Of a DNA stretch of 64,000 nt, positions 1-64,000 are shown piece after piece. The notes beneath the pieces are model-generated. The model worked only from the letters and a program-made list of their open reading frames with translations, was not told the origin of the DNA and did not search any database. Source of the DNA: Ilumatobacteraceae bacterium. Lineage in GTDB: Bacteria; Actinomycetota; Acidimicrobiia; Acidimicrobiales; Ilumatobacteraceae. Position numbers and translations under genes: made by a program. Position 1 is the first letter of the stretch; every line of letters begins with the position of its first letter. The stretch lies in NCBI GenBank assembly GCA_024643255.1, contig JAHENF010000004.1:49748-113747 (forward strand), written 5' to 3'.

Positions 1-1
1 C

Positions 2-514
2 ACATCACTCGGCGATCAGACGGACACCGTCGAGCGCTTGATCGAGTTGGGTGGCCGACACATCGACATCGGCCAGGGCGCCGACGAGAGGCACGTCGTG
101 CTCGCGGACCCCGAGGGCAACGAGTTCTGCATCATCGAGCCCACCAACAACTTCCTGTCGAGTTGCGGGCGCCTCGGATCGATCACATGTGACGGGACCC
201 GCGAGGTCGGGTACTTCTGGAGCGCGGCGCTCGGTTGGCCGTTGGTGTGGGATCGGGACGACGAGACCGCGATTCGCTCACCGGACCTGACGGGTCCGAT
301 GATCACGTGGGGAGGTGGCCCGTTGAACCCCAAGCCCGCGAAGAACCGGCTCCATCTCGACATCGCTCCGCCCGCCGAAGGCGATCAGCGCGCCGAAGTC
401 GACCGACTCATCTCGCTCGGGGCGAGGCGCGTCGACGTCGGCCAGGGCGACGTCGATTGGGTCGTCATGGCCGACCCCGACGACAACGAGTTCTGCGTGC
501 TGACCCCTCGCTGA
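2..514 (+). CDS. VOC/glyoxalase-like family protein, 5' end outside window
   Basis: Frame is open from nt 2, with no stop upstream of the listed ATG 38. Two tandem half-domains end VVLADPEGNEFCIIEP and VVMADPDDNEFCVLTP. Stop TGA 512-514. Confidence 0.7.
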   Translation, partial: TSLGDQTDTVERLIELGGRHIDIGQGADERHVVLADPEGNEFCIIEPTNNFLSSCGRLGSITCDGTREVGYFWSAALGWPLVWDRDDETAIRSPDLTGPMITWGGGPLNPKPAKNRLHLDIAPPAEGDQRAEVDRLISLGARRVDVGQGDVDWVVMADPDDNEFCVLTPR

Positions 515-544
515 CGCTCGCCGTCGCGTCGGTGAGGAGTCGCG

Positions 545-564
545 CGAACCCTGTGACACCCCCT
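545..564 (+). repeat. 20-bp direct repeat, left copy (CGAACCCTGTGACACCCCCT)
   Basis: The identical 20-mer recurs at 6174-6193. Read directly; coordinates cross-checked against ORF frames. Confidence 0.95.
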
Positions 565-623
565 GCGTACTGTGATCGGTACCGGCTCCCCCTTCCATTC
601 CGATCGATTGATGGGAGGTTGAC

Positions 624-2057
624 ATGAACGATGCAGCGACAGCTCCTCCGAGCCCGCCGGGCTTCGGGGACGAGCGTCGGGTGGGCGTCGCCGACGACGA
701 CACGGTGGCCAGTGCAGTCACGACGTTGCTCGACCAGTTGGTCGCGAGCGAACCGGGCGTCGTCGAGCACGGCGAGTTGGCAGCGCTGGTCGAGTCCGCG
801 GCACGGGTGCGCGGTTGGCTCGACGCGTTCGATCTGCAGTGCGCCCGCCGGTCGCGCGAGCTGCACGAGGCCGGCAGAGGCAACTCGCCGACCTCGCTGT
901 TCACACAGCATGCGCGGCAGTCGAGCCGGGAGGCAGCGCAGGTCGAGCAACGCATGGCGGCGCTCGATGCGATGAACTCCACCGGCGACACGGCTGACGA
1001 TGGTTCGAGTGTCGACGGCGCGGCCGGCGGCAACTCGCCGACCAAGCGGGACTCGTTCGCCCGGGCGCTTCGTGAGCATCGTGTGTCGAGAGCGCACGTC
1101 GATGCGCTGGCCGACGCGATGCGGCGCCTCGACGACGACGCAAGGGCCGAGTTCGTCACGCACGAACCCAGGCTGCTGGCTGCGGCCGTGGTCGAACCCG
1201 CCGACGCGTTCGCCCGGCGGTGCCGGGAGCTCGCCCGTCGAGTGACCGCCGCGCAGGCCACGACCGATGCTGAGGAACTCGACCGCCAACGGGCGAACTC
1301 CACCGTCAAGCGTTGGACCGACAAGATCACGGGAATGTGCGTCACGCACCTCGAGCTCGACCCGATCCGCGACGCCCAACTGCACAGCGCTGTCGACTCG
1401 GCCCTGGCGATGTTGCGACTGGACGACGCCAACGCGAAGACACCGTGGAGCCAGATGCAGGTCGATGCGTTCGTGGCGGCGGTCACCGCCGGCTTCGCGG
1501 GCGGCCGCACAGCAGACCTCACCGCTGCAACCGATGACGCCGTGCACATGCGGCGGGCGCCGGAGGTCACGCTCGTCGCCGACGTGCAGACACTGGTCGA
1601 CGGCTTGCACGATCACGGCATCTGCGAAACCGACGACGGTACGCCGATCCCGGTCTCCACACTGCGACGGCTCTGCTGCGACGCCGAGATCATCCCGGTG
1701 CTGCTCGGTGCCGTCGGCGTGCCGCTCGACGTCGGCCGGTCGTCGCGCAGCGTCACCCCCCAACAACGCCGGGCGCTGCGCGCCATGTACCGGACCTGCG
1801 CCCACCCCGACTGCACCGTCGGGTTCTCCAACTGCAAGGCCCACCACGTCAGATGGTGGTGGCGAGACCTCGGCCCCACCGATCTCTCCAATCTGCTGCC
1901 GCTGTGCGACCGACACCATCATCAGGTGCACGAAGGCGGATGGGGACTCACGATGACCGCCGACCGAGTCACCACCTGGACACGGCCCGACGGCACCATC
2001 GCCCACCACGGCTCCACGATCGACCGGATCGCAGCGCCGACAGTCCGCGTCAGCTGA
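624..2057 (+). CDS. DUF222-like/HNH endonuclease protein (REP13E12-type)
   Basis: ATG is preceded by GGGAGG (613-618). C-terminal His-Me/HNH motif CAHPDC..CKAHHVRWW..LLPLCDRHHHQVHEGGW. Long Ala/Arg-rich helical N-terminal region, as in actinobacterial DUF222-HNH proteins. Confidence 0.8.
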   Translation: MNDAATAPPSPPGFGDERRVGVADDDTVASAVTTLLDQLVASEPGVVEHGELAALVESAARVRGWLDAFDLQCARRSRELHEAGRGNSPTSLFTQHARQSSREAAQVEQRMAALDAMNSTGDTADDGSSVDGAAGGNSPTKRDSFARALREHRVSRAHVDALADAMRRLDDDARAEFVTHEPRLLAAAVVEPADAFARRCRELARRVTAAQATTDAEELDRQRANSTVKRWTDKITGMCVTHLELDPIRDAQLHSAVDSALAMLRLDDANAKTPWSQMQVDAFVAAVTAGFAGGRTADLTAATDDAVHMRRAPEVTLVADVQTLVDGLHDHGICETDDGTPIPVSTLRRLCCDAEIIPVLLGAVGVPLDVGRSSRSVTPQQRRALRAMYRTCAHPDCTVGFSNCKAHHVRWWWRDLGPTDLSNLLPLCDRHHHQVHEGGWGLTMTADRVTTWTRPDGTIAHHGSTIDRIAAPTVRVS

Positions 2058-2141
2058 CATCACGACCGGGCTTTCGGCGAGCTGTCGAAACTGACTGGGC
2101 CGGCGACGGCCGGGCGAAAGTCCTCGAGCGCACCGTGAAGC

Positions 2142-2735
2142 ATGACCTCCACCACGCGCTTCGCACTCGCCGTTCTGATGAGCGTGCTGCTCGTGCCTGG
2201 CGCTGTGCGCACGAACCCGGCAACTGGCGTCGGATCGGGCGTCAGCCTCGAACCGACGATCACGATCGTCGGTGGATCGCCGACCACCCGCTCCGCCGTC
2301 CTCGAGACGACGGACCGTTTCGTGTCGAACGACCTCGGCCTGCCCGACCTCGTCATTCGGCTCCACGACGATCCAACGGGTTGCGAAGCTCACCGAGGCC
2401 TGTTCCGAGTGGTCGACGACATCGCGTTCATCGATCTGTGCTTCGAATGCGAGTTCCTCGCACTCCACGAACTCGGCCATGCCTGGGCGCATTTCAACCT
2501 CGACGACACCGCACGGCAGGAATTCCAGCAGGCGGTCGGCGCGTCGAGCTGGAACTCGCCCGATGTCCCACACAACTTCCGAGCGACCGAGATCGCGGCC
2601 GATGCGATCGCCTACGGCCTGCTGTCGACGCCCGCGACACCGGGCGTGGTCTGGGAACGGCAGTGCGATCGGTTCGAAGCGCTGACCGGTCGCCCTCCGC
2701 CACGGCCGACCGACCCCGTGGAGACGACCCGCTGA
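2142..2735 (+). CDS. secreted HExxH protein, putative small zinc metallopeptidase
   Basis: Signal-like N-terminus MTSTTRFALAVLMSVLLVPGAV, a single HELGH motif and four Cys. No family recognised beyond the motif. Confidence 0.5.
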   Translation: MTSTTRFALAVLMSVLLVPGAVRTNPATGVGSGVSLEPTITIVGGSPTTRSAVLETTDRFVSNDLGLPDLVIRLHDDPTGCEAHRGLFRVVDDIAFIDLCFECEFLALHELGHAWAHFNLDDTARQEFQQAVGASSWNSPDVPHNFRATEIAADAIAYGLLSTPATPGVVWERQCDRFEALTGRPPPRPTDPVETTR

Positions 2736-2771
2736 TGCCGACCTAGGATCAGAAGTACAGGAGGTGACGCT

Positions 2772-5700
2772 GTGGAGTTCGCGATCCTGGGTCCGTTGGA
2801 AGTGCGCGACGAGGGACAACCCGTTGCCGTCGGTGGCCGAAAGCACCAGATGCTGTTGGCCATCCTGCTCCTGAACGCGAATCGCGTCGTGTCGACCGAT
2901 CGGCTCCTCGAGGATCTCTGGGGGGATGACGCGGCGGACAAGGAGAACGCCCTCTGGGTCCACATCTCGCGTCTGCGAACTGCGCTCGGTGATCACGACC
3001 TGCTCGTGACCCATGATCACGGCTACTCGCTGGTCGTCGACGCGGACGACGTCGACGCCCATCGCTTCGAGTCCGAGGTGGCAGCAGCCCGAGCGCTGAT
3101 GAGAGACGACCCCGCTGCGGCCGCCCGGCGGCTGGGCGACGCGCTCCAGATGTGGAGAGGGCCTCCGCTCGCGGACTTCACCTACGAGGACTTCGCCCAG
3201 ATCGAGATCATCCGCTTGAACGAGCTGCGCTCACTCGCCCAGGAAGATCGCATCGAGGCCGACCTGCAACTCGGTCGGGCCGGGGAACTGATCAGCGAAC
3301 TCGAGGCCATGCATGCCGCGCAGCCGACACGCGAGCGCGTCGTCGCCCTGCTCATGCTCGCCCTCTACCGGTCGGGGCGTCAGGCCGACGCACTCCAGGT
3401 GTCCAGAGAATTTCGCAGCGCGCTGGTCGACGAGGTCGGCCTCGAGCCCTCTGCAGATCTGCAACGACTCGAGGAGCAGATCCTCCTGCACGACACGCGC
3501 CTCGACCTGCATCGCCACCCGAGCGCGACAGCCGATGAGCGATCGGCGCCCGCCGTCAATCCGTTCAAGGGCCTCAGGGCATTCCGCGAGGAGGACAGCG
3601 GCGACTTCTTCGGACGCGACCGGATCGTCGCGGAGGTCATACGCCGCCTCGACGACGGTGCAGGTCTGATCGGAATCATCGGACCGAGCGGATCCGGCAA
3701 GTCCAGCATCGTCAGAGCCGGTTTGATCCCTGCACTGCGAGCCGGCGCGATCGAGGGTTCCGACCGCTGGTCGATCGCCCACATGGTGCCTGGGGCGAGG
3801 CCGTTCGCCGAACTCGAAGCGGCACTGCTGCGATCGTCGCTCGACGCACCCGACAGCCTGTCGGAACAACTCGCGGATCGCGAGACCGGCGTGCTCCGAG
3901 CGGCGTTGCGGATCCTGCCCGATGAGTCGGCCCGTCTGCTCCTCGTGATCGACCAGTTCGAGGAGTTGTTCACCCTCGTGTCGAACGAGGGCGACCGGTC
4001 ACGGTTCCTCGACGGGCTGGTCAACGCGATCGACGACTCGTGCGGCCAGGTCAAGGTCGTCGTCACGCTGCGCGCCGACTTCTACGGACGTCCGTTGGCG
4101 TACCCGGAGTTCGGTTCCCGACTGGGCGACGGCATCGTCAACGTCGTCCCCCTGACCTCGAACGAGCTCGAGATGGCTGCCATGCAACCGGCTGCGGGAG
4201 TGGGCGTGACGCTCGAGCCGGCGCTCGTCGTGGCGCTGCTGACCGATGTGATCGGCCGCCCCGGCGCGCTCCCACTGTTCCAGTACGCGCTCACCGAGCT
4301 GTTCGATCGACGCGAGAACGACACGCTGAGCCTGGCCGAGTATCACGCGATGGGCGCGGTGAGCGGGGCGCTCACCCGCCGCGCCGAGGAGCTCTTCGCA
4401 CGGTTGGACGACGGGCAGCGCAGCGCCGCCCGGCAGCTCTTCCTCCGGCTGGTCACCATCGCCGAGAACGACGAGTGGACTCGACGTCGCGTCCCGGCCT
4501 CCGAGATCCTGTCGCTCGACGTCGACGTGCTCGCCATCCAGACCGTGATCGACGCCTTCTCGACACACCGACTCCTCATCCTCGATCGTGATGCGGTCAC
4601 CGGGTCGCCGACCGTCGAGGTCGCCCACGAGTTGTTGCTCACCAACTGGCCGCGTCTGCGAATCTGGATCGAAGACGCCCGCGACGACATCAGACGACAC
4701 GTGCTGCTGTCGGTGGCGATCGACGAATGGCACGAGGCCGACGAGAACCCCGACTACCTGTTGAGTGGCGCCCGTCTCGAGGCCTACACGCACTGGGCCG
4801 CGACGACCACCATGCCGCTCATGTACGGAGCGCAGCAGTTCCTCGATGCATCGATCGAGCAGTGCGAGCGCGAACTCGCGGAGGAGCGCGAACGGTCGCT
4901 GATCGGCGCCCGGGCGCAGCGGTCGGCGAGACGCCGGCTCTGGGGGATCACCGCGGTGTTGATCGCCGTCGTGGTCGGCGCCGGCCTCGTGGCGGTCGGG
5001 GCATTCGACAGCTCGCCAGGCCCGACCGTTGCGTTCTTCGGGTATCGAGGCGATGGAGGATGGAACGACAACATCGCGGCGGGCCTCGACCGGGCCGCCC
5101 AGGATCACAACATGGTGTTGGTCGATGCCCCGGCGATCGTCGACCCCTCGACAGACTTCCGGGAACTCGCGGAGCAGGGTCCCGACATCATCATCAGCGA
5201 TGCCGAGCCCATGGCGTCGGCACCCGACGTCTACACGGACTTCCCCGACATCGAGTTCGGCATCGTCGACGGGTTCATCGACGCACCCAACGTCGCTGGG
5301 GTGGTGTTCGACAACGAGCAGGGTGCATTCCTCGCCGGCGCGGCGGCAGCGATGACGACCGAGACCGGAATCGTGGGATTCGTCGGTGGCGACGCCTGGT
5401 CCGTTGCGGGCTTCCAGGCCGGCTTCGAGGCGGGCGCCCACTGGGTGAACCCCGACGTCGAGGTGTTGGCGACCTACATCGTGCAGGAGTTCGTTCGGCA
5501 GACCGGTGGCCTCCCGATCTTCGCGTGGGGTCGCCCCGACCTCGGCGCCGACCGGGCGTCGGCACTCTACGAACGTGGTGCCGATGTCGTCTTCCACGCC
5601 GCCGGTGCATCCGGCCTGGGGATATTTCCAGCGTCGGTCGAATCGTCGGCGACCCAGTTCCGCAAGCTGTGGGCGATCGGCGTCGACAACGACCAGTGGT

Positions 5701-6185
5701 TCCAGGTCGACGAGATCGAGCGCTCACACGTCCTCACCTCGCTGATCAAGCGCGGTGATGTCGCCGCCGAACGGCTGGTCGAGCTGCTGCTGCGCGACGA
5801 GCCCGTCTCCGGTGCCGTCGACGTCGGGCTCGCCGACGGCGTGTTCCGCCTGTCCACCCAGGGCGGTTGGTTGACCGACGACATGATCGCAACGCTCGAG
5901 CGTGCGGAGACGGCGATCGTCGACGGCCGACTCGTCGTGCCTGCATGGCCGACGGGTGAGGTGCTCGACCTCGATCCGATCCAGAACGCCTTCGAGGAGG
6001 CGCTCGCGGTGCTCACGCCACGTCAGACCGACGAGTATCTCCACACGTGGCTCGGGGACCATCACCCGGTGGATGTCGCGGTGTCGTGCTCGGCTTCGAC
6101 CGCCTGGCCGGCTGACGAGGCCGCATGCCTCGACGTGATCACCAGCCACCTCCAGGAGTACATCGACCAGAACCGAACCCTGTGA
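2772..6185 (+). CDS. membrane-anchored SARP/BTAD regulator fused to STAND-type P-loop NTPase and extracytoplasmic BMP/PnrA-like domain
   Basis: GTG start. OmpR-type wHTH plus BTAD (LQMWRGPPLADF). NPFKGLRAFREEDSGDFFGRD lead-in, Walker A GPSGSGKS (3681-3704), Walker B LLLVIDQFEELF (3936-3971). One TM helix (4938-5006). BMP-like GIVGFVGG..GFEAG..NPDV..GVDNDQ. Confidence 0.8.
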   Translation: MEFAILGPLEVRDEGQPVAVGGRKHQMLLAILLLNANRVVSTDRLLEDLWGDDAADKENALWVHISRLRTALGDHDLLVTHDHGYSLVVDADDVDAHRFESEVAAARALMRDDPAAAARRLGDALQMWRGPPLADFTYEDFAQIEIIRLNELRSLAQEDRIEADLQLGRAGELISELEAMHAAQPTRERVVALLMLALYRSGRQADALQVSREFRSALVDEVGLEPSADLQRLEEQILLHDTRLDLHRHPSATADERSAPAVNPFKGLRAFREEDSGDFFGRDRIVAEVIRRLDDGAGLIGIIGPSGSGKSSIVRAGLIPALRAGAIEGSDRWSIAHMVPGARPFAELEAALLRSSLDAPDSLSEQLADRETGVLRAALRILPDESARLLLVIDQFEELFTLVSNEGDRSRFLDGLVNAIDDSCGQVKVVVTLRADFYGRPLAYPEFGSRLGDGIVNVVPLTSNELEMAAMQPAAGVGVTLEPALVVALLTDVIGRPGALPLFQYALTELFDRRENDTLSLAEYHAMGAVSGALTRRAEELFARLDDGQRSAARQLFLRLVTIAENDEWTRRRVPASEILSLDVDVLAIQTVIDAFSTHRLLILDRDAVTGSPTVEVAHELLLTNWPRLRIWIEDARDDIRRHVLLSVAIDEWHEADENPDYLLSGARLEAYTHWAATTTMPLMYGAQQFLDASIEQCERELAEERERSLIGARAQRSARRRLWGITAVLIAVVVGAGLVAVGAFDSSPGPTVAFFGYRGDGGWNDNIAAGLDRAAQDHNMVLVDAPAIVDPSTDFRELAEQGPDIIISDAEPMASAPDVYTDFPDIEFGIVDGFIDAPNVAGVVFDNEQGAFLAGAAAAMTTETGIVGFVGGDAWSVAGFQAGFEAGAHWVNPDVEVLATYIVQEFVRQTGGLPIFAWGRPDLGADRASALYERGADVVFHAAGASGLGIFPASVESSATQFRKLWAIGVDNDQWFQVDEIERSHVLTSLIKRGDVAAERLVELLLRDEPVSGAVDVGLADGVFRLSTQGGWLTDDMIATLERAETAIVDGRLVVPAWPTGEVLDLDPIQNAFEEALAVLTPRQTDEYLHTWLGDHHPVDVAVSCSASTAWPADEAACLDVITSHLQEYIDQNRTL

Positions 6186-6193
6186 CACCCCCT
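6174..6193 (+). repeat. 20-bp direct repeat, right copy
   Basis: Identical to 545-564. Supplies the last three codons (cga acc ctg) and the TGA of the 2772-6185 CDS. Confidence 0.95.
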
Positions 6194-6343
6194 CGCGATG
6201 ATCGTCTCCATGAGACTCCATCACGCGACCGTGAATGGCCCCGATAGGGTTGGCACGTCCATATTGGCCCTGCCCCACACCGGGGCTCCCGCCACGGCGC
6301 TGTCATCAGGCAGTCGTGGGGGATCCGAAGGGAGGAAACACGC

Positions 6344-6676
6344 ATGAAGCGTGCATACGAATTGATGATCATCATCGACGGCGACGTCGATGACCCCAAG
6401 GCCCAGGCCTGGATGAAGACCGTGACCGATGGCATCGTTGCCGTCGGCGGCGAGCTCCACGGCAAGATCGATTGGTGGGGCAAGCGCCAGTTCGCCTACC
6501 CGATCAACAAGAAGCCGTCCGGCTACTACATGGTCGTCGAGCTGGTGGCCCCCGCCGGCGCGCTCGACGAACTCGAGCGCACGCTCCGACTCGCGGACGA
6601 CGTGGTCCGTCACAAGCTCATCCGTCTGCCCGAGGCCGAGGCCGAGCGCCGGGGCATGGCAGTCGCTGCCGCCTGA
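6344..6676 (+). CDS. rpsF: 30S ribosomal protein bS6
   Basis: GGAGG at 6331-6335. MKRAYELMIIID..QFAYPI..GYYMVVE. First gene of the conserved rpsF-ssb-rpsR-rplI order. Confidence 0.95.
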   Translation: MKRAYELMIIIDGDVDDPKAQAWMKTVTDGIVAVGGELHGKIDWWGKRQFAYPINKKPSGYYMVVELVAPAGALDELERTLRLADDVVRHKLIRLPEAEAERRGMAVAAA

Positions 6677-6705
6677 GCGGCACCAGCCACACAAAGGGGA
6701 ATCAC

Positions 6706-7155
6706 ATGGCATCGGAAAACAGCGTCACGCTGGTCGGCAACGTCACCAAGGATCCTGAACTCCGCTACACGACCGGTGGTCGCGGCGTCGCCAGCTTCGG
6801 GCTGGCGGTCAACCGTCGCTACCAGGTCAACGGTGAGTGGCAGGAGCAGGTGTCGTTCTTCAACATCGTCGCCTGGGGCGACCTGGGCGAGAACGCCGCC
6901 GCCAGCATCAACAAGGGCAACCGCGTCATCGTCACCGGTCGACTCGAGCAACGCTCGTACGAGACCAAAGAGGGCGAGAAGCGCAACGTCACCGAAGTGA
7001 TCGCCGACGAACTCGGCCCGAGCCTGCGCTGGGCGCAGGTGCAGATCGAGCGCATCAGCCGCGACGACGCCGCAACCCGCAGTGGTGGCGGCGGTGGCGG
7101 TGGCGGTGCCAGTCGAGCCCCCGACCCTGTCTACGGCGACGAAGAGCCGTTCTGA
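6706..7155 (+). CDS. ssb: single-stranded DNA-binding protein
   Basis: OB-fold start VTLVGNVTKDPELRYT, Gly-rich linker, acidic tip DEEPF. ATG 6706 chosen because the listed in-frame extension from 6472 overlaps rpsF. Confidence 0.95.
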   Translation: MASENSVTLVGNVTKDPELRYTTGGRGVASFGLAVNRRYQVNGEWQEQVSFFNIVAWGDLGENAAASINKGNRVIVTGRLEQRSYETKEGEKRNVTEVIADELGPSLRWAQVQIERISRDDAATRSGGGGGGGGASRAPDPVYGDEEPF

Positions 7156-7193
7156 CCCCCGTTGATCTGAATCACCAGTCGTAAGGAAGCACC

Positions 7194-7631
7194 ATGGCAA
7201 GCAAGAAGAACAAGGCGCGCAGCGCCCGCGATCTCAATCCCCGAAAGTTCAAGAAGAAGACCAGCGTGCTGGTCATCGAGAAGGTCGAATACATCGACTA
7301 CAAGGACGTCGATCTCCTCGGCCGCTTCATGAGCGACCGAGCCAAGATCAAGAATCGGCGCGTCGCCGGCAACACACTGCAGCAGCAGCGCGAAATCGCC
7401 AATGCCGTCAAGGTGGCCCGCGAGATGGCGCTGCTCCCGTACGCCAAGCGCGTTGCGTCGACCCGCACGGGTGGGCGCGGTCGTGACGGTGGCCGCGATG
7501 GCGGTCGCGACGGTGGCCGCGATCGCGACACGAGCTTGAGCGACTCCGTGAACGACACGGCGGTCGACGACGAGGTGATCGACGATGTCGAGACCTCGAC
7601 CGACGTCGCTACCGAGACCGAGGAGGCCTGA
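7194..7631 (+). CDS. rpsR: 30S ribosomal protein bS18 with long C-terminal tail
   Basis: Core [45 protein letters not shown]. No CxxC pairs. About 60 extra residues after the core. Confidence 0.9.
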
Positions 7632-7634
7632 GCA

Positions 7635-8081
7635 ATGAAGGTCATTCTTCGTTCCGATCTCGATGGCCTGGGCAAGCGCGGCGACATCGTCGACGTCGCC
7701 GACGGCCATGCCCGCAACTTCCTGCTGCCGAAGGGTCACGCGATCGTGGCCTCCGACGGTGCGGTGGAACAGGCCGGTCAGATGCGCCAAGCGCGCGACC
7801 AGCGTGATTCCAGCGCACGCGAAGCTGCGACCACCATCGCCAGCACGCTCGTGCCGAAGGTCATCACGGTGGCCGCGAAGGCCGGCCCGGAGGGCAAGCT
7901 CTTCGGTTCGATCACCGCCGCCGACGTGGTCGCCGCGGTGCAGGAGCAGACCGACATCGAGCTCGATCGCCGTCAGATCGACGTCGATGTCATCAAGACC
8001 ATCGGTCAGCACACGGTGACCGCGTCGCTGCACAACGACGTGTCGTTCCCGATCACCATCGACGTCGTCGCCGCCGACTGA
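7635..8081 (+). CDS. rplI: 50S ribosomal protein bL9
   Basis: MKVILRSDLDGLGKRGDIVDVADGHARNFLLPKG. Starts 3 nt after the rpsR stop. Confidence 0.95.
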   Translation: MKVILRSDLDGLGKRGDIVDVADGHARNFLLPKGHAIVASDGAVEQAGQMRQARDQRDSSAREAATTIASTLVPKVITVAAKAGPEGKLFGSITAADVVAAVQEQTDIELDRRQIDVDVIKTIGQHTVTASLHNDVSFPITIDVVAAD

Positions 8082-8156
8082 GGTCGGTTGCGGGCGCCGC
8101 CCGTTCATCGACGGGCACGTACCGGGCAAGTGGGTCGACACCCCTTGTTCCGGCGC

Positions 8157-8213
8157 GTGTTCACACAGGTTGTCCACAGACCCTCCGTCCACAGGATCGG
8201 AGAGTTGTCCACA
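8157..8213 (+). promoter_or_regulatory. cluster of four same-orientation DnaA boxes upstream of dnaB
   Basis: TTGTCCACA perfect at 8170-8178 and 8205-8213. GTGTTCACA (8157-8165) and CCGTCCACA (8185-8193) have two mismatches each. Confidence 0.7.
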
Positions 8214-8286
8214 GGCGTTCAACAGGCAAGACCCAGGGTTGTTCCTCTTCCATCGCACAGGAAACACCTGGGAGAGTGGGGTCCCC

Positions 8287-9672
8287 ATGTCGATCGATCG
8301 AGAAATCGGAACCGGCCACACAGACCGCGGCGGTCACGCCACGGGGCGCAGTGGGCGCGTTCCTCCCCACAACCTGCAGGCCGAGGAGTCCGTCCTCGGC
8401 GCGCTGCTGTTGTCGCGTGACGCGATCGGCGTCGTCGGCGAAGCCGGCCTCAACGTTCGCGACTTCTACAGCCCGGCGCACCAGCACATCTTCGACTCGG
8501 TCCGGTCGTTGTATTCGTCGTCAGGGCCTGTCGACGTCGTCACGGTTGCCGACGAATTGCGCCGCCACGGACTGCTCGACGAGATCGGTGGGATCGAGCG
8601 ACTGAACGATCTGCAGAACGCCACCCCGTCGGTGTCGGGCGCCGAACACTATGCGCGCATCGTGATGGACACGGCGCTGCTGCGGCGCCTGATCCACACC
8701 GCCGGCGAGATCACCGATCTGGCGTTCAGTGAGCCCGACGACGTCACCAAGGCCGTCGATCTGGCCGAGTCGAAGATGTTCGAGGTCGCCGAGGACCGCG
8801 TCGTCGATTCGACGCGTCAGATCCAGGAACTGCTCAACGAGACGATGGACCAGTTGGAGGAGAACTACGAACGCGGCGACACCATCACCGGCGCAGCGAC
8901 CGGGTACGACGACCTCGACGAACTCCTGTCCGGCCTCCAACCCAGCACGCTGAACATCGTCGGTGCACGCCCCGCCATGGGTAAGACCGCCTTCGGTCTG
9001 GGCATGGCGACACACATCGCGAAGCATTCGGGCCGACCGGTGCTCGTGTTCTCACTCGAAATGGGCCACTCGGAGCTGACGCAGCGCATCTTGGCGTCGG
9101 AGGCCAAGGTCGACTCCACCAAGCTGCGTACCGGAAAGCTGAGCGAGGCCGACTGGTCGAAGATCGGGCTCGCGGTCGGCCGTCTCGAAGTGCCGTTGTT
9201 CCTCGACGACAACCCGCAGGTGACCGTGATGGAGATCCGCGCGAAGGCCCGGCGCATCAAGGCGCAACACGGCGGGTTGGCGTTGATCATGATCGACTAC
9301 CTGCAGCTGATGAGCGGTAGTGGCCGATCCGAGAACCGTCAGCTCGAGGTCAGCGAGATCAGCCGAAACCTCAAGGTGCTCGCGCGCGAACTCGAGGTGC
9401 CGATCGTGGCGCTCAGCCAGTTGAGCCGAAACCTGGAGGCCCGTTCCGACAAACGTCCGATGCTCGCCGACCTGCGTGAATCGGGCTCGCTCGAACAGGA
9501 CGCCGACGTCGTGATGTTCCTGTATCGCGACGAGGTGTACAACCCCGAATCACCCGACAAGGGCTCGGCCGAGGTGATCGTGTCGAAGCACCGCTCGGGC
9601 CCGATCGGTACCAAGCGGCTCGTCTTCCTCGGCCAGTACACGAGATTCGACAACGCCGCCCGCTCGATGTGA
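8287..9672 (+). CDS. dnaB: replicative DNA helicase DnaB
   Basis: PHNLQAEESVLGALLLS, Walker A GARPAMGKTAF, Walker B LIMIDYLQLM, SQLSRNLE. Normal length, so no intein. ATG 8287 preferred to TTG 8170, which lies inside the DnaA-box cluster. Confidence 0.9.
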   Translation: MSIDREIGTGHTDRGGHATGRSGRVPPHNLQAEESVLGALLLSRDAIGVVGEAGLNVRDFYSPAHQHIFDSVRSLYSSSGPVDVVTVADELRRHGLLDEIGGIERLNDLQNATPSVSGAEHYARIVMDTALLRRLIHTAGEITDLAFSEPDDVTKAVDLAESKMFEVAEDRVVDSTRQIQELLNETMDQLEENYERGDTITGAATGYDDLDELLSGLQPSTLNIVGARPAMGKTAFGLGMATHIAKHSGRPVLVFSLEMGHSELTQRILASEAKVDSTKLRTGKLSEADWSKIGLAVGRLEVPLFLDDNPQVTVMEIRAKARRIKAQHGGLALIMIDYLQLMSGSGRSENRQLEVSEISRNLKVLARELEVPIVALSQLSRNLEARSDKRPMLADLRESGSLEQDADVVMFLYRDEVYNPESPDKGSAEVIVSKHRSGPIGTKRLVFLGQYTRFDNAARSM

Positions 9673-9697
9673 CTCGCGATTGGTGACTCGCGATTGG
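9670..9697 (+). repeat. 14-bp tandem duplication TGACTCGCGATTGG x2 starting at the dnaB stop
   Basis: Perfect copies at 9670-9683 and 9684-9697. The second copy forms the left arm of the following hairpin. Confidence 0.9.
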
Positions 9698-9715
9698 GGT
9701 CAGACCCCAATCGCG
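9689..9715. terminator. 11-bp perfect hairpin between convergent dnaB and the transglycosylase gene
   Basis: CGCGATTGGGG (9689-9699), loop TCAGA, CCCCAATCGCG (9705-9715). No U-tract. Confidence 0.5.
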
Positions 9716-9755
9716 CAGACCGGGCTGCGAGGATTCACCGTCGGGCGCCAGCGGG

Positions 9756-10754
9756 TCAGAGCGCGTCGGGGTGGGTGCGGACGTATTCGGCGGCATCGAC
9801 CGGCGTCGTCGAGGTGTAGCCGAAGGGCAGGTGCACGGTGCCGACGGTGCTGGCGACGTAGACCTCCCACGCGTGGTAGCCGCGGTAGGCGAGCGGATCG
9901 GCCATCAGGTTGGACGCATACGCAGTGACCGCACCGACGTAGCCCTCGTTGGGGTTGTAGCCGAACAGCGCAGCGTGCATGTCGCCTGGCGCGCCTTCGC
10001 TGACGAGGTACGTGGCCGCGCCCAGGATCGCGTCGTGCGGGTCCTCGATGTCGCCGACGCAGCAGGTGGCCCACGTGGCGGGCAGGAATTGCATCGGCCC
10101 GCGCGCTCCGGCCGACGACTCGCCGCCGATCCGTCCCATGCGCGTCTCGACGAAATTGATCGCCGCCAGGTACTCCCACGGCACACCTGTCGCCGCTTGC
10201 GCTTCGCGGTAGTCGGCGAGCAGTTCGTCGATCGGCCGCGGTTCGAGAATCGTCCAGGCCGGCAACGTCGACGATGGCTCGCTCGGCGGAGCACCGGCGG
10301 CGTGGTCGACCACGGCCTGGCGGGCAGCGACGTTGAACCCGAACGCGGTGGCGACGTCCGCCGGGATCGATGACGCGACGGCGTCCTGCAGGTCGCTGTG
10401 ACGGGCGAGCAGTTGATATGCCCGTTGCTGGCGACGACCGAGTTCGGCGACGGATTCGACAGACCGTGAGGTGTCGCGGATCCCGCGCTCGGCCGCCGTG
10501 ATCTCGGCAGCGATCGATGCGGCGGTCACCGGTGACGGCGCGGTCGTCGATGGCGCGGTGGTCGACAGTGCGGGACTCGTCGTCTCGACGGCGGACGTCG
10601 GTGACGCCGAGGTCGCGGTATCGGTGGTGGAGGTCGCAGTATCGGAGGTCGAGGGGAGACGTGCGGCGTCAGCAGGACCGGTGCCGCCGTCGGAGCAGCC
10701 AGCGATCAGCAGTGCCGCGCCGACGACACCCGAGAGCACAGCGCTGCGACCCAC
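9756..10754 (-). CDS. lipoprotein, lytic transglycosylase-like
   Basis: Lipobox LLIAGCSDGG. GARGPMQFLPATW and FGYNPNEGY motifs of SLT/MltB-like enzymes. Ser/Thr/Ala-rich linker. Confidence 0.7.
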   Translation of the reverse strand: MGRSAVLSGVVGAALLIAGCSDGGTGPADAARLPSTSDTATSTTDTATSASPTSAVETTSPALSTTAPSTTAPSPVTAASIAAEITAAERGIRDTSRSVESVAELGRRQQRAYQLLARHSDLQDAVASSIPADVATAFGFNVAARQAVVDHAAGAPPSEPSSTLPAWTILEPRPIDELLADYREAQAATGVPWEYLAAINFVETRMGRIGGESSAGARGPMQFLPATWATCCVGDIEDPHDAILGAATYLVSEGAPGDMHAALFGYNPNEGYVGAVTAYASNLMADPLAYRGYHAWEVYVASTVGTVHLPFGYTSTTPVDAAEYVRTHPDAL

Positions 10755-10820
10755 CCGCCGATGGTACGCAACCCGATTCCGCCATCACGCGCGGGCCGTT
10801 CGCGCGCTCGTTGCGGACGC

Positions 10821-11837
10821 TCACCAGTGGCGCAGGTCGATCGGCCAGCGATCGTGTACGCGGTCGCCGTCGACCATCCAGAATTGCTCGTGGCGGGCAA
10901 CGGTGGGGTCGACGTGCGACGGCCAGATGCGCACGCGATCGCCGACCTTCCAGTCGCTGAGCTCACGGGGCAACAACGTGATGTGTTCGTCGGAACAGAA
11001 GAAGACGTCACCCTCGTCCCATGACGGGTTGCCATGATCCATGCCGAACGCCTTGAGGCCGGCATCGGCGATGATCCAACCCTTCGAGCTGATCGACACG
11101 ACGGTGGCAAGCACCGACAGTGCCTTCTCGAACGGCGACTCGAGTTCGTCGTACTGGGTGTCCATCAGCATGTAGGAGCCGGCTTGGATCTCGGTGCACC
11201 ACGTGTTGAGATCGAACGTGCCGGTCCCACCGCCCGACACGACGTCGCCGCCGACCATCTCGTGCGCCTGCAGGAGGACCGCCATCGCCGCCTCCACCTT
11301 CTCGCGCTTGGTGTCACGGTCGTGGATCATCATGAGGTGACCCTCGTACCCCATCACCCCGCGAACGTCGATCCCCGCAGCCCGAGCGCGCTCCGCGAGG
11401 CGCCCGGCATCGGTGACGTCGCACCCGCATCGCGGCAGGCCGACATCGACGTCGACGAGCACCGAACGGACGCCTCCACGAACGGCGGCGTCGAGTGTCT
11501 CGTCGGAGTCGATCGCCACGGTGATGTTCGCCCGATCGGCGAGCGCCCCGAGGCGCGCGGCGTCGAGTGTCTCGTTGGCGAGGAGGAGGTCGTCGGTGAG
11601 TCCAGCGGCGACGAGACCCTCGATCTCGCGCGGGGTCGCCGCACAGAAGCTGTGGTGTCCGTCGGCGGCGAGGCGCTTGGCCATCTCGGTCGACTTGAAG
11701 GCCTTGACGTGCGGTCGTAGCCGGGCACCTGGGAGCAGTGCGTCCATCGCGGCGAGGTTCCGGTCGAATGCCGCGACGTCGACGAGCAGCGCGGGCGTCG
11801 TCAGGTCGTGGGTCGTCGAGGGTGTCTGCGAGGTCAC
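10821..11837 (-). CDS. PLP-dependent alanine-racemase-fold enzyme (D-threonine aldolase/D-serine dehydratase-like)
   Basis: TPALLVD..RLRPHVKAFKS (PLP-lysine context), about 338 aa, C-terminal WPSHVDPT region. Confidence 0.65.
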   Translation of the reverse strand: MTSQTPSTTHDLTTPALLVDVAAFDRNLAAMDALLPGARLRPHVKAFKSTEMAKRLAADGHHSFCAATPREIEGLVAAGLTDDLLLANETLDAARLGALADRANITVAIDSDETLDAAVRGGVRSVLVDVDVGLPRCGCDVTDAGRLAERARAAGIDVRGVMGYEGHLMMIHDRDTKREKVEAAMAVLLQAHEMVGGDVVSGGGTGTFDLNTWCTEIQAGSYMLMDTQYDELESPFEKALSVLATVVSISSKGWIIADAGLKAFGMDHGNPSWDEGDVFFCSDEHITLLPRELSDWKVGDRVRIWPSHVDPTVARHEQFWMVDGDRVHDRWPIDLRHW

Positions 11838-11878
11838 CGCCCCATCTTGGTCGATGCTCTCGGCACTACCGTGGCCTC

Positions 11879-13123
11879 GTGCTCGATCTCGACTTCGTTC
11901 GCTCCAACTTCCCCGCCTTCTCGCGTCCCATCAACGACGGGCAATCGTTCTTCGAGAACGCGGGCGGCTCGTTTGCATGCCGGCAGACGATCGACGCGAT
12001 GACCGGCTACTACACCGATCTGAAGGTGCAGCCCTACAGCGAGTTCGAGTCGTCGGCGCGTGCCGGCGCCTCGATGGATCGGTCGCGGGTCCGTTGGGCC
12101 GAGGCGCTCGGGGTGGAGCCCCGCGAGGTCGTGTTCGGCCCGTCGACGTCGGCGAACACCTATGTACTCGCACATGCCTTCGCCGAGATCTTGGAGCCTG
12201 GCAACGACGTGATCGTCACCAACCAGGACCACGAGGCCAACACCGGCGCCATTCGGCGTGCGGCCGACCGGGTCGGATGCACGATCCGTGAGTGGCGGAC
12301 CGATCCCGAGACCGGCCTGCTCGACATCTCGGTGTTCGAGTCGATGTTGAGCGAGCGAACCGGGCTCGTGACGGTTCCGCACGCCTCGAACATCGTCGGC
12401 AAGGAGAACGACGTGACGAGCATCACGGCGCTCGCTCACCGGGTCGGTGCGCGAGTGATCGTCGACGGGGTCTCGTTCGCGCCGCACACTCTGCCCGACG
12501 TCGCCGCGCTCGGCGCCGACGTCTACCTGTTCAGTCTCTACAAGACGTACTCGGTCCATCAGGGTCTGATGGTCGTGCGCGCCGGCCTGATGGCGGAACT
12601 GCCGAATCAGAGCCACTACTTCAACGACAGCGTGGCCGACAAGCGGTTGAACCCTGCTGGTCCCGATCACGCACAGGTCGCATCGGCAGGGGCCGTGCTC
12701 GACTACGTCGAGGCCCTGCACCGTCATCATGGTGGCGCGGAAGGCGACGGTCTGCGAGCGGCGACGAGTGCGGTGTCGGCCCTGTGGCGCGAACACGAGG
12801 ACTCGTTGACACCGATGCTGCTCGAGGCGCTCGCCGGGCGTGACGACGTTCGTCTGATCGGGCCGCGGATGCTGGACGCGACGACAGGTCACCGGTGTCC
12901 GACGGTTGCGTTCAGCCCGCTCGCGAACGAGCCGGAGGACGTGGCGCACGGGCTCGTCGAGCGTGGCGTGCAGACCAGCTCGGGTCACTACTACGCGGCG
13001 CGGGTGCTCGACGGCGTCGGTATCGACCCCGATCGCGGGGTCGTGCGGCTCTCGTTCGTGCACTACACGTCGCGCGCCGATGTCGAACGGGCGGTCGCCG
13101 CCCTCGACGACGTCCTCGGCTGA
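11879..13123 (+). CDS. class V aminotransferase / cysteine desulfurase-like PLP enzyme
   Basis: GTG 11879, 41 nt from the divergent neighbour. NQDHEAN, HASNIVG, lysine context FSLYKTYSVHQG. The listed start 11738 would overlap the divergent gene. Confidence 0.7.
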   Translation: MLDLDFVRSNFPAFSRPINDGQSFFENAGGSFACRQTIDAMTGYYTDLKVQPYSEFESSARAGASMDRSRVRWAEALGVEPREVVFGPSTSANTYVLAHAFAEILEPGNDVIVTNQDHEANTGAIRRAADRVGCTIREWRTDPETGLLDISVFESMLSERTGLVTVPHASNIVGKENDVTSITALAHRVGARVIVDGVSFAPHTLPDVAALGADVYLFSLYKTYSVHQGLMVVRAGLMAELPNQSHYFNDSVADKRLNPAGPDHAQVASAGAVLDYVEALHRHHGGAEGDGLRAATSAVSALWREHEDSLTPMLLEALAGRDDVRLIGPRMLDATTGHRCPTVAFSPLANEPEDVAHGLVERGVQTSSGHYYAARVLDGVGIDPDRGVVRLSFVHYTSRADVERAVAALDDVLG

Positions 13124-13212
13124 TCATCCGCTCTGGACGGGTGGCCGTCGGGGGCCAGTCGAACCAGGGTTTGGGACCAAAGACCCTGCTGCGTCGATCT
13201 GATCGCGCAGAT

Positions 13213-13231
13213 ATTGGAACAACGTTCCAAT
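13213..13231. promoter_or_regulatory. 8-3-8 perfect palindrome ATTGGAAC-AAC-GTTCCAAT, candidate operator
   Basis: Read directly. AT-rich relative to its surroundings. Ends 18 nt upstream of ATG 13250. Confidence 0.5.
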
Positions 13232-13249
13232 CAGAAAGCAGGTCCGAAG

Positions 13250-14119
13250 ATGACGCAGTTCCTCGCGCAGTACTCGATCCAACGGTGGATGGAGATGTGT
13301 CCTCAGGGGTATCTCGAGGACACCGTGTACGGGCATGAGCCGAACGAGCACGAACCTGCGGTGATCCTCGACGACGACGACGAACGCGAAGCGGCGATTC
13401 GCACGACCGTCGGCCTCGTGGTGGGGGAGCGTTGTGCGCTCGCCGCGTCGTCGGGCCTGATCAACGCCGCTCCGGACTACCCGAGCAAGCGATTCCTGGC
13501 GACCCAGACGCTCGACGAGGCACGCCACGTCGAGGTCTTCACGCAACGGCTGTTCGACCTGGGCGTGACCGCCGACAACCTGGAGTCGACCATCGACCGC
13601 TATGCCAACCCGAATCTCGTGAAGTTCGCCGAGGTCCTCCTGGAGAAGGTGGCGGCCGGCGACTTCCTCGCCGGCGTGGTCGGACAGAACATCGTGCTGG
13701 AGGGTCTGGCGTTCAGCGTCTTCGAGATGCTCGAAGCGGGCAACCGCGAGTTCAACCCGAAGTTCGCCCACACGTTGTCGGGCACGATCGCCGACGAACG
13801 GCGCCACGTCGGTTTCGGCGAGAATCGCATCGGCTCGCTGATCGCCCAGCATCCGGAGAAGAAGGCCGAGATCGAGCGCATGCAACAGGAGATGACCTAT
13901 TACATGCTCGCCGTGTTCGCCGATTCCTTCCGCGGCGACGACAACAAGCCGAAGTCGGCTCCGGAGCCGACCGCCAGCGCCGAGTGGCACGGCACCAACC
14001 TCTCGACGGCCAGTCCCGAGGAGATGGAGGCCGTCCTCGCGAACACGGTGCTCGGCGAGTTCAAGACACGTCTCGCCCGCGTCGGCATCGAGTACCAGAC
14101 ACCACGCGTCCCGGCGTGA
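13250..14119 (+). CDS. ferritin-like diiron-carboxylate protein, paralog 1
   Basis: Full E/ExxH/E/ExxH set: GERCAL, DEARH (13514-13528), VLEGLA, DERRH (13793-13807). ATG 13250 preferred to TTG 13214, which sits inside the palindrome. Confidence 0.7.
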   Translation: MTQFLAQYSIQRWMEMCPQGYLEDTVYGHEPNEHEPAVILDDDDEREAAIRTTVGLVVGERCALAASSGLINAAPDYPSKRFLATQTLDEARHVEVFTQRLFDLGVTADNLESTIDRYANPNLVKFAEVLLEKVAAGDFLAGVVGQNIVLEGLAFSVFEMLEAGNREFNPKFAHTLSGTIADERRHVGFGENRIGSLIAQHPEKKAEIERMQQEMTYYMLAVFADSFRGDDNKPKSAPEPTASAEWHGTNLSTASPEEMEAVLANTVLGEFKTRLARVGIEYQTPRVPA

Positions 14120-14895
14120 GCGTCGTCGACGAGTTCGATCCCCACGCGCTCGCCGAGCAGGATTTCCTCGACGAAGTCCATTCGTTCCAATTCTGGTTCG
14201 ACTCCGTCGAGGGGTATCTCTCCGATCGTCCGTACGGCCGACTGGAGACCACGGTCGACGAGCCGATCGACGATGCCCGGCGCGAACGGCTGATCACCAC
14301 GCTGTGCAACTACTCCGTCGGCGAGACGGCGGCACTCGAAGGTGCCGCCGGCCTCGTGCAGTTGGCCCCTGACCGGAACTCGAAGATCTTCATGGCGACC
14401 CAGGTCGCCGACGAGGCGCGCCACCTCGAGGTCTTCCTGCACCGTCTGCGCGAACTCGGTGTCGCCGATCCGGAAGCGGAAATCGAGCGTCGGGCCCAAC
14501 CGGCCCTCGTCGATTTCAAAGGCGCTCTGCTCGATCTCGTCGCCGAGGGCGATTGGCAGGCCGCGGTCTTCGCGCAGAACGTCGTGCTCGAGACGATGGA
14601 GTACACCGTGTTCCGTCTCCACGCCGCCAACGCCGATCCGGTGACGCGCGACGTGCTGGCAGGAGTGATCTCCGACGAGCGCCGCCACGCCGGCTTCGGC
14701 GAGAACGATCTGGGCCGCAGCCTCGCCGCCGATCCGTCGGGGCGGGCGCGACTCCGCGAGATCCGGACCGGTCTCGATGCGATGGTCGTCGGGGTGTTCG
14801 AGGCGGCCCTCGCCGACATCGGCGCGCCCGCCGGAGAGCGTTCGCAGCTCGCGCACGAGTATCTCGACACGATCGAGCGGTTGGGACTCACCTGA
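14116..14895 (+). CDS. ferritin-like diiron-carboxylate protein, paralog 2
   Basis: GTG 14116 overlaps the upstream TGA (GTGA). GETAAL, DEARH (14410-14424), VLETME, SDERRH (14671-14688). The listed 487-aa ORF is an out-of-context 5' extension. Confidence 0.7.
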   Translation: MSVVDEFDPHALAEQDFLDEVHSFQFWFDSVEGYLSDRPYGRLETTVDEPIDDARRERLITTLCNYSVGETAALEGAAGLVQLAPDRNSKIFMATQVADEARHLEVFLHRLRELGVADPEAEIERRAQPALVDFKGALLDLVAEGDWQAAVFAQNVVLETMEYTVFRLHAANADPVTRDVLAGVISDERRHAGFGENDLGRSLAADPSGRARLREIRTGLDAMVVGVFEAALADIGAPAGERSQLAHEYLDTIERLGLT

Positions 14896-15194
14896 TGACC
14901 GACATCGACGTCTCCGCCCCTGGCATCGGGGCGGATCCCTCGCGCCGGCGATACGAACTCGAGGAGACCGGATTCAAGGAGGTGCCGAAGAAGTGGCGGA
15001 AGTTCTACCGGCACTGGGGTGGTCCGCTGGACACCCTGGCACCGAACGAGGTGATCTGCCCGGTCTGCAAGGTGGTGATCCGCGCCACGAGGGAACTCCG
15101 GCCGGGCGACAAGGTGTACTGCATGCCGTGCATGTCGCGCATGGTGGTCGTCGTCGCCGAGAGTGGGCGCCTGGAGGCCGAGGTGATCTTCTGA
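14895..15194 (+). CDS. small Cys4 zinc-ribbon/rubredoxin-like protein
   Basis: ATG shares one nt with the upstream TGA (TGATG). CPVC (Cys55, Cys58), 17 residues, then CMPC (Cys76, Cys79). 99 aa. Confidence 0.65.
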   Translation: MTDIDVSAPGIGADPSRRRYELEETGFKEVPKKWRKFYRHWGGPLDTLAPNEVICPVCKVVIRATRELRPGDKVYCMPCMSRMVVVVAESGRLEAEVIF

Positions 15195-15239
15195 CCCGGC
15201 ACTGAGTTGCATGGAGACGATCACGCCGGAGGGGAGCCG

Positions 15240-17663
15240 GTGGGGCATCATGTGGACGTGAGCACGACGGAGGCACCGAGCAGGGTGCTGCGCGAGAACG
15301 ACCGCCGTGACTGGCAGCGTCATCCGGTCGACACCGCACGCCTCGTCGTCCGTCTCTGCCTGCTGGGGTTCGTGCTCCTCGTCACGGCGGTGTTCCCCGC
15401 GGCCTTGACGAACGCGTCGTCGGACGTCGTTCGCTTCTTCGCGAGGATGCCCGAGCCGCTCCGCTACGCCCTCGTCGGGTTGGCGCAGTTGTCGATTCTG
15501 GTCGTCCCCGTCGTCATCGTGGGGTGGTTGCTCGTCCGGCGCGCCCGCGTGGCGACGCTGCTGATCGTCGGCGCCGGTCTCGTCGGTGGGATCACGATGG
15601 TGCTGCTCACCGACTGGCTCGAGCGGGCCGCTCCACCGACCACGATCACCGATCTCGCCTCGGGTTCGTTCGTCAGGTCCGGCTTCCCGTCGGCGGCCTA
15701 TCTCTGCGCGCTGGTCGCCGGAGCAACGACTGCGTCGCCGATGATGACAGCGCGCTGGCGGGCGATCGCCTGGTCGGCGGTCTGGGTGACCGTGCTCGTT
15801 CGTCTGATCACGGCGACGCAGGCCCCGGTGAATCTCTTCGTGACGATCGCACTCGGCAGCGCGATCGGATCAGCGGCACTCGTGATCTTCGGATCACCGC
15901 AGCGTCGCCCTGGTGCGAATTCGCTGCGGGCCGGGCTGGCCGAGGGTGGATTCGTCATCGACGAGTTGGGTGACGAGACGTTCGAACGGGGTGTGCGGAA
16001 CTATCACGGACGCTCCGGGTCGGAGGCGGTCGAGGTGGTGTACCTCGACCGTGACGATCGAGACGTCGAGTTGTTCGCCCGCGTCGTTCGCTCGATCAGG
16101 GTGCGCGACGTCGATGAGCAGCGCATCTCGGTGCGGCCGCGGATCCGCGCGGCGCAGCTCACGCAGTCGACGATGATGGCCGAGCGAGCGGGGGCGAGGG
16201 TGCAGGACGTGTTGGCGGTCGCCCCGACCGGTTCCGACAGCGCGATCATCGTGTTGACCGCGGCGTCGAGTGCCGGGTGGACGCTGCGTGAGCGGACCGA
16301 CGACGACGTGAGCGATGCCGCGCTCGACGACGCGTGGCGTCAGGTGGGTCTGCTGCACCATGCCTGTATGTCCCATCGCTCGCTGACGCGCGACAACGTG
16401 GTGCTCGACGGTGATCAGGCGACGCTGCTGGGAATGGATACCGCCCTGCTCGCTTCGAGTGCCGAGTCGCGTGCCGTCGACCGGGCGGAGCTGCTGGTCT
16501 CGACGGCGCTGACCGTCGGGGTCGACCGAGCCCTCGACGCGGCTGTGCGATCGGTGCCGGCGGACGATCTCGAATCCACGCTCCCGTTCGTGCAACTCCC
16601 CGCACTTCCGGCGCACACCCGCGAGGAGGCGAAGAAGCCCAAGCATCTGGTCGACGATCTCCGCAACGGGCTCGCAGGACGGCTCGGCGTGGAACAGGTG
16701 GAGCTCGCCGAGCTCGAACGCATCAGCTTCGGCAGGATCGTCACCTGGGTCGGCTTCGCCGTGCTCGCCTTCTTCCTGTTGACGCTGGTGACCAACTGGT
16801 CGGCGATCAGCGATGCGATGGCGGGAATCGACTGGGTCTGGGTCGTCCCCGCCGTGATCGCCACGCTCGTGGGAACCGTCGGTGGGGCGATGTCGTTGGC
16901 GGGCTCGGTCGTGCGACCGATTCCGCTCGGTGACGCGACCATCGTCATGTTCGGCCAGTCGTTCCTCAACCGGTTCACCCCGATGAACGCCGGGGGCATG
17001 GCGATGCGCATCCGGTACCTGCAGAAGGGCGGGACGGATGTCGCGGTGTCGACCGCCGCTGTGGGTTTGACGTCGCTGGCGAGCGGCGTCGTGCAGGTCG
17101 CGTTCATCGCCTTCTTCTTCCTGTGGAGCAGTACGGATCCGACCGGTGACGCGACCTCCGGAGGCGGTGGGGGTCCCGACCTGACCCTGGTGTTCGTGTT
17201 CGTCGGGGCCATCGTGGTGGCGGCGATCGTGCTGGCGCTGACGCCGAAGTTCCGCCGCTGGCTCGTCACGCTCGTGAAGTCGACGATCGAGAAGGTCAGG
17301 CACGACTTCGGCGAGCTGCTGCGGATGCCCACGAAACTGAGCCTGCTGTTCGGCGGTCAGGTCATCGCCAAGATGTCGACCATCCTCGCGTTCGTCTGGG
17401 CATGTCGCGCCTTCGGCATCGACTTGCCGTTTGCCGAACTCGGAGCGCTGTACCTCGCCGCCAACACGGTGGCATCGACGGTGCCGACCCCGGGTGGGGT
17501 CGGCGCGATCGAGGCGGCGCTCGTGTTCGTGCTGACGCGCGCCGGCGTACCCGACGCCGAAGCCTGGGCCGCGACGCTGTTGTTCCGGTTGATCAACTAC
17601 TGGTTGCCGACGATTCCCGGCTACGTCGCGCTGCGCTACAGCGAGCGTCACGAACTCGTGTGA
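15240..17663 (+). CDS. polytopic membrane protein: N-terminal TM region + kinase-like (probably inactive) domain + MprF-flippase/UPF0104-like TM domain
   Basis: GTG 15240 lies 6 nt after GGAGG (15229-15233); TTG 15207 is also possible. WRQVGLLHHACMSHRSLTRDNVVLDGD resembles a kinase catalytic loop with Ser in place of Asp. C-terminal FLNRFTPMNAGGMAMRIRYLQKGG. Confidence 0.7.
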   Translation: MGHHVDVSTTEAPSRVLRENDRRDWQRHPVDTARLVVRLCLLGFVLLVTAVFPAALTNASSDVVRFFARMPEPLRYALVGLAQLSILVVPVVIVGWLLVRRARVATLLIVGAGLVGGITMVLLTDWLERAAPPTTITDLASGSFVRSGFPSAAYLCALVAGATTASPMMTARWRAIAWSAVWVTVLVRLITATQAPVNLFVTIALGSAIGSAALVIFGSPQRRPGANSLRAGLAEGGFVIDELGDETFERGVRNYHGRSGSEAVEVVYLDRDDRDVELFARVVRSIRVRDVDEQRISVRPRIRAAQLTQSTMMAERAGARVQDVLAVAPTGSDSAIIVLTAASSAGWTLRERTDDDVSDAALDDAWRQVGLLHHACMSHRSLTRDNVVLDGDQATLLGMDTALLASSAESRAVDRAELLVSTALTVGVDRALDAAVRSVPADDLESTLPFVQLPALPAHTREEAKKPKHLVDDLRNGLAGRLGVEQVELAELERISFGRIVTWVGFAVLAFFLLTLVTNWSAISDAMAGIDWVWVVPAVIATLVGTVGGAMSLAGSVVRPIPLGDATIVMFGQSFLNRFTPMNAGGMAMRIRYLQKGGTDVAVSTAAVGLTSLASGVVQVAFIAFFFLWSSTDPTGDATSGGGGGPDLTLVFVFVGAIVVAAIVLALTPKFRRWLVTLVKSTIEKVRHDFGELLRMPTKLSLLFGGQVIAKMSTILAFVWACRAFGIDLPFAELGALYLAANTVASTVPTPGGVGAIEAALVFVLTRAGVPDAEAWAATLLFRLINYWLPTIPGYVALRYSERHELV

Positions 17664-17685
17664 GTTCGGCACTCGGCCCGGGGGC

Positions 17686-18219
17686 ATGGCCGCGGCCTAC
17701 GCTGCGAACGTGAGCGAAGCAGTCGTCCCGATCGTCGGTGTGGTGATGGGTTCGTCGAGTGACTGGCCGACGATGTCGAAGGCGGCCGAGGTGCTCGAGT
17801 CGTTCGGGGTCGCATACGAGGCTCGGGTGCTCAGCGCCCACCGGATGCCCGACGAGATGTACACCTACGCGGAGCAGGCTCGCGAACGTGGGCTCCGTGC
17901 CATCGTCGCGGGAGCGGGCGGGGCGGCGCATCTACCGGGGATGATCGCCGCGAAGACCACTGTGCCGGTGCTCGGGGTTCCGGTGGCGTCGCGACATCTT
18001 GCCGGGCAGGACTCGCTCTACTCGATCGTCCAGATGCCCGCGGGTGTGCCGGTGGCGACATTCGCCATCGGTGAAGCGGGAGCGACGAACGCGGCGCTGT
18101 TCGCCGTCGCGCTGCTCGCGGCCGACCACGAGCGGCTGCGCCAGGCGCTCGACGCGTACCGTGCAGATCGTCGTGAGCAGGCCGCGGGATCGGTGCTCCC
18201 GCCCGTCGAGTCGCAATGA
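17686..18219 (+). CDS. purE: N5-carboxyaminoimidazole ribonucleotide mutase
   Basis: VGVVMGSSSDW..SAHRMPDEM..GAGGAAHLPGM..VPVLGVPV. Confidence 0.95.
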   Translation: MAAAYAANVSEAVVPIVGVVMGSSSDWPTMSKAAEVLESFGVAYEARVLSAHRMPDEMYTYAEQARERGLRAIVAGAGGAAHLPGMIAAKTTVPVLGVPVASRHLAGQDSLYSIVQMPAGVPVATFAIGEAGATNAALFAVALLAADHERLRQALDAYRADRREQAAGSVLPPVESQ

Positions 18220-19355
18220 CCCGTCGCGCGATCGTCCCGCCGGCGACCATCGGCATGTTGGGAGGCGGTCAACTCGGCCGGTACGCACTGATGGCTGCGG
18301 CCACGATGGGCTATCGCACCATCGTGCTCGACCCCGATCCCTCCGCCCCTGCCGGCGTGGTCGCCAACGAACACCTCGTTGCGCCCTTCGACGATCCAGC
18401 GGCGCTGCGACGGCTGTCGTTCGACTGCGATGTCGTGACGACCGAGTTCGAGAACCCGCCGGCGGCCGCTCTCGACGAGTTGGCCGCGACGGTGCTGGTC
18501 GCCCCCGCGCCGGCCGCGGTGAGGATCGCCCAGGACCGGATTGCCGAGAAGGCCTTCCTGGTCGACAACGGATTTCCCGTGGGGCGGTACTCGACGCTGT
18601 CCGATGCGGTGGAGCCCGAGATCGATCCGTCGCTCGTCGACGGTGGCGCCATCGTCAAGACGGCCCGGCTGGGCTACGACGGCAAGGGTCAGTGTTCGGC
18701 CACCGGCGTCGCCGGCACACTGGCCGCGTGGGCACAACTCGGCGGTGTCGCGTGTGTGGTGGAGGAGCGGCTGATCCTGCAGACCGAGTTGAGCGTGATC
18801 GTGGCGCGCACCTCCGATGGCCGGATCGAGGCGTGGCCGGTCGCCGAGAACCTTCACGTCGACGGGATCCTCGACCTGACGGTCGTCCCGGCGGCGGTGT
18901 CGCGCAAGCTGGCAGACCGCGCCGTGGGGCTGGCGATGGCGATCGCGGATGCGCTCGACTACGTCGGGGTGCTCGCCGTCGAGTTGTTCGTCGTCGATGA
19001 TCAACTGCTCGTCAACGAGTTGGCGCCTCGACCGCACAACAGCGGTCACTGGACGCTCGATGCGTGCATGACGAGTCAGTTCGAGCAGCAGGTTCGGGCG
19101 GTGTGCGGTCTCGGACTCGGCAGCACGGCGATGACGGCTCCGTCGGTCGCGATGGTCAATCTGCTCGGCGACCTGTGGTCGGGTGGATCACCGGACTGGT
19201 CCGTCGTGCTCGCCGACCCGAACGCCAAGCTGCATCTCTACGGCAAGAGCGAAGCGCGACCCGGCCGCAAGATGGGGCACCTCACCGTGACGTCGGAAGT
19301 CGGTCCGGCCGCAGCGGCGCGCGCGCTCGAACTCAGGTCGGCCGTCGTGCGATGA
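18216..19355 (+). CDS. purK: N5-carboxyaminoimidazole ribonucleotide synthase (ATP-grasp)
   Basis: ATGA overlap with purE. GMLGGGQLGR..NELAPRPHNSGHW..GRKMGHLT. Confidence 0.9.
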   Translation: MTRRAIVPPATIGMLGGGQLGRYALMAAATMGYRTIVLDPDPSAPAGVVANEHLVAPFDDPAALRRLSFDCDVVTTEFENPPAAALDELAATVLVAPAPAAVRIAQDRIAEKAFLVDNGFPVGRYSTLSDAVEPEIDPSLVDGGAIVKTARLGYDGKGQCSATGVAGTLAAWAQLGGVACVVEERLILQTELSVIVARTSDGRIEAWPVAENLHVDGILDLTVVPAAVSRKLADRAVGLAMAIADALDYVGVLAVELFVVDDQLLVNELAPRPHNSGHWTLDACMTSQFEQQVRAVCGLGLGSTAMTAPSVAMVNLLGDLWSGGSPDWSVVLADPNAKLHLYGKSEARPGRKMGHLTVTSEVGPAAAARALELRSAVVR

Positions 19356-19932
19356 CGAGCGTGTCCAACGCGACGCGCACTCCATCGGGTGTGTCGACTC
19401 GACGTTCGGCGATCTCGGCGGTGGTGACGTCGAGCCCGGCGAGTGCGTCGACGGTGTCGCTCACCGTGTAGCAGACGTCGGCCGATGGTGGCCCGCCGTA
19501 GCCGTCGGTGACGTTCGACCGGTCATGGGCGATCACGAAAACGGTGCCGCCCGGCGCGAGCCACGAGGCGGCATGTTCGACGACGATGCGTTGCTGGGCT
19601 TGGGGGAGTTGGAGGTACGAGAGGACGACGAGGTCGACGGATCCGGGCGGGCTCCACGTCGTTGCATCTCCGCGCTCGACGGTGATCGTCACGTCGTGTT
19701 CTGCGGCGAGGCGCAGCGCCTTGTCGAGGCCGACCTGCGAGAAGTCGACTGCGGTCACCGACCAGCCTCGCTGTGCCAGCCACACCGCGTTGCGGCCTTC
19801 GCCGGCGCCGAGGTCGATCGCCGTACCCGGCGCGAGGTCGGCCAGGTGGCGCTCGACGAACTGGTTCGCCTGGCCGGTCCAGATCAATTCGCTGGTCGAA
19901 TACCGCTCGTCCCACTGGGTGCTGTCCATCAC
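19333..19932 (-). CDS. class I SAM-dependent methyltransferase
   Basis: GTG start. Motif I AIDLGAGEGRNAVWLAQRGWSVTAVDFS. 3' end overlaps purK by 23 nt (convergent). Confidence 0.8.
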   Translation of the reverse strand: MMDSTQWDERYSTSELIWTGQANQFVERHLADLAPGTAIDLGAGEGRNAVWLAQRGWSVTAVDFSQVGLDKALRLAAEHDVTITVERGDATTWSPPGSVDLVVLSYLQLPQAQQRIVVEHAASWLAPGGTVFVIAHDRSNVTDGYGGPPSADVCYTVSDTVDALAGLDVTTAEIAERRVDTPDGVRVALDTLVIARRPT

Positions 19933-19949
19933 CTCAGTCTCGCCCCCAC

Positions 19950-20039
19950 ATCAGACGTTTGCGGCGCGATTTGGTTGACCATCAGACGTTTGCGGCGCGA
20001 TTTGGTTGACCCGTACCAATGTGATCGCGCCGCAAACGT
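19950..20039 (+). repeat. REP-like hairpin element, family 1, copy A, with duplicated left arm
   Basis: Perfect 31-bp tandem ATCAGACGTTTGCGGCGCGATTTGGTTGACC (19950-19980, 19981-20011), then right arm GATCGCGCCGCAAACGT. Ends 9 nt from the pirin stop. Confidence 0.9.
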
Positions 20040-20048
20040 GAAGGGGGG

Positions 20049-21092
20049 TCAGTCGGCGGGGACGGGTTCGACGTCGAATGCCTCGACGCGGCCGTCGGCG
20101 TGGCGGGCGAAGCGCCGCGGCGTGGCGCCGTGATTCGGGTCGTCGCTGCCCCACGGCCACCCGCCGAACTGGGTGCGGCGATAATCCTCGAAGGCCTGCT
20201 GGATCTCGGCCTGGGTGTTCATCACGAACGGGCCGTACTGCGCCACCGGTTCGCCGATCGGACGGCCCTGCAGCACCATGCATTCGACACCGTCGTCACC
20301 GGCGATCAGCTCCAGCGGACGTGACGAGTCGAGCACCGCGCCGTTGCCGGCGTCGAGGCGTTCACCCTCGACGGTGACCCACGAGCCCGAGAACGCATAG
20401 AGCAGGCGGTGCGTGTCGTCACCCTCGGTCGGCGGCATGGTCCAACGGGCGCCGGCATCGAAGCGCAGGTGCCAGACCGCCACGTCGGCTTCGGCCTTCG
20501 ACGCCCATGAGTTCGGAGGGGGAGCCGGCGCGGTGGCGCTCGCCAATGATCCGGCGATCACGGTGATGTCGACCATGGCGCCGCCCTCGGATGGCTCGGC
20601 GATCACGGTCGGGGTCTCGTGGCTCCACAACATCGTGAAGTACGGCTCGACCATCTTGTCGGCAGCCGGAAGGTTCAACCAGATCTGGAACAACTCCAGC
20701 GGGTTGGGGCCATCGGGATCGAGCAGCGGGAACATCTCGCAGTGCACGATGCCCTTGCCGGCGGTCATCCATTGTGTGTCGCCACGACCGAACCGGGCGG
20801 TCGCTCCGAGCGAGTCGCTGTGATCGCAGAACCCGGTCCGCACGTAGGTGATCGTCTCGAAACCGCGATGCGGGTGCTGGGGGAATCCGGGCACGGTCGA
20901 GCCGTGGTACATGTTCCACCCGTCGACGCCGGCGAAGTCCATGCCGATGTCGCGCCCGACGAGCGGTGCGTCCGGACCGAGTCCGTCGGTTCCCTCGGGG
21001 TAGTCGTCGCGGTGGTGCGCACAGAACAGGAACGGGTCGATCGTCGGCCATTGGGTGCCGAGCGGAAAGGTCTGCAAGAGGGCATCAGCCAT
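20049..21092 (-). CDS. pirin family protein
   Basis: Cupin metal motif FPQHPHRGFETITYV, bicupin length. Confidence 0.85.
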   Translation of the reverse strand: MADALLQTFPLGTQWPTIDPFLFCAHHRDDYPEGTDGLGPDAPLVGRDIGMDFAGVDGWNMYHGSTVPGFPQHPHRGFETITYVRTGFCDHSDSLGATARFGRGDTQWMTAGKGIVHCEMFPLLDPDGPNPLELFQIWLNLPAADKMVEPYFTMLWSHETPTVIAEPSEGGAMVDITVIAGSLASATAPAPPPNSWASKAEADVAVWHLRFDAGARWTMPPTEGDDTHRLLYAFSGSWVTVEGERLDAGNGAVLDSSRPLELIAGDDGVECMVLQGRPIGEPVAQYGPFVMNTQAEIQQAFEDYRRTQFGGWPWGSDDPNHGATPRRFARHADGRVEAFDVEPVPAD

Positions 21093-21120
21093 GGCGGAAG
21101 TCTACGACCCGACGCAGTTG

Positions 21121-21134
21121 ATTGCGACCGCAAT
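21121..21134. promoter_or_regulatory. 6-2-6 palindrome ATTGCG-AC-CGCAAT in the divergent pirin/MFS intergenic region
   Basis: Read directly. 28 nt from the pirin start codon and 58 nt from the MFS GTG. Confidence 0.3.
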
Positions 21135-21192
21135 GAAGTCCATCTGATGATGGGGCCGGGTGGCCTGGGAGGGACAGCGTTAGCGTGCCGGG

Positions 21193-22437
21193 GTGTCCAC
21201 GGCCCGTGACGTCCTGCGATATCCAGCCGTGCGTCGATATCTGCTGTCGACGGCGCTGGCCGCAATCGGCCTCAACATCCTGGTCACGGTGTTGTTCAAG
21301 CAGGCGTTCGACATCACCGGTGACACACTCGCGATCGGCTTCATCGGTCTCGCACAGTTCGTCCCCGCGGTGATGCTCGTGCTGGTCAGCGGCTGGGTCG
21401 CCGACCGCTTCGACCGTCGCCGGGTCACCGCGCTCTTCCTGTTCGCCCGCGCTGTGTGTGCGGTCGGTTTCGTGATCTACAGCCAACTCGAATCGGGATC
21501 GGTGTGGCCGTTGTTCGCGATCGCGTTCGTGTTCGGCGCCGCCGATGCGATGCTGGCACCGTCGCGTCGGTCGATCGCCCCGCTGCTGGCTCCACCGGAA
21601 TTGTTCCCGCAGGTCGTCGCGCTCTGGACGGCGACGTTCACCGCTTCGGCCATCGTCGGTCCGGTGATCGGCGGCTTCCTGTACTCGGTCGGCCCCAGCG
21701 AGGCGTACACGCTCGCGGCGATCCTGGAGTTCGCGGCGATCGTTCCGATCCTGATGATCGTCTACTCGCGCGAACCCGAGCGGATCACCGATCGGCCGAC
21801 GTTGCACACCGCGCTGGAGGGCCTGCGCTTCGTGCGGCACACGCCGGTGGTGCTCGGGACGATCTCGCTCGACCTGTTCGCGGTGCTCTTCGGCGGTGCG
21901 ATCGCGCTGATCCCGGCGGTCGCCAGCGAGCGACTCGGGGTCGGCGACATCGCGTACGGATGGCTCCGCGCCGCACCGGGGATCGGCGCCGCGGTCATGG
22001 CGCTGTGGCTCGCCGTGCGCCCCGTCACGAGACGGGTCGGCCCGACGCTGCTGTTCGTCGTCGCCGTCTTCGGGCTCGGCACGATGGTCTTCGGCCTCAC
22101 ACGCAACTACGCGGTGGCCTTCGTCGCGCTGATCGTGATCTCGGCCGCCGACATGGTGTCGATGTTCATCCGCGGTTCGATCGTGCCGCTCGTGACACCC
22201 GACGAACAACTCGGACGCGTCAGCGCCGTCGAGGGGGTGTTCATCGGTGCGTCGAACGAACTCGGCGCGTTCGAGAGCGGCGTTGCGGCGCGGATGTTCG
22301 GTGTGCCGTGGGCGATCGCCGGCGGTGGACTGATCACGATGGGCATTGCCGCGAGCTTCACCTTCGTGTTCCCCGCGATCCGGCGGATCGACACCTTCGA
22401 TGAACTGCGGCCGGAACCGAACCGGGCCGTGAGCTGA
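21193..22437 (+). CDS. MFS transporter
   Basis: GTG start. About 12 hydrophobic segments. Motif A-like SGWVADRFDRRRV. Confidence 0.8.
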   Translation: MSTARDVLRYPAVRRYLLSTALAAIGLNILVTVLFKQAFDITGDTLAIGFIGLAQFVPAVMLVLVSGWVADRFDRRRVTALFLFARAVCAVGFVIYSQLESGSVWPLFAIAFVFGAADAMLAPSRRSIAPLLAPPELFPQVVALWTATFTASAIVGPVIGGFLYSVGPSEAYTLAAILEFAAIVPILMIVYSREPERITDRPTLHTALEGLRFVRHTPVVLGTISLDLFAVLFGGAIALIPAVASERLGVGDIAYGWLRAAPGIGAAVMALWLAVRPVTRRVGPTLLFVVAVFGLGTMVFGLTRNYAVAFVALIVISAADMVSMFIRGSIVPLVTPDEQLGRVSAVEGVFIGASNELGAFESGVAARMFGVPWAIAGGGLITMGIAASFTFVFPAIRRIDTFDELRPEPNRAVS

Positions 22438-22470
22438 ACCCGGTCGAGAGTCCAGACACTGCTGAGGGGA

Positions 22471-23145
22471 TCAGGTCCGGGTGTAGAGCAGGTCGGTGGG
22501 GCGGCGGCCGGCGTCGAGACCGCGCTGTTCGAAGCGGGTGAGCGGGCGCCAGTCGGGACGGTCGATCACGCCGCCGGTGAGGCGCGGTTCGGCGGTGCAG
22601 ACCGCTTCCATCGATTCGGCGTAGTCGGCGATGTCGGTCGCCAGATGGAGGAAGCCGCCGGTGCTCAGGCGGTCGACCAGGGCGGCGAGTACGTCCTGGC
22701 GAATGAGTCGCCGGTGGTGATTGCGGCGCTTCGTCCACGGGTCGGGGAAGTACACGCGGATGCCGGCGAGCGACCCGGCCGGCACCCGGTCGAGCAGGAG
22801 TAGGACGTCGCCGTGCACGACTCGGATCTGGTGCAACCCTTGGTGTTCGATCGCATCGAGCACCGTGACGGCGCCGGGCGTGTGCACCTCGACGCCGATC
22901 ACGTCGAGGTCGGGCTCGGCAGCCGCCATCGCGATCGTCGACTCGCCGTGGCCGAAGCCGACGTCGAGGACCACACGACCGTCGCGTCCGAACACGGCGG
23001 GCCAATCGAGCGGTGGGCCGTCGATCGACAACCCCCAGGTCTCGATCCATGTGTCGAACTCGGCCTGTCGTTTCGGTGAGAGCCCGCGACGCCTGACCTT
23101 GAACGAGGCCGCCGGTCGGCGCACTGACCGTGCCGACGCGGTCAT
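22471..23145 (-). CDS. trmB: tRNA (guanine46-N7)-methyltransferase
   Basis: VLDVGFGHGES..IGVEVH..YFPDPWTKRRNHHRRL. Confidence 0.9.
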   Translation of the reverse strand: MTASARSVRRPAASFKVRRRGLSPKRQAEFDTWIETWGLSIDGPPLDWPAVFGRDGRVVLDVGFGHGESTIAMAAAEPDLDVIGVEVHTPGAVTVLDAIEHQGLHQIRVVHGDVLLLLDRVPAGSLAGIRVYFPDPWTKRRNHHRRLIRQDVLAALVDRLSTGGFLHLATDIADYAESMEAVCTAEPRLTGGVIDRPDWRPLTRFEQRGLDAGRRPTDLLYTRT

Positions 23146-23223
23146 CGGCGCGGCGCCGTCTGCAACATGTTCGGGAAACTATCGGCGCAAACGCAGCATG
23201 GCGGGCAGACTCGTCCGGTGACC

Positions 23224-23934
23224 ATGGCGGATGCGGCCGACGATGCGACCCGGCGACGGGCCATCCGCCGGCAGGCCGCCTCGATCGTCGCCGCGGTCGC
23301 TCCGTTCGGCATCGTGTTCGGTGCTGCGGCGGCCACCGCCGGGCTCGACCTGTGGCAGGCGGTCGGCTTCTCGTCGCTGGTGTTCGGAGGCAGTTCGCAG
23401 TTCGCCGCGGTCGAGATTCTCGGCGACGGCGGCTCGATCGCATCGGCGGCGATCGCCGGGCTGTTGCTCAACGTGCGCTCCCTCGCGTTCGGCGTGATCA
23501 TGGCGGAGGCGCTCGCCGGGCCGTGGTGGAAGCGGGCGACGATGTCACAACTGATGATCGACGAGTCCACGGCGGTCGGCGCGGCCCAGAGCGACCTGCA
23601 CTGGCGCCGGTACGGGTACCTGGTCGCCGGCATCGGGGTGTTCGTGGTCTGGAACCTGACCACGATCGTGGGCTTCGTCGTGTTCTCCGACGCCGGGGAC
23701 CTGATCACGGACCTCGGACTCGACGCGGCCGGTCCGGCGGCATTCCTCGCGCTGCTGTGGCCGCGTCTGGCGGTGCCCGCGCAACGGCGAACCGCGATCG
23801 CCGGCGCGCTGATCGCCGTCGTGCTCATCCCGTTCACGGCGCCTGGCGTTCCGATCCTGGCGTCGATGCTCGGCGTCGCCGTGACCCGGGCCTGGCCGCC
23901 GGCAGGTCGGTCGGCCGAGGTGGTGTCGTCGTGA
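23224..23934 (+). CDS. azlC: AzlC family branched-chain amino acid exporter subunit
   Basis: FGGSSQFAAVE motif, 5-6 TM segments. Start at 23224 or 23167 is unresolved. Confidence 0.75.
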   Translation: MADAADDATRRRAIRRQAASIVAAVAPFGIVFGAAAATAGLDLWQAVGFSSLVFGGSSQFAAVEILGDGGSIASAAIAGLLLNVRSLAFGVIMAEALAGPWWKRATMSQLMIDESTAVGAAQSDLHWRRYGYLVAGIGVFVVWNLTTIVGFVVFSDAGDLITDLGLDAAGPAAFLALLWPRLAVPAQRRTAIAGALIAVVLIPFTAPGVPILASMLGVAVTRAWPPAGRSAEVVSS

Positions 23935-24239
23935 ACGCCGCGACCGCAGTGCTGATCATCATGACGATCGGCACCTATGCGCTGAAGTCCGCCGGCCCGC
24001 TCGTGTTGGGTGATCGCGTGTTGCCGGTACGGATCCGCCAGATCGTCGATCTGCTCCCCGCAGCGCTCCTCGCCGCGTTGGCGATCGTGTCGACCGTCGG
24101 AGATGGTCAACAGATCGTCGTCGACGCTCGCCTGGTCGGCCTCGTCGTGGCCGGTCTGGCCCTGTGGCGCCGGGCACCGTTCGTCGTGGTGATCGTGCTC
24201 GCGTCGGCGGCGACCGCGATCACACGGCTGGTGACGTGA
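23931..24239 (+). CDS. azlD: AzlD-like small membrane protein
   Basis: GTGA overlap with azlC. 102 aa, hydrophobic, in the usual azlCD pairing. Confidence 0.7.
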   Translation: MNAATAVLIIMTIGTYALKSAGPLVLGDRVLPVRIRQIVDLLPAALLAALAIVSTVGDGQQIVVDARLVGLVVAGLALWRRAPFVVVIVLASAATAITRLVT

Positions 24240-24257
24240 GAGGAAGGGAGCACTACG

Positions 24258-24947
24258 ATGCGCGACATGTCAGGAAGCCAGATCGAACTCATGCCAGGCG
24301 AGACGATGATTCTCTACTCGAACCCTCACTGGTGGTACTTCTGGAAGGAAGTCGCCGGTGGACTGATCTTGATCGCGCTCGTGCTGCTGCTGTTCAGCCT
24401 CGAAGGTGGCTGGGTCGACACGCTGCTCGGTTGGATCACCTTGCTGTTGTTCATCGGACTCGCGATCAGCACGGCGTACGCGTTCGTGCAGTGGAAGACG
24501 ACCAAGTTCGCGGTGACGAGCGAGCGTGTGGCGTACCAGAGCGGCATCATCCGCCGGCGGGGCGTCTCGATCCCGCTCAACCGGGTCAACAACGTCAACT
24601 TCCAGCAGTCGATGATCGCCCGGATGCTCAACAACGGCGTCGTCGTCATCGAGTCGGCCGGGGAGACGGGCGACTCGGTCTTCGAGAACATTCCGGATCC
24701 GGAGAAGGTGCGCACGTTGATCTTCCAGCAGGTCGAAGCCGACGAACAGCGCGACTCCGACCGCAACGCCGAGTCGCTGGCGAAGGCGATGCAACAGCAG
24801 GTCCCGCCTCCACCGGCCGCGCCGGCCGCGCCGGTCGCGCCGGTTGTCCAGGACCGTCTCAAAGCACTCGATGACCTGCGTGCGCAGGGTCTCGTCAGCG
24901 ACGCCGAGTACGACGTCAAGCGCAAGCAGATCCTCGAAGACCTCTGA
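24258..24947 (+). CDS. membrane bacterial-PH (YdbS/YdbT-like) domain protein with C-terminal SHOCT domain
   Basis: Two TM segments, then VTSERVAYQSGIIRRRGVSIPLNRVNNV. Pro/Ala linker. SHOCT-like LKALDDLRAQGLVSDAEYDVKRKQIL. Confidence 0.7.
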   Translation: MRDMSGSQIELMPGETMILYSNPHWWYFWKEVAGGLILIALVLLLFSLEGGWVDTLLGWITLLLFIGLAISTAYAFVQWKTTKFAVTSERVAYQSGIIRRRGVSIPLNRVNNVNFQQSMIARMLNNGVVVIESAGETGDSVFENIPDPEKVRTLIFQQVEADEQRDSDRNAESLAKAMQQQVPPPPAAPAAPVAPVVQDRLKALDDLRAQGLVSDAEYDVKRKQILEDL

Positions 24948-26229
24948 CGTCGTCGGCCCATCGGTCGACCATCGCCAGGAACGCGTCGACGTCGTCGTCG
25001 GTGATCTCGATCGACAGGGCGACGAATCCGCGCCGAGCGATGTAGAAGCCGGCTTCGAGTGCGGCGAAGAAGAGCAGTTCCTTCCATCGGTCGTCGGACG
25101 CCCCGAGGTCGTTGACCGACCGCACCGGACCGGTGGTGCCGTGGACGTTCATCAGCGAGCCGGACCCCGTCACGCACATCGGGAGTCCATGCCTCCCGAA
25201 GACCTCGTCGAGGCCGGCGCGCAGCCACTCACCACGTTCGTTCGTCGCCGTCAGGATGCCCGGCGTCAGGACCTCGCCCAGCGTGGACACGCCGGCAGCC
25301 ATCGACACGACATTGTTGTTGAACGTCCCCGCGTGGCCGAGCCGCCCACCGACGGTGGCATCGAATGCCGCCATCAGCTCGCGCCGGCCGCCGAAGGCGC
25401 CGAACGTGAAGCCGCCGGCCAGATACTTGCCGAGCGTCGTGAGATCGGGGGCGATCCCGAGCAGCTCCTGCGCGCCCCCGGGCGACAGTCGTGACGTCAT
25501 GACCTCGTCGAAGATCAGCAGCGCACCCGACGCGTCGCATCGGCGTCGCAGGTCGCCGAGGAACTCGACCGTGCCGGGGATGCAGCCCGCCGATCCCTGC
25601 AGTGGCTCGACGAGCACCGCAGCGATCTCGGAACCATGAGCGGCGAACACCTCACCGACGGCGTCGAGGTCGTTGTAGGGCGCCATGATCCAGTCATGGG
25701 GCACGTTCACTTCACGATGACCGGCGAACGTGATCACCCCACCGTGGTATCCACCGTCGAAGACGAGCACCTTGGCTCGTCGGGTGTGATGCGTGGCGAG
25801 CGCGAGCGCCATCAGGTTCGCCTCGGTTCCGGAGTTCGTGAACCGGACCTGCTCGATCGACGCGAACCGTTCGGCGACGAGTTCGGCGAGGCGGACCTCG
25901 TTCGGATGCACGGCGCCGAGCGCCCAGCCCTGATCGATCGCGGCGTGGACCGCGCGGCGCACGGGCTCGGGGGAGTGGCCGAGCAGCCCCGCCGTGTAGT
26001 TCCCGAGTAGGTCGACGTATCGGTGGCCGTCGACGTCGACGAGGTGCTTGCCGTCGGCCGAGTCGACCCGGAACGGGAACGGATCGAAGTGCAGCACGGA
26101 ACGCGTGTTGCCTCCCGGCAAGACGGCGCCGGCACGGCCGGCCCAGCCGGCGCTGAGCGGGTTCGCGTCGACGTACCGCTGTCGGGCCGTGTCGAGTGCG
26201 GTGTCGAGGGACGCTTCGGTCGTGGTCAT
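24916..26229 (-). CDS. class III aminotransferase (glutamate-1-semialdehyde aminomutase-like)
   Basis: ATG 26229. LPGGNTR, FTNSGTEANLMA, GGYHGG, LLIFDEVMTSR. Confidence 0.8.
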   Translation of the reverse strand: MTTTEASLDTALDTARQRYVDANPLSAGWAGRAGAVLPGGNTRSVLHFDPFPFRVDSADGKHLVDVDGHRYVDLLGNYTAGLLGHSPEPVRRAVHAAIDQGWALGAVHPNEVRLAELVAERFASIEQVRFTNSGTEANLMALALATHHTRRAKVLVFDGGYHGGVITFAGHREVNVPHDWIMAPYNDLDAVGEVFAAHGSEIAAVLVEPLQGSAGCIPGTVEFLGDLRRRCDASGALLIFDEVMTSRLSPGGAQELLGIAPDLTTLGKYLAGGFTFGAFGGRRELMAAFDATVGGRLGHAGTFNNNVVSMAAGVSTLGEVLTPGILTATNERGEWLRAGLDEVFGRHGLPMCVTGSGSLMNVHGTTGPVRSVNDLGASDDRWKELLFFAALEAGFYIARRGFVALSIEITDDDVDAFLAMVDRWADDVRGLRGSACA

Positions 26230-26243
26230 CTGCGCATCCTGCG

Positions 26244-27305
26244 TCAGGCGCGGGTGCGACGTTCGCCCCAATGGCCCATCGCGCCGACGCGCTGGAACCG
26301 TTCGGGCCGGTCGCTGGGGCCGAGCACGTCGGTGGCCAGCCAGAGCCGCTTCAGCCAGCGCACCCGTCCGGCTCGGGCGTCATCGACGTAGGCCCGCCGG
26401 GCGTGGAGGACGTGGTAGTTGTTGACGAACTGCATCTCGCCCGGTCGCAGGGCCATCTCGACGCGGTTGTCGCGTTCGTTGACGAGCTCGTCGTACGCGT
26501 CCATCGCCTCGCGCTGCTCGGGGCGAAGTCGGGGGGCGTCGGCATGTCGCTGCGACGCCTCGATGTAGGGCCGGATGTAGCGGACGAAGAGCCGATCGCC
26601 GGTCGGGCCGGTGTGGCGGCTGAATGCCGGCACCTCGTAGTAGGGCCGCGCACCGTCGCGCTGTTCGCCGCGGAAGTCGTACGGGAGCGGCTGGTACAGC
26701 TCGGCGGCGAGATCGGGACGGGTTCGAACGAGCTCGTTGTGGGCGCCCAGCGCATTGGCGACGAGGCTCTCACCGCCGCTGACTCCCGAGTCGATGCACA
26801 GCAGCCCGACCAGGTCGGAACCGTCGCTGTGGAAGCCGAGCGGGTGACCGCCGATCTCGTTGCCCCTGGCGGTCGGATCGTCGGGAGACTTGCCCTGGTC
26901 CTTCACGTCGCCGAGGAGATGGCCCTTCGCGTTCTGTGGCCATGGCTCGCCGAGGTGCATCCCGATGCCCCAGTACATCCACGACGCGTCTTCGTCTCCG
27001 ATGCGGTCGACGTCGAGGGCGGCGATGCGTACGAACCCGCGTCCGTCGACCAGTTCCTCGGTGAGTTCGCGGAGCAGCGGCGACAGCGTCGGCAACGGGA
27101 AGTCGTCGGCGGTGACATCGAGCACCTCGTCGGTGATCGAGCGCGCGTTGGCGAGGGCGGCCGCGAGCTCGGCGTGGTGATCATCGCTCAATCGGAGTGT
27201 CCACTGCTCGACGTCGCCGACGTCCGCGGCGCGCCAGTTGGCGTGGGTCTCCAATTCGATCATGTCGTCGGCTGTCGGGAGGGGACTGGATTCGAGGGTG
27301 CTCAC
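26244..27305 (-). CDS. TauD/TfdA-family Fe(II)/2-oxoglutarate dioxygenase
   Basis: GTG 27305 lies 2 nt after the upstream stop. HxD in LGFHSDGSD, distal His in NNYHVLHARRAY. The remainder of the listed 860-aa ORF is a spurious extension. Confidence 0.75.
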   Translation of the reverse strand: MSTLESSPLPTADDMIELETHANWRAADVGDVEQWTLRLSDDHHAELAAALANARSITDEVLDVTADDFPLPTLSPLLRELTEELVDGRGFVRIAALDVDRIGDEDASWMYWGIGMHLGEPWPQNAKGHLLGDVKDQGKSPDDPTARGNEIGGHPLGFHSDGSDLVGLLCIDSGVSGGESLVANALGAHNELVRTRPDLAAELYQPLPYDFRGEQRDGARPYYEVPAFSRHTGPTGDRLFVRYIRPYIEASQRHADAPRLRPEQREAMDAYDELVNERDNRVEMALRPGEMQFVNNYHVLHARRAYVDDARAGRVRWLKRLWLATDVLGPSDRPERFQRVGAMGHWGERRTRA

Positions 27306-27307
27306 GG

Positions 27308-29035
27308 TCAGGTCCCCGCCGGTGCGGGTTGGGCCCCTCGGATGAGCCGGCCGGGAAGCGCATCGGTGGCCACGCCGTCGTGATAGGTCTCGCGGCCGGC
27401 GACGATCGTGTGGCGCCAGCCGTCGGCTCGCTGCAACAACCGTCGCCCGTTGGCCGGGAGATCGTGCACGATCGTCGGCTTGTGCAGGCGCAGGTGCTCG
27501 AAGTCGACGACGTTGAGGTCGGCGCGATAGCCCGGTGCGATCACCCCTCGATCGAGGAGCCCGACGGTCCGCGCCGTGTCGCGGCAGTGTCGCTGGACGA
27601 GAAAGGGGAGTGGAATGCGATCGTGATCGCGGTCGCGACCCCAGTACGCGAGCAGCGTGGTGGGAAAGCTGCCGTCGCAGATCGTGCCGACGTGGGCGCC
27701 ACCGTCGCCGAGCCCGGGAACCGTGTAGGGATGGACGAGCATCTCGTGGCACGCGTCGAGGTTGCCGTCGACGTAGTTGAGGAACGGGAGGTAGATGAGT
27801 CCGTGGCCGTCGTCGGCGAGCATCGCGTCGAGCGACACCTCCTCGGGCGTGATGCCTCGCCGGGCGGCGATTGCGGCGAGCGATGTGTCGAGCGACGGCT
27901 CGTAGTCGGGCTCGTCGGCCATCTCGAACAGCAGGTCGAATCTCGAGATCAGGTTGCCACCGAGCTTGTCGCGTGAGCGCTCGCCGGCCTCGGCGAGCAG
28001 CCGTGCGCGGAACTCGCTGTGGCGGAGTGCGGCGACGCGCTCGGCGAGTGGTCGGTCGGCGATCTCCCGATACACGGGGTTGGTGACGAACGGGTTGAGC
28101 GTGCACTCGAGGCCGAGAATCAAGCCGACCGCGCGGGGTGCGACCTGACCGGTCATCGTGAGGCCGTCGGCGTTGGCCTGCGTGACGCGTTCGAGGAGCC
28201 CGCGGAAGGCGTCGGGCACCATCGGGTTGCGGGCGATCGAGATCGACATCGGGCGACCGGACATCTCGATCATCTTGCGCAGCGTGTCGAACTCGGCATC
28301 GGGGTCGAGGAAGTCGGACACCACTTGGAGCACACCGGTGCCGGTCGCGCCGACACCCTGGGCGATGCCGATCAGTTCGTCGGGCGCAGCAGTCAGCGTC
28401 GGGGTGTACGCGCCGGTCGAGGTCTTGTGGTTGCGTGTGCGACTGGTGCTGAACCCGAGGGCTCCGGCCTCGATGGCCTCGCGTGCCAACTCGGCCATGG
28501 CGGCGATGTCGTGCGGTGTGGCGTCCTCGTGGTTCGCTCCGCGCTCGCCCATCACGTTGAGTCGCAGCGCGCCGTGGGGAACCTGCATCGCGACATCGAT
28601 GTCGTGCGGGAGTTCCTCGACCGCGTCGAGGAACTCGCCGAACGAGTTCCAGTTCCAGCGCAATCCTTCGTGCAGCGCCGCGCCCGGAATGTCCTCGACG
28701 CCCTCCATCAACTCGATCAGTTTGTCGTGGTCGGCGTCGTCGACCGGGGCGAAGCCGACCCCGCAGTTCCCGGTGACGACCGTGGTCACGCCATGCCATG
28801 ACGACGGCTGGAGGCGGGTGTCCCACGTGGCCTGGCCGTCGTAGTGCGAGTGGATGTCGACGATGCCCGGGATCACCAGCGCGCCATCGGCGTCGATCTC
28901 ACGCGTCGCAGACCCTTCGACGGCTCCGACCTCGATGACGATCCCGTCGCGCACGGCGACATCGGCGGTGCGGGCATCGGCGCCGGCTCCGTCGACGACG
29001 GACCCACCCCGGACGATCAGGTCGTACTCAGCCAT
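27308..29035 (-). CDS. N-acyl-D-amino-acid deacylase (D-aminoacylase) family amidohydrolase
   Basis: MAEYDLIVRGGSVVDG..GIVDIHSHYD..GNCGVGFAP. Confidence 0.8.
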   Translation of the reverse strand: MAEYDLIVRGGSVVDGAGADARTADVAVRDGIVIEVGAVEGSATREIDADGALVIPGIVDIHSHYDGQATWDTRLQPSSWHGVTTVVTGNCGVGFAPVDDADHDKLIELMEGVEDIPGAALHEGLRWNWNSFGEFLDAVEELPHDIDVAMQVPHGALRLNVMGERGANHEDATPHDIAAMAELAREAIEAGALGFSTSRTRNHKTSTGAYTPTLTAAPDELIGIAQGVGATGTGVLQVVSDFLDPDAEFDTLRKMIEMSGRPMSISIARNPMVPDAFRGLLERVTQANADGLTMTGQVAPRAVGLILGLECTLNPFVTNPVYREIADRPLAERVAALRHSEFRARLLAEAGERSRDKLGGNLISRFDLLFEMADEPDYEPSLDTSLAAIAARRGITPEEVSLDAMLADDGHGLIYLPFLNYVDGNLDACHEMLVHPYTVPGLGDGGAHVGTICDGSFPTTLLAYWGRDRDHDRIPLPFLVQRHCRDTARTVGLLDRGVIAPGYRADLNVVDFEHLRLHKPTIVHDLPANGRRLLQRADGWRHTIVAGRETYHDGVATDALPGRLIRGAQPAPAGT

Positions 29036-29131
29036 GCGCGAGTCTCGCGCTCGCTCGCGAGTCAACCCGACCCGGACGGGGTGGAGGCCGCGGTGTGCTG
29101 GAGGGAAGAGCGGTGCGCTGGGGTGAGATCG

Positions 29132-29815
29132 TCAGGTTTCGACGTGAGCGAAACGTTCGATGTCGCCGCGGTGGCCGGCGACGACGATCAGGTCGTGTTC
29201 ACCGAGGGTCGTTGCGCTCTCGGCATAGGTGAAGGCGAGACCCTCGGGCTTGATGCAGACCACGGTGACCTTGTAGGTCGCGCGCAGGTCGGTGGCACCC
29301 AGCTTCATGCCGGCGAGGTTCTTCGGCACGCGCATCTCGATGAGCACGAAGTCGTCATCCAGCGCGAAGTACTCGATCAGCGCTCCGGTCACCAGGCGGG
29401 CCACCCGATTGCCCATCTCCGCCTCGGGGAACACCACGTGGTGTGCACCGACTCGCTGGAGGATGCGCCCGTGCGACTGTGTGAGCGCCTTGGCCCAGAT
29501 GTTGGGAACCTCGAGGTCGACGAGCGCGCCGGTGGTGAGCACGCTCGCTTCCACGTCGGCGCCGATCGCGACCACAGCGGTCACGGCGTCGCCCACGCCG
29601 AGTTGGCGCAGCGTGGCTTCGTTGGTGGTGTCGGCTTGCACGACATGGGTGAGCATGCCGGCGTGCGCCTGGACGCGGTCGGCATCGGCGTCGATCCCGA
29701 GCACCTCGTGGCCCATTTCGATCAGCGTCGACGCGAGTGATGAGCCGAAGCGGCCGAGACCGATGACGACGATCTCGCCGCGGTGTTCGATCTGGGGACG
29801 AAGGCCGCCCAGCAT
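29132..29815 (-). CDS. trkA: Trk potassium uptake system NAD-binding subunit
   Basis: IVVIGLGRFG Rossmann motif plus a TrkA-C-like C-terminal half. ATG 29815 avoids overlap with trkH. Confidence 0.85.
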   Translation of the reverse strand: MLGGLRPQIEHRGEIVVIGLGRFGSSLASTLIEMGHEVLGIDADADRVQAHAGMLTHVVQADTTNEATLRQLGVGDAVTAVVAIGADVEASVLTTGALVDLEVPNIWAKALTQSHGRILQRVGAHHVVFPEAEMGNRVARLVTGALIEYFALDDDFVLIEMRVPKNLAGMKLGATDLRATYKVTVVCIKPEGLAFTYAESATTLGEHDLIVVAGHRGDIERFAHVET

Positions 29816-29831
29816 CGTGTGAAAAGTCTTG

Positions 29832-31202
29832 TCAGCCAATGATCGGTCGCTCCTCGGGATAATGGTACGCACGGTTGCGCTCGCGCAATGCCAACGCGGT
29901 GACGAAGGTGACCGGTCCCACGCGGCCGGTGAGCATCACGAGGACGAGCACCAGCTGTCCAGCGGGGCCGAGCGACCCGGTGATCCCGGTCGACAGCCCG
30001 ACGGTGCCGAACGCCGACGTCGACTCGAACAGCGCCGGCGTCAACGAGAGATCCTCGATGCTCATCAAGAGCAGGGACGACCCGACGACGAGGCCGATCG
30101 ACAGCAGTGCGACGGTCAGGGCCTGGCGGATGAGGGCGGACGGGAGTCGGCGGCCGAACGAGTTCACGTCCGGGTTGCCGCGCACCTCCGACCACAGAAC
30201 GAAGGCGAGCACCGCAAAGGTGGTGACCTTGATGCCGCCCGCCGTCGACGCGGGTCCGGCGCCGATGAACATGAGCGTGGTGATGACGAGCAGTGTGGGC
30301 TCGTTCATGCCGCCGATGTCGACCGTGTTGAATCCGGCAGTTCTCGGTGTGACGCCCTGGAACCAACCGCCGAGCAGCTTGTCGAACGTGTCGAGTGATC
30401 CGAGCGTTGCCGGGTTGTCCCACTCGAATGTGGTGACGACGACGGCACCGAACACGATCAGTGCCGCGGTCGTCAGCAGGGTGATCTTCGTGTGCACCGA
30501 CCACGGCACCCTTCGGCGCGGCCCGCCCGCACGATGCAGACGTTGGCGGCGGATCACTTCGACGATGATCGGGAAGCCGAGGCCGCCGATGATGAACGCC
30601 GACGACATCCCGAACACGACGACGGGGTCGCCGACGAAGCGCGTCAGGCTGTCCGGGTACAGCGAGATCCCGGCGTTGTTGAACGCCGAGATGGAGTGGA
30701 AGACCGCGGAGTAGGCGGAGCTCACGAGGTTGTCCTCGTACCCGCGGCGCCAGAACCGGACGGTCAGGATCGCGGCCAAGGTGCCCTCCACGGCCAAGGT
30801 GATCTTGGCGATGGCGAGGAGCAGACGCTTCAGGTCGCCGAGGTCGACGGCGCCGATCTCCGCTTGGGCCAGCATCCGCTGCTTGAGGCCGACACGATCC
30901 GACGCCACGATCGCGAGCACCGAGCCGATCGTCATGATGCCGAAGCCGCCGATCTGCATCAGCAGCATCAGCACCACTTCGCCGAACACGGAGAAGTCGG
31001 TGATGTCGATCGTGGAGAGTCCGGTGACGGTCGCCGCCGAGGTCGAGAGGAACAGGGCGTTGTCGAACCCGACGTTGCCGCCCCGATCGGAGGCGATCGG
31101 CAGGGTGAGCAGGAGTGTGCCGACGAGGATGAAGCTGACGAAGGCGCCCACCACGAGCTGCGCGGGATTGCGGATCGACGCGATCAGTCCCCCTCGTGGC
31201 AC
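29832..31202 (-). CDS. trkH: TrkH family potassium uptake protein
   Basis: Polytopic. Repeated selectivity-type loops (TVTGLST, NNAGIS, RTAGFN, FGTVGLSTG). GTG 31202 chosen; the longer listed ORF has a non-membrane Arg-rich extension. Confidence 0.8.
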   Translation of the reverse strand: MPRGGLIASIRNPAQLVVGAFVSFILVGTLLLTLPIASDRGGNVGFDNALFLSTSAATVTGLSTIDITDFSVFGEVVLMLLMQIGGFGIMTIGSVLAIVASDRVGLKQRMLAQAEIGAVDLGDLKRLLLAIAKITLAVEGTLAAILTVRFWRRGYEDNLVSSAYSAVFHSISAFNNAGISLYPDSLTRFVGDPVVVFGMSSAFIIGGLGFPIIVEVIRRQRLHRAGGPRRRVPWSVHTKITLLTTAALIVFGAVVVTTFEWDNPATLGSLDTFDKLLGGWFQGVTPRTAGFNTVDIGGMNEPTLLVITTLMFIGAGPASTAGGIKVTTFAVLAFVLWSEVRGNPDVNSFGRRLPSALIRQALTVALLSIGLVVGSSLLLMSIEDLSLTPALFESTSAFGTVGLSTGITGSLGPAGQLVLVLVMLTGRVGPVTFVTALALRERNRAYHYPEERPIIG

Positions 31203-31266
31203 CGCCGGAGCATAGGGCGTGCAGGCCGAGCGCCGAAGTGTGCGGCGGGTCCGGCATCCTGATGGG

Positions 31267-31476
31267 ATGTTCCTCGGAGCGGATCTCCTCGCGTGGTTGA
31301 CGTTGGCCTTCGGCGCAGCGTTGTTCGTCGGCAACCTGCTCGCGATCGTCAAACCGCCGGCCAAGCAGCTGGATGACGCCAATCTCGAGCAGGCGCCGGT
31401 GGCTCGAAGTGTGATCTTCGCCGGGATCGGACTCGTCGCCGCGATCTGGGCGTTGGCCTCGCTGGTGAGCGGATGA
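31267..31476 (+). CDS. small two-TM membrane protein (hypothetical)
   Basis: 69 aa with two hydrophobic helices and mostly G/C-ending codons. No motif recognised. Confidence 0.4.
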   Translation: MFLGADLLAWLTLAFGAALFVGNLLAIVKPPAKQLDDANLEQAPVARSVIFAGIGLVAAIWALASLVSG

Positions 31477-31507
31477 CCGTTCACATGGAATCTGGAAGAT
31501 TGGGACC

Positions 31508-32101
31508 ATGAGTTCGCCATTGCGTCTGACCTTCGTCCAATCGGCGAGCCGCACCGACCAGTTGCCCGGGTCCCCGATCGAGGTGGCGTTCGTCGGGCGC
31601 TCGAACGTCGGCAAGTCCTCACTCGTCAATGCACTTGCGAATCGCAAGCAGCTGGCGCGTGTCTCGAACACCCCGGGGCGGACGCAGCTGATCAACCTGT
31701 TCGAGGTCGAGAGCGCTCGTACGGAGCTCGGCACGATGGTCGACCTGCCGGGCTACGGCTTCGCGAAGGCGGCCAAGAACATCAAACGTGACTGGCCCGA
31801 GATGATCGAGGGCTATCTCCTCGAGCGCGACAACCTGGCGATGGTGTTCGTGCTCGTCGACGGCGCGATCGGCCCGACCACACTCGACGTGCAGATGCTC
31901 GACTGGCTGCGGTACAACGGTGTTCCGCACACCGTGGTGGCCACGAAGTTCGACAAGGTGAAGTCGTCCAAACGCGCCACCCGGAAGAAGGAACTGGCCG
32001 GCGGGTGCCAGCTCGATCAGGGCGATGTCGTCTGGGTGAGCGCGACGAAAGGTGACGGGATCGACGCGCTCCGATCGCTCGTGCGGAACTGGGTCGGCTG
32101 A
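31508..32101 (+). CDS. engB: ribosome biogenesis GTP-binding protein YsxC/EngB
   Basis: G1 GRSNVGKSS, G3 DLPGYG, G4 TKFDK. Confidence 0.9.
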   Translation: MSSPLRLTFVQSASRTDQLPGSPIEVAFVGRSNVGKSSLVNALANRKQLARVSNTPGRTQLINLFEVESARTELGTMVDLPGYGFAKAAKNIKRDWPEMIEGYLLERDNLAMVFVLVDGAIGPTTLDVQMLDWLRYNGVPHTVVATKFDKVKSSKRATRKKELAGGCQLDQGDVVWVSATKGDGIDALRSLVRNWVG

Positions 32102-32120
32102 GTTCGTTAGCGTCGAGCGC

Positions 32121-33257
32121 ATGTCGTCCGTCGAACTGCCCGCCGTCTCGATCACCGGAACGGGGTTGTTCACGCCGTCGGAATCGATCAGCAACGCCGA
32201 ACTCGCGGCGTCGCTCACCGAGTCGGCATTGAAGTGGAATGCCGAGCACGCCGAGGAGATCGCGTCCGGTGCGGTCGTCGAGCGGCCGCTGCCCGACGAG
32301 GAGTTCATCGTCAAGGCGTCCGGCATCCGGTCGCGGTACGTCATGGAGAAGTCGGGAGTGCTCGACCCGGCGCGGATGCGTCCTCGGTTCGAGACCCGCT
32401 CGGAAGACGAGCTGGGCATCCAGGCCGAGATGTCGATGCCCGCGATCCACGAGGCGCTCGCGCAGGCGGGCCGCACGCCGACCGACGTCGACGCGGTGAT
32501 CGTCGGGTGTTCCAACCTCCAGCGGGCCTACCCGGCCGTGGCCATCGAGATCCAGAATGCGCTCGGCGCCGACGGCTGGGGCTATGACATGAACGTCGCC
32601 TGTTCGTCGGCGACGTTCTCCATCCAGGCCGCTGTCGACGCGCTCCGCAACGGCAGTGCGAACTGCGTGGTCGTGGTCAATCCGGAGATCACCTCGGGAC
32701 ACAACAACTTCGAGTTGCGTGACTTCCACTTCATCTTCGGTGATGCGTGTACGGCGCTCGTGCTCGAGCGGACCGACGACGCGGTGGCACCCGGCCAGTG
32801 GGAGGTGCTCGGCACGAAGTTGGCCACGAAGTTCTCCAACAACATCCGTAACGACTTCGGCTTCCTCAATTCCTCCGAAGTGGTCGAACGCGATCCCCAC
32901 GAGCTGGTGTTCCGTCAGAACGGTCAGATGGTCTTCCGTGAGGTGTGCCCGATGGTCGCGGCGCACATCTCCGCCCATCTGGTGACGCTCGGTCTCGAAG
33001 CCGATGGTGTGCGCCGCTTCTGGCTCCACCAGGCGAACCTGAAGATGAATCAGCTGATCGCCAAGGGGGTGCTCGGACGTCTGCCGACCGACGACGAGGC
33101 CCCGGTGATCCTCGACGAGTACGCGAACACGAGCTCGGCGGGCTCGATCATCGCCTTCCATCTGCACCGCAGTGATCTCGCTCCGGGCGATCTCGGCGTG
33201 ATCTGCTCGTTCGGTGCCGGATACTCCGTCGGCAGCGTGATCGTCCGTCGGCGCTGA
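32121..33257 (+). CDS. beta-ketoacyl-ACP synthase III family condensing enzyme
   Basis: ATG 32121. Cys-His-Asn triad contexts NVACSSATFS, WLHQANLKM, ANTSSAGS. Confidence 0.8.
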   Translation: MSSVELPAVSITGTGLFTPSESISNAELAASLTESALKWNAEHAEEIASGAVVERPLPDEEFIVKASGIRSRYVMEKSGVLDPARMRPRFETRSEDELGIQAEMSMPAIHEALAQAGRTPTDVDAVIVGCSNLQRAYPAVAIEIQNALGADGWGYDMNVACSSATFSIQAAVDALRNGSANCVVVVNPEITSGHNNFELRDFHFIFGDACTALVLERTDDAVAPGQWEVLGTKLATKFSNNIRNDFGFLNSSEVVERDPHELVFRQNGQMVFREVCPMVAAHISAHLVTLGLEADGVRRFWLHQANLKMNQLIAKGVLGRLPTDDEAPVILDEYANTSSAGSIIAFHLHRSDLAPGDLGVICSFGAGYSVGSVIVRRR

Positions 33258-33321
33258 TCCCCGATTCGAGATGAGACGCAGGGTCTGATCCCGCGCCGCA
33301 GGTTCTGGTTCACTGGACGAC

Positions 33322-34080
33322 ATGAGCTTCCAGGTCGGTGTCCAGTTGCATCCCCAAGAGACGTCGTATGTCGAGATCCGCGATGCTTGGCGTCGCGCGG
33401 AGGCACTCGGCGTCGACTCGATCTGGACCTGGGACCACTTTTTCCCGTTGTACGGCGACCCCGATGCTGCGCATTTCGAAGGCTGGACACTGTTGGCGGC
33501 AATGGCCGCCGACACCGAAATGGCGAAGCTCGGCATGCTCGTCACCTGCAACAGCTACCGCAACGTCGAGTTGTTGGCCGACATGGCCCGCACCGCGGAT
33601 CACGTGTCGGGCGGGCGGATGTACCTGGGCATCGGCGCGGGCTGGTTCGAGCGTGACTACACCGAGTACGGCTACGAGTTCGGGACCGCGATCGGTCGAC
33701 TGCACAAGCTCCGTGACGACCTGCCCCGACTGCGGGCCCGCCTCGCCGCGTTGAACCCGGCGCCGATCGGCAAGCTCCCGGTCCTCGTCGGCGGCTCCGG
33801 TGAGAAGGTCACGCTGCGGCTGACCGCGGAACACGCTGATGCCTGGAACTCGTTCGGCCCGCCCGAGAACTACGCGCACAAGAACTCGGTGCTCGATCGA
33901 TGGTGCGCCGAGATCGGCCGCGATCCGTCGGAGATCGAGCGGACCGTCCTCATCTCGGCCGACGACGTCGAGCTCGTCGACGCATATCTCGAGGCGGGGG
34001 CGACGCACCTCATCGTGATGACGGGAACCCCCTTCGATCTCGCACCGATCGAGCGGCTGATCGCTCGCCGCGACGCCTGA
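33322..34080 (+). CDS. LLM-class (F420-dependent type) oxidoreductase
   Basis: GVDSIWTWDHF..TCNSYRN..LGIGAGWFE..GGSGEKVTL pattern typical of the luciferase-like monooxygenase family. Confidence 0.8.
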   Translation: MSFQVGVQLHPQETSYVEIRDAWRRAEALGVDSIWTWDHFFPLYGDPDAAHFEGWTLLAAMAADTEMAKLGMLVTCNSYRNVELLADMARTADHVSGGRMYLGIGAGWFERDYTEYGYEFGTAIGRLHKLRDDLPRLRARLAALNPAPIGKLPVLVGGSGEKVTLRLTAEHADAWNSFGPPENYAHKNSVLDRWCAEIGRDPSEIERTVLISADDVELVDAYLEAGATHLIVMTGTPFDLAPIERLIARRDA

Positions 34081-34081
34081 C

Positions 34082-34723
34082 TCAGCGCGGCGCGTTGACC
34101 GCGACGAAGTCGTCGATGACAGCCTGGGCAACGGCATCGTCGAACGTCGTGCTCGACATGAACCGGATGAAGAGGAAGCTGCCCATCAGGTTGGCCATGC
34201 TCCGGTCGACGTCGATGTCCTGTCGGAGCTCGCCCGCCGCGACCGCGTTGGCGATCACCCGAGCGAACACGTCGTGGAACGCGCCGAGAAACTCGTCGCG
34301 CACGGCGGCCACCGTCGTGTCGTGCAGCGCCCGCTCCATCATGTTCGCGATCATCGGCGCGCGCTGATCGTCGGTGAGGTCGACGACGAGGTGTGCGCAC
34401 AACAGCGCGAGATCGTCGCGCAGTGAACCGGTCAGGTCGTCGGCATCCGGCGTGACCTTGCCGATCGAGTCGATCGTGGCGCGCAGCAGATCCTCGCGGG
34501 TCGGCCAGTGGTTGTAGACCGTCGTCCTGCTCACGTTGGCTGCCGCCGCCACGTTGGCGTGGGTGATCGCGCTCGGCCCGTCCGCCATCAGCAGCTCGCT
34601 CGCCGCCTCGATGACGGCGACACGCGTGCGCTCCACTCGCGGATCGTCGCCGCGTGGGCTGTCGGGGCGGGCGGCCCTGGTGACGGAGTTGCTGGTGCTG
34701 GAGCGTCTGGTGGAGGTCGGCAT
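34082..34723 (-). CDS. TetR family transcriptional regulator
   Basis: HTH ITHANVAAAANVSRTTVYNHWPTRE. Divergent from the MMPL gene. Confidence 0.85.
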   Translation of the reverse strand: MPTSTRRSSTSNSVTRAARPDSPRGDDPRVERTRVAVIEAASELLMADGPSAITHANVAAAANVSRTTVYNHWPTREDLLRATIDSIGKVTPDADDLTGSLRDDLALLCAHLVVDLTDDQRAPMIANMMERALHDTTVAAVRDEFLGAFHDVFARVIANAVAAGELRQDIDVDRSMANLMGSFLFIRFMSSTTFDDAVAQAVIDDFVAVNAPR

Positions 34724-34777
34724 GGTTCGTCGTGCTCGTCGTCGGGTGTGTCGTGTGGCACGTCACCCGATGTTCAC

Positions 34778-34811
34778 TTGTGATTGCACATTCTAGTGGA
34801 CAGAATGTCCA
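34778..34811 (+). promoter_or_regulatory. candidate MMPL promoter with overlapping TetR-type operator
   Basis: TTGTGA (34778-34783), 17 nt, CAGAAT (34801-34806). Palindrome TGGACA-GAA-TGTCCA (34797-34811) overlaps the -10. ATG at 34815. Confidence 0.45.
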
Positions 34812-34814
34812 ACA

Positions 34815-37274
34815 ATGTCCTCGATCACCGACACCCCCACGGACGCCCCCCAGTCGTCCCCGCCCGCTCCAGCTGCTCGCCCGTCGATGTGGGCCCGCCT
34901 CGGCCGATTCGGATTCCGCCGCCGGTGGCTCGTGCTCGGCTCATGGGTCACCATCTTCGTCACCGTGTTCGCGCTCGTCGGCACGATCGGGGCCTCGAGC
35001 GACAGCTCGTTCTCGATCCCCGACTCCGAGTCCAAGAGCGGGTTCGACACGCTCGACCAGTACTTCGGGGGCGCGGGCAGCGGGCGTTCGGGCACCATCG
35101 TGTTCCGGGCCGACCAGGGCGTCGACGACCCCGAGGTGCAGGCGGCGATGAACCAACTGTTCGACGAGGTCGCACAGATCCCCGGGGTCACCCTCACGAG
35201 CCCGTACACCGAGGAAGGCGTCCGACGGGGACAGGTCGCCACCGATGGTGACCTCGCAGGCCTCGTCGCATTCGCTCAGGTCGACCTCGCCGAGAATCTC
35301 TCCGAGACCCAGTCCGGGGAGATCGGCAAGGAGATCGGCACGCTGATCCCGACCGACGTCCGAGGCCTTCAGGTGGAGGTTGGTGGCCAGGCGCTCGGCG
35401 AGTTCCAACCGCCTCAATCCGAGTTGATCGGCGTCGCCTTTGCGATCGTCGTGCTCATTCTCGCCTTCGGCTCGGTGCTCGCGATGGGACTTCCGATCGG
35501 TGTCGCCCTGTTCGGTGTCGGCATCGGTGCCGGCATCATCACGCTGCTGTCGAACGTGATGGCCGTCCCGGACTTCGCCACCTCGCTGGGCGCGATGATC
35601 GGCCTCGGCGTCGGCATCGATTACGCCCTGTTCATCGTCACCCGGTACCGCGAGGGCCTGAAAGCCGGCGAGGAGCCGGAGGAGGCCACCGTCATCGCGA
35701 TCGACACCGCGGGGCGTGCCGTGGTGTTCGCGGGCTTCACCGTGGTGATCTCGCTGCTCGGCATGTACATCATGAACCTCGCGTTCATCAACGGCCTGGC
35801 CACCGGCGCCGCGGTCACCGTGCTGATCACCATGATCGCCTCGGTCACCCTGCTGCCGGCCTTCCTCGGCTTCGCGCAGCACAAGATCGAGGTCACCCGT
35901 TGGCGCGGCATCCTCGCCGCCGGTTTCGTGGCGCTCGCACTACTCGGGGTCGGCCTCGGCATCCAGCCGCTGCTCGTCGGAGCCCCGATCGCTGTGATCA
36001 TCCTGCTCGCCTCGTTCGCGTTCGCGCCGCTGCGCAAGGAGCTGCCGCCGCGCAAGGAGAAGCCGCTGCGTCAGACGCTCGCGTACCGCTGGAGCCGCTG
36101 GGTGCAGCGGCACCCGTGGTCGATCGCGATCGCGACCACCACGTTCCTGCTCGTCCTCACGATCCCCGTGGTCGGCCTCCGGCTCGGGTTCAGCGACGAG
36201 AGCAACTTCGCCGCGGGAACCACGACCCGCCAGGCCTACGACCTCACGAGCGATGCGTTCGGACCCGGAGCCAACGGCCCGCTCCTGCTCACCGCTGAAG
36301 TCAGCGGCCCGCAGGATCTCCAGGTCCTGCTCGCCCTCACCGAGACGTTGAACCAGACCGAGGGTGTGGCCGAGGCGGTCGGGCCGATCCCCAACACGCC
36401 GGAGGATCCGATGTCGGCGTCGGCCGCGATCATCCGGGTGACACCCACCACCGGTCCGCAGGACGCCGCGACCGACGCGCTCGTCAAGGCGCTACGCGCC
36501 GAGGTGGTCCCGGCGGCAACCGACGGCACCGGTGTCGTCGTCAACGTGTCGGGTGCGGTCGCCGCGAACATCGACTTCAGCAGCTACCTCGCCGCGCGTC
36601 TGCCGATCTTCTTCATCGCGGTGCTGACGTTGTCGTTCCTGCTGTTGATGATGGTGTTCCGCTCGCTGCTCGTGCCGCTCAAGGCCGTGATCATGAACAT
36701 GCTGTCGATCGGTGGTGCCTACGGCATCGTCGTGATGGTCTTCCAGTGGGGTTGGGGCGCGTCGCTGTTCAACACCGCCGGCGGGCCGATCGAACCCTTC
36801 TTGCCCATGATGATGTTCGCGATCGTGTTCGGGTTGTCGATGGACTACGAGGTGTTCTTGCTGTCACGCGTCAAGGAGGAGTACGACCGCACCGGTGACC
36901 CCATCAACTCGGTGTCCGACGGCCTCGCCGCCACGGCGCGCGTGATCACGGCGGCCGCCGCGATCATGATCGTGGTGTTCGGCAGCTTCGTGCTCGAGGA
37001 CAATCGCATCATCAAGATGTTCGGCCTCGGCCTGGCCTCGGCGGTGTTCCTCGACGCGACGCTCGTGCGCATGCTGCTGGTGCCCGCCACGATGGAGCTG
37101 CTCGGTGCGCGCAACTGGTGGCTGCCGCGCTGGCTCGATCGCCTGCTCCCGACGCTCAACGTCGAAGGCGGTGCGCACAGCTCCGCGATCTCGCTCGCTC
37201 ACGACGAGGAGGCGCGGCTCGCCGCGCTCGACGGCGACCAGCCAGACGCCGACAAGCAACTCATCGACGCCTGA
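34815..37274 (+). CDS. MMPL family (RND-type) transporter
   Basis: Two MMPL repeats with GIDYALFIVTRYRE and GLSMDYEVFLLSRVKEE. The true start may be ATG 34887 (MWARLGRFGFRRRW). Confidence 0.85.
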   Translation: MSSITDTPTDAPQSSPPAPAARPSMWARLGRFGFRRRWLVLGSWVTIFVTVFALVGTIGASSDSSFSIPDSESKSGFDTLDQYFGGAGSGRSGTIVFRADQGVDDPEVQAAMNQLFDEVAQIPGVTLTSPYTEEGVRRGQVATDGDLAGLVAFAQVDLAENLSETQSGEIGKEIGTLIPTDVRGLQVEVGGQALGEFQPPQSELIGVAFAIVVLILAFGSVLAMGLPIGVALFGVGIGAGIITLLSNVMAVPDFATSLGAMIGLGVGIDYALFIVTRYREGLKAGEEPEEATVIAIDTAGRAVVFAGFTVVISLLGMYIMNLAFINGLATGAAVTVLITMIASVTLLPAFLGFAQHKIEVTRWRGILAAGFVALALLGVGLGIQPLLVGAPIAVIILLASFAFAPLRKELPPRKEKPLRQTLAYRWSRWVQRHPWSIAIATTTFLLVLTIPVVGLRLGFSDESNFAAGTTTRQAYDLTSDAFGPGANGPLLLTAEVSGPQDLQVLLALTETLNQTEGVAEAVGPIPNTPEDPMSASAAIIRVTPTTGPQDAATDALVKALRAEVVPAATDGTGVVVNVSGAVAANIDFSSYLAARLPIFFIAVLTLSFLLLMMVFRSLLVPLKAVIMNMLSIGGAYGIVVMVFQWGWGASLFNTAGGPIEPFLPMMMFAIVFGLSMDYEVFLLSRVKEEYDRTGDPINSVSDGLAATARVITAAAAIMIVVFGSFVLEDNRIIKMFGLGLASAVFLDATLVRMLLVPATMELLGARNWWLPRWLDRLLPTLNVEGGAHSSAISLAHDEEARLAALDGDQPDADKQLIDA

Positions 37275-37283
37275 GTCACGAAT

Positions 37284-37326
37284 GCGATGAGGTTCCGGGT
37301 CGACAGGTGAGCCGGAACCTCATCGC
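37284..37326. terminator. 15-bp perfect hairpin between convergent MMPL and PhyH genes
   Basis: GCGATGAGGTTCCGG (37284-37298), 13-nt loop, CCGGAACCTCATCGC (37312-37326). Confidence 0.6.
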
Positions 37327-37329
37327 TGA

Positions 37330-38175
37330 TCATTCGTCGCTCGACGAGCGGGCGGTCCCGAACGACATCGAGCCGCTCGGCCCGCGGAGTGCTTCGATCG
37401 GATCGCGGACGTCGTCGATGTAGCCGAGCGCGTACGCGCCGATGCGGTAGCCCATCAGGCGCAGCAGCTCGTCGGGCAGCGTGACCGCTACGTCGTGGGG
37501 CACCGAGAGGTACTGGTTCTCCTCCTGGCGCAGCCACCCGACGTCGTAGGTGATGTTGAGACCCATCCGGGTCTGGTCGGATCGGTTGGCACCGCCGCCG
37601 TGGTACACCTTGCCCGTGTAGAGCAGGCACGATCCCTTGCCCATTTCGGCGGGAACCGTCTCGTCGACCGTGTGGCTGTGATCGTTCGGCAGATCCTGGC
37701 TACCTGGCATCAACCGTGTGGCGCCGTTCTCCTCGGTGAAGTCGGTGAGCGCCCAGATCGTGTTGCACTGCACGTGGTAATCGCTCGGGAACTCGAAGAA
37801 GTCGAACGCCCATTGGTCGCGATGGATCGATTGGCCCGGCGAGTCCGGCCCGATGGAGATGACCTGGGTCAGGTGGAGCTGGAAGGTCTGGGCCCGATCG
37901 AGCAGCTTGGCGGTCACCGCGAGGATCGTCGGGTGCTCGATGAGCTCGTGACTCGATGGCGAGCGGGCGATCAGTGCACCGGTCCGCTTCGTGTTCCGAC
38001 CCGAGAAGTCGTCGCTGCCCGGTGGCGTCGCCTCGATGTAGGGCGTCATCTCCGTCACGACGCGGTCGATCAGATCGGTGCCAGCGAGGTCGTCGATGAT
38101 CACGGCGCCGTCGCTCGCCAGGACGTCGTGCAGTTCGTCGGCGGTCGCGCTCGCTGGCAGGTGGATGACGCTCAT
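37330..38175 (-). CDS. phytanoyl-CoA dioxygenase (PhyH) family Fe(II)/2OG oxygenase
   Basis: ATG 38175. HxD in SIHRDQW, distal GKVYHGGGANRS. The listed 390-aa ORF has a spurious 5' extension. Confidence 0.75.
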   Translation of the reverse strand: MSVIHLPASATADELHDVLASDGAVIIDDLAGTDLIDRVVTEMTPYIEATPPGSDDFSGRNTKRTGALIARSPSSHELIEHPTILAVTAKLLDRAQTFQLHLTQVISIGPDSPGQSIHRDQWAFDFFEFPSDYHVQCNTIWALTDFTEENGATRLMPGSQDLPNDHSHTVDETVPAEMGKGSCLLYTGKVYHGGGANRSDQTRMGLNITYDVGWLRQEENQYLSVPHDVAVTLPDELLRLMGYRIGAYALGYIDDVRDPIEALRGPSGSMSFGTARSSSDE

Positions 38176-38230
38176 GGCGAAACGGTAGTGATCCGTCACA
38201 CGGCACCTGTCACGGTGCGACGGACGGGAG

Positions 38231-39187
38231 GTGCGAGACTCACCCACTGTGACGGCGATCATCGAGACCAGAGGACTCGTCATGCAGTTCTCCTCGACGC
38301 GGGCGCTCGACCAACTCGATGTCTCGATCCCGAACGGCGTCACGGGGCTCGTGGGGGCGAACGGCGCCGGCAAGACGACGTTGATCTCGCTCGCGCTCGG
38401 CCTGTTGAAGCCCACCACCGGGTCGATCTCGGTGCTCGGGCTCGATCCCGACTCGAACGGCCCGGAGCTGCGCGCCATGATCGGGTACGGGCCTGAGCGC
38501 AACGTCTTTCCCGACGATCTGCGTGCCTACGACTTCGTTCGACACCTCGCCGAGGTCAAAGGTCTGCCGCGCGACGAGGCCCGCAGCCGGGCGAGCGACT
38601 CGCTCTATCTCGTCGGTCTCGGTGAGGAGCGCTTTCGAGCGCTCGGCACGATGTCGACCGGACAGCGCCAGCGGGTGAAGCTGGCGCAGGCGATTGCCGC
38701 CGATCCCCGCCTCATCGTGCTCGACGAGCCGACCGACGGGCTCGATCCGGTGCAGCGCGACGAGATGCTCAACATCATCGTGCAGGTCCATCGCGACTTC
38801 GGGATCGACGTGGTGTTGTCGTCGCACGTGCTCGAGGAGGTCGAACGGGTCTGCGATCACGTCGTCGCGCTCGCTGAGGGACAGCTGGTGGCGCAGGGTT
38901 CGATGGCCGAATTGGCGGGCGCCTCGGGCGGCATCGAACTCGAACTCGTCGAGCTGCCCGACCGGCCGACCTCGATCGACGACGTCGCAGCATCGATGTC
39001 GGCGGCCGGCGTCGGGGTCCGGCGCTCGGGCACCACGCTCTCGGTGGTCGGGCTGCCCGACGACGACCTGTTCGACCTCGCCGCCCGTTCCGTCGCGCAG
39101 GCCGGCGCGCGCATCCGCACGCTCGGCCAGCACCGTCGCACCCTGGACGACATCTTCTCGGGCCCGATCGAGCAGGCACAGCCATGA
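38231..39187 (+). CDS. ABC transporter ATP-binding protein 1
   Basis: Walker A GANGAGKTT, signature MSTGQRQRV, Walker B LIVLDEPTDGLD. Start is GTG 38231 or 38249. Confidence 0.85.
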   Translation: MRDSPTVTAIIETRGLVMQFSSTRALDQLDVSIPNGVTGLVGANGAGKTTLISLALGLLKPTTGSISVLGLDPDSNGPELRAMIGYGPERNVFPDDLRAYDFVRHLAEVKGLPRDEARSRASDSLYLVGLGEERFRALGTMSTGQRQRVKLAQAIAADPRLIVLDEPTDGLDPVQRDEMLNIIVQVHRDFGIDVVLSSHVLEEVERVCDHVVALAEGQLVAQGSMAELAGASGGIELELVELPDRPTSIDDVAASMSAAGVGVRRSGTTLSVVGLPDDDLFDLAARSVAQAGARIRTLGQHRRTLDDIFSGPIEQAQP

Positions 39188-40059
39188 GCGGTCGTGGTGA
39201 TGCCCAGATCGTCGATCGCGGGTTCCAGCGCTACGAGGGCCGCCGGTCGGGGGTGCCGGGCGCGATTCGCAGCGTGAGCTGGGAGGGCATCAGGTCGACG
39301 CTCGGATTGGGGCGTCCGGCCCGGACGAAGATCTTCCCGATCATCGCCGTGGTGATCGCGTACCTCCCGGCGGTCGTCTTCGTCGGCGTCGCCGTGTTGA
39401 TCCCGGGCGACATCCTCCAGCCGGAGGAAGTCGCCGACTACCCGGGCTACTACGGCTTCATCATCCTGGCGATCGTGCTGTTCGCGGCGCTCGTCGCGCC
39501 CGAGGTGCTCGTGTCGGACCGCCGCAACGGCATGCTGGCGATGTACCTGTCGACGCCGCTCGATCGTCGTACCTATCTCGCGGCCAAGGCGGTTGCGGTG
39601 ATCACGACGCTCGGGCTGGTGACGCTCGGACCGCCGCTGCTGTTGTTGATCGGCTACACGGTCGAAGGAGCCGGCCCCGATGGGCTCGACGGATGGCTGT
39701 GGACGCTGGTTCGGATCGTCCTGTCGGGCATGGCGATCTCCGCCGCGCTCGCGGCGGTGTCGATGGCCGCGTCGAGCCTCACCGACCGCCGAGCGTTCGC
39801 GGCGATCGGCATCGTCCTGCTCGTGCTGGCCTCGCCGATCCTCGCTGCCGCGCTCGTCGAGGGCGCTGATCTCTCACCGTCGTTGCGGCTGATCGACATC
39901 TCGACGATGCCCTTCGAGCTGGTGTTCCGGATCTTCGACCAACCCGGCAACTTTCCCGAGCTGTCGACCTGGAGCGTGCTGGCGAGCAACATCGTATGGA
40001 CCCTCGGTGGGGTCGCCGTCGTCTGGTGGCGCTACTCGAAGCTGGTGATCGCACGATGA
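39184..40059 (+). CDS. ABC-2-type transporter permease 1
   Basis: ATGA overlap with the upstream gene. Six hydrophobic segments. Confidence 0.65.
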   Translation: MSGRGDAQIVDRGFQRYEGRRSGVPGAIRSVSWEGIRSTLGLGRPARTKIFPIIAVVIAYLPAVVFVGVAVLIPGDILQPEEVADYPGYYGFIILAIVLFAALVAPEVLVSDRRNGMLAMYLSTPLDRRTYLAAKAVAVITTLGLVTLGPPLLLLIGYTVEGAGPDGLDGWLWTLVRIVLSGMAISAALAAVSMAASSLTDRRAFAAIGIVLLVLASPILAAALVEGADLSPSLRLIDISTMPFELVFRIFDQPGNFPELSTWSVLASNIVWTLGGVAVVWWRYSKLVIAR

Positions 40060-41054
40060 GTGAGCTTCCGCCGCCGACTGCGACGTTGCCGCCGCCGCTG
40101 CCCGGCCAGGGCGGACCGCCTGCTGCGCCCGCAGCGCTGAGCGGCATGATCGCAGTCAACGCGGTGTCGAAGTTCTTCGGTTCGGTCGTGGCGGTGAGCG
40201 ACGTCAGCTTCGCCGTCAACGACGGCGTGACGGCCCTGCTCGGGCCGAACGGGGCCGGGAAGTCGACGTTGTTCCGCATGATGTGCGGGCTCACGCCGCC
40301 GTCGCGCGGCTCGGTCGAGGTGCTCGGCTTCGACCCTCGCAACGATCGCGACGTGCGCGGCCGGGTCTCCCTCGTTCCGCAGCAGGATGCCCTGCTCGAC
40401 CACCTGAGCGCCGCGTCGTTCCTCGAGTTCGCCGCTCGAACACATGGCGTCGCCAACCCCGAGCAGACGGCGATGCAGGCGTTGGCGACGGTCGACCTGG
40501 CCGAGGTCGGACCGAAGCCGGTCGGCCAGTTCTCCAAGGGCATGCGCCAACGCGTCAAGGTGGCGGCGGCGCTGGTGAACGACCCGGAGGTACTGATCCT
40601 CGACGAACCGCTCACCGGCCTCGACCCGGTGCAGCGCCGTCACATGATCGCCCTGTTCCATCGGTTGGGCGACGAGGGGCGGTGCGTGCTCGTGTCGAGC
40701 CACGTCCTCGACGAAGTGGCCAAACTCGGGTCGCGGGTGCTCGTGATCGCCCAGGGCCGCCTCGTGGCGAGTGGTGACTATCGCGACCTCCGCGAGCTGA
40801 TGGACGACCGTGCGCACCGCATTCGCATCGGCACGTCGGACCCTCGCCGGTTGGCGACGGTGCTGGTGGATCGCGGCTTGGTCAGTGGGCTGTCGCTCGA
40901 TGCGCACAACGTGCTGGTCGACACCCTCGACGTCGACTCGCTCGGTCGTCAGCTCGCGGCGATCAGCATCGAGATCGGTGTGCGGCTGACCGAGGTCAGC
41001 CCGCTCGACGACGACCTCGAATCGGTGTTCCGCTACCTGGTGGAGGGACGATGA
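40056..41054 (+). CDS. ABC transporter ATP-binding protein 2
   Basis: ATGA overlap. Pro-rich N-terminus. GPNGAGKST, FSKGMRQRV, VLILDEPLTGLD. Confidence 0.85.
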   Translation: MSELPPPTATLPPPLPGQGGPPAAPAALSGMIAVNAVSKFFGSVVAVSDVSFAVNDGVTALLGPNGAGKSTLFRMMCGLTPPSRGSVEVLGFDPRNDRDVRGRVSLVPQQDALLDHLSAASFLEFAARTHGVANPEQTAMQALATVDLAEVGPKPVGQFSKGMRQRVKVAAALVNDPEVLILDEPLTGLDPVQRRHMIALFHRLGDEGRCVLVSSHVLDEVAKLGSRVLVIAQGRLVASGDYRDLRELMDDRAHRIRIGTSDPRRLATVLVDRGLVSGLSLDAHNVLVDTLDVDSLGRQLAAISIEIGVRLTEVSPLDDDLESVFRYLVEGR

Positions 41055-41809
41055 CCGACGTTCGTTCGACCCCGACGGTCAAGGGCCGCCATGTCGCGGC
41101 CGGTGCGGCGGTCGGGCTGACCTATCGGATCGTGCTGCGACAGTTGACGAGCCGCGGCCGGATCATCGGCCTGTCGCTGCTCGCGCTCATCGCGCCGCTG
41201 TCGGGGTGGGCGCTCGGCAGCGCAAATGCCTCGCTCGACGATGCGGTCCGCCTCGTTGCGAGCGTCGGGCTGGGCCTCGTGCTGCCGATCGTGTCGCTCG
41301 TGTTCGGCGGGGCCGCGCTCGGTGACCTGCGTGAGGACAAGACGCTCGTCTACCTGTGGTTACGACCGATGGATCGTTGGCCGATCGTCGTCGGCGCCGC
41401 CCTCGCCGCCGCGACCCTGACGGCTCCGATCACGATCATCTCGATCGTTGCCGCAGCCGTGCTCACGGGCGCAGGTCACGGCATCGTCGCCGGCACGCTG
41501 TTCGCCACCGTGATCGGCCTGATCGCCTATGTGTGCGTGTTCACGCTGTTCGGCGTGTGGCTCAAGCGGTTCATCGTGTGGGGCCTGGCGTACATCCTCA
41601 TCTGGGAGGGGTTCATCGCGCAGGCCGGCGCCGGGGTCGCGCGGGTGGCGCTGCGCAAGTACACGCGCTCGATCCTCGTCGACCGGACAGGCGTCAACCT
41701 GAAGTTGGCCGACTTCTCGCTGACCACGGCCGTGGTCGTCCCACTCGTGGTGGCCGTCGCCGCGCTGGCGATCGCCGCGTGGCGTCTGTCGAACCAGGAC
41801 ATCGACTGA
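41051..41809 (+). CDS. ABC transporter permease 2 (hypothetical membrane protein)
   Basis: ATGA overlap. Six hydrophobic segments. Confidence 0.6.
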   Translation: MTDVRSTPTVKGRHVAAGAAVGLTYRIVLRQLTSRGRIIGLSLLALIAPLSGWALGSANASLDDAVRLVASVGLGLVLPIVSLVFGGAALGDLREDKTLVYLWLRPMDRWPIVVGAALAAATLTAPITIISIVAAAVLTGAGHGIVAGTLFATVIGLIAYVCVFTLFGVWLKRFIVWGLAYILIWEGFIAQAGAGVARVALRKYTRSILVDRTGVNLKLADFSLTTAVVVPLVVAVAALAIAAWRLSNQDID

Positions 41810-41847
41810 ACCGTCACACGGTGCCGGGTCAAACGTGACGGGAGTGC

Positions 41848-43071
41848 TCAGGCAGCAGCGCGGGTCTTGCGCAGGATCGGGTCGGCAAGACCCAGCGCTT
41901 TGTCGGCCAGCGTCATCACGCGACCGGCGGCTCCTGGTGTGGTGTTGTCGACGAGGTTGCCCATCACGGCCAGGGTGATGTTCGCAATCGCATCGGTGCT
42001 GACCGACAGCCGCAGGCCAGGCTTGAGAATCCAGGGATGCCCGATCAGGAACGAGAACCGGCGGCCCGTGCGCAGGAAGCCGTCGAAGCGTTCGCCGACC
42101 AGTTCGTCGTAGCGGGCCGGGGCGGTGGCCGGAAGGTCGAGGAAGAGATCGGCGGCGAGCATGCCCGACTCCAACCCGTAGTCGATGCCCTCGCCGTTCA
42201 TCGGGTTGACGAGCCCCGCGGCATCGCCGATCGCGACCCAGCCCGGTCCGTGACGCCGCTGCGTCGACATCGGCAGACGCCAGGCTCGTGGCCGTTCGAG
42301 GTTCGGGCCGAGATCCCAGTCGTCGCGTACGAGATGTCGGTACGACTCGAGGAGGGTGTTCAGGTTGAGCTTCTTGAAGCCCTTCATCGTCGACAGGGCG
42401 CCGACGCCGATGTTGACCGTACCGTCGCCCGCCGGGAACATCCAGCCGTAGCCGGGGATCGCCGTGCCGTTCTCGTCCTTCAGCGACAGACACGCCTCCA
42501 GGTGGGCATCGGCATGTCGAGGGGTGGCTGCATAGGTGCGGATGGCAAGTCCGAACGGTTCGTCTGGAATGCGCTCCGCGCCGAGCATCCGGGCGACGGC
42601 CCCTTGAGCACCCGCAGCGACGACCGTGAGGTCGGCCTCGACGGTGCGGCCGTCGGTCGACACGCCGGTGACCCTGCCGTTCTCGATGACGGGTGTTGCC
42701 TCGGTTTCGTAGACGAGCTCGGCGCCCGCTTCGGAGGCGGCATCCATGAGCGCGGCATCGAGTCGTCGACGCGGCCACACGGCGCCGTGATTCGGGAAGC
42801 GGTCGGTCGTCGGCCAGTCGAGCTCGCGGACCTGCTTTCCGGCGATCATTCGCAGTCCCTTGATGTAGTGCGCGTCGTCGAGCGGAATCTTCAGTTCGTC
42901 GAGCGCACCGACGGCGCGTGGGGTGAGGCCGTCACCGCAGACCTTGTCGCGCCCGTGGGCGCCCTTCTCGAACACGACGACCCGGGCGCCGGCTCGGGCC
43001 GCCCTGATCGCCGTCGCCGCGCCGGCAGGCCCGGCACCGATCACCGCGATGTCGACTCGTTCGGAATTCAC
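41848..43071 (-). CDS. geranylgeranyl reductase family flavoprotein
   Basis: DIAVIGAGPAGAATA..VCGDGLTPRA. GTG 43071 preferred; the listed start 43161 would run into repeat copy B. Confidence 0.8.
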   Translation of the reverse strand: MNSERVDIAVIGAGPAGAATAIRAARAGARVVVFEKGAHGRDKVCGDGLTPRAVGALDELKIPLDDAHYIKGLRMIAGKQVRELDWPTTDRFPNHGAVWPRRRLDAALMDAASEAGAELVYETEATPVIENGRVTGVSTDGRTVEADLTVVAAGAQGAVARMLGAERIPDEPFGLAIRTYAATPRHADAHLEACLSLKDENGTAIPGYGWMFPAGDGTVNIGVGALSTMKGFKKLNLNTLLESYRHLVRDDWDLGPNLERPRAWRLPMSTQRRHGPGWVAIGDAAGLVNPMNGEGIDYGLESGMLAADLFLDLPATAPARYDELVGERFDGFLRTGRRFSFLIGHPWILKPGLRLSVSTDAIANITLAVMGNLVDNTTPGAAGRVMTLADKALGLADPILRKTRAAA

Positions 43072-43127
43072 GCGTCCAACGGTGCCTGAGAATCGTCCGA
43101 AAAGCACGGTCGAGCCCGGTCCCACCC

Positions 43128-43181
43128 GCGTTTGAGGCGCGAACTGGTTGACCCACTCCACCGAAAGCGCACCACAAACTG
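43128..43181 (+). repeat. REP-like hairpin element, family 1, copy B (degenerate)
   Basis: 38/54 ungapped identities to copy A by hand alignment. The left arm CGTTTGAGGCGCGAACTGGTTGACCC is well kept; the right arm has decayed. Confidence 0.7.
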
Positions 43182-43259
43182 GAACGGCTCGGTACGTTCG
43201 ACGTGCCCCCGCCGATCGGAGATGGATGGGGACGACCGAACCACAGGAAAGGCAGCGAC

Positions 43260-44021
43260 ATGGACATCGAGGGACTGAAGGCGATCATCATCGGCGGAGC
43301 ATCGGGGTTTGCGCGGGCGACTGCAGAACGCATCGTCGCCGGCGGTGGCGCGGTGGCGATTCTCGATCGGGAGGAGTCGGCCGGCGCCGAGGTTGCGGCG
43401 TCACTCGGGGGGACGTGGCACCCGACGAATGTCCTCGACTTCGACGGGATCGCCGTGGTGATCGACGAGGCGGTCGACACGCTCGGTGGATTGCACGTCG
43501 CGGTCAACACTGCCGGCGGCGGCAAGGCCGGACGCACGCTCGGGCGCGGTGGCCCGTTCGACCTCGACGACTTCCGCGCCGTCATCGACCTCAATCTGAT
43601 CGGCACGTTCAACACCAACCGGCTGTGCGCGGCCCACATGGCCGAGGGCGACCCGAACGACGACGGCGAGCGGGGAGTGCTGATCAACACGTCCTCGATT
43701 GCCGCATTCGAGGGCCAGATCGGTCAGGTCGCCTACACCGCTGCGAAGGCAGGCATCGCCGGGATGACGCTCACGATGGCCCGCGACCTCGGCTCGCTCG
43801 GAATCCGGGTCAACACGATCGCGCCGAGCCTCTTCGCCACTGGTCTGACGGCAGGGGTCACCGAGGACCGAGCGGTCAACCTGACGAAGGATGCGGCCTT
43901 CCCGAAGCGTCTCGGCCGCCCCGACGAGTACGCGCGGCTGGCCATTGCGATCATCGAGAACCCGATGCTCAACGGCGACACGATCCGCCTCGACGCCGGC
44001 ACCCGCTTCGCCCCGAAGTAG
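43260..44021 (+). CDS. SDR family oxidoreductase (3-hydroxyacyl-CoA dehydrogenase type-2-like)
   Basis: AGGAAAGG SD. IIGGASGFARA, NTAGGG, YTAAKAG (YxxxK). Confidence 0.85.
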   Translation: MDIEGLKAIIIGGASGFARATAERIVAGGGAVAILDREESAGAEVAASLGGTWHPTNVLDFDGIAVVIDEAVDTLGGLHVAVNTAGGGKAGRTLGRGGPFDLDDFRAVIDLNLIGTFNTNRLCAAHMAEGDPNDDGERGVLINTSSIAAFEGQIGQVAYTAAKAGIAGMTLTMARDLGSLGIRVNTIAPSLFATGLTAGVTEDRAVNLTKDAAFPKRLGRPDEYARLAIAIIENPMLNGDTIRLDAGTRFAPK

Positions 44022-44022
44022 C

Positions 44023-44076
44023 ACGTTTGCGGCGCGAACTCGCTGACCCGTCCCGCCCAGATCGCGCCACAAACGG
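44023..44076 (+). repeat. REP-like hairpin element, family 1, copy C
   Basis: 42/54 ungapped identities to copy A. Arms GTTTGCGGCGCGA / TCGCGCCACAAAC. Fills the gap between the convergent SDR and NMO stops. Confidence 0.85.
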
Positions 44077-44087
44077 AATGGGTCGCG

Positions 44088-45233
44088 TCAGTACTCGAGT
44101 TGGCCGGCGAGGGATTCGACGGCCTCGATGAACTCCTCGACCATCTCGATCACGACCTGGCCGGCCGACTTCGGCTGGTTCATCGTGCCGACGATCTGGC
44201 CGACGAAGTAGTTGGCGAGCTTCTCGGCGCCCGAACCCTTCGTGTACGCCGCGCGGTTGATGCGCGCCTGTGCCTCGTTGGTGAGGATCGGTTGCAGCGG
44301 CATGCCGAGCGGATCGGGCGTGTCCGCGCGGTCCCACTCCTCGGTCCACGCCGACTTCAACATGCGCGCGTGCTTGCCGGTGAGCGATCGTGACCGGATC
44401 GTGTCGGCCGATGTCGCCGCGAGGAACTTCTGCTTCACCACGGGGTGGGTCTCGGCCTCGTCGGTGGTCAACCACACCGAGCCGCACCACACCCCTTGCG
44501 CACCGAGCGCCATCGCCGCGGCCATCTGACGGCCTCGGCCGATCCCACCGGCGCCGAGCACCGGGATGTCGACGGCGTCGACGATCTCGGGGATCAGCAC
44601 CATCGAGCCGATCTCACCGGTGTGTCCACCGGCCTCGGAACCCTGAGCGATGATGATGTCGACGCCCGCCGCCTGATGGCGTTCCGCGTGTTGCGGCCGC
44701 CCGGCGAGCGCGCCGATCAGACGGCCTTCCTCCTTGACCCGGTCGATCAGGAACTGCGGCGGCGGCCCCAGCGCGTTCGCCACGAAGGCCGTCTTGTGGG
44801 CCAGGGAGATCTCCAGTTGAGGTCCGGCGGCCGCGGCGCTGAACGGGGCCACCCCGTTGTGGCCGGCGGTCGACCGGCCCGACGAACGCTCCTCGTCGGG
44901 CGGGAACTCGGGAACGTCGTACCGGCGCAGGATGTCGTCGATGAAGGCGCGGTGGGTGTCGGGGATCAGCGCTCGGATGTCGTCGAGCGTGTACCCGCCG
45001 CCCTCGTCGCCGGCGTACTTGGCCGGCACGATCAGGTCCACGCCGTACGGCCGGTCGCCGAGTTCCGCCTCGATCCACGCGAGATCGATCTCCAGCTGCT
45101 CGGGTGAATGGGCAACCGCCCCGAGGACCCCGAGCCCGCCGGCCTTCGAGACGGCGGCGACGACGTCACGGCAATGGCTGAACGCGAAGATCGGGAACTC
45201 GATGCCCAGCATCTCGGTGGCGGCGGTCTTCAT
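44088..45233 (-). CDS. nitronate monooxygenase (NMO) family FMN enzyme
   Basis: GIEFPIFAFSH..GGLGVLGA..GAGGIGRGRQMAAAMALGAQGVWCGS. Confidence 0.85.
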   Translation of the reverse strand: MKTAATEMLGIEFPIFAFSHCRDVVAAVSKAGGLGVLGAVAHSPEQLEIDLAWIEAELGDRPYGVDLIVPAKYAGDEGGGYTLDDIRALIPDTHRAFIDDILRRYDVPEFPPDEERSSGRSTAGHNGVAPFSAAAAGPQLEISLAHKTAFVANALGPPPQFLIDRVKEEGRLIGALAGRPQHAERHQAAGVDIIIAQGSEAGGHTGEIGSMVLIPEIVDAVDIPVLGAGGIGRGRQMAAAMALGAQGVWCGSVWLTTDEAETHPVVKQKFLAATSADTIRSRSLTGKHARMLKSAWTEEWDRADTPDPLGMPLQPILTNEAQARINRAAYTKGSGAEKLANYFVGQIVGTMNQPKSAGQVVIEMVEEFIEAVESLAGQLEY

Positions 45234-45393
45234 CTGGTCTCCTGACGACAGGGGCGAACGCTGTCATTGTTGCCGCGGGGCCACCTGTGCGACGAAGCCG
45301 CATCGTGCGGCCGGATCGGTCCGACCGTTCGGAGGCCTACGATGTGGGCTGGTCGACATTCCGCCGACCGCATCCCACAGGAGCCGATAACCC

Positions 45394-46767
45394 ATGTCCG
45401 TGACCGACTCGACCACAATGTCAGAGCTCGTAGCCAGGGCGAAAGCGATCACCGAGCGCGAGCTGGCGATCTACACAGAGCGAACCAAGGGTTCGCAGGT
45501 CGCGACCGAGCGGGCCCGCAAGGTGCTGCCCGCCGGTGTGCCGTCCAGCTTCCAGGCCTACGACCCGCATCCCATCGTCGTCAAGCACGCGTCGGGCTCG
45601 CGCATGATCGACGTCGACGACAACGAGTACGTCGACTACGACATGGGCTTCGGCGCGCTGTTCGCCGGCCACATGCACCCCGCTGTACGCAAGGCCGTCG
45701 AAGAGCAGCTCGACGAAGGCACGCTCTACGTCACCCCCTGTGAGCTCGACGCCGAGGTCGCCGAACTGCTCGGCGACCGCTACGGATTCCCGATGTGGCG
45801 GCCGACCAACTCCGGCACCGAGGCGACGATGGACGCGATCCGTCTCGCTCGCGGCGTCACCAAGCGCGAAAAGCTCGTCAAGGTCGAAGGTGGCTATCAC
45901 GGCCATCACGACGAGGTGATGGTTTCGAACAAGCCGGCGCTCGCCGACGCAGGCCCGGCCGATGCTCCGTTCTCGGTTCCGCAGTCGGCCGGCATCACCC
46001 AGGGCACGATCGACGACGTCATCGTGATCCCCTACAACGATGCCCCGGCGCTCGAGCGGGTGCTCGCGAATCGCGACGTCGCCTGTTTCATCGTCGAGCC
46101 GGTCATGGAGAACATCGGCATCTGTCTGCCGGAGCCCGGCTACCTCGAGGCAGTCCGCGAGATCTGCACGAAGTACGGCACGCTGTTGATCTTCGACGAG
46201 GTCAAGACGGGGATCACGGCAGGTCTCGGCGGGGCCACCACGGTGCTCGGCGTCCGGCCGGACCTGATCACGCTCGCCAAGTCGATCGGTGGCGGTTTCC
46301 CGGTCGGTGCGTTCGGCGGCAAGGCCGAGTACATGGAGCTGATCGCAACGGGTGAAGTGCTGCACCTCGGCACGTACAACGGCAACCCGCTCGTGATGGC
46401 CGCGACCAAGGCGACGCTGACGGAGGCCTGCACGGCCGACGCCATCGAGGCGGCGATCGCGCTCAACACCCGTTTGGTCCAGGCCTGTCAGAAGATCATC
46501 GACGACTCGGGCATCCCGGCCCACACGGTGCAGTTCGGCGCCAAGGGTTGCATCACCTGGTCGATCGACCCTGTGCGCAACTATCGCGACTACAAGGCGA
46601 CGGACTTCGACCTGGCGTTCGCTCAGTGGATGCACGGCATCAACCGCGGCATCCTGCTGCCGCCGGGCCTCGACGAGCAGTGGCTGATCTCGGTGATGCA
46701 CTCCGAGGCAGACGCCATGCGGTACGCCGACGTCTTCGCCGAGTTCGTCGCCGAACTGACCGCCTGA
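45394..46767 (+). CDS. class III aminotransferase (GSA-aminomutase-like), second copy
   Basis: PTNSGTEATMDA, GGYHGHHDE, LLIFDEVKTG. Confidence 0.85.
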   Translation: MSVTDSTTMSELVARAKAITERELAIYTERTKGSQVATERARKVLPAGVPSSFQAYDPHPIVVKHASGSRMIDVDDNEYVDYDMGFGALFAGHMHPAVRKAVEEQLDEGTLYVTPCELDAEVAELLGDRYGFPMWRPTNSGTEATMDAIRLARGVTKREKLVKVEGGYHGHHDEVMVSNKPALADAGPADAPFSVPQSAGITQGTIDDVIVIPYNDAPALERVLANRDVACFIVEPVMENIGICLPEPGYLEAVREICTKYGTLLIFDEVKTGITAGLGGATTVLGVRPDLITLAKSIGGGFPVGAFGGKAEYMELIATGEVLHLGTYNGNPLVMAATKATLTEACTADAIEAAIALNTRLVQACQKIIDDSGIPAHTVQFGAKGCITWSIDPVRNYRDYKATDFDLAFAQWMHGINRGILLPPGLDEQWLISVMHSEADAMRYADVFAEFVAELTA

Positions 46768-46773
46768 ACGCTC

Positions 46774-46809
46774 TCGGTCCGAACCCTTTCGGTCCGAACC
46801 CTCTCGGCC
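46774..46809 (+). repeat. 15-bp tandem repeat, about 2.4 copies (TCGGTCCGAACCCTT)
   Basis: Copies at 46774-46788 and 46789-46803, partial at 46804-46809. Intergenic. Confidence 0.85.
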
Positions 46810-46836
46810 TGACGGCCGACTGCGAGACTGCGTGTC

Positions 46837-47790
46837 GTGGCACTGTTCTGTACCGACACGTTCTTCGACGCACATGCCGAGCGCCTGTCCGCCGTGGCAC
46901 CCGACCTCGAGGTCGTGGTGCTGCGGCGCGGCGTCGAGGTCGCTCGCAGCGACATCGAGCGGATCACGATGGTGTTCTTCTCGAGCGATGCCTGGCCCGA
47001 ACGCGCCGCGCCGTTGTTGAAGGTGGCGCTCGAGGCGACCAACCTGCAGTGGCTCCACTCGATGTCGGCTGGTGTCGACAGCCCGATCTTCTCGATGTTC
47101 ATGGAGCGAGGGGTTCGGGTGACCACGTCGTCCGGAGCGACCGCTCCGCCGATCGCCGGAACAGTGATGCTCTATCTGCTCGCGCTGAGCCGGGGGCTTC
47201 CCGGCTGGTTGCGTTCACAGCGGGCTCACGAGTGGTCGCCGACGTCGTTCCGGGAGCTCGACGGTCAGCGGATCGTGGTCGTCGGCTATGGCCCGATCGG
47301 TCGCGAAGTCGTTCGACTCGCGCAGGCCTTCCGGATGGAGCCCGTCGTCGTTCGCCGTGCTGCCCAGGGTGACGAACCCTGCGAGGTCCGGTCGCTCGTG
47401 CAGCTCACCGACGCCGTCCGGGACGCCGACGCTGTGGTCGTCGCGCTCCCGCTCGCCGATGGGACCCGCGGCATCGTGTCAGCCGAGGTGATCGCCGCGA
47501 TGGGGCCGCACACGATGTTCGTGAACGTCGGTCGCGGTGAGCTCGTCGACCAGCCTGCCCTGACCGAGGCCTTGGCGTCGGGGCGTCTCGGAGGCGCGGG
47601 TCTCGATGTCTTCACGACCGAGCCGCTTCCCGCCGACGACGCGCTCTGGGATCTGCCCAATGTGATCATCTCGCCGCACACCTCCGGGGCGAGCGATGGC
47701 GCGGCGAGCCGGGTGGTCGAGATCTTCCTCGACAACCTCGAACGGTTCGTGCGCAACGAGCCCTTGCACAACGAGGTGCCACCCGCCTGA
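46837..47790 (+). CDS. D-isomer-specific 2-hydroxyacid dehydrogenase family protein
   Basis: GTG start. VVGYGPIGREV, NVGRGELVD, DVFTTEPLP, ISPHTSG. Confidence 0.8.
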   Translation: MALFCTDTFFDAHAERLSAVAPDLEVVVLRRGVEVARSDIERITMVFFSSDAWPERAAPLLKVALEATNLQWLHSMSAGVDSPIFSMFMERGVRVTTSSGATAPPIAGTVMLYLLALSRGLPGWLRSQRAHEWSPTSFRELDGQRIVVVGYGPIGREVVRLAQAFRMEPVVVRRAAQGDEPCEVRSLVQLTDAVRDADAVVVALPLADGTRGIVSAEVIAAMGPHTMFVNVGRGELVDQPALTEALASGRLGGAGLDVFTTEPLPADDALWDLPNVIISPHTSGASDGAASRVVEIFLDNLERFVRNEPLHNEVPPA

Positions 47791-47797
47791 GCCGCGC

Positions 47798-48655
47798 TCA
47801 AGCGGCGATCGGCACCGCGTGCGCACGGAGCTTCTCGATCGCGCGCTCGACGCGGCGCCGCACCGCTTGCGGCGTGACGCCCAGTTCGTCGGCGATCGCC
47901 GCGAACGTGACTGGCGCATGGCCGCGCAGTCCGTAGCGAGCGGCGACGGCGTAGCGGCTGGTGGGATCGAGGTGGTCGAGCAGGGCATCGATCTGTTCGC
48001 TCAGGACGTTGCGTTCGGCGCGTTCGTCGGGGCCTTCGTCGTCGCTGCGCACGAGCGCTCCGAGGGTGTCGTTGCCGTCGCCGAGCGGTCGGTCCATCGA
48101 CTCGAGTTGGCTGAGCATCTCGATCATGGCCACGTCGCCCCTGAGGCGGCCACCGTTGGCGGCGGCCGACGCCGTCCGCAGCTCCCTGGTGCGGTGACCG
48201 GGAATCCGGATCGTGGTCGCCGAGGCCTCGAGACCGCGCTGGATCGATTGGCGAATCCACCACGTGGCGTAGGTCGAGAACTTGTAGCCGCGACGCCAGT
48301 CGAACTTGTCGACCGCCTTGTCGAGGCCGATCATTCCGTCCTGGACGAGGTCGTCACGGTCGAGGTGCACCGGGACGCTGAATCTGTTGGCGATGCTCTG
48401 TACGAGGCGAACGTTGGCCTCGATGAAGTGATGCCGGGCACGTTCGCCGTCGGCCACGAGCTGCTCGTCGCCATCGAGGCCGGCACGTTCTGCGATTCGC
48501 TGAGCCGCCTCGCGTCCGGCCTCGATCGTTCGGGCGAGCGCCCGCTCGTCGTGCGCCGTCAACAACGCACGCCGATCGAGCCGATGTGGGCGTGTCGTGG
48601 ACGGTGTGGCGGGGGGTGCGGTGGGGTTCTCGCTCGTGCGTGCGGTGGGAGCCAT
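47798..48655 (-). CDS. RNA polymerase sigma-70 family factor (primary-like regions 2-4)
   Basis: ATG 48655. Region 2 DLVQDGMIGLDKAVDKFD..YKFSTYATWWIRQSIQRG. Region 4 FAAIADELGVTPQAVRRRVERAIEKL. Confidence 0.85.
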   Translation of the reverse strand: MAPTARTSENPTAPPATPSTTRPHRLDRRALLTAHDERALARTIEAGREAAQRIAERAGLDGDEQLVADGERARHHFIEANVRLVQSIANRFSVPVHLDRDDLVQDGMIGLDKAVDKFDWRRGYKFSTYATWWIRQSIQRGLEASATTIRIPGHRTRELRTASAAANGGRLRGDVAMIEMLSQLESMDRPLGDGNDTLGALVRSDDEGPDERAERNVLSEQIDALLDHLDPTSRYAVAARYGLRGHAPVTFAAIADELGVTPQAVRRRVERAIEKLRAHAVPIAA

Positions 48656-48661
48656 GGGGAG

Positions 48662-48690
48662 ATAATAAAAGACATCTTTGAAAAGGTCAA
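48662..48690 (-). promoter_or_regulatory. candidate promoter of the sigma factor gene, leaderless geometry
   Basis: On the minus strand: TTGACC (48690-48685), 17 nt, TATTAT (48667-48662), 6 nt CTCCCC, ATG (48655). No SD. Confidence 0.55.
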
Positions 48691-48708
48691 TGTTGGAGTA
48701 CGTATAAT
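48678..48708 (+). promoter_or_regulatory. candidate mrp operon promoter
   Basis: TTGAAA (48678-48683), 19-nt spacer, TATAAT (48703-48708). The -10 abuts the listed TTG start at 48708. Confidence 0.4.
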
Positions 48709-51008
48709 TGAGCACGTATCCTTCGGTCCTGTTGATCTGGTTCTTGCTCGTCCTCTACGTCGCCGCCGCGAGCGCGACGGCCACGCTGGGTGGACGGCTG
48801 GGGCGCAACGCGCTGTGGATTGCGGCCGTGCCGATGGCCGCCACGGCGCTGTGGTCGCTGACGATCGTCGGATCAGACGACGTGGTGTCCGCCGGATTCG
48901 ACTGGGTACCCGGACTCGACGTGTCGATCCTGTTCCGAGTCGACGCGCTCCATGCCCTGCTGTCGCTGATGGTGGCGGGCATCGGCGCGCTCGTCTGCGT
49001 CTACTCCGCCGGATACTTCACGTCTGGCGCCGCGGGTCTGGGGCGCTTCGCCGCCACCCTCGTGACCTTCTCGGGAGCGATGGTCGGTCTGGTCTGGGCC
49101 GACTCGGTGTGGACGCTGTTTCTCTTCTGGGAGCTCACCTCGATCACGTCGTTCCTGCTCGTGGGGTTCAAGCACACCGATCCGGTCGCGCGGACCGCGG
49201 CCCGTCGGGCACTCGTGATCACCGCAGGTGGCGGCCTGGCACTGCTGGCCGGCTTCGTGCTGTACGTCGACGCGGCCGGCACCGCGGTGCTCAGTGACAT
49301 CTCGCCGATCACCGGGTCGACCGCGACCGCCGCCGCGGTCCTGATCCTGATCGCCGCCGCGACCAAGTCGGCACAGGTGCCGTTCCACGTGTGGCTTCCG
49401 GGCGCGATGGCCGCGCCGACGCCGGTCAGCGCCTACCTTCACTCGGCCACGATGGTGAAGGCCGGCGTGATCCTCGTCGCTGTCATCGCACCGGCCTTCC
49501 AGGAGACCGACGTCTGGAAGCCCCTCGGCCTGGCGTTCGGCCTGACCACGATGATCTGGGGGGCGATCGGCGCGCTCCGACACGTCGATGCCAAGCTCAT
49601 TCTCGCCTGGGGCACCGTGTCGCAGCTCGGCCTGCTCATCGCGCTGCTCGGCATCGGCACCCCCAAGGCCACGTTCGCCGCGATCGCGCTCCTCGTTGCC
49701 CACGCAGTGTTCAAGGCCGCGCTGTTCATGGTCGTCGGCGAGGTCGACGTTCGTACCGGGACCCGTAACATCAACGAACTCTCCGGGCTGCGACGCTCGA
49801 TGCCGATCACGTTCGCCGTCGCGCTCGTCTCGGGTCTCTCGATGGCCGGGGTGCCACCGTTGCTCGGATTCCCTGCGAAGGAAGCGGCGATCGAAGCCGT
49901 ACTCGGGCTCGAGGGATCCGAGCGTCTGCTGGTCGGCGGGCTCGTCATCGGTGGCGCTGTGCTCACCGTTGCCTACACGACCCGTCTCCTGTTCGGCATG
50001 TTCGGTCGCTCCGAACCGATGCCGGACCGTCGGGTGGCGCCGTCGCGTCCGGCGATGGTCGTCGCCGAGGTGGTCCTCGCATTCGCAACAGTTGCCGGGT
50101 TCGTTGCCCTCGGTGGGGTCACCCAGCTCGTGCGGTCCGCGGCCGTACTCGTCGCCCCGAAGGCCGAGGTGTACTCGCTGTTGCGCTGGCCGGGCCTGAC
50201 GACCGCCTTCATCGTCTCGATGATCGTGGTGGTGCTGGGATCCGTGGTCGGCGTCGCCGTCGCCCGCCGCGTCGTCGTCGGCGGACCCGCTGCTCGCGGC
50301 GCGGCGAACGTCGACGCCCTGATCGATGGCATCGGGCGCGCGGCTCGCCGCGTCGCCGGCCGGGTGCAGCACGGATCGTTGCCGCTCTATCTCGCGACCA
50401 CCGTGGTGATGGTCGCACTCGCGTCGGCAGTGTTCGTCGTCGAGATCGACGCCGACGCTCTGTATTGGTGGGACAACCGGGCCGAGGCGGTGCTCGTCGT
50501 GATGATCGTCGCCGCGGCGGTCGCTGCCACCACGGTCGATTCCCGCCTCGGCGCTGCACTGGTGCTCGGCGCGGTCGGGTTCAGCGTTGCCGGACTCTTC
50601 GTGGCGCTCGGCGCTCCCGATCTCGTGCTGACCCAACTGCTCGTCGAGACGGTGATCGTCGTCGGGTTCGTCCTCGGCCTCGGACGTCTGGCAACGCGAT
50701 TCCCGACGGCGACCCGGCTCTGGCTCGCCGGACGAATCGTCGTGTCGGTGCTGATCGGTGCGGCGATTGCGGTGGCGCTGGCCGGCGCCGCGTCGTCACC
50801 GTCGGGGCAACCGCCGGTGCTCGACCTCGCAACGTCGGCCGTCGCCGACGGCGGTGGCAACAACGTCGTCAACGTGATCCTCACCGACACGCGCGCACTC
50901 GACACGCTCGGCGAGGTCGTGGTGCTCCTCACGGTCGCCGTCGGGATCCTCACGCTCACACGGACGCGGTCGAGGCGGCACCACGAGCCGACGGAGTCAG
51001 CGACGTGA
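48708..51008 (+). CDS. mrpA: Na+/H+ antiporter subunit A
   Basis: NuoL-like WLPGAMAAPTPVSAYLHSATMVKAG. The start is uncertain; in-frame TTG 48732 fits better if TATAAT 48703-48708 is the -10. Confidence 0.85.
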   Translation: MSTYPSVLLIWFLLVLYVAAASATATLGGRLGRNALWIAAVPMAATALWSLTIVGSDDVVSAGFDWVPGLDVSILFRVDALHALLSLMVAGIGALVCVYSAGYFTSGAAGLGRFAATLVTFSGAMVGLVWADSVWTLFLFWELTSITSFLLVGFKHTDPVARTAARRALVITAGGGLALLAGFVLYVDAAGTAVLSDISPITGSTATAAAVLILIAAATKSAQVPFHVWLPGAMAAPTPVSAYLHSATMVKAGVILVAVIAPAFQETDVWKPLGLAFGLTTMIWGAIGALRHVDAKLILAWGTVSQLGLLIALLGIGTPKATFAAIALLVAHAVFKAALFMVVGEVDVRTGTRNINELSGLRRSMPITFAVALVSGLSMAGVPPLLGFPAKEAAIEAVLGLEGSERLLVGGLVIGGAVLTVAYTTRLLFGMFGRSEPMPDRRVAPSRPAMVVAEVVLAFATVAGFVALGGVTQLVRSAAVLVAPKAEVYSLLRWPGLTTAFIVSMIVVVLGSVVGVAVARRVVVGGPAARGAANVDALIDGIGRAARRVAGRVQHGSLPLYLATTVVMVALASAVFVVEIDADALYWWDNRAEAVLVVMIVAAAVAATTVDSRLGAALVLGAVGFSVAGLFVALGAPDLVLTQLLVETVIVVGFVLGLGRLATRFPTATRLWLAGRIVVSVLIGAAIAVALAGAASSPSGQPPVLDLATSAVADGGGNNVVNVILTDTRALDTLGEVVVLLTVAVGILTLTRTRSRRHHEPTESAT

Positions 51009-51490
51009 TCGCGCGCACATCACCCATCGTTCGTCTTGCGGTCCGGGCCGTGACGCCGATCGCGCTGCTGATCGCCGCATTCGTATTGTTCGCAGGTCAC
51101 AATCAGCCGGGAGGCGGGTTCGCCGCAGGGCTCCTGCTCGGTGCGGTCATCGTGTTGCGCACGGTGGCGGGCCTCCAGCAACCGCGCCACGCGGCGGTGT
51201 TCCTCGCCGTCGGCGGCGTGATCGTGGGCCTCGAGGCGCTCACGCCGCTGTTGTGGGGGCAACCACTGCTCGATCAGGTCGTCGTCAGCCGACACGTGCC
51301 GCTGCTCGGCAAGGTCAAGACCGGCTCGGCATTGATCTTCGATCTCGGCGTCGTGGCCGTCGTGGTCGGACTGGTCATCGCGGTGCTCGACGGATTCGGG
51401 GCGGCCTCGCTCGTCGACCGCGGTCGACGACCGATCGACGATGCTCCGGTCGACGCGTCCGTCGACACCGATTCGGGACGGAACCGATGA
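51005..51490 (+). CDS. mrpB: Na+/H+ antiporter subunit B
   Basis: GTGA overlap. GHNQPGGGFAAGL signature. Confidence 0.85.
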   Translation: MIARTSPIVRLAVRAVTPIALLIAAFVLFAGHNQPGGGFAAGLLLGAVIVLRTVAGLQQPRHAAVFLAVGGVIVGLEALTPLLWGQPLLDQVVVSRHVPLLGKVKTGSALIFDLGVVAVVVGLVIAVLDGFGAASLVDRGRRPIDDAPVDASVDTDSGRNR

Positions 51491-51969
51491 GCCTCGCGAT
51501 GATCATCGCTGTCGGCGCGCTGGCCTCGACCGGCACTTTTCTCGTCACGTCGCGGTCGCTGAGCCGGATCGTGCTCGGCTTCGCCCTCCTGGGCCACGCC
51601 GCCGTACTCGCGCTGCTCGCGTCGGGCGGTCGAGCGGGCCGGCCACCGATCGTCGACGGTTCCGCCACCGCAGAGACGGCGAACCCGCTGCCGCAGGCGC
51701 TGTCGCTCACCGCCATCGTCATCTCCTTCGGCCTGACGCTGTACCTGCTCGCTCTGGCGCGCCGTCAGCAGATGCTGACCGGCGACGACCTCGTCGAGGA
51801 CGACGTCGAGGATCGCCGCATCGCCGCCACCGAGGACTGGGTCGTGCTGACGTCCGACGAGACCCTCGCGATCGAGTCGCACCACGACGACGGCTCGGGG
51901 GCCGAGGCGGATCCGAACCCAGCATCGAACGTCGAACTGAACGTCGAGTCGAACGAGGCGCACCGATGA
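51487..51969 (+). CDS. mrpC: Na+/H+ antiporter subunit C (NuoK-like) with acidic C-terminal tail
   Basis: ATGA overlap. Three TM segments, then about 45 acidic residues. Confidence 0.85.
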   Translation: MSLAMIIAVGALASTGTFLVTSRSLSRIVLGFALLGHAAVLALLASGGRAGRPPIVDGSATAETANPLPQALSLTAIVISFGLTLYLLALARRQQMLTGDDLVEDDVEDRRIAATEDWVVLTSDETLAIESHHDDGSGAEADPNPASNVELNVESNEAHR

Positions 51970-53444
51970 CCGCGGTGGTCGGCCTCATCGTGATCGTGCC
52001 GCTGTTGGCTGCGGCCGTCGTGCTCGGATTCCGTCACCGTGCCGCGGTGCGCGACGTCCTCACGCTGTCGGCGATGGCCGCAACGACCGCGATGGCCGCA
52101 ACGTTGCTCGTCGCGGTCGATCGTGACGGCACGGTGGTCCTGCGGGTCGGCGGATGGGCGCCGGAACTCGGCATCGTCCTCGTCGCGGATCTGTTCGCTG
52201 CGCTGATCCTGCTCGTGGCCTCGGCGACGATCCTCGTGGTCGAGTTGTTCGCGATCGGCCAGCGACGAACTCCGGCCGGTGCAGACCCGGCGGTGGTGTC
52301 GCCGATCCTGCTCGTGCTCGCGGGTGGCGTCGGACTCGCGATCCTGACGGGCGACCTGTTCACGCTGTTCGTTGCCTTCGAGCTGATTCTCGTGGCGAGC
52401 TATGTGCTGCTCACCCATCAGGGCCGGGCCGCACAGATCCGATCTGGCATGACCTACGTGGTCATCAATCTGTTCGCGTCGACGCTGTTCCTGTTCGGCG
52501 TGGCGATCGTCTACGCAGCGACCGGCACGGTCAACCTGGCGTTGCTGGCCGAGCGCATCCCCGAACTGCCTGCTGCCACGCAGGTCGGCATCGGTCTGTG
52601 GTTCCTTGTCGTCTTCGGAACGAAGGCGGCCATCTTTCCACTGTTCTCGTGGCTCCCCGACAGCTACCCGACGGCACCGACCACGATCACCGCCGTGTTC
52701 GCCGGCCTGCTCACGAAGATCGGCGTCTACGTCCTCATCCGGTTCTTCACGTTGATGGAACTCGACGAGCTCGGACCCGTCCTCCTGGTTGTTGCCGGTC
52801 TCACGATGATCATCGGTGTCCTCGGAGCGTTGGCGCAGGACGACGTGAAACGGATCCTGTCGTTCCACGTGGTGAGCCAGATCGGCTACATGATCATGGG
52901 ACTCGGGTTCTTCACCGTCGCCGGTGTGGCCGGAGCTGTGCTGTTCCTCGTCCACCAGATACCCGTGAAGACCGTCATGTTCCTCGCCGGAGGATTGATC
53001 GAGGACGATCAGGGAACCTCGGCGCTCAACAAGGTCGGTGGGCTCGCCACCAGCAAGCCGGTGATCGCCGTGCTGTTCGCCCTTCCCGCACTGAGTCTTG
53101 CCGGGTTGCCGCCTTTCTCCGGGTTCGTCGCCAAGTTGGCGCTCGTCGACGCGGGCATGGCGACCGGCGCGTACGTCATCGTGGCCGTGTCGCTCGTGGC
53201 CAGCATCCTGACACTGCTGTCGATGACCAAGATCTGGATCGGTGCGTTCTGGGGAGACGTGACGCCCTCCGCTGTCCCTGCCTCGAGTCGCCGGTCGGTC
53301 ACCGTGATGGAAGCGGCCGCGGGTCTTGCGGTTGCGGGAACGATCGCGGTGGCGGTGTTCGCCGGCGTGCTGTGGCCGATGTGCGAGGAGATCGCTACTG
53401 ACCTCCTGGCGCGGGGCCCCTACGTGAAGGCGGTGCTCGGATGA
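51966..53444 (+). CDS. mrpD: Na+/H+ antiporter subunit D
   Basis: ATGA overlap. NuoN/M-like WLPDSYPTAPTTITAVFAGLLTKIGVY. Confidence 0.9.
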   Translation: MTAVVGLIVIVPLLAAAVVLGFRHRAAVRDVLTLSAMAATTAMAATLLVAVDRDGTVVLRVGGWAPELGIVLVADLFAALILLVASATILVVELFAIGQRRTPAGADPAVVSPILLVLAGGVGLAILTGDLFTLFVAFELILVASYVLLTHQGRAAQIRSGMTYVVINLFASTLFLFGVAIVYAATGTVNLALLAERIPELPAATQVGIGLWFLVVFGTKAAIFPLFSWLPDSYPTAPTTITAVFAGLLTKIGVYVLIRFFTLMELDELGPVLLVVAGLTMIIGVLGALAQDDVKRILSFHVVSQIGYMIMGLGFFTVAGVAGAVLFLVHQIPVKTVMFLAGGLIEDDQGTSALNKVGGLATSKPVIAVLFALPALSLAGLPPFSGFVAKLALVDAGMATGAYVIVAVSLVASILTLLSMTKIWIGAFWGDVTPSAVPASSRRSVTVMEAAAGLAVAGTIAVAVFAGVLWPMCEEIATDLLARGPYVKAVLG

Positions 53445-53977
53445 ACGTCGCCGCGACGCTGCGCGAACTCCTGCTGCCGCGCCGGCTGATCACGCTCGCG
53501 CTCCTGGTCGGCGCATGGTGCGCGCTGTGGGGTGATGTCTCGATCGCCAACGTGCTCGCCGGCGGTGCGGTCGCGATCACCGTCACCCTGGTGGCCGGGG
53601 TCGAGCCCGGCCAGGGACGCCTTCATCTGTTCCCGCTGGTCCAGTTCGGCTGGTTGGTTGCCGTCGATCTGATCGTGTCGACCGTGTCGGTCGCGTGGGA
53701 GATCCTCACGCCGACCGACTACACCGACGAGGCGATCATCGCCGTCGACACCGAGGTCGCGAGCCGGGCCCATCTCCTCATGCTGGTCGTGGCGATCACG
53801 GTCACACCCGGAACGGCGGTGGTCGACAGCGACGCCGACACGGGCCGGCTCTACCTGCATCTCCTGCACGCCGACAAGGCCGACGGCATCGTCGAACACG
53901 TCCAACGACTCGCGGCGCTCAGTTGCAGGGCGCTCCCAGTCACCTCGGGTGCGACGCTCGGGAGGGGAGCGTCGTGA
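53441..53977 (+). CDS. mrpE: Na+/H+ antiporter subunit E
   Basis: ATGA overlap. Size, position and two N-terminal TM segments fit MrpE. Confidence 0.75.
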   Translation: MNVAATLRELLLPRRLITLALLVGAWCALWGDVSIANVLAGGAVAITVTLVAGVEPGQGRLHLFPLVQFGWLVAVDLIVSTVSVAWEILTPTDYTDEAIIAVDTEVASRAHLLMLVVAITVTPGTAVVDSDADTGRLYLHLLHADKADGIVEHVQRLAALSCRALPVTSGATLGRGAS

Positions 53978-54231
53978 TCGCCGACATCGCGGTCGGGATC
54001 TTCCTGCTCGCCGGGCTGCTCGCCGGTGTCCGGCTGGTTCGCGGGCCCGATCTCGTCGACCGCGTGATCTCGCTCGATGCCGCTCTCGTCGCGCTGATGG
54101 GAGCCGTCGGCGTTCGCGTTGCCGACTCCGGCGAGACGTTGTACATCGGCATCCTCGTCGTGATCGCGATCGTCGCATTCACCGCCACGGTCGTGCTCAG
54201 CCGCTTCATCGAAACGACGGGACGCCGATGA
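53974..54231 (+). CDS. mrpF: Na+/H+ antiporter subunit F
   Basis: GTGA overlap. 85 aa, three TM segments, RLVRGPDLVDRVISLDA. Confidence 0.8.
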   Translation: MIADIAVGIFLLAGLLAGVRLVRGPDLVDRVISLDAALVALMGAVGVRVADSGETLYIGILVVIAIVAFTATVVLSRFIETTGRR

Positions 54232-54578
54232 ACCCGGTCTCTGCGGTGCTCGTGGTCCTCGGCGCGATCGTCGCGTTGTTGGCGTCGATCGGCCTGCTCA
54301 CGTTCACCACGTCCTACGCCCGCTTCCACGCCGCCGGCAAGGCCAGTCCGATCGCCTTCCTCTTCGTGGCCCTCGGTGCCGCCCTCGAGGTGGGCTGGGT
54401 CGGCGCCGCCGAACTGGCGATCGTGGCGGTGGCGCTGCTGCTGACCCTGCCGGCCAGTACGCACCTGCTGTTCCGCGCGACCCACCGCACGTCGTCGTCG
54501 CACATGCGTCGCGACGACCTGCGGTCCGCCGAGGCCGAACTGGCGGCGCATGAGCGCGCCGACGGCGTGGAGCCGTGA
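54228..54578 (+). CDS. mrpG: Na+/H+ antiporter subunit G
   Basis: ATGA overlap. ARFHAAGKASP motif. Confidence 0.8.
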   Translation: MNPVSAVLVVLGAIVALLASIGLLTFTTSYARFHAAGKASPIAFLFVALGAALEVGWVGAAELAIVAVALLLTLPASTHLLFRATHRTSSSHMRRDDLRSAEAELAAHERADGVEP

Positions 54579-54611
54579 GAAGGACCCGGGCAACGTACGT
54601 CTTGCAATACG

Positions 54612-54617
54612 TATGAT
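54612..54617 (+). promoter_or_regulatory. candidate -10 (TATGAT) placed 6 nt before GTG 54624
   Basis: TANNNT hexamer with leaderless spacing. No convincing -35 and no SD. Confidence 0.35.
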
Positions 54618-54623
54618 GAGTGA

Positions 54624-54923
54624 GTGACGCTGATCGAACCGAGGCCGGACCTGCCGTCGTGGACCTTCCTGACCAACCACGCACACGTGATGGTGGCCCT
54701 CAGCCGCGACCCCGACCTGCGTCAGCGTGACCTGAGCTACGTCGTCGGCATCACGCCGGGCGCCGTGCAGCGGATCCTCGACGACCTCGAACGGGGCGGC
54801 TACCTGCGCCGCCAGAAGGTCGGCCGTCGCAACCACTACGAGATCATCGATCGGACCAGATTGCGCCACCCACTCGAGGGCGAGCACACGATCGGCGAAC
54901 TGCTCGACATGCTGCACGACTGA
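54624..54923 (+). CDS. small winged-helix (ArsR/MarR-like) transcriptional regulator
   Basis: 99 aa. FLTNHAHVMVAL..QRDLSYVVGITPGAVQRILDDLERGGYLRRQKVGRRNHYEI. Confidence 0.65.
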   Translation: MTLIEPRPDLPSWTFLTNHAHVMVALSRDPDLRQRDLSYVVGITPGAVQRILDDLERGGYLRRQKVGRRNHYEIIDRTRLRHPLEGEHTIGELLDMLHD

Positions 54924-54934
54924 GCCGGACGCTG

Positions 54935-54987
54935 CGAAATTCGGATGGGATCGTGCGCTCAGCGCACATTCCGACCCGAATTTCGGA
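54935..54987 (+). repeat. nested-hairpin repeat, family 2, copy D
   Basis: Outer arms CGAAATTCGG (54935-54944) / CCGAATTTCG (54976-54985). Inner GTGCGC-TCA-GCGCAC (54953-54967). 39/53 identities to copy E. Confidence 0.85.
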
Positions 54988-55051
54988 CGGGAGGTGGAAG
55001 TGGGGACTTTGGGCTGTCGTCGCGGGGAAATGTGCGCGACAGGATGGTTGC

Positions 55052-58000
55052 ATGAGCAACACTCCTGCCGCGGCCTGCATCGACGGAAACGAGGCTGCCG
55101 CGAAGGTCGCGTACGCGTTGTCGGAGGTGGTCGCGATCTATCCGATCACGCCGGCGTCGGCGATGGGGGAGCTGGCCGACGCCTGGGCGGCGACCGGCGT
55201 GGCGAATCTCTGGGGCGCTGTTCCCGAAGTCGTCGAGCTCCAGTCGGAGGCCGGTGCCGCCGGAACGCTCCACGGCGCGCTGCAGACAGGAGCGCTCGCG
55301 ACGACCTTCACGGCATCGCAGGGGCTGCTGCTGATGCTGCCGAACATGTTCAAGATCGCCGGTGAGCTGACCCCGGCGGTGATCCACGTCGCCGCTCGGG
55401 CGATCGCGACCCACGCGTTGTCGATCTTCGGCGATCACAGCGACGTGATGGCGGCACGAACCACCGGCTTCGCCATGCTGTGCGCGAGCTCCGTGCAGGA
55501 GGCCCACGACTTCGCCGCGGTGGCACACACCGCCACCCTGCGGACGCGAGTGCCGTTCCTGCACTTCTTCGACGGGTTCCGCACCTCGCACGAGATCAAC
55601 CGCATCGACCTGCTCGGCGACGACGACCTTCATGCGCTCGTACGCGAAGACGACGTCGCCGCCCACAAGATGCGTCGCCTGCGTCCGACGGCGCCGGTGA
55701 TGCGCGGTACTGCCCAGAACCCCGACGTCTTCTTCCAGGCCCGCGAGGCATCGAACCCGTATCACGACGCGGTTCCCGCTGCGGTCGCGGAGGTCTTCGC
55801 CGAACTCGCTGCGCTGACCGGCCGGCGCTATGGCCTCGTCGACTACGAGGGTGCACCCGACGCCGAACGCGTCATCGTGATGATGGGGTCGGGCTCTGGC
55901 GCCGCCGGCGAGACCGTCGCCAAACTGGTCGCCGACGGCGAGAAGGTGGGCCTCGCAACCATCCGCCTGTTCCGGCCGTTCCCGACGGACGCACTCCTGG
56001 CCGCGCTGCCTGCAACGGTCCGTTCGATTGCCGTGCTCGACCGGACGAAGGAGCCGGGCGCCGCCGGCGAACCGCTCTTCCAGGACGTGGTGACGACGCT
56101 GGCCGAATCGGACCGACCGAAGGTGCGCATCATCGGTGGTCGCTACGGTCTCGGCTCGAAGGAGTTCACCCCGGCGATGGCGAAGGCGGTGTTCGACGAG
56201 GCCGCGCGGACCGAGCCCAAGCGGCGGTTCACGGTGGGCATCATCGATGACGTGACCGGGCTGAGCCTCGACGTCGACGACTCGTTCCAGGTCGATCGCG
56301 TCGGTCGGTCGGCGGTGTTCTACGCCCTCGGCAGCGATGGCACCGTCGGCGCCAACAAGGCGTCGGTGAAGATCATCGGCCACCAACCCGATCTGTACGC
56401 GCAGGGCTACTTCGTCTACGACTCGAAGAAGTCCGGCTCGATGACCGTGTCGCACCTCCGCTTCGGACCCGACCCGATCAGATCGACCTACCTCGTGCAG
56501 GAGGCGGACCTCGTCGCCTGCCACCAGTTCGGTCTGCTCGATCGCTTCGACGTGCTGGCCGATGTCCGTCACGGCGGCACGTTCCTGCTGAACGCTCCCT
56601 ACCGGGCCGACGAGCTGTGGGAACACCTCCCGCGGTCGCTCCAGCGGCGAATCGTCGAGCAGGAGCTTCGAGTCTTCACGATCGACGCCACTCGCATCGC
56701 CCGCGAACTGAAGATGCCCGGGCGCATCAACACGATCATGCAGCCGTGCTTCTTCGCGCTGACCGATGTGATGGACGTCGATCGGGCGATCGGTGCGATC
56801 AAGGAGTCGATCAGCTCTGCCTACGGTCGTCGCGGTCGCCTGATCGTCGAGCGCAACGAGGCCGCCGTTGACCTTGCGCTCGCGGAGTTGACCGAGGTGA
56901 TCGTTCCCTCGTCGGTTGGTGAGGCGTCGGTCGACGAGACGCTCGACGTGCTCGACGACGTCGTGCTCGACGACTTCGTCGAGAAGGTGACCATGACGAT
57001 GATCGCCGGTCAGGGCGACCTCCTCCCGGTGTCGGCAATGCCGGTCGACGGGACGTACCCGACCGGTACGACGCGCTACGAGAAGCGCAAGCTGGCCCTG
57101 CAGATCCCGGTGTGGGAACCGGACGTGTGCATCGATTGCGGCAAGTGCGCCATCGTGTGCCCGCATGCCACGATCCGCATGAAGGCGTTCGAGCCGTCCG
57201 CGCTCGACGGTGCCCCCGACAACTTCCTCTCGAAGAACTTCCGCTCCCGCGAGCTCGACGGTCATCTGCTGACGATTCAGGTGGCCCCCGACGACTGCAC
57301 GGGCTGTGGCATCTGCGTCGAGGTGTGCCCGGCGAAGGACAAGACACAGGTGAAGCGCAAGGCGATCAACATGGCGCCGGCCGAAGAGCACCGGGAGGTG
57401 GAGCGTGAGCGGTGGGACTTCTTCACGGCGATCGCCGAGCTCGACCGCGCATCGATCACACACGACTCGGTGAAGAACTCCCAGCTGCTGCAGCCGTTGT
57501 TCGAGTTCTCCGGTGCCTGCTCTGGCTGCGGCGAGACCCCGTACCTCAAGCTGCTCACGCAGCTGTTCGGCGACCGGCTGGTCGTCGCCAACGCCACCGG
57601 ATGTTCGTCGATCTACGGCGGCAACCTGCCGACCACGCCGTGGGCCAAGGACGCCAACGGCTTGGGCCCGGCATGGGCGAACTCGCTGTTCGAGGACAAC
57701 GCCGAGTTCGGGTACGGGATGCGGCTCGGCATCGAGCACCATCAGCGCGATGCTCGTCGGCTGCTCCAGGAGTTGGCGACAGCGGTCGGCGCTGATCTCG
57801 CCGACGCGTTGCTGGCGGACTCGGCGCCCACTGATGCGGGTGTCGTCGAGCAGCGTGCCCGGGTGGGCATCCTGCGTGAACGGCTCGCCGAACTCGTCGC
57901 CGGCGACGACGCCGTCGTCGCCGAGGCGGCCCGACACCTCACCACGATCGCAGACGAACTCGTGCGGACCAGCACCTGGATCGTCGGTGGCGACGGATGG

Positions 58001-58699
58001 GCCTACGACATCGGATTCGGCGGTGTCGACCACGTGCTCGGCAGCGGCCGCAACGTCAACCTGCTGGTCCTCGACACCGAGGTGTACTCCAACACCGGAG
58101 GCCAGGCGTCGAAGGCGACGCCCCTCGGGGCCGTGGCGAAGTTCGCGATGGCCGGCAAGCCGACCGGCAAGAAGGACCTCGGAGCGATCGCACGGCGCTA
58201 CGGCAATGTGTACGTCGCTCAGATCGCCATCGGTGGCAGCGACATCCAGACCGTGAAGGCCCTCGCCGAGGCCGATGCCTGGGAAGGGCCGTCGCTGATC
58301 ATCGCCTACTCGACCTGCATCGCCCACGGCATCGACATGGAGACCTCGATGTCGCACCAGAAGGAAGCGGTGAAGTCCGGCTACTGGCCGCTCTATCGCT
58401 ACAAGCCGACCGTCGAGGAGCACGAGCATCCGTTCCAGCTCGACTCGGCAGCGCCCAGCATCCCGCTCAAGGAGTTCGCCCTCAAGGAGGCTCGATTCTC
58501 GATGCTGGCCCGATCGGATCCGGATCGGTCGGCGATGTTGCTCGGACTCGCGCAGCGCGACATCGACGAGCGGTGGCACTACTACGAGCAACTCGCGGGT
58601 GTGGAGCGCAAGGTGCACGAACAATCCGAGATCGTGATCGAGATCGATGACGCTCAGGACAACGAGAACGACGATGCGAAGGACGACGACGATGCCTGA
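55052..58699 (+). CDS. nifJ: pyruvate:ferredoxin (flavodoxin) oxidoreductase
   Basis: ATG 55052 with AGGA 7 nt upstream. YPITPAS, two ferredoxin motifs CIDCGKCAIVCP and CTGCGICVEVCP, TPP site GGDGWAYDIGFGG. Acidic tail. Confidence 0.95.
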   Translation: MSNTPAAACIDGNEAAAKVAYALSEVVAIYPITPASAMGELADAWAATGVANLWGAVPEVVELQSEAGAAGTLHGALQTGALATTFTASQGLLLMLPNMFKIAGELTPAVIHVAARAIATHALSIFGDHSDVMAARTTGFAMLCASSVQEAHDFAAVAHTATLRTRVPFLHFFDGFRTSHEINRIDLLGDDDLHALVREDDVAAHKMRRLRPTAPVMRGTAQNPDVFFQAREASNPYHDAVPAAVAEVFAELAALTGRRYGLVDYEGAPDAERVIVMMGSGSGAAGETVAKLVADGEKVGLATIRLFRPFPTDALLAALPATVRSIAVLDRTKEPGAAGEPLFQDVVTTLAESDRPKVRIIGGRYGLGSKEFTPAMAKAVFDEAARTEPKRRFTVGIIDDVTGLSLDVDDSFQVDRVGRSAVFYALGSDGTVGANKASVKIIGHQPDLYAQGYFVYDSKKSGSMTVSHLRFGPDPIRSTYLVQEADLVACHQFGLLDRFDVLADVRHGGTFLLNAPYRADELWEHLPRSLQRRIVEQELRVFTIDATRIARELKMPGRINTIMQPCFFALTDVMDVDRAIGAIKESISSAYGRRGRLIVERNEAAVDLALAELTEVIVPSSVGEASVDETLDVLDDVVLDDFVEKVTMTMIAGQGDLLPVSAMPVDGTYPTGTTRYEKRKLALQIPVWEPDVCIDCGKCAIVCPHATIRMKAFEPSALDGAPDNFLSKNFRSRELDGHLLTIQVAPDDCTGCGICVEVCPAKDKTQVKRKAINMAPAEEHREVERERWDFFTAIAELDRASITHDSVKNSQLLQPLFEFSGACSGCGETPYLKLLTQLFGDRLVVANATGCSSIYGGNLPTTPWAKDANGLGPAWANSLFEDNAEFGYGMRLGIEHHQRDARRLLQELATAVGADLADALLADSAPTDAGVVEQRARVGILRERLAELVAGDDAVVAEAARHLTTIADELVRTSTWIVGGDGWAYDIGFGGVDHVLGSGRNVNLLVLDTEVYSNTGGQASKATPLGAVAKFAMAGKPTGKKDLGAIARRYGNVYVAQIAIGGSDIQTVKALAEADAWEGPSLIIAYSTCIAHGIDMETSMSHQKEAVKSGYWPLYRYKPTVEEHEHPFQLDSAAPSIPLKEFALKEARFSMLARSDPDRSAMLLGLAQRDIDERWHYYEQLAGVERKVHEQSEIVIEIDDAQDNENDDAKDDDDA

Positions 58700-59699
58700 C
58701 CTCCACACCTCCTACCTCGGTCTGTCGTTGCGATCACCGCTCGTCGCGTCGGCCGGCCCCTTCACCGGTGACCTCGACCGGCTCGGCGAGTTGGAGCAGG
58801 CGGGCGCGGCCGCCGTCGTGCTGCCGTCGCTGTTCGAGGAACAGATCGAGCACGAGACGGCCGAGATCGACCGACTCTTCACCGTGCACAACGAGAGCTT
58901 CAACGAGGCGACGTCGTTCTTCCCCGAGCTCGATGACTACAACTCGGGGGTCGACTCGTATCTGGAGCTGATCGAGGCGGCCAAGCGGCGTCTCGACATC
59001 CCGGTGATCGCCAGCCTCAACGGCACGAACATCGGCGGTTGGGTGAAGTACGCCCGGTTGCTCGAAGGAGCGGGGGCCGACGCGGTCGAACTCAACCTCT
59101 ACACCGTGGCGGCGGATCCGTCGATCGACGGCGCGGCGCTCGAGGCCGAACACCTCGAACTGGTGGCGCTCGTGGCCGAAGAGGTCGGCGTGCCGGTCGC
59201 GGTCAAGCTCTCGCCGTACTACTCGTCGCTGGCGGCTTTCGTCGTCGCGGTCCAGGGTGCCGGGGCGTCGGGTGTGGTCATGTTCAACCGCTTCTACTCG
59301 CCGGACCTCGATCTCGAGACGCTCGACGTGCTGCCACGGATCGCGTTGAGCACCCCGGAGGAGCTGCGCCTGCCGCTGCGATGGATCGGCATCCTGCGCG
59401 AGCACCTGTCGGTGTCGATCGCCGGGTCGACGGGCGTCCACTCGGGTTTCGATGCGGCGAAGTTGATCCTCGCCGGTGCCGATGTCGCGATGTCGACGTC
59501 GGCCGTGCTCCACGACGGCCCGGGACACTTCGCCACGATGGAGGCTCAACTCCTCGAGTGGATGACCGATCACGAGTACGAGTCGGTGTCACAGATGCGC
59601 GGTGCGGTGGCGAGTCATTCGGTGACCGATCCAACCGCGTACGAGCGGGCGAACTACATCGGCAACATCGTCAGCTACTCGAGCCGCGTCAACCGCTGA
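58692..59699 (+). CDS. dihydroorotate dehydrogenase-like (TIM-barrel flavoprotein-like) protein
   Basis: ATG 58692 overlaps nifJ by 8 nt. LGLSLRSPLVASAGP..VIASLNG..AVELNLY..GVVMFNR..IAGSTGV pattern of the DHOD family. Confidence 0.8.
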   Translation: MPDLHTSYLGLSLRSPLVASAGPFTGDLDRLGELEQAGAAAVVLPSLFEEQIEHETAEIDRLFTVHNESFNEATSFFPELDDYNSGVDSYLELIEAAKRRLDIPVIASLNGTNIGGWVKYARLLEGAGADAVELNLYTVAADPSIDGAALEAEHLELVALVAEEVGVPVAVKLSPYYSSLAAFVVAVQGAGASGVVMFNRFYSPDLDLETLDVLPRIALSTPEELRLPLRWIGILREHLSVSIAGSTGVHSGFDAAKLILAGADVAMSTSAVLHDGPGHFATMEAQLLEWMTDHEYESVSQMRGAVASHSVTDPTAYERANYIGNIVSYSSRVNR

Positions 59700-59749
59700 A
59701 TTTCGGAGCGGATCTTGCGCTGTGCGCAATGTTGGATCCGAATTTCGGG
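59697..59749 (+). repeat. nested-hairpin repeat, family 2, copy E
   Basis: Starts at the TGA of the DHOD-like gene. GAATTTCGG..TTGCGC-TGT-GCGCAA..CCGAATTTCGG. Same orientation as copy D. Confidence 0.85.
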
Positions 59750-59787
59750 TGCGGGTGGGTGGGGTGCGGGGCTGGAGGCCGGGGGTG

Positions 59788-61014
59788 TCAGCAGACGGCG
59801 CGGACGTAGGGGTACGGGTTGACCGCACGGCCTCCGCCGGGGTGCACTTCGAAGTGCAGGTGGTTGGCGGTGGTATTGCCGGTGTGGCCGACGTAACCGA
59901 TCACCTCGCCCCGCGAGACGTTGCGGCTCGACCCCTCCCACGCGCTCAGGTGGGCGTAGAAATAGCGCGTGCCGCTGCTGCCATTGAGCCACACCGAGTT
60001 GCCGCCGAGATTGGTGGTCTTGAACTGCACGTAACCCGATTCGACGGCGACGAGGGGTGTGCCTTGCGGCGACATCATGTCGACACCCTCGTGGCTGCGC
60101 CCGCCCGAGCGGGCGGCGCCCCACGTGTCGGCGAAGGCGCGAGGCCCGGCGACCGGACACACCATGCCGCTGCCGGCGTTCGACGGTGGCGGGCTCGCGG
60201 GGGCCGGAGCGGCCACGATGCCGCGCGGGGCGACAGCAGGCGCAGGCGACGAGCCGCCGGACGAGCTCGAACTGCTGCTCGAACCACCGGAACTGCCTGA
60301 ACGGCTCGAACCGTTGCTCGCGCTGGTCGACGTGCGGGCGGCACTCGCGGTGGCCGCGGCCGCCGCCGCAGCTTCCTGATCGGCGCGGATCTTGCGCTGG
60401 CGTTCGAGTTCTCGCTGCACCGCCACGTCGGCCAAGCGCTGCTTTTCGACCTCGGCGAGCTTGACGACCTCGGCTTCGGCGTCTTTCTGCAGACGCTCGA
60501 ACTGCGTGCGGGCGTTCGCCGTTGCCTCCTTCTGGCGTTCGAGGTCGGCGCGCTGGCTCTTCACCTGCTTCATCACGGTGTCGAAATCGTCGAGTTCGAC
60601 CGAGGCGGCCCCTCGGGCGACCGACGCCTGGCGATCGGCGGTGATACCGGCGTTGGCCTGGTCGAGATCGATCAGGAGCGGCATCGCCGAGCCGGAGTTG
60701 ACGAAGCTGCGTTGCGCGTCGGCCTGCAGACTCGATCGCATACCGGCGGCCTGTGCTTCGACCGCGGCGAGCTGCTTTTCGGCGTCGGCGATTCCGATAC
60801 TGAGTGTGTCGAGTTCGGACTCGGCGTCGAACATGGCCTGCGCCGCCGCGTTCGCGCGGTCGCGCGCGGCCTGGATCTCCTGGGCGGCGCGGACCGCCGC
60901 AGGATCCTGGGCCGAGGCGTTGTCGCCGACGGGCACGAACGCCGACGCGAGCGCAACGGTGACGAGCGCGACGATCCAGCGGGTGAGCCCCGGGGGAACG
61001 CGCCGTGCCGACAT
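59788..61014 (-). CDS. M23 family peptidoglycan metalloendopeptidase with N-terminal coiled coil
   Basis: Signal/TM segment, about 200 aa of heptad-like Ala/Glu/Gln-rich sequence, Ser/Gly linker. HEGVDM..GYVGHTGNTTANHLHFEV. Confidence 0.85.
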   Translation of the reverse strand: MSARRVPPGLTRWIVALVTVALASAFVPVGDNASAQDPAAVRAAQEIQAARDRANAAAQAMFDAESELDTLSIGIADAEKQLAAVEAQAAGMRSSLQADAQRSFVNSGSAMPLLIDLDQANAGITADRQASVARGAASVELDDFDTVMKQVKSQRADLERQKEATANARTQFERLQKDAEAEVVKLAEVEKQRLADVAVQRELERQRKIRADQEAAAAAAATASAARTSTSASNGSSRSGSSGGSSSSSSSSGGSSPAPAVAPRGIVAAPAPASPPPSNAGSGMVCPVAGPRAFADTWGAARSGGRSHEGVDMMSPQGTPLVAVESGYVQFKTTNLGGNSVWLNGSSGTRYFYAHLSAWEGSSRNVSRGEVIGYVGHTGNTTANHLHFEVHPGGGRAVNPYPYVRAVC

Positions 61015-61067
61015 GGATGACGACTCTACCCGTATATGACGGTTACATGACGATCAGGTGACGACCG

Positions 61068-62768
61068 TCAGTCGTCGCGTGCCCCGTCGTCGGGATACGG
61101 GAACCAGCGCAGGTGTTCGAAGTCGGCGTTCGTCTGAGGATGCGCGCACGGCGTCGGTGCACCGACGCGCGCATCGTGGAACAGTTCGTGGGCCGCGGCC
61201 AAGTGGCGGCCGAGATCGATCGTCTCGCGGTGGCGGCGATTCTCGAACTCCATCTCGCCGTGGTCGTAGGAGATCTCGGCGAGGCTCATCGACGGCCCGC
61301 GGGTGCCCTGGCGGTGATGCCACAGGCCACTGTCGGGTTCGAAGTCGTACGCGCCGAGCAACGCTGCTCCGTGGGAGGCGATCAGGTGCACCGCGTCGAC
61401 GATGTAGTCGAACGTGGCGTCGTCGATGAAGTAGTTGAAATTCACCCGCACCCAGCCGGGCTTGATGCCCTCGCACCCGCGGTTGATCTCGCGCTGGAAC
61501 TCGTGCGAACGGTCGAGGTCGATGCCGAGCAGACGGTGGCCGTACGGGCCCGCGCAGGAACAGCCGCCGCGTGACTGGATGCCGAAGACGTCGTTGAGCA
61601 GTGCGACCACGAAGTTGTGGTGCAGGAACTTGTCGTCGTGGCGGATCACGAACGACACGATCGACAAGCGGTCGGCCTCGTGACTGCCCAGCACGTTGAT
61701 GTTCGGGTTCTGCTCCCACGAGGCGATCGCTCTGCGCACGAACTCGGACTCGCGGGCCTCGATCACGTCGGGTCCGACGGCCTCTTTGAGCTGGAAGACC
61801 AGGCCGGCGCGGATCGATTCGACGATTGCCGGCGTGCCCGCCTCCTCGCGGTGTTCGATCTCGGGGTGGTAGTCGTGCTCGGCGGTGCTCACGTACCGCA
61901 CCGTGCCGCCGCCGGGCACATCGGGAACCCGATTGGAGAACAACTCGCGGCGCGCCACCAGCACACCGGGTGTTCCGGGGCCTCCGATCAGCTTGTGCGG
62001 CGAGATGAAGATGGCGTCCTTGTAGGCGAGATTGCCGTCGGTGTTCGACCCCATCTCGATCGGGACGTACGGGGCCGCAGCGGCGTAGTCCCACAACGAC
62101 AGCGCACCGTGCTCGTGGAGCAGCGTCGACACCGCCACGGTGTCGGTGATGATCCCGGTCACGTTCGACGCGGCCGAGAACGAACCGATCAACGTGTTGC
62201 GGCCGGCATGGCGGATCAGCTCGCGCTCGAGATGCTCCAGGCTGACGTGCCCGTCGGCGTCCTCGTCGATGATCACCAGGTCCGCGATCGACTCCCGCCA
62301 CGGCAACTCATTCGAATGGTGTTCGTACGGCCCGATGAAGACGACCGGTCGATCCTCCTCGGGGATGGTGGCCGAGAACCCGTACCGGTCCTCGAGCCGC
62401 GAGGGGATCTTCAGACCCATCACACCGACGAGCTTGGCGACGGCGTGCGTTGCCCCACTGCCGCAGAACACCACGGCGTGTTCGTCGTGAGTCGCGCCGA
62501 CACAGCGAGCGATGATGTCGCGGGCCTCCTCGCGCAACCGCGTGGTCTGCAGCCCGGTGCCCGACGACTCGGTGTGCGTGTTCGCGTACAGCGGGAGCAC
62601 CACCGACCGGATGTAGTCCTCGATGAACGACAGCGATCGACCCGACGCGGTGTAGTCGGCATAGATGATCGGCCGGGCCCCGTACGGACCGTCGATCACG
62701 TCATCGCGGCCGATGACCGATTCGCGGACGTAGGTGATCAGCGCGTCGGGGTCGGTCGAGCTCGCCAT
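61068..62768 (-). CDS. class V aminotransferase-fold PLP enzyme, long form
   Basis: ATG 62768. YANTHTESSGTG, lysine context FISPHKLIGGPGTPG. About 170-aa C-terminal extension. Confidence 0.75.
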   Translation of the reverse strand: MASSTDPDALITYVRESVIGRDDVIDGPYGARPIIYADYTASGRSLSFIEDYIRSVVLPLYANTHTESSGTGLQTTRLREEARDIIARCVGATHDEHAVVFCGSGATHAVAKLVGVMGLKIPSRLEDRYGFSATIPEEDRPVVFIGPYEHHSNELPWRESIADLVIIDEDADGHVSLEHLERELIRHAGRNTLIGSFSAASNVTGIITDTVAVSTLLHEHGALSLWDYAAAAPYVPIEMGSNTDGNLAYKDAIFISPHKLIGGPGTPGVLVARRELFSNRVPDVPGGGTVRYVSTAEHDYHPEIEHREEAGTPAIVESIRAGLVFQLKEAVGPDVIEARESEFVRRAIASWEQNPNINVLGSHEADRLSIVSFVIRHDDKFLHHNFVVALLNDVFGIQSRGGCSCAGPYGHRLLGIDLDRSHEFQREINRGCEGIKPGWVRVNFNYFIDDATFDYIVDAVHLIASHGAALLGAYDFEPDSGLWHHRQGTRGPSMSLAEISYDHGEMEFENRRHRETIDLGRHLAAAHELFHDARVGAPTPCAHPQTNADFEHLRWFPYPDDGARDD

Positions 62769-62841
62769 GCCTCCAGTGAACCACTTCGGCGTGTGGAACA
62801 ACCGGCGTGGCGGGAGCGGCGGTCGCTACCCTGCGCCGGAG

Positions 62842-64000
62842 ATGGAAGGCGCTCGTGTCGATGTGGCCCGCGGGCTGACCGGAACCGAGGTGGCGTCACG
62901 CGTCGCGGCCGGACACGTGAACATCGTTCCCGATCCACCCGACCGGACGATCTGGCAGATCATCGTGGCCAACACGTTCACCGTGGTCAATGCGATCGTG
63001 TTCTCGCTGTTCGTGCTGGTGTTGGTCTCCGGCAACCCGAAGGACGGCCTGTTCGTCGGTGTCGTCATCTCCAACTCGGTGATCGGGGCGGTGCAGGAGG
63101 TGCGGGCGCGCCGCGAACTTCGGCGGCTCGAGGTGGTGACCGAACCGCTCGCCACGGTGGTGCGTGATGGCACGTCGGTCGAGATCCCGACCGACGGCAT
63201 CGTGATCGACGACGTCATCGAACTCCGTCTCGGAGCGCAGGTCGCCGTCGATGGTGCGGTGCTCGAGTCGACGGGTCTGCGGCTCGACGAGTCGATGCTG
63301 ACCGGCGAAGCGCGCCCGGTTCCAAAGACCGTCGGCGACGACGTGCTCTCGGGCAGTTTCGTGGTGGCGGGCGGGGGCTGGATCACGGCGACGGCGGTCG
63401 GCGCGGACAGTTACGCCAGCACGCTCGTCATCGAGGCCAAGCAGTTCGCGACGGCACACTCCGAGCTCCGGCGGGGGATCGATCGAGTTCTCAGATGGCT
63501 CACCCTGATCATCCCGGTCGCCTCGATCTTCCTGTTCGCGAACCTTCTCGCGACCGAGGACCGATGGCAGGACGCACTGCTCGGCACGGTCGCGGCGGCG
63601 GTCGCGATGGTGCCCGACGGACTCGTGCTGTTGACGAGCCTGGCGTTCATGGCCGGCGTGGTGGCGCTCGCCCGCCGCAATGCGCTCGCCAAGCAGCTGT
63701 CGACCGTCGAGGTGCTGGCGCGGGTCGACGTGCTGTGTGTCGACAAGACCGGAACGATCACGACCGGCGAGATCCGCTTTTCGACCGTACGGCCGACGCC
63801 GGGGCACACCGACGAGGAAGTTCGCGAGGTGTTGGCGGCACTCGTGTCGGCCGATCCGTCGCCGAATGCGACGATGGCGGCGATCGCGGCTGAGGTCGGC
63901 GACGACTCCACATGGGTGGTCGACACCGTCGATGCGTTCGACAGTGACCGCAAGTGGGCGGCGACGTCGTTCGACGGGCGCGGCTGGTTCTACCTCGGCG
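62842..64000 (+). CDS. cation-translocating P-type ATPase, 3' end outside window (absent from the ORF track)
   Basis: Hand translation from ATG 62842 is open to the window end. GLTGTEVASRV, TGEA, PDGL, phosphorylation motif DKTGT at 63742-63756. Confidence 0.85.
   Translation, partial: MEGARVDVARGLTGTEVASRVAAGHVNIVPDPPDRTIWQIIVANTFTVVNAIVFSLFVLVLVSGNPKDGLFVGVVISNSVIGAVQEVRARRELRRLEVVTEPLATVVRDGTSVEIPTDGIVIDDVIELRLGAQVAVDGAVLESTGLRLDESMLTGEARPVPKTVGDDVLSGSFVVAGGGWITATAVGADSYASTLVIEAKQFATAHSELRRGIDRVLRWLTLIIPVASIFLFANLLATEDRWQDALLGTVAAAVAMVPDGLVLLTSLAFMAGVVALARRNALAKQLSTVEVLARVDVLCVDKTGTITTGEIRFSTVRPTPGHTDEEVREVLAALVSADPSPNATMAAIAAEVGDDSTWVVDTVDAFDSDRKWAATSFDGRGWFYLG

What the first reader, a model, noticed from the sequence alone, without database searches (positions are those of the whole stretch)
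13250..15194. Pair of ferritin-like diiron paralogs plus a Cys4 mini-protein joined by start/stop overlaps: candidate uncharacterised oxidase module
Three ORFs are joined by start/stop overlaps: GTGA at 14116-14119 and TGATG at 14893-14897. This implies stoichiometric co-production. Both 260-290-aa paralogs keep a complete E / ExxH / E / ExxH ligand set. Paralog 1 has GERCAL, DEARH, VLEGLA and DERRH. Paralog 2 has GETAAL, DEARH, VLETME and DERRH. So both could hold a dimetal centre. That differs from PaaA/PaaC-type or monooxygenase alpha/beta pairs, where one partner is degenerate. The third product (99 aa) has CPVC-x17-CMPC knuckles. These could form a LysW-like zinc ribbon or a rubredoxin-type Fe(Cys)4 site that could serve as scaffold or electron donor. 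No reductase or ferredoxin gene is nearby. I cannot place the paralogs in a named diiron family from memory. The operon sits behind a perfect palindrome, and a large lipid-flippase-like membrane protein follows 12-45 nt downstream.
Basis: partly seen in the sequence, partly recalled or inferred. Interest (0 to 1): 0.7.

Follow-up and report, generated by a model that had tools for sequence, protein, structure and literature searches.

The report
Stress-regulated two-subunit diiron enzyme with zinc-ribbon partner
Three tightly coupled genes encode two sister iron-binding (VlmB-like) proteins and a tiny four-cysteine protein that always travel together across several bacterial phyla; they probably form an uncharacterised oxygen-using enzyme, and in this lineage sit behind a site resembling the hypoxia (DosR) regulator's binding box.

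Summary
P1 (13250-14119), P2 (14116-14895) and P3 (14895-15194) overlap by GTGA and TGATG. P1 and P2 are 43% identical, and both keep E/ExxH/E/ExxH. P3 has CPVC-x17-CMPC.

The trio is a real, conserved module, present with the same order and tight coupling in every complete orthologous locus examined (Acidimicrobiia, Myxococcota and Proteobacteria MAGs). Both ligand sets and all four cysteines are invariant.

No curated family claims the proteins. The closest characterised relative of P1/P2 is the azoxy synthase VlmB (8WVR/6D9F; about 25% identity, TM 0.73), followed by ADO, R2lox and R2c. P3 belongs to no Pfam family, and its model most resembles the LysW zinc ribbon.

Two points are new. First, 11 of 13 Acidimicrobiia loci, including this one (13173-13186), carry a DosR/DevR-type box, GGGAC-N4-GTCCC, 67-107 nt upstream. 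One locus encodes a DevR orthologue beside further boxes. Second, the non-actinobacterial loci instead have sigma-54-type promoters. Some also have NtrC-type regulators, universal stress proteins or WS/DGAT genes nearby.

The substrate is unknown. My best reading is a stress- or hypoxia-induced heteromeric diiron oxidase with a zinc-ribbon subunit, a new variant of a known kind.

The parts
13173..13186 (.). DosR/DevR-type box GGGACCAAAGACCC (core GGGAC-N4-GTCCC with 1 mismatch); putative activator site
   Evidence: A box with at most 1 mismatch lies 67-107 nt upstream of P1 in 11 of 13 Acidimicrobiia loci. Random 90-nt windows of the same loci match as well only 0.1-1.5% of the time. It is absent from 10 non-Acidimicrobiia loci. 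The mycobacterial DosR consensus TTSGGGACTWWAGTCCCSAA is printed in PMC2275270. L087 encodes a DevR orthologue, with boxes in its own intergenic region and before a neighbouring gene.
13210..13215 (+). Possible -10 hexamer GATATT (inferred only)
   Evidence: It is conserved in the syntenic loci L002, L088 and L090, 22-23 nt after the box. This would place the box centre near -42 relative to a transcription start around 13221-13223. This is inference: the consensus promoter scan found nothing.
13213..13231 (.).
   Evidence: It is unique in the window, with 0.03 matches expected by chance. L002, L088 and L090 carry two tandem copies, so the window appears to have lost one. It is not conserved outside this lineage. 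Its RNA fold is no better than shuffled sequence, z -0.3.
13250..14119 (+). P1, 289 aa: VlmB-like ferritin-fold protein with a full dimetal ligand set (E60, E90/H93, E151, E183/H186) and a C-terminal extension that P2 lacks
   Evidence: The AlphaFold model has pLDDT 82.8. The best PDB folds are 8WVR and 6D9F (VlmB), TM 0.73, E 6e-9.
14116..14895 (+). P2, 259 aa, GTG start overlapping the P1 stop: paralogue of P1 with a full ligand set
   Evidence: Pfam hits are Phenol_Hydrox 37.4 bits, MiaE_2 32.2 and Ald_deCOase 30.1.
14895..15194 (+). P3, 99 aa: Cys4 zinc-ribbon protein (C55, C58, C76, C79) with a conserved basic/aromatic N-terminal segment
   Evidence: There are 1234 homologues, all about 90-130 aa among the best 120. 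In 50 diverse sequences, 31 positions including the four Cys are invariant. It matches no Pfam or NCBIfam family. The model has pLDDT 82. The best folds are LysW 3WWN_B, 3WWL and 5EIO_C, prob 0.89-0.97, E 0.1-0.3.
15207..17663 (+). P4, 818 aa membrane protein (N-terminal TM region, Bud32-like kinase region, C-terminal LPG_synthase_TM flippase-like domain); an optional neighbour, not part of the conserved core
   Evidence: It is adjacent only in this window, L002, L088 and L090 (downstream) and in L001 (divergent, sharing the intergenic region that holds the box).

Best explanation
The three genes most likely encode the subunits of one soluble metalloenzyme.

P1 and P2 are paralogous VlmB-type proteins (ferritin-like, R2/ADO fold). 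Each keeps a complete carboxylate-bridged dimetal site. They probably pair as a heterodimer, in the way R2-type proteins form homodimers. P3 is a Cys4 zinc-ribbon protein of a family of its own. It is co-translated with the pair and most probably binds the pair as a small structural subunit. A Zn site is likeliest; an Fe(Cys)4 electron relay is not excluded.

The complex would activate O2 at its dimetal centre(s) to oxidise a small hydrophobic or amine-bearing metabolite. Like VlmB-type oxidases, it would work without a dedicated reductase.

Expression is probably conditional. In Acidimicrobiia the operon carries a DosR/DevR-type box about 42 bp upstream of the likely transcription start. It is therefore probably switched on by a hypoxia/NO/redox two-component system. 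In Myxococcota and Proteobacteria the same trio sits behind sigma-54-type promoters, in some loci next to NtrC-type regulators and universal stress proteins.

Shown: the gene structure, paralogy, invariance of ligands and cysteines, conservation of the trio, fold relationships, and the positional conservation of the box and of the sigma-54 motifs.

Inferred: complex formation, metal identity, O2 chemistry, the inducing signal and the substrate class.
For: - The start/stop overlaps are present in the window, and comparably tight junctions occur in other loci.
- The trio is present in the same order in all complete orthologous loci, with no other constant neighbour.
- Both ligand sets are invariant in the orthologues.
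- P3 has 31 invariant positions including the four Cys, which points to a constrained interaction surface.
- P1 hit 2023 proteins (a count that includes both paralogues) and P3 hit 1234, roughly what equal occurrence would give.
- The closest structures are VlmB azoxy synthase 8WVR/6D9F, then R2c, ADO and R2lox.
- VlmB is described as a diiron enzyme that carries out hydrazine-to-azoxy oxidation (PMC11705231; diferric form, PMC12522199).
- No reductase gene is conserved next to the trio.
- The DosR-type box is statistically well supported, and its consensus was verified in print.
- L087 encodes a DevR orthologue (3C3W, 247 bits, against 147 for the next family) with a PAS-HisKA_3 kinase. Boxes lie in its own intergenic region, before a multicopper oxidase and before the trio.
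- Sigma-54-type -24/-12 motifs lie upstream of P1 in 6 of 10 non-Acidimicrobiia loci and in none of 13 Acidimicrobiia loci.
- NtrC-type regulators and USPs lie upstream in L008, L009 and L012. WS/DGAT genes lie beside the trio in L009, L006 and L004.
Against: - No direct evidence shows that the three proteins form a complex; no multimer model could be run.
- Apparent fusions that would have supported an interaction turned out to be frameshift artefacts.
- The P3-LysW fold match is weak (E 0.1-0.3, 45 aligned columns), and the metal is unknown.
- The DosR link rests on motif similarity and one neighbouring regulator. No DevR orthologue lies in this 64-kb window.
- The box is missing in L085 and has 2 mismatches in L087.
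- An O2-consuming enzyme is not an obvious member of a hypoxia regulon.
- Neighbouring genes differ between loci and give only diffuse substrate hints (lipid-related and PLP enzymes).
Confidence: 0.55

Rival explanations
1. A split rubrerythrin- or flavorubredoxin-like scavenger. The diiron pair would reduce O2, H2O2 or NO to harmless products. P3 would be a rubredoxin-type Fe(Cys)4 entry point for electrons from the general cellular pool. No organic substrate would be involved.
For: - The Cys4 protein is made stoichiometrically with diiron proteins, which is the domain logic of rubrerythrin.
- The regulatory context points to stress or hypoxia: a DosR-type box and USPs with NtrC-type regulators nearby.
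- No dedicated reductase and no constant substrate-pathway neighbour were found.
- 16 of 50 P3 homologues give sub-threshold Rubredoxin hits, best E 0.032.
Against: - P1 and P2 are 260-290-aa R2/ADO/VlmB-fold proteins. Their best sequence and fold matches are substrate-oxidising enzymes.
- No Rubrerythrin family hit was found.
- P3 lacks the glycine of the rubredoxin CxxCG knuckles, and its best fold match is a Zn ribbon (LysW), not rubredoxin.
Confidence: 0.17
2. A lipid-modifying enzyme that acts on a fatty aldehyde, an acyl chain or a lipid head group. The chemistry would be ADO-like deformylation, desaturation or hydroxylation. Its role would lie in storage-lipid or membrane remodelling during dormancy. 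In this lineage it would work with the flippase-like P4.
For: - Ald_deCOase is among the best family hits for P2 (30 bits, just above the Pfam cut-off).
- The VlmB homologue 6D9F was deposited as having aldehyde-deformylating activity.
- WS/DGAT genes lie next to the trio in three loci of different lineages.
- P4, with its LPG_synthase_TM domain, is co-oriented or divergent in five loci.
- Other lipid-related neighbours are an acyl-CoA dehydrogenase (L089), KshA-like and enoyl-CoA hydratase genes (L086), and a thioesterase (L001).
- The distant single-gene homologue in Pseudoalteromonas sits among fatty-acid desaturases, a fatty-acid hydroxylase, an MMPL transporter and a Fer2/FAD reductase.
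Against: - None of these neighbours is constant; each occurs in a minority of contexts.
- The ADO equivalog model scores 29 bits against a cut-off of 223.
- No acyl-ACP reductase partner is present.
- WS/DGAT genes are often multi-copy in actinobacteria (from memory; not tested here), so proximity could be chance.
Confidence: 0.2
3. A true VlmB-type N-oxidase in a natural-product pathway (azoxy, hydrazine or N-N chemistry) acting on an amino-acid-derived amine.
For: - The closest characterised relative in sequence and fold is VlmB.
- PLP-dependent amino-acid enzymes lie directly upstream in three independent contexts: the window-type loci (Aminotran_5 and a D-Ser-dehydratase-like gene), L005 (Aminotran_5) and L017 (PALP).
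- A distant relative is fused to an acyl-CoA-dehydrogenase-like domain (P0361). From memory, VlmH is of that fold.
Against: - No biosynthetic cluster surrounds the trio: no N-hydroxylase, tRNA-dependent transferase or dedicated aminoacyl-tRNA synthetase was seen in the flanks (VlmO-type membrane genes were not specifically searched for), and the flanks vary.
- Identity to VlmB is only about 25%.
- The trio is widespread in Acidimicrobiia and highly conserved (70-93% identity among hundreds of sequences). That pattern fits housekeeping or stress physiology rather than secondary metabolism.
- VlmB is a single gene without a paralogous partner or a P3.
Confidence: 0.06
4. P3 is not a subunit. It is either the substrate or a carrier: a LysW-like amino-group carrier, or a protein whose residues are modified by the diiron pair.
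For: The best fold hits of P3 are LysW carrier proteins. P3 is always encoded after P2.
Against: - P3 lacks LysW's acidic C-terminal tail and ends in a hydrophobic Y or F.
- No LysX/Z/Y/J/K-type genes are nearby.
- P3 is conserved along its whole folded length, as an enzyme subunit would be.
Confidence: 0.04
5. A minimal bacterial multicomponent monooxygenase or PaaABC-type epoxidase core (alpha, beta and a small subunit) that borrows a reductase encoded elsewhere.
For: - P2 passes the Pfam Phenol_Hydrox threshold (37.4 against 24.4 bits).
- JGI labels some orthologues 'phenylacetyl-CoA epoxidase catalytic subunit'.
- From memory, the subunit sizes (289, 259 and 99 aa) resemble PaaA, PaaC and PaaB.
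Against: - Both paralogues keep their ligands, whereas (from memory) the beta/PaaC partner in those systems is degenerate.
- No effector, Rieske or reductase genes are linked.
- PaaA_PaaC hits are absent or weak.
- The toluene monooxygenase beta subunit appears only at E about 5e-4 with the family profile.
Confidence: 0.05

Closest known systems
VlmB, the diiron azoxy synthase of valanimycin biosynthesis (PDB 8WVR; 6D9F is the same Kitasatospora setae protein)
   Same: It is the best sequence and fold match: P1 E 1.4e-14, P2 7e-8, TM 0.73 over about 300 columns. The match includes the N-terminal W...GxL extension and the C-terminal helix. The E/ExxH/E/ExxH ligands are the same, and neither system has a dedicated reductase.
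   Different: Identity is only about 25%. VlmB is a single gene inside a biosynthetic cluster. Here there are two obligatorily linked paralogues plus a Cys4 protein, no cluster, and stress-type regulation.
Cyanobacterial aldehyde-deformylating oxygenase (ADO) and R2-like ligand-binding oxidase (R2lox)
   Same: They share the ferritin-like eight-helix fold and the 4-Glu/2-His site. The residue four positions after the first His is Phe in both paralogues; from memory, this is the radical-tyrosine position of E. coli R2.
   Different: Equivalog models fail by a wide margin: ADO 29 against 223 bits, R2lox 32 against 194 bits. From memory, ADO is monomeric and needs ferredoxin, and R2lox is a homodimer. 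Neither has a zinc-ribbon partner.
Alpha-beta-gamma hydroxylases of bacterial multicomponent monooxygenases, and PaaA/PaaC/PaaB
   Same: Each is a three-subunit design with two paralogous ferritin-fold subunits and one small subunit. P2 passes the Pfam Phenol_Hydrox threshold.
   Different: In those systems only one paralogue keeps the metal ligands (from memory), and reductase and effector genes are linked. Here both sites are intact and no such genes are linked.
LysW amino-group carrier protein (zinc ribbon)
   Same: It is the best structural match for P3 residues about 53-97, with two CxxC knuckles on a small beta-sheet.
   Different: The match is weak (E 0.1-0.3). P3 has a conserved 50-residue N-terminal part, lacks the acidic C-terminal tail (from memory, the attachment site in LysW), and has no lysine or arginine biosynthesis genes nearby.
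Mycobacterial DosR/DevR dormancy regulon
   Same: The box GGGAC-N4-GTCCC matches the core of the published consensus. A DevR orthologue with boxes in its own intergenic region lies next to the trio in L087. USP and WS/DGAT (tgs-like) genes, which from memory are typical members of the mycobacterial regulon, are neighbours in some loci.
   Different: As far as I know, no ferritin-like trio belongs to the M. tuberculosis regulon. The kinase in L087 has PAS domains, not the GAF domains that DosS/DosT carry (from memory). Binding and induction are untested.

Membership tests
Ferritin-like superfamily, carboxylate-bridged dimetal proteins | Four-helix core carrying E ... ExxH ... E ... ExxH | tested here: met
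   The motifs are present in P1 and P2 and invariant in the orthologues. The helical model matches R2/ADO/VlmB folds.
VlmB-type azoxy synthase | Full-length sequence and fold similarity to VlmB | tested here: met
   E 1.4e-14 for P1 and 7e-8 for P2. TM 0.73, E 6e-9. Identity is only about 25%.
VlmB-type azoxy synthase | Encoded in a hydrazine/azoxy biosynthetic cluster (VlmO-type membrane enzyme, VlmA transferase, N-hydroxylase) | tested here: not met
   The flanks of more than 15 loci vary, and none showed an N-hydroxylase, tRNA-dependent transferase or dedicated aminoacyl-tRNA synthetase in the Pfam annotation. VlmO has no profile in the libraries used, so its absence was judged only from the lack of any constant membrane-protein neighbour.
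Aldehyde-deformylating oxygenase (ADO) | Passes the equivalog model TIGR04059; acyl-ACP reductase partner | tested here: not met
   29 bits against a cut-off of 222.65. No AAR-like neighbour is present. P2 just passes the broad Pfam model (30.1 against 28 bits).
R2-like ligand-binding oxidase | Passes the NCBIfam R2lox equivalogs | tested here: not met
   P1 scores 32 bits against a cut-off of 194.
Bacterial multicomponent monooxygenase hydroxylase / PaaABCDE | One ligand-bearing alpha and one degenerate beta subunit; linked reductase and effector (or PaaB/D/E) | tested here: not met
   Both paralogues keep all ligands. No such genes are linked. Only P2 passes the Pfam Phenol_Hydrox threshold.
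LysW amino-group carrier protein | Zinc-ribbon globular domain | tested here: inconclusive
   LysW gives the best fold hits but with E 0.1-0.3. Zn_ribbon_LysW is hit by 1 of 50 homologues at E 0.033.
LysW amino-group carrier protein | Acidic C-terminal tail ending in Glu (the attachment site, from memory); LysX/Z/Y/J/K neighbours | tested here: not met
   P3 and its orthologues end in ...EAEV(I/V)(F/Y). No such neighbours are present.
Rubredoxin | Passes Pfam PF00301; CxxCG and CPxCG knuckles | tested here: not met
   13.5 bits against a cut-off of 23. The knuckles are CPVCK and CMPCM, without the glycine. Metal content cannot be tested here.
DosR/DevR regulon | DosR-type palindromic box at promoter distance | tested here: met
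   The window has one at 13173-13186. It is found in 11 of 13 Acidimicrobiia loci with per-locus chance of 0.1-1.5%.
DosR/DevR regulon | Binding by, and induction through, a DevR orthologue under hypoxia, NO or CO | not testable with these tools
   The only evidence is indirect: a DevR orthologue with boxes in its own intergenic region lies next to the trio in L087.

The most novel reading that the evidence does not exclude
The trio is a previously unrecognised class of heteromeric diiron enzyme. Both paralogous subunits would be catalytically competent, and a dedicated Cys4 mini-protein would act as a built-in redox or assembly partner. The enzyme would be deployed as a portable stress or hypoxia module, rewired from DosR control in Acidimicrobiia to sigma-54/NtrC control in Myxococcota and Proteobacteria. 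Its chemistry would have no characterised counterpart. Examples are high-affinity O2 or NO consumption, or oxidation of an amine or lipid head group during dormancy, possibly linked to the MprF-flippase-like neighbour.
Probability: 0.2. Interest if true: 0.75.

Novelty: new variant of a known kind. Interest (0 to 1): 0.55.

Why it matters
Ferritin-fold diiron enzymes carry out unusual oxidations, such as alkane formation, azoxy and N-N chemistry, and radical generation. New branches of the family have repeatedly yielded new chemistry.

This branch has at least about a thousand members. It is one of the best-conserved proteins of unknown function in Acidimicrobiia, a widespread but poorly studied class of aquatic and soil actinobacteria. 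Its architecture has not been described: two intact dimetal sites plus a private zinc-ribbon protein.

The regulatory evidence gives a concrete experimental handle, namely hypoxia, NO or redox stress. It also suggests that DosR-type dormancy regulons extend to this class with different cargo.

If both sites are active, the complex would be a useful contrast to the alpha/beta pairs in which one site has decayed.

Tried and rejected
(1) Natural fusions as evidence of interaction. The 365-aa 'P2-P3' gene in L090 is a one-base frameshift that reads P2 into the P3 frame. The 549-aa P0277 is a frameshift-riddled read-through of P1 and P2. L009 12977-13306 is a deletion remnant that joins the N-terminus of a P2-like gene to the first knuckle of a P3-like gene. 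None is a genuine fusion.

(2) P4 (LPG_synthase_TM) as an obligatory partner. It is adjacent in only 5 of more than 20 loci.

It is restricted to the Ilumatobacteraceae-type loci, although GAAC..GTTC-type repeats occur in some others. As an RNA hairpin it is no more stable than shuffled sequence.

(4) A known RNA element in the leader or the operon. There was no Rfam match at E of 1 or below.

(5) The DosR-like box as an RNA stem. All variation between sites is one-sided and not compensatory (sequences), so a protein-binding site is more likely.

(6) The non-Acidimicrobiia loci as mis-binned Acidimicrobiia contigs. This is unlikely, because they lack the box and carry sigma-54-type promoters and NtrC-type activators instead. 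Sigma-54 is not known in Actinobacteria (from memory).

(7) Literature searches for VlmB, 6D9F/8WVR, DosR plus ferritin-like, and diiron plus zinc ribbon. None found a description of this trio.

(8) A DevR orthologue or its kinase in this window. There was no tblastn hit at E below 1e-5.

(9) The consensus sigma-70 promoter and terminator scan. It found nothing useful.


Full report
**Observation.** The three ORFs are exactly as described. P1 runs from ATG 13250 to TGA 14119 (289 aa). P2 runs from GTG 14116 to TGA 14895 (259 aa). P3 runs from ATG 14895 to TGA 15194 (99 aa). The overlaps are GTGA at 14116-14119 and TGATG at 14893-14897. P1 and P2 are clear paralogues: 43% identity over 217 residues, E 1e-48. 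The quoted motifs are present. P1 has GERCAL, DEARH, VLEGLA and DERRH. P2 has GETAAL, DEARH, VLETME and DERRH. P3 has CPVC-x17-CMPC. The upstream 'palindrome' is an inverted repeat with 8-nt arms and a 3-nt spacer (13213-13231). It is unique in the window, with 0.03 matches expected by chance. The downstream 818-aa ORF has a C-terminal LPG_synthase_TM domain and a central Bud32-like kinase region.

**Family placement.** No curated model claims these proteins.
- All NCBIfam hits are far below their cut-offs: R2lox 32 against 194 bits, ADO 29 against 223 bits.
- In Pfam, P1 passes nothing. P2 just passes the broad models Phenol_Hydrox (37 bits), MiaE_2 (32) and Ald_deCOase (30).
- Against PDB sequences, the best hit for both paralogues is 6D9F/8WVR (E 1.4e-14 for P1, 7e-8 for P2), followed by ADO and R2lox.
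- An AlphaFold model of P1 (pLDDT 82.8) matches 8WVR best, at TM 0.73 and E 6e-9. That entry is 'azoxy synthase VlmB and its substrate'. 6D9F is the same Kitasatospora protein, deposited as having aldehyde-deformylating activity. Chlamydial R2c, ADO and R2lox come next.
- A profile that includes distant family members aligns with VlmB over its full length at 215 bits. That profile contains VlmB-like sequences, so part of the score follows from how it was built.

P1 and P2 therefore belong to a VlmB-like branch of the ferritin-like superfamily, at about 25% identity to the one characterised member. VlmB is described as a diiron enzyme that oxidises a hydrazine through azo to azoxy (PMC11705231; diferric form, PMC12522199).

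**P3.** P3 has no Pfam, NCBIfam or PDB sequence match. Its model (pLDDT 82) consists of a short helix and a small beta-sheet carrying the two knuckles. The best fold hits are LysW zinc ribbons (prob 0.89-0.97, E 0.1-0.3, 29% identity over 45 columns). P3 lacks LysW's acidic C-terminal tail and has an extra, strongly conserved basic/aromatic N-terminal part (GFxEVPKKWRKFYRxW). Across 50 homologues of 66-90% identity, 31 positions including all four Cys are invariant. This pattern fits an obligate interaction partner better than a free electron carrier or a substrate. That reading is an inference.

**Conservation of the module.** P1 has 2023 database relatives, a count that includes P2-type sequences. 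P3 has 1234. The named ones come from Acidimicrobiia. I examined three sets of loci:
- 80 loci from a one-genome-per-species collection;
- L001, fetched by exact protein look-up;
- nine further loci fetched the same way.

Every complete locus with a P1 orthologue (50-93% identity) has P1-P2-P3 in that order. These come from Acidimicrobiia and from MAGs labelled Myxococcota, Deltaproteobacteria, Proteobacteria, Enhydrobacter and Limnocylindria. Where genes were called, the junctions overlap by 1-4 nt or are separated by at most a few bases. Both ligand sets are invariant in both paralogues. A Binatota MAG (L017) has only a P2-type gene followed by P3, behind a PLP enzyme. This suggests that P3 pairs primarily with the P2 type.

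All-against-all clustering of flanking ORFs found no other gene shared by more than three loci. More distant single-gene relatives (25-33% identity) lack P3. One, in Pseudoalteromonas, sits with a Fer2/FAD reductase, fatty-acid desaturases, a fatty-acid hydroxylase and an MMPL transporter. Another is fused to an acyl-CoA-dehydrogenase-like domain.

**Regulation (new).**
- A box with at most one mismatch to GGGAC-N4-GTCCC lies 67-107 nt before the P1 start in 11 of 13 Acidimicrobiia loci. These represent at least eight different genomic contexts.
- In each locus only 0.1-1.5% of random 90-nt windows match as well.
- None of 10 non-Acidimicrobiia loci has it.
- The core equals that of the mycobacterial DosR/DevR consensus TTSGGGACTWWAGTCCCSAA, whose wording I verified in PMC2275270.
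- Variation between sites is one-sided, as expected for protein half-sites rather than an RNA stem.

In L087 a response regulator lies 3 kb upstream of the trio. Its best PDB match by far is M. tuberculosis DevR (3C3W, 247 bits; the next family scores 147). It is paired with a PAS-HisKA_3 kinase. Boxes lie in the regulator-kinase intergenic region, in perfect form 74 nt before a multicopper oxidase, and in a 2-mismatch form before the trio.

In the window-type loci a conserved GATATT follows the box by 22-23 nt (13210-13215 here). If this is the -10 element, the box is centred near -42. The TTGGAAC inverted repeat, present as two tandem copies in L002, L088 and L090 and as one here, then lies at the transcription start, as a repressor operator would. 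This promoter reading is inference only.

The non-actinobacterial loci instead show sigma-54-type -24/-12 motifs. L009 has TGGCACGGCGCTTGC. Six of ten such loci score at least 8 of 10, against none of 13 Acidimicrobiia loci. L008, L009 and L012 have an NtrC-type activator and universal stress protein genes just upstream. A WS/DGAT gene follows P3 directly in L009, and others lie within 1.5-4 kb in L006 and L004. From memory, USPs and a WS/DGAT (tgs1) are hallmark members of the mycobacterial DosR regulon.

The trio thus behaves as a portable module placed under stress-type control in each host phylum.

**Mechanism.** The best-supported reading is a heteromeric soluble dimetal oxidase. P1 and P2 would pair like R2-type dimers, each with an intact site. 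P3 would be a small Zn-ribbon subunit made in matching amounts through translational coupling. The chemistry would be O2-dependent oxidation of a small metabolite, with the substrate or general cellular donors supplying the electrons. This fits the absence of any linked reductase and the VlmB precedent.

Substrate hints are diffuse:
- Lipid-related neighbours: P4, WS/DGAT, an acyl-CoA dehydrogenase, a KshA-like Rieske gene, an enoyl-CoA hydratase and a thioesterase.
- PLP-dependent amino-acid enzymes directly upstream in three contexts: the window type, L005 and L017.

The main rival is a rubrerythrin-like O2, H2O2 or NO scavenger with P3 as an Fe(Cys)4 relay. It fits the regulation but not the fold relationships. 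True azoxy biosynthesis, a LysW-type carrier role for P3 and a BMM/Paa-type monooxygenase all fail defining features (see the membership table).

**What is not shown.** Complex formation, metal content, activity, the inducing signal and regulator binding are all untested. Apparent fusions that would have supported an interaction are sequencing frameshifts or a deletion remnant. No Rfam element is present.

**Verdict.** The module is an uncharacterised branch of a known enzyme superfamily with an undescribed subunit composition. It now has a specific regulatory hypothesis, and I found no literature describing it. I rate it a new variant of a known kind, of moderate to good interest (0.55).

Noticed in passing
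window 15207-17663: The 818-aa P4 combines an N-terminal multi-TM region, a Bud32/RIO-like kinase region (about residues 265-430, sub-threshold hits) and a C-terminal LPG_synthase_TM (MprF flippase-like) domain. It lies downstream of the trio in this window, L002, L088 and L090. In L001 it is divergent and shares the intergenic region that holds the DosR-type box. VlmB works alongside VlmA, which is MprF-like (PMC2922099), so MprF-related and VlmB-related proteins co-occur in both systems. This may be coincidence.
   Followed up: partly
window 13213-13231; L002, L088, L090 upstream of P1: Relatives carry two tandem TGGAAC-N3-GTTCCA inverted repeats about 21 nt apart. The window has one, as if recombination between the copies had deleted the other. 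The cognate regulator is unknown.
   Followed up: partly
L087 2505-5780: A DevR/DosR orthologue and a PAS-HisKA_3 kinase are encoded here. DosR-type boxes lie in their intergenic region (3197) and before a multicopper oxidase gene (4339, a perfect GGGACCTTGGTCCC). This suggests a DosR-type regulon in Acidimicrobiia with cargo unlike that of mycobacteria.
   Followed up: partly
window 10821-11837 (-) and 11921-13123 (+): A divergent pair of PLP enzymes lies directly upstream of the trio. One is D-Ser-dehydratase/D-Thr-aldolase-like (Ala_racemase_N plus D-ser_dehydrat). The other is a cysteine-desulfurase-like class V aminotransferase (TIGR01976-like, below cut-off). The pair is syntenic in L002, L088 and L090. 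Other PLP enzymes lie upstream of the trio in L005 and L017. In L085, sufBCD, an FeS_assembly_P gene and a NuoF-like gene lie upstream.
   Followed up: partly
window 2772-6185: A 1137-aa protein combines a Trans_reg_C DNA-binding domain, BTAD, an nSTAND1 NTPase and a C-terminal Bmp/PnrA-like substrate-binding domain. This is an unusual one-protein signalling architecture.
   Followed up: no
L090 997-3456, compared with window 8170-9672: The DnaB helicase of the related locus L090 carries an intein with a LAGLIDADG endonuclease (819 aa). The window's DnaB ORF (500 aa) hit only DnaB-family domains.
   Followed up: no
L009 12977-13306: This is a remnant ORF 3 kb downstream of the intact trio. It joins the N-terminus of a P2-like gene (up to ...LVAAAPN) directly to the first knuckle of a P3-like gene (EVLCPVCQVVIR) and then runs out of frame. 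It appears to be a deletion relic of a second copy.
   Followed up: yes
L018 2658-15661 (Pseudoalteromonas sp. MTN2-4); L019 has a similar run of ORF sizes but was not annotated: A distant single-gene relative (33% identity to P1) lies in a co-oriented cluster. The cluster encodes a 908-aa class III aminotransferase fusion, a fatty-acid hydroxylase, an amino-acid permease, a Fer2/FAD reductase, an alpha/beta hydrolase, two fatty-acid desaturases and an MMPL transporter. It is probably a pathway for a modified lipid or amino lipid.
   Followed up: partly
P0361 (773 aa, from the representative search): This protein is a natural fusion of an acyl-CoA-dehydrogenase-like N-terminal part with a VlmB-like C-terminal domain (27% identity to P1). 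From memory, the arrangement is reminiscent of VlmH-type N-hydroxylase plus VlmB chemistry.
   Followed up: no
L001 16402-17196: A heliorhodopsin gene lies 5 kb from the trio in this 4.45-Mb Acidimicrobiia genome. A second, shorter LPG_synthase_TM protein lies at 4624-5724.
   Followed up: no
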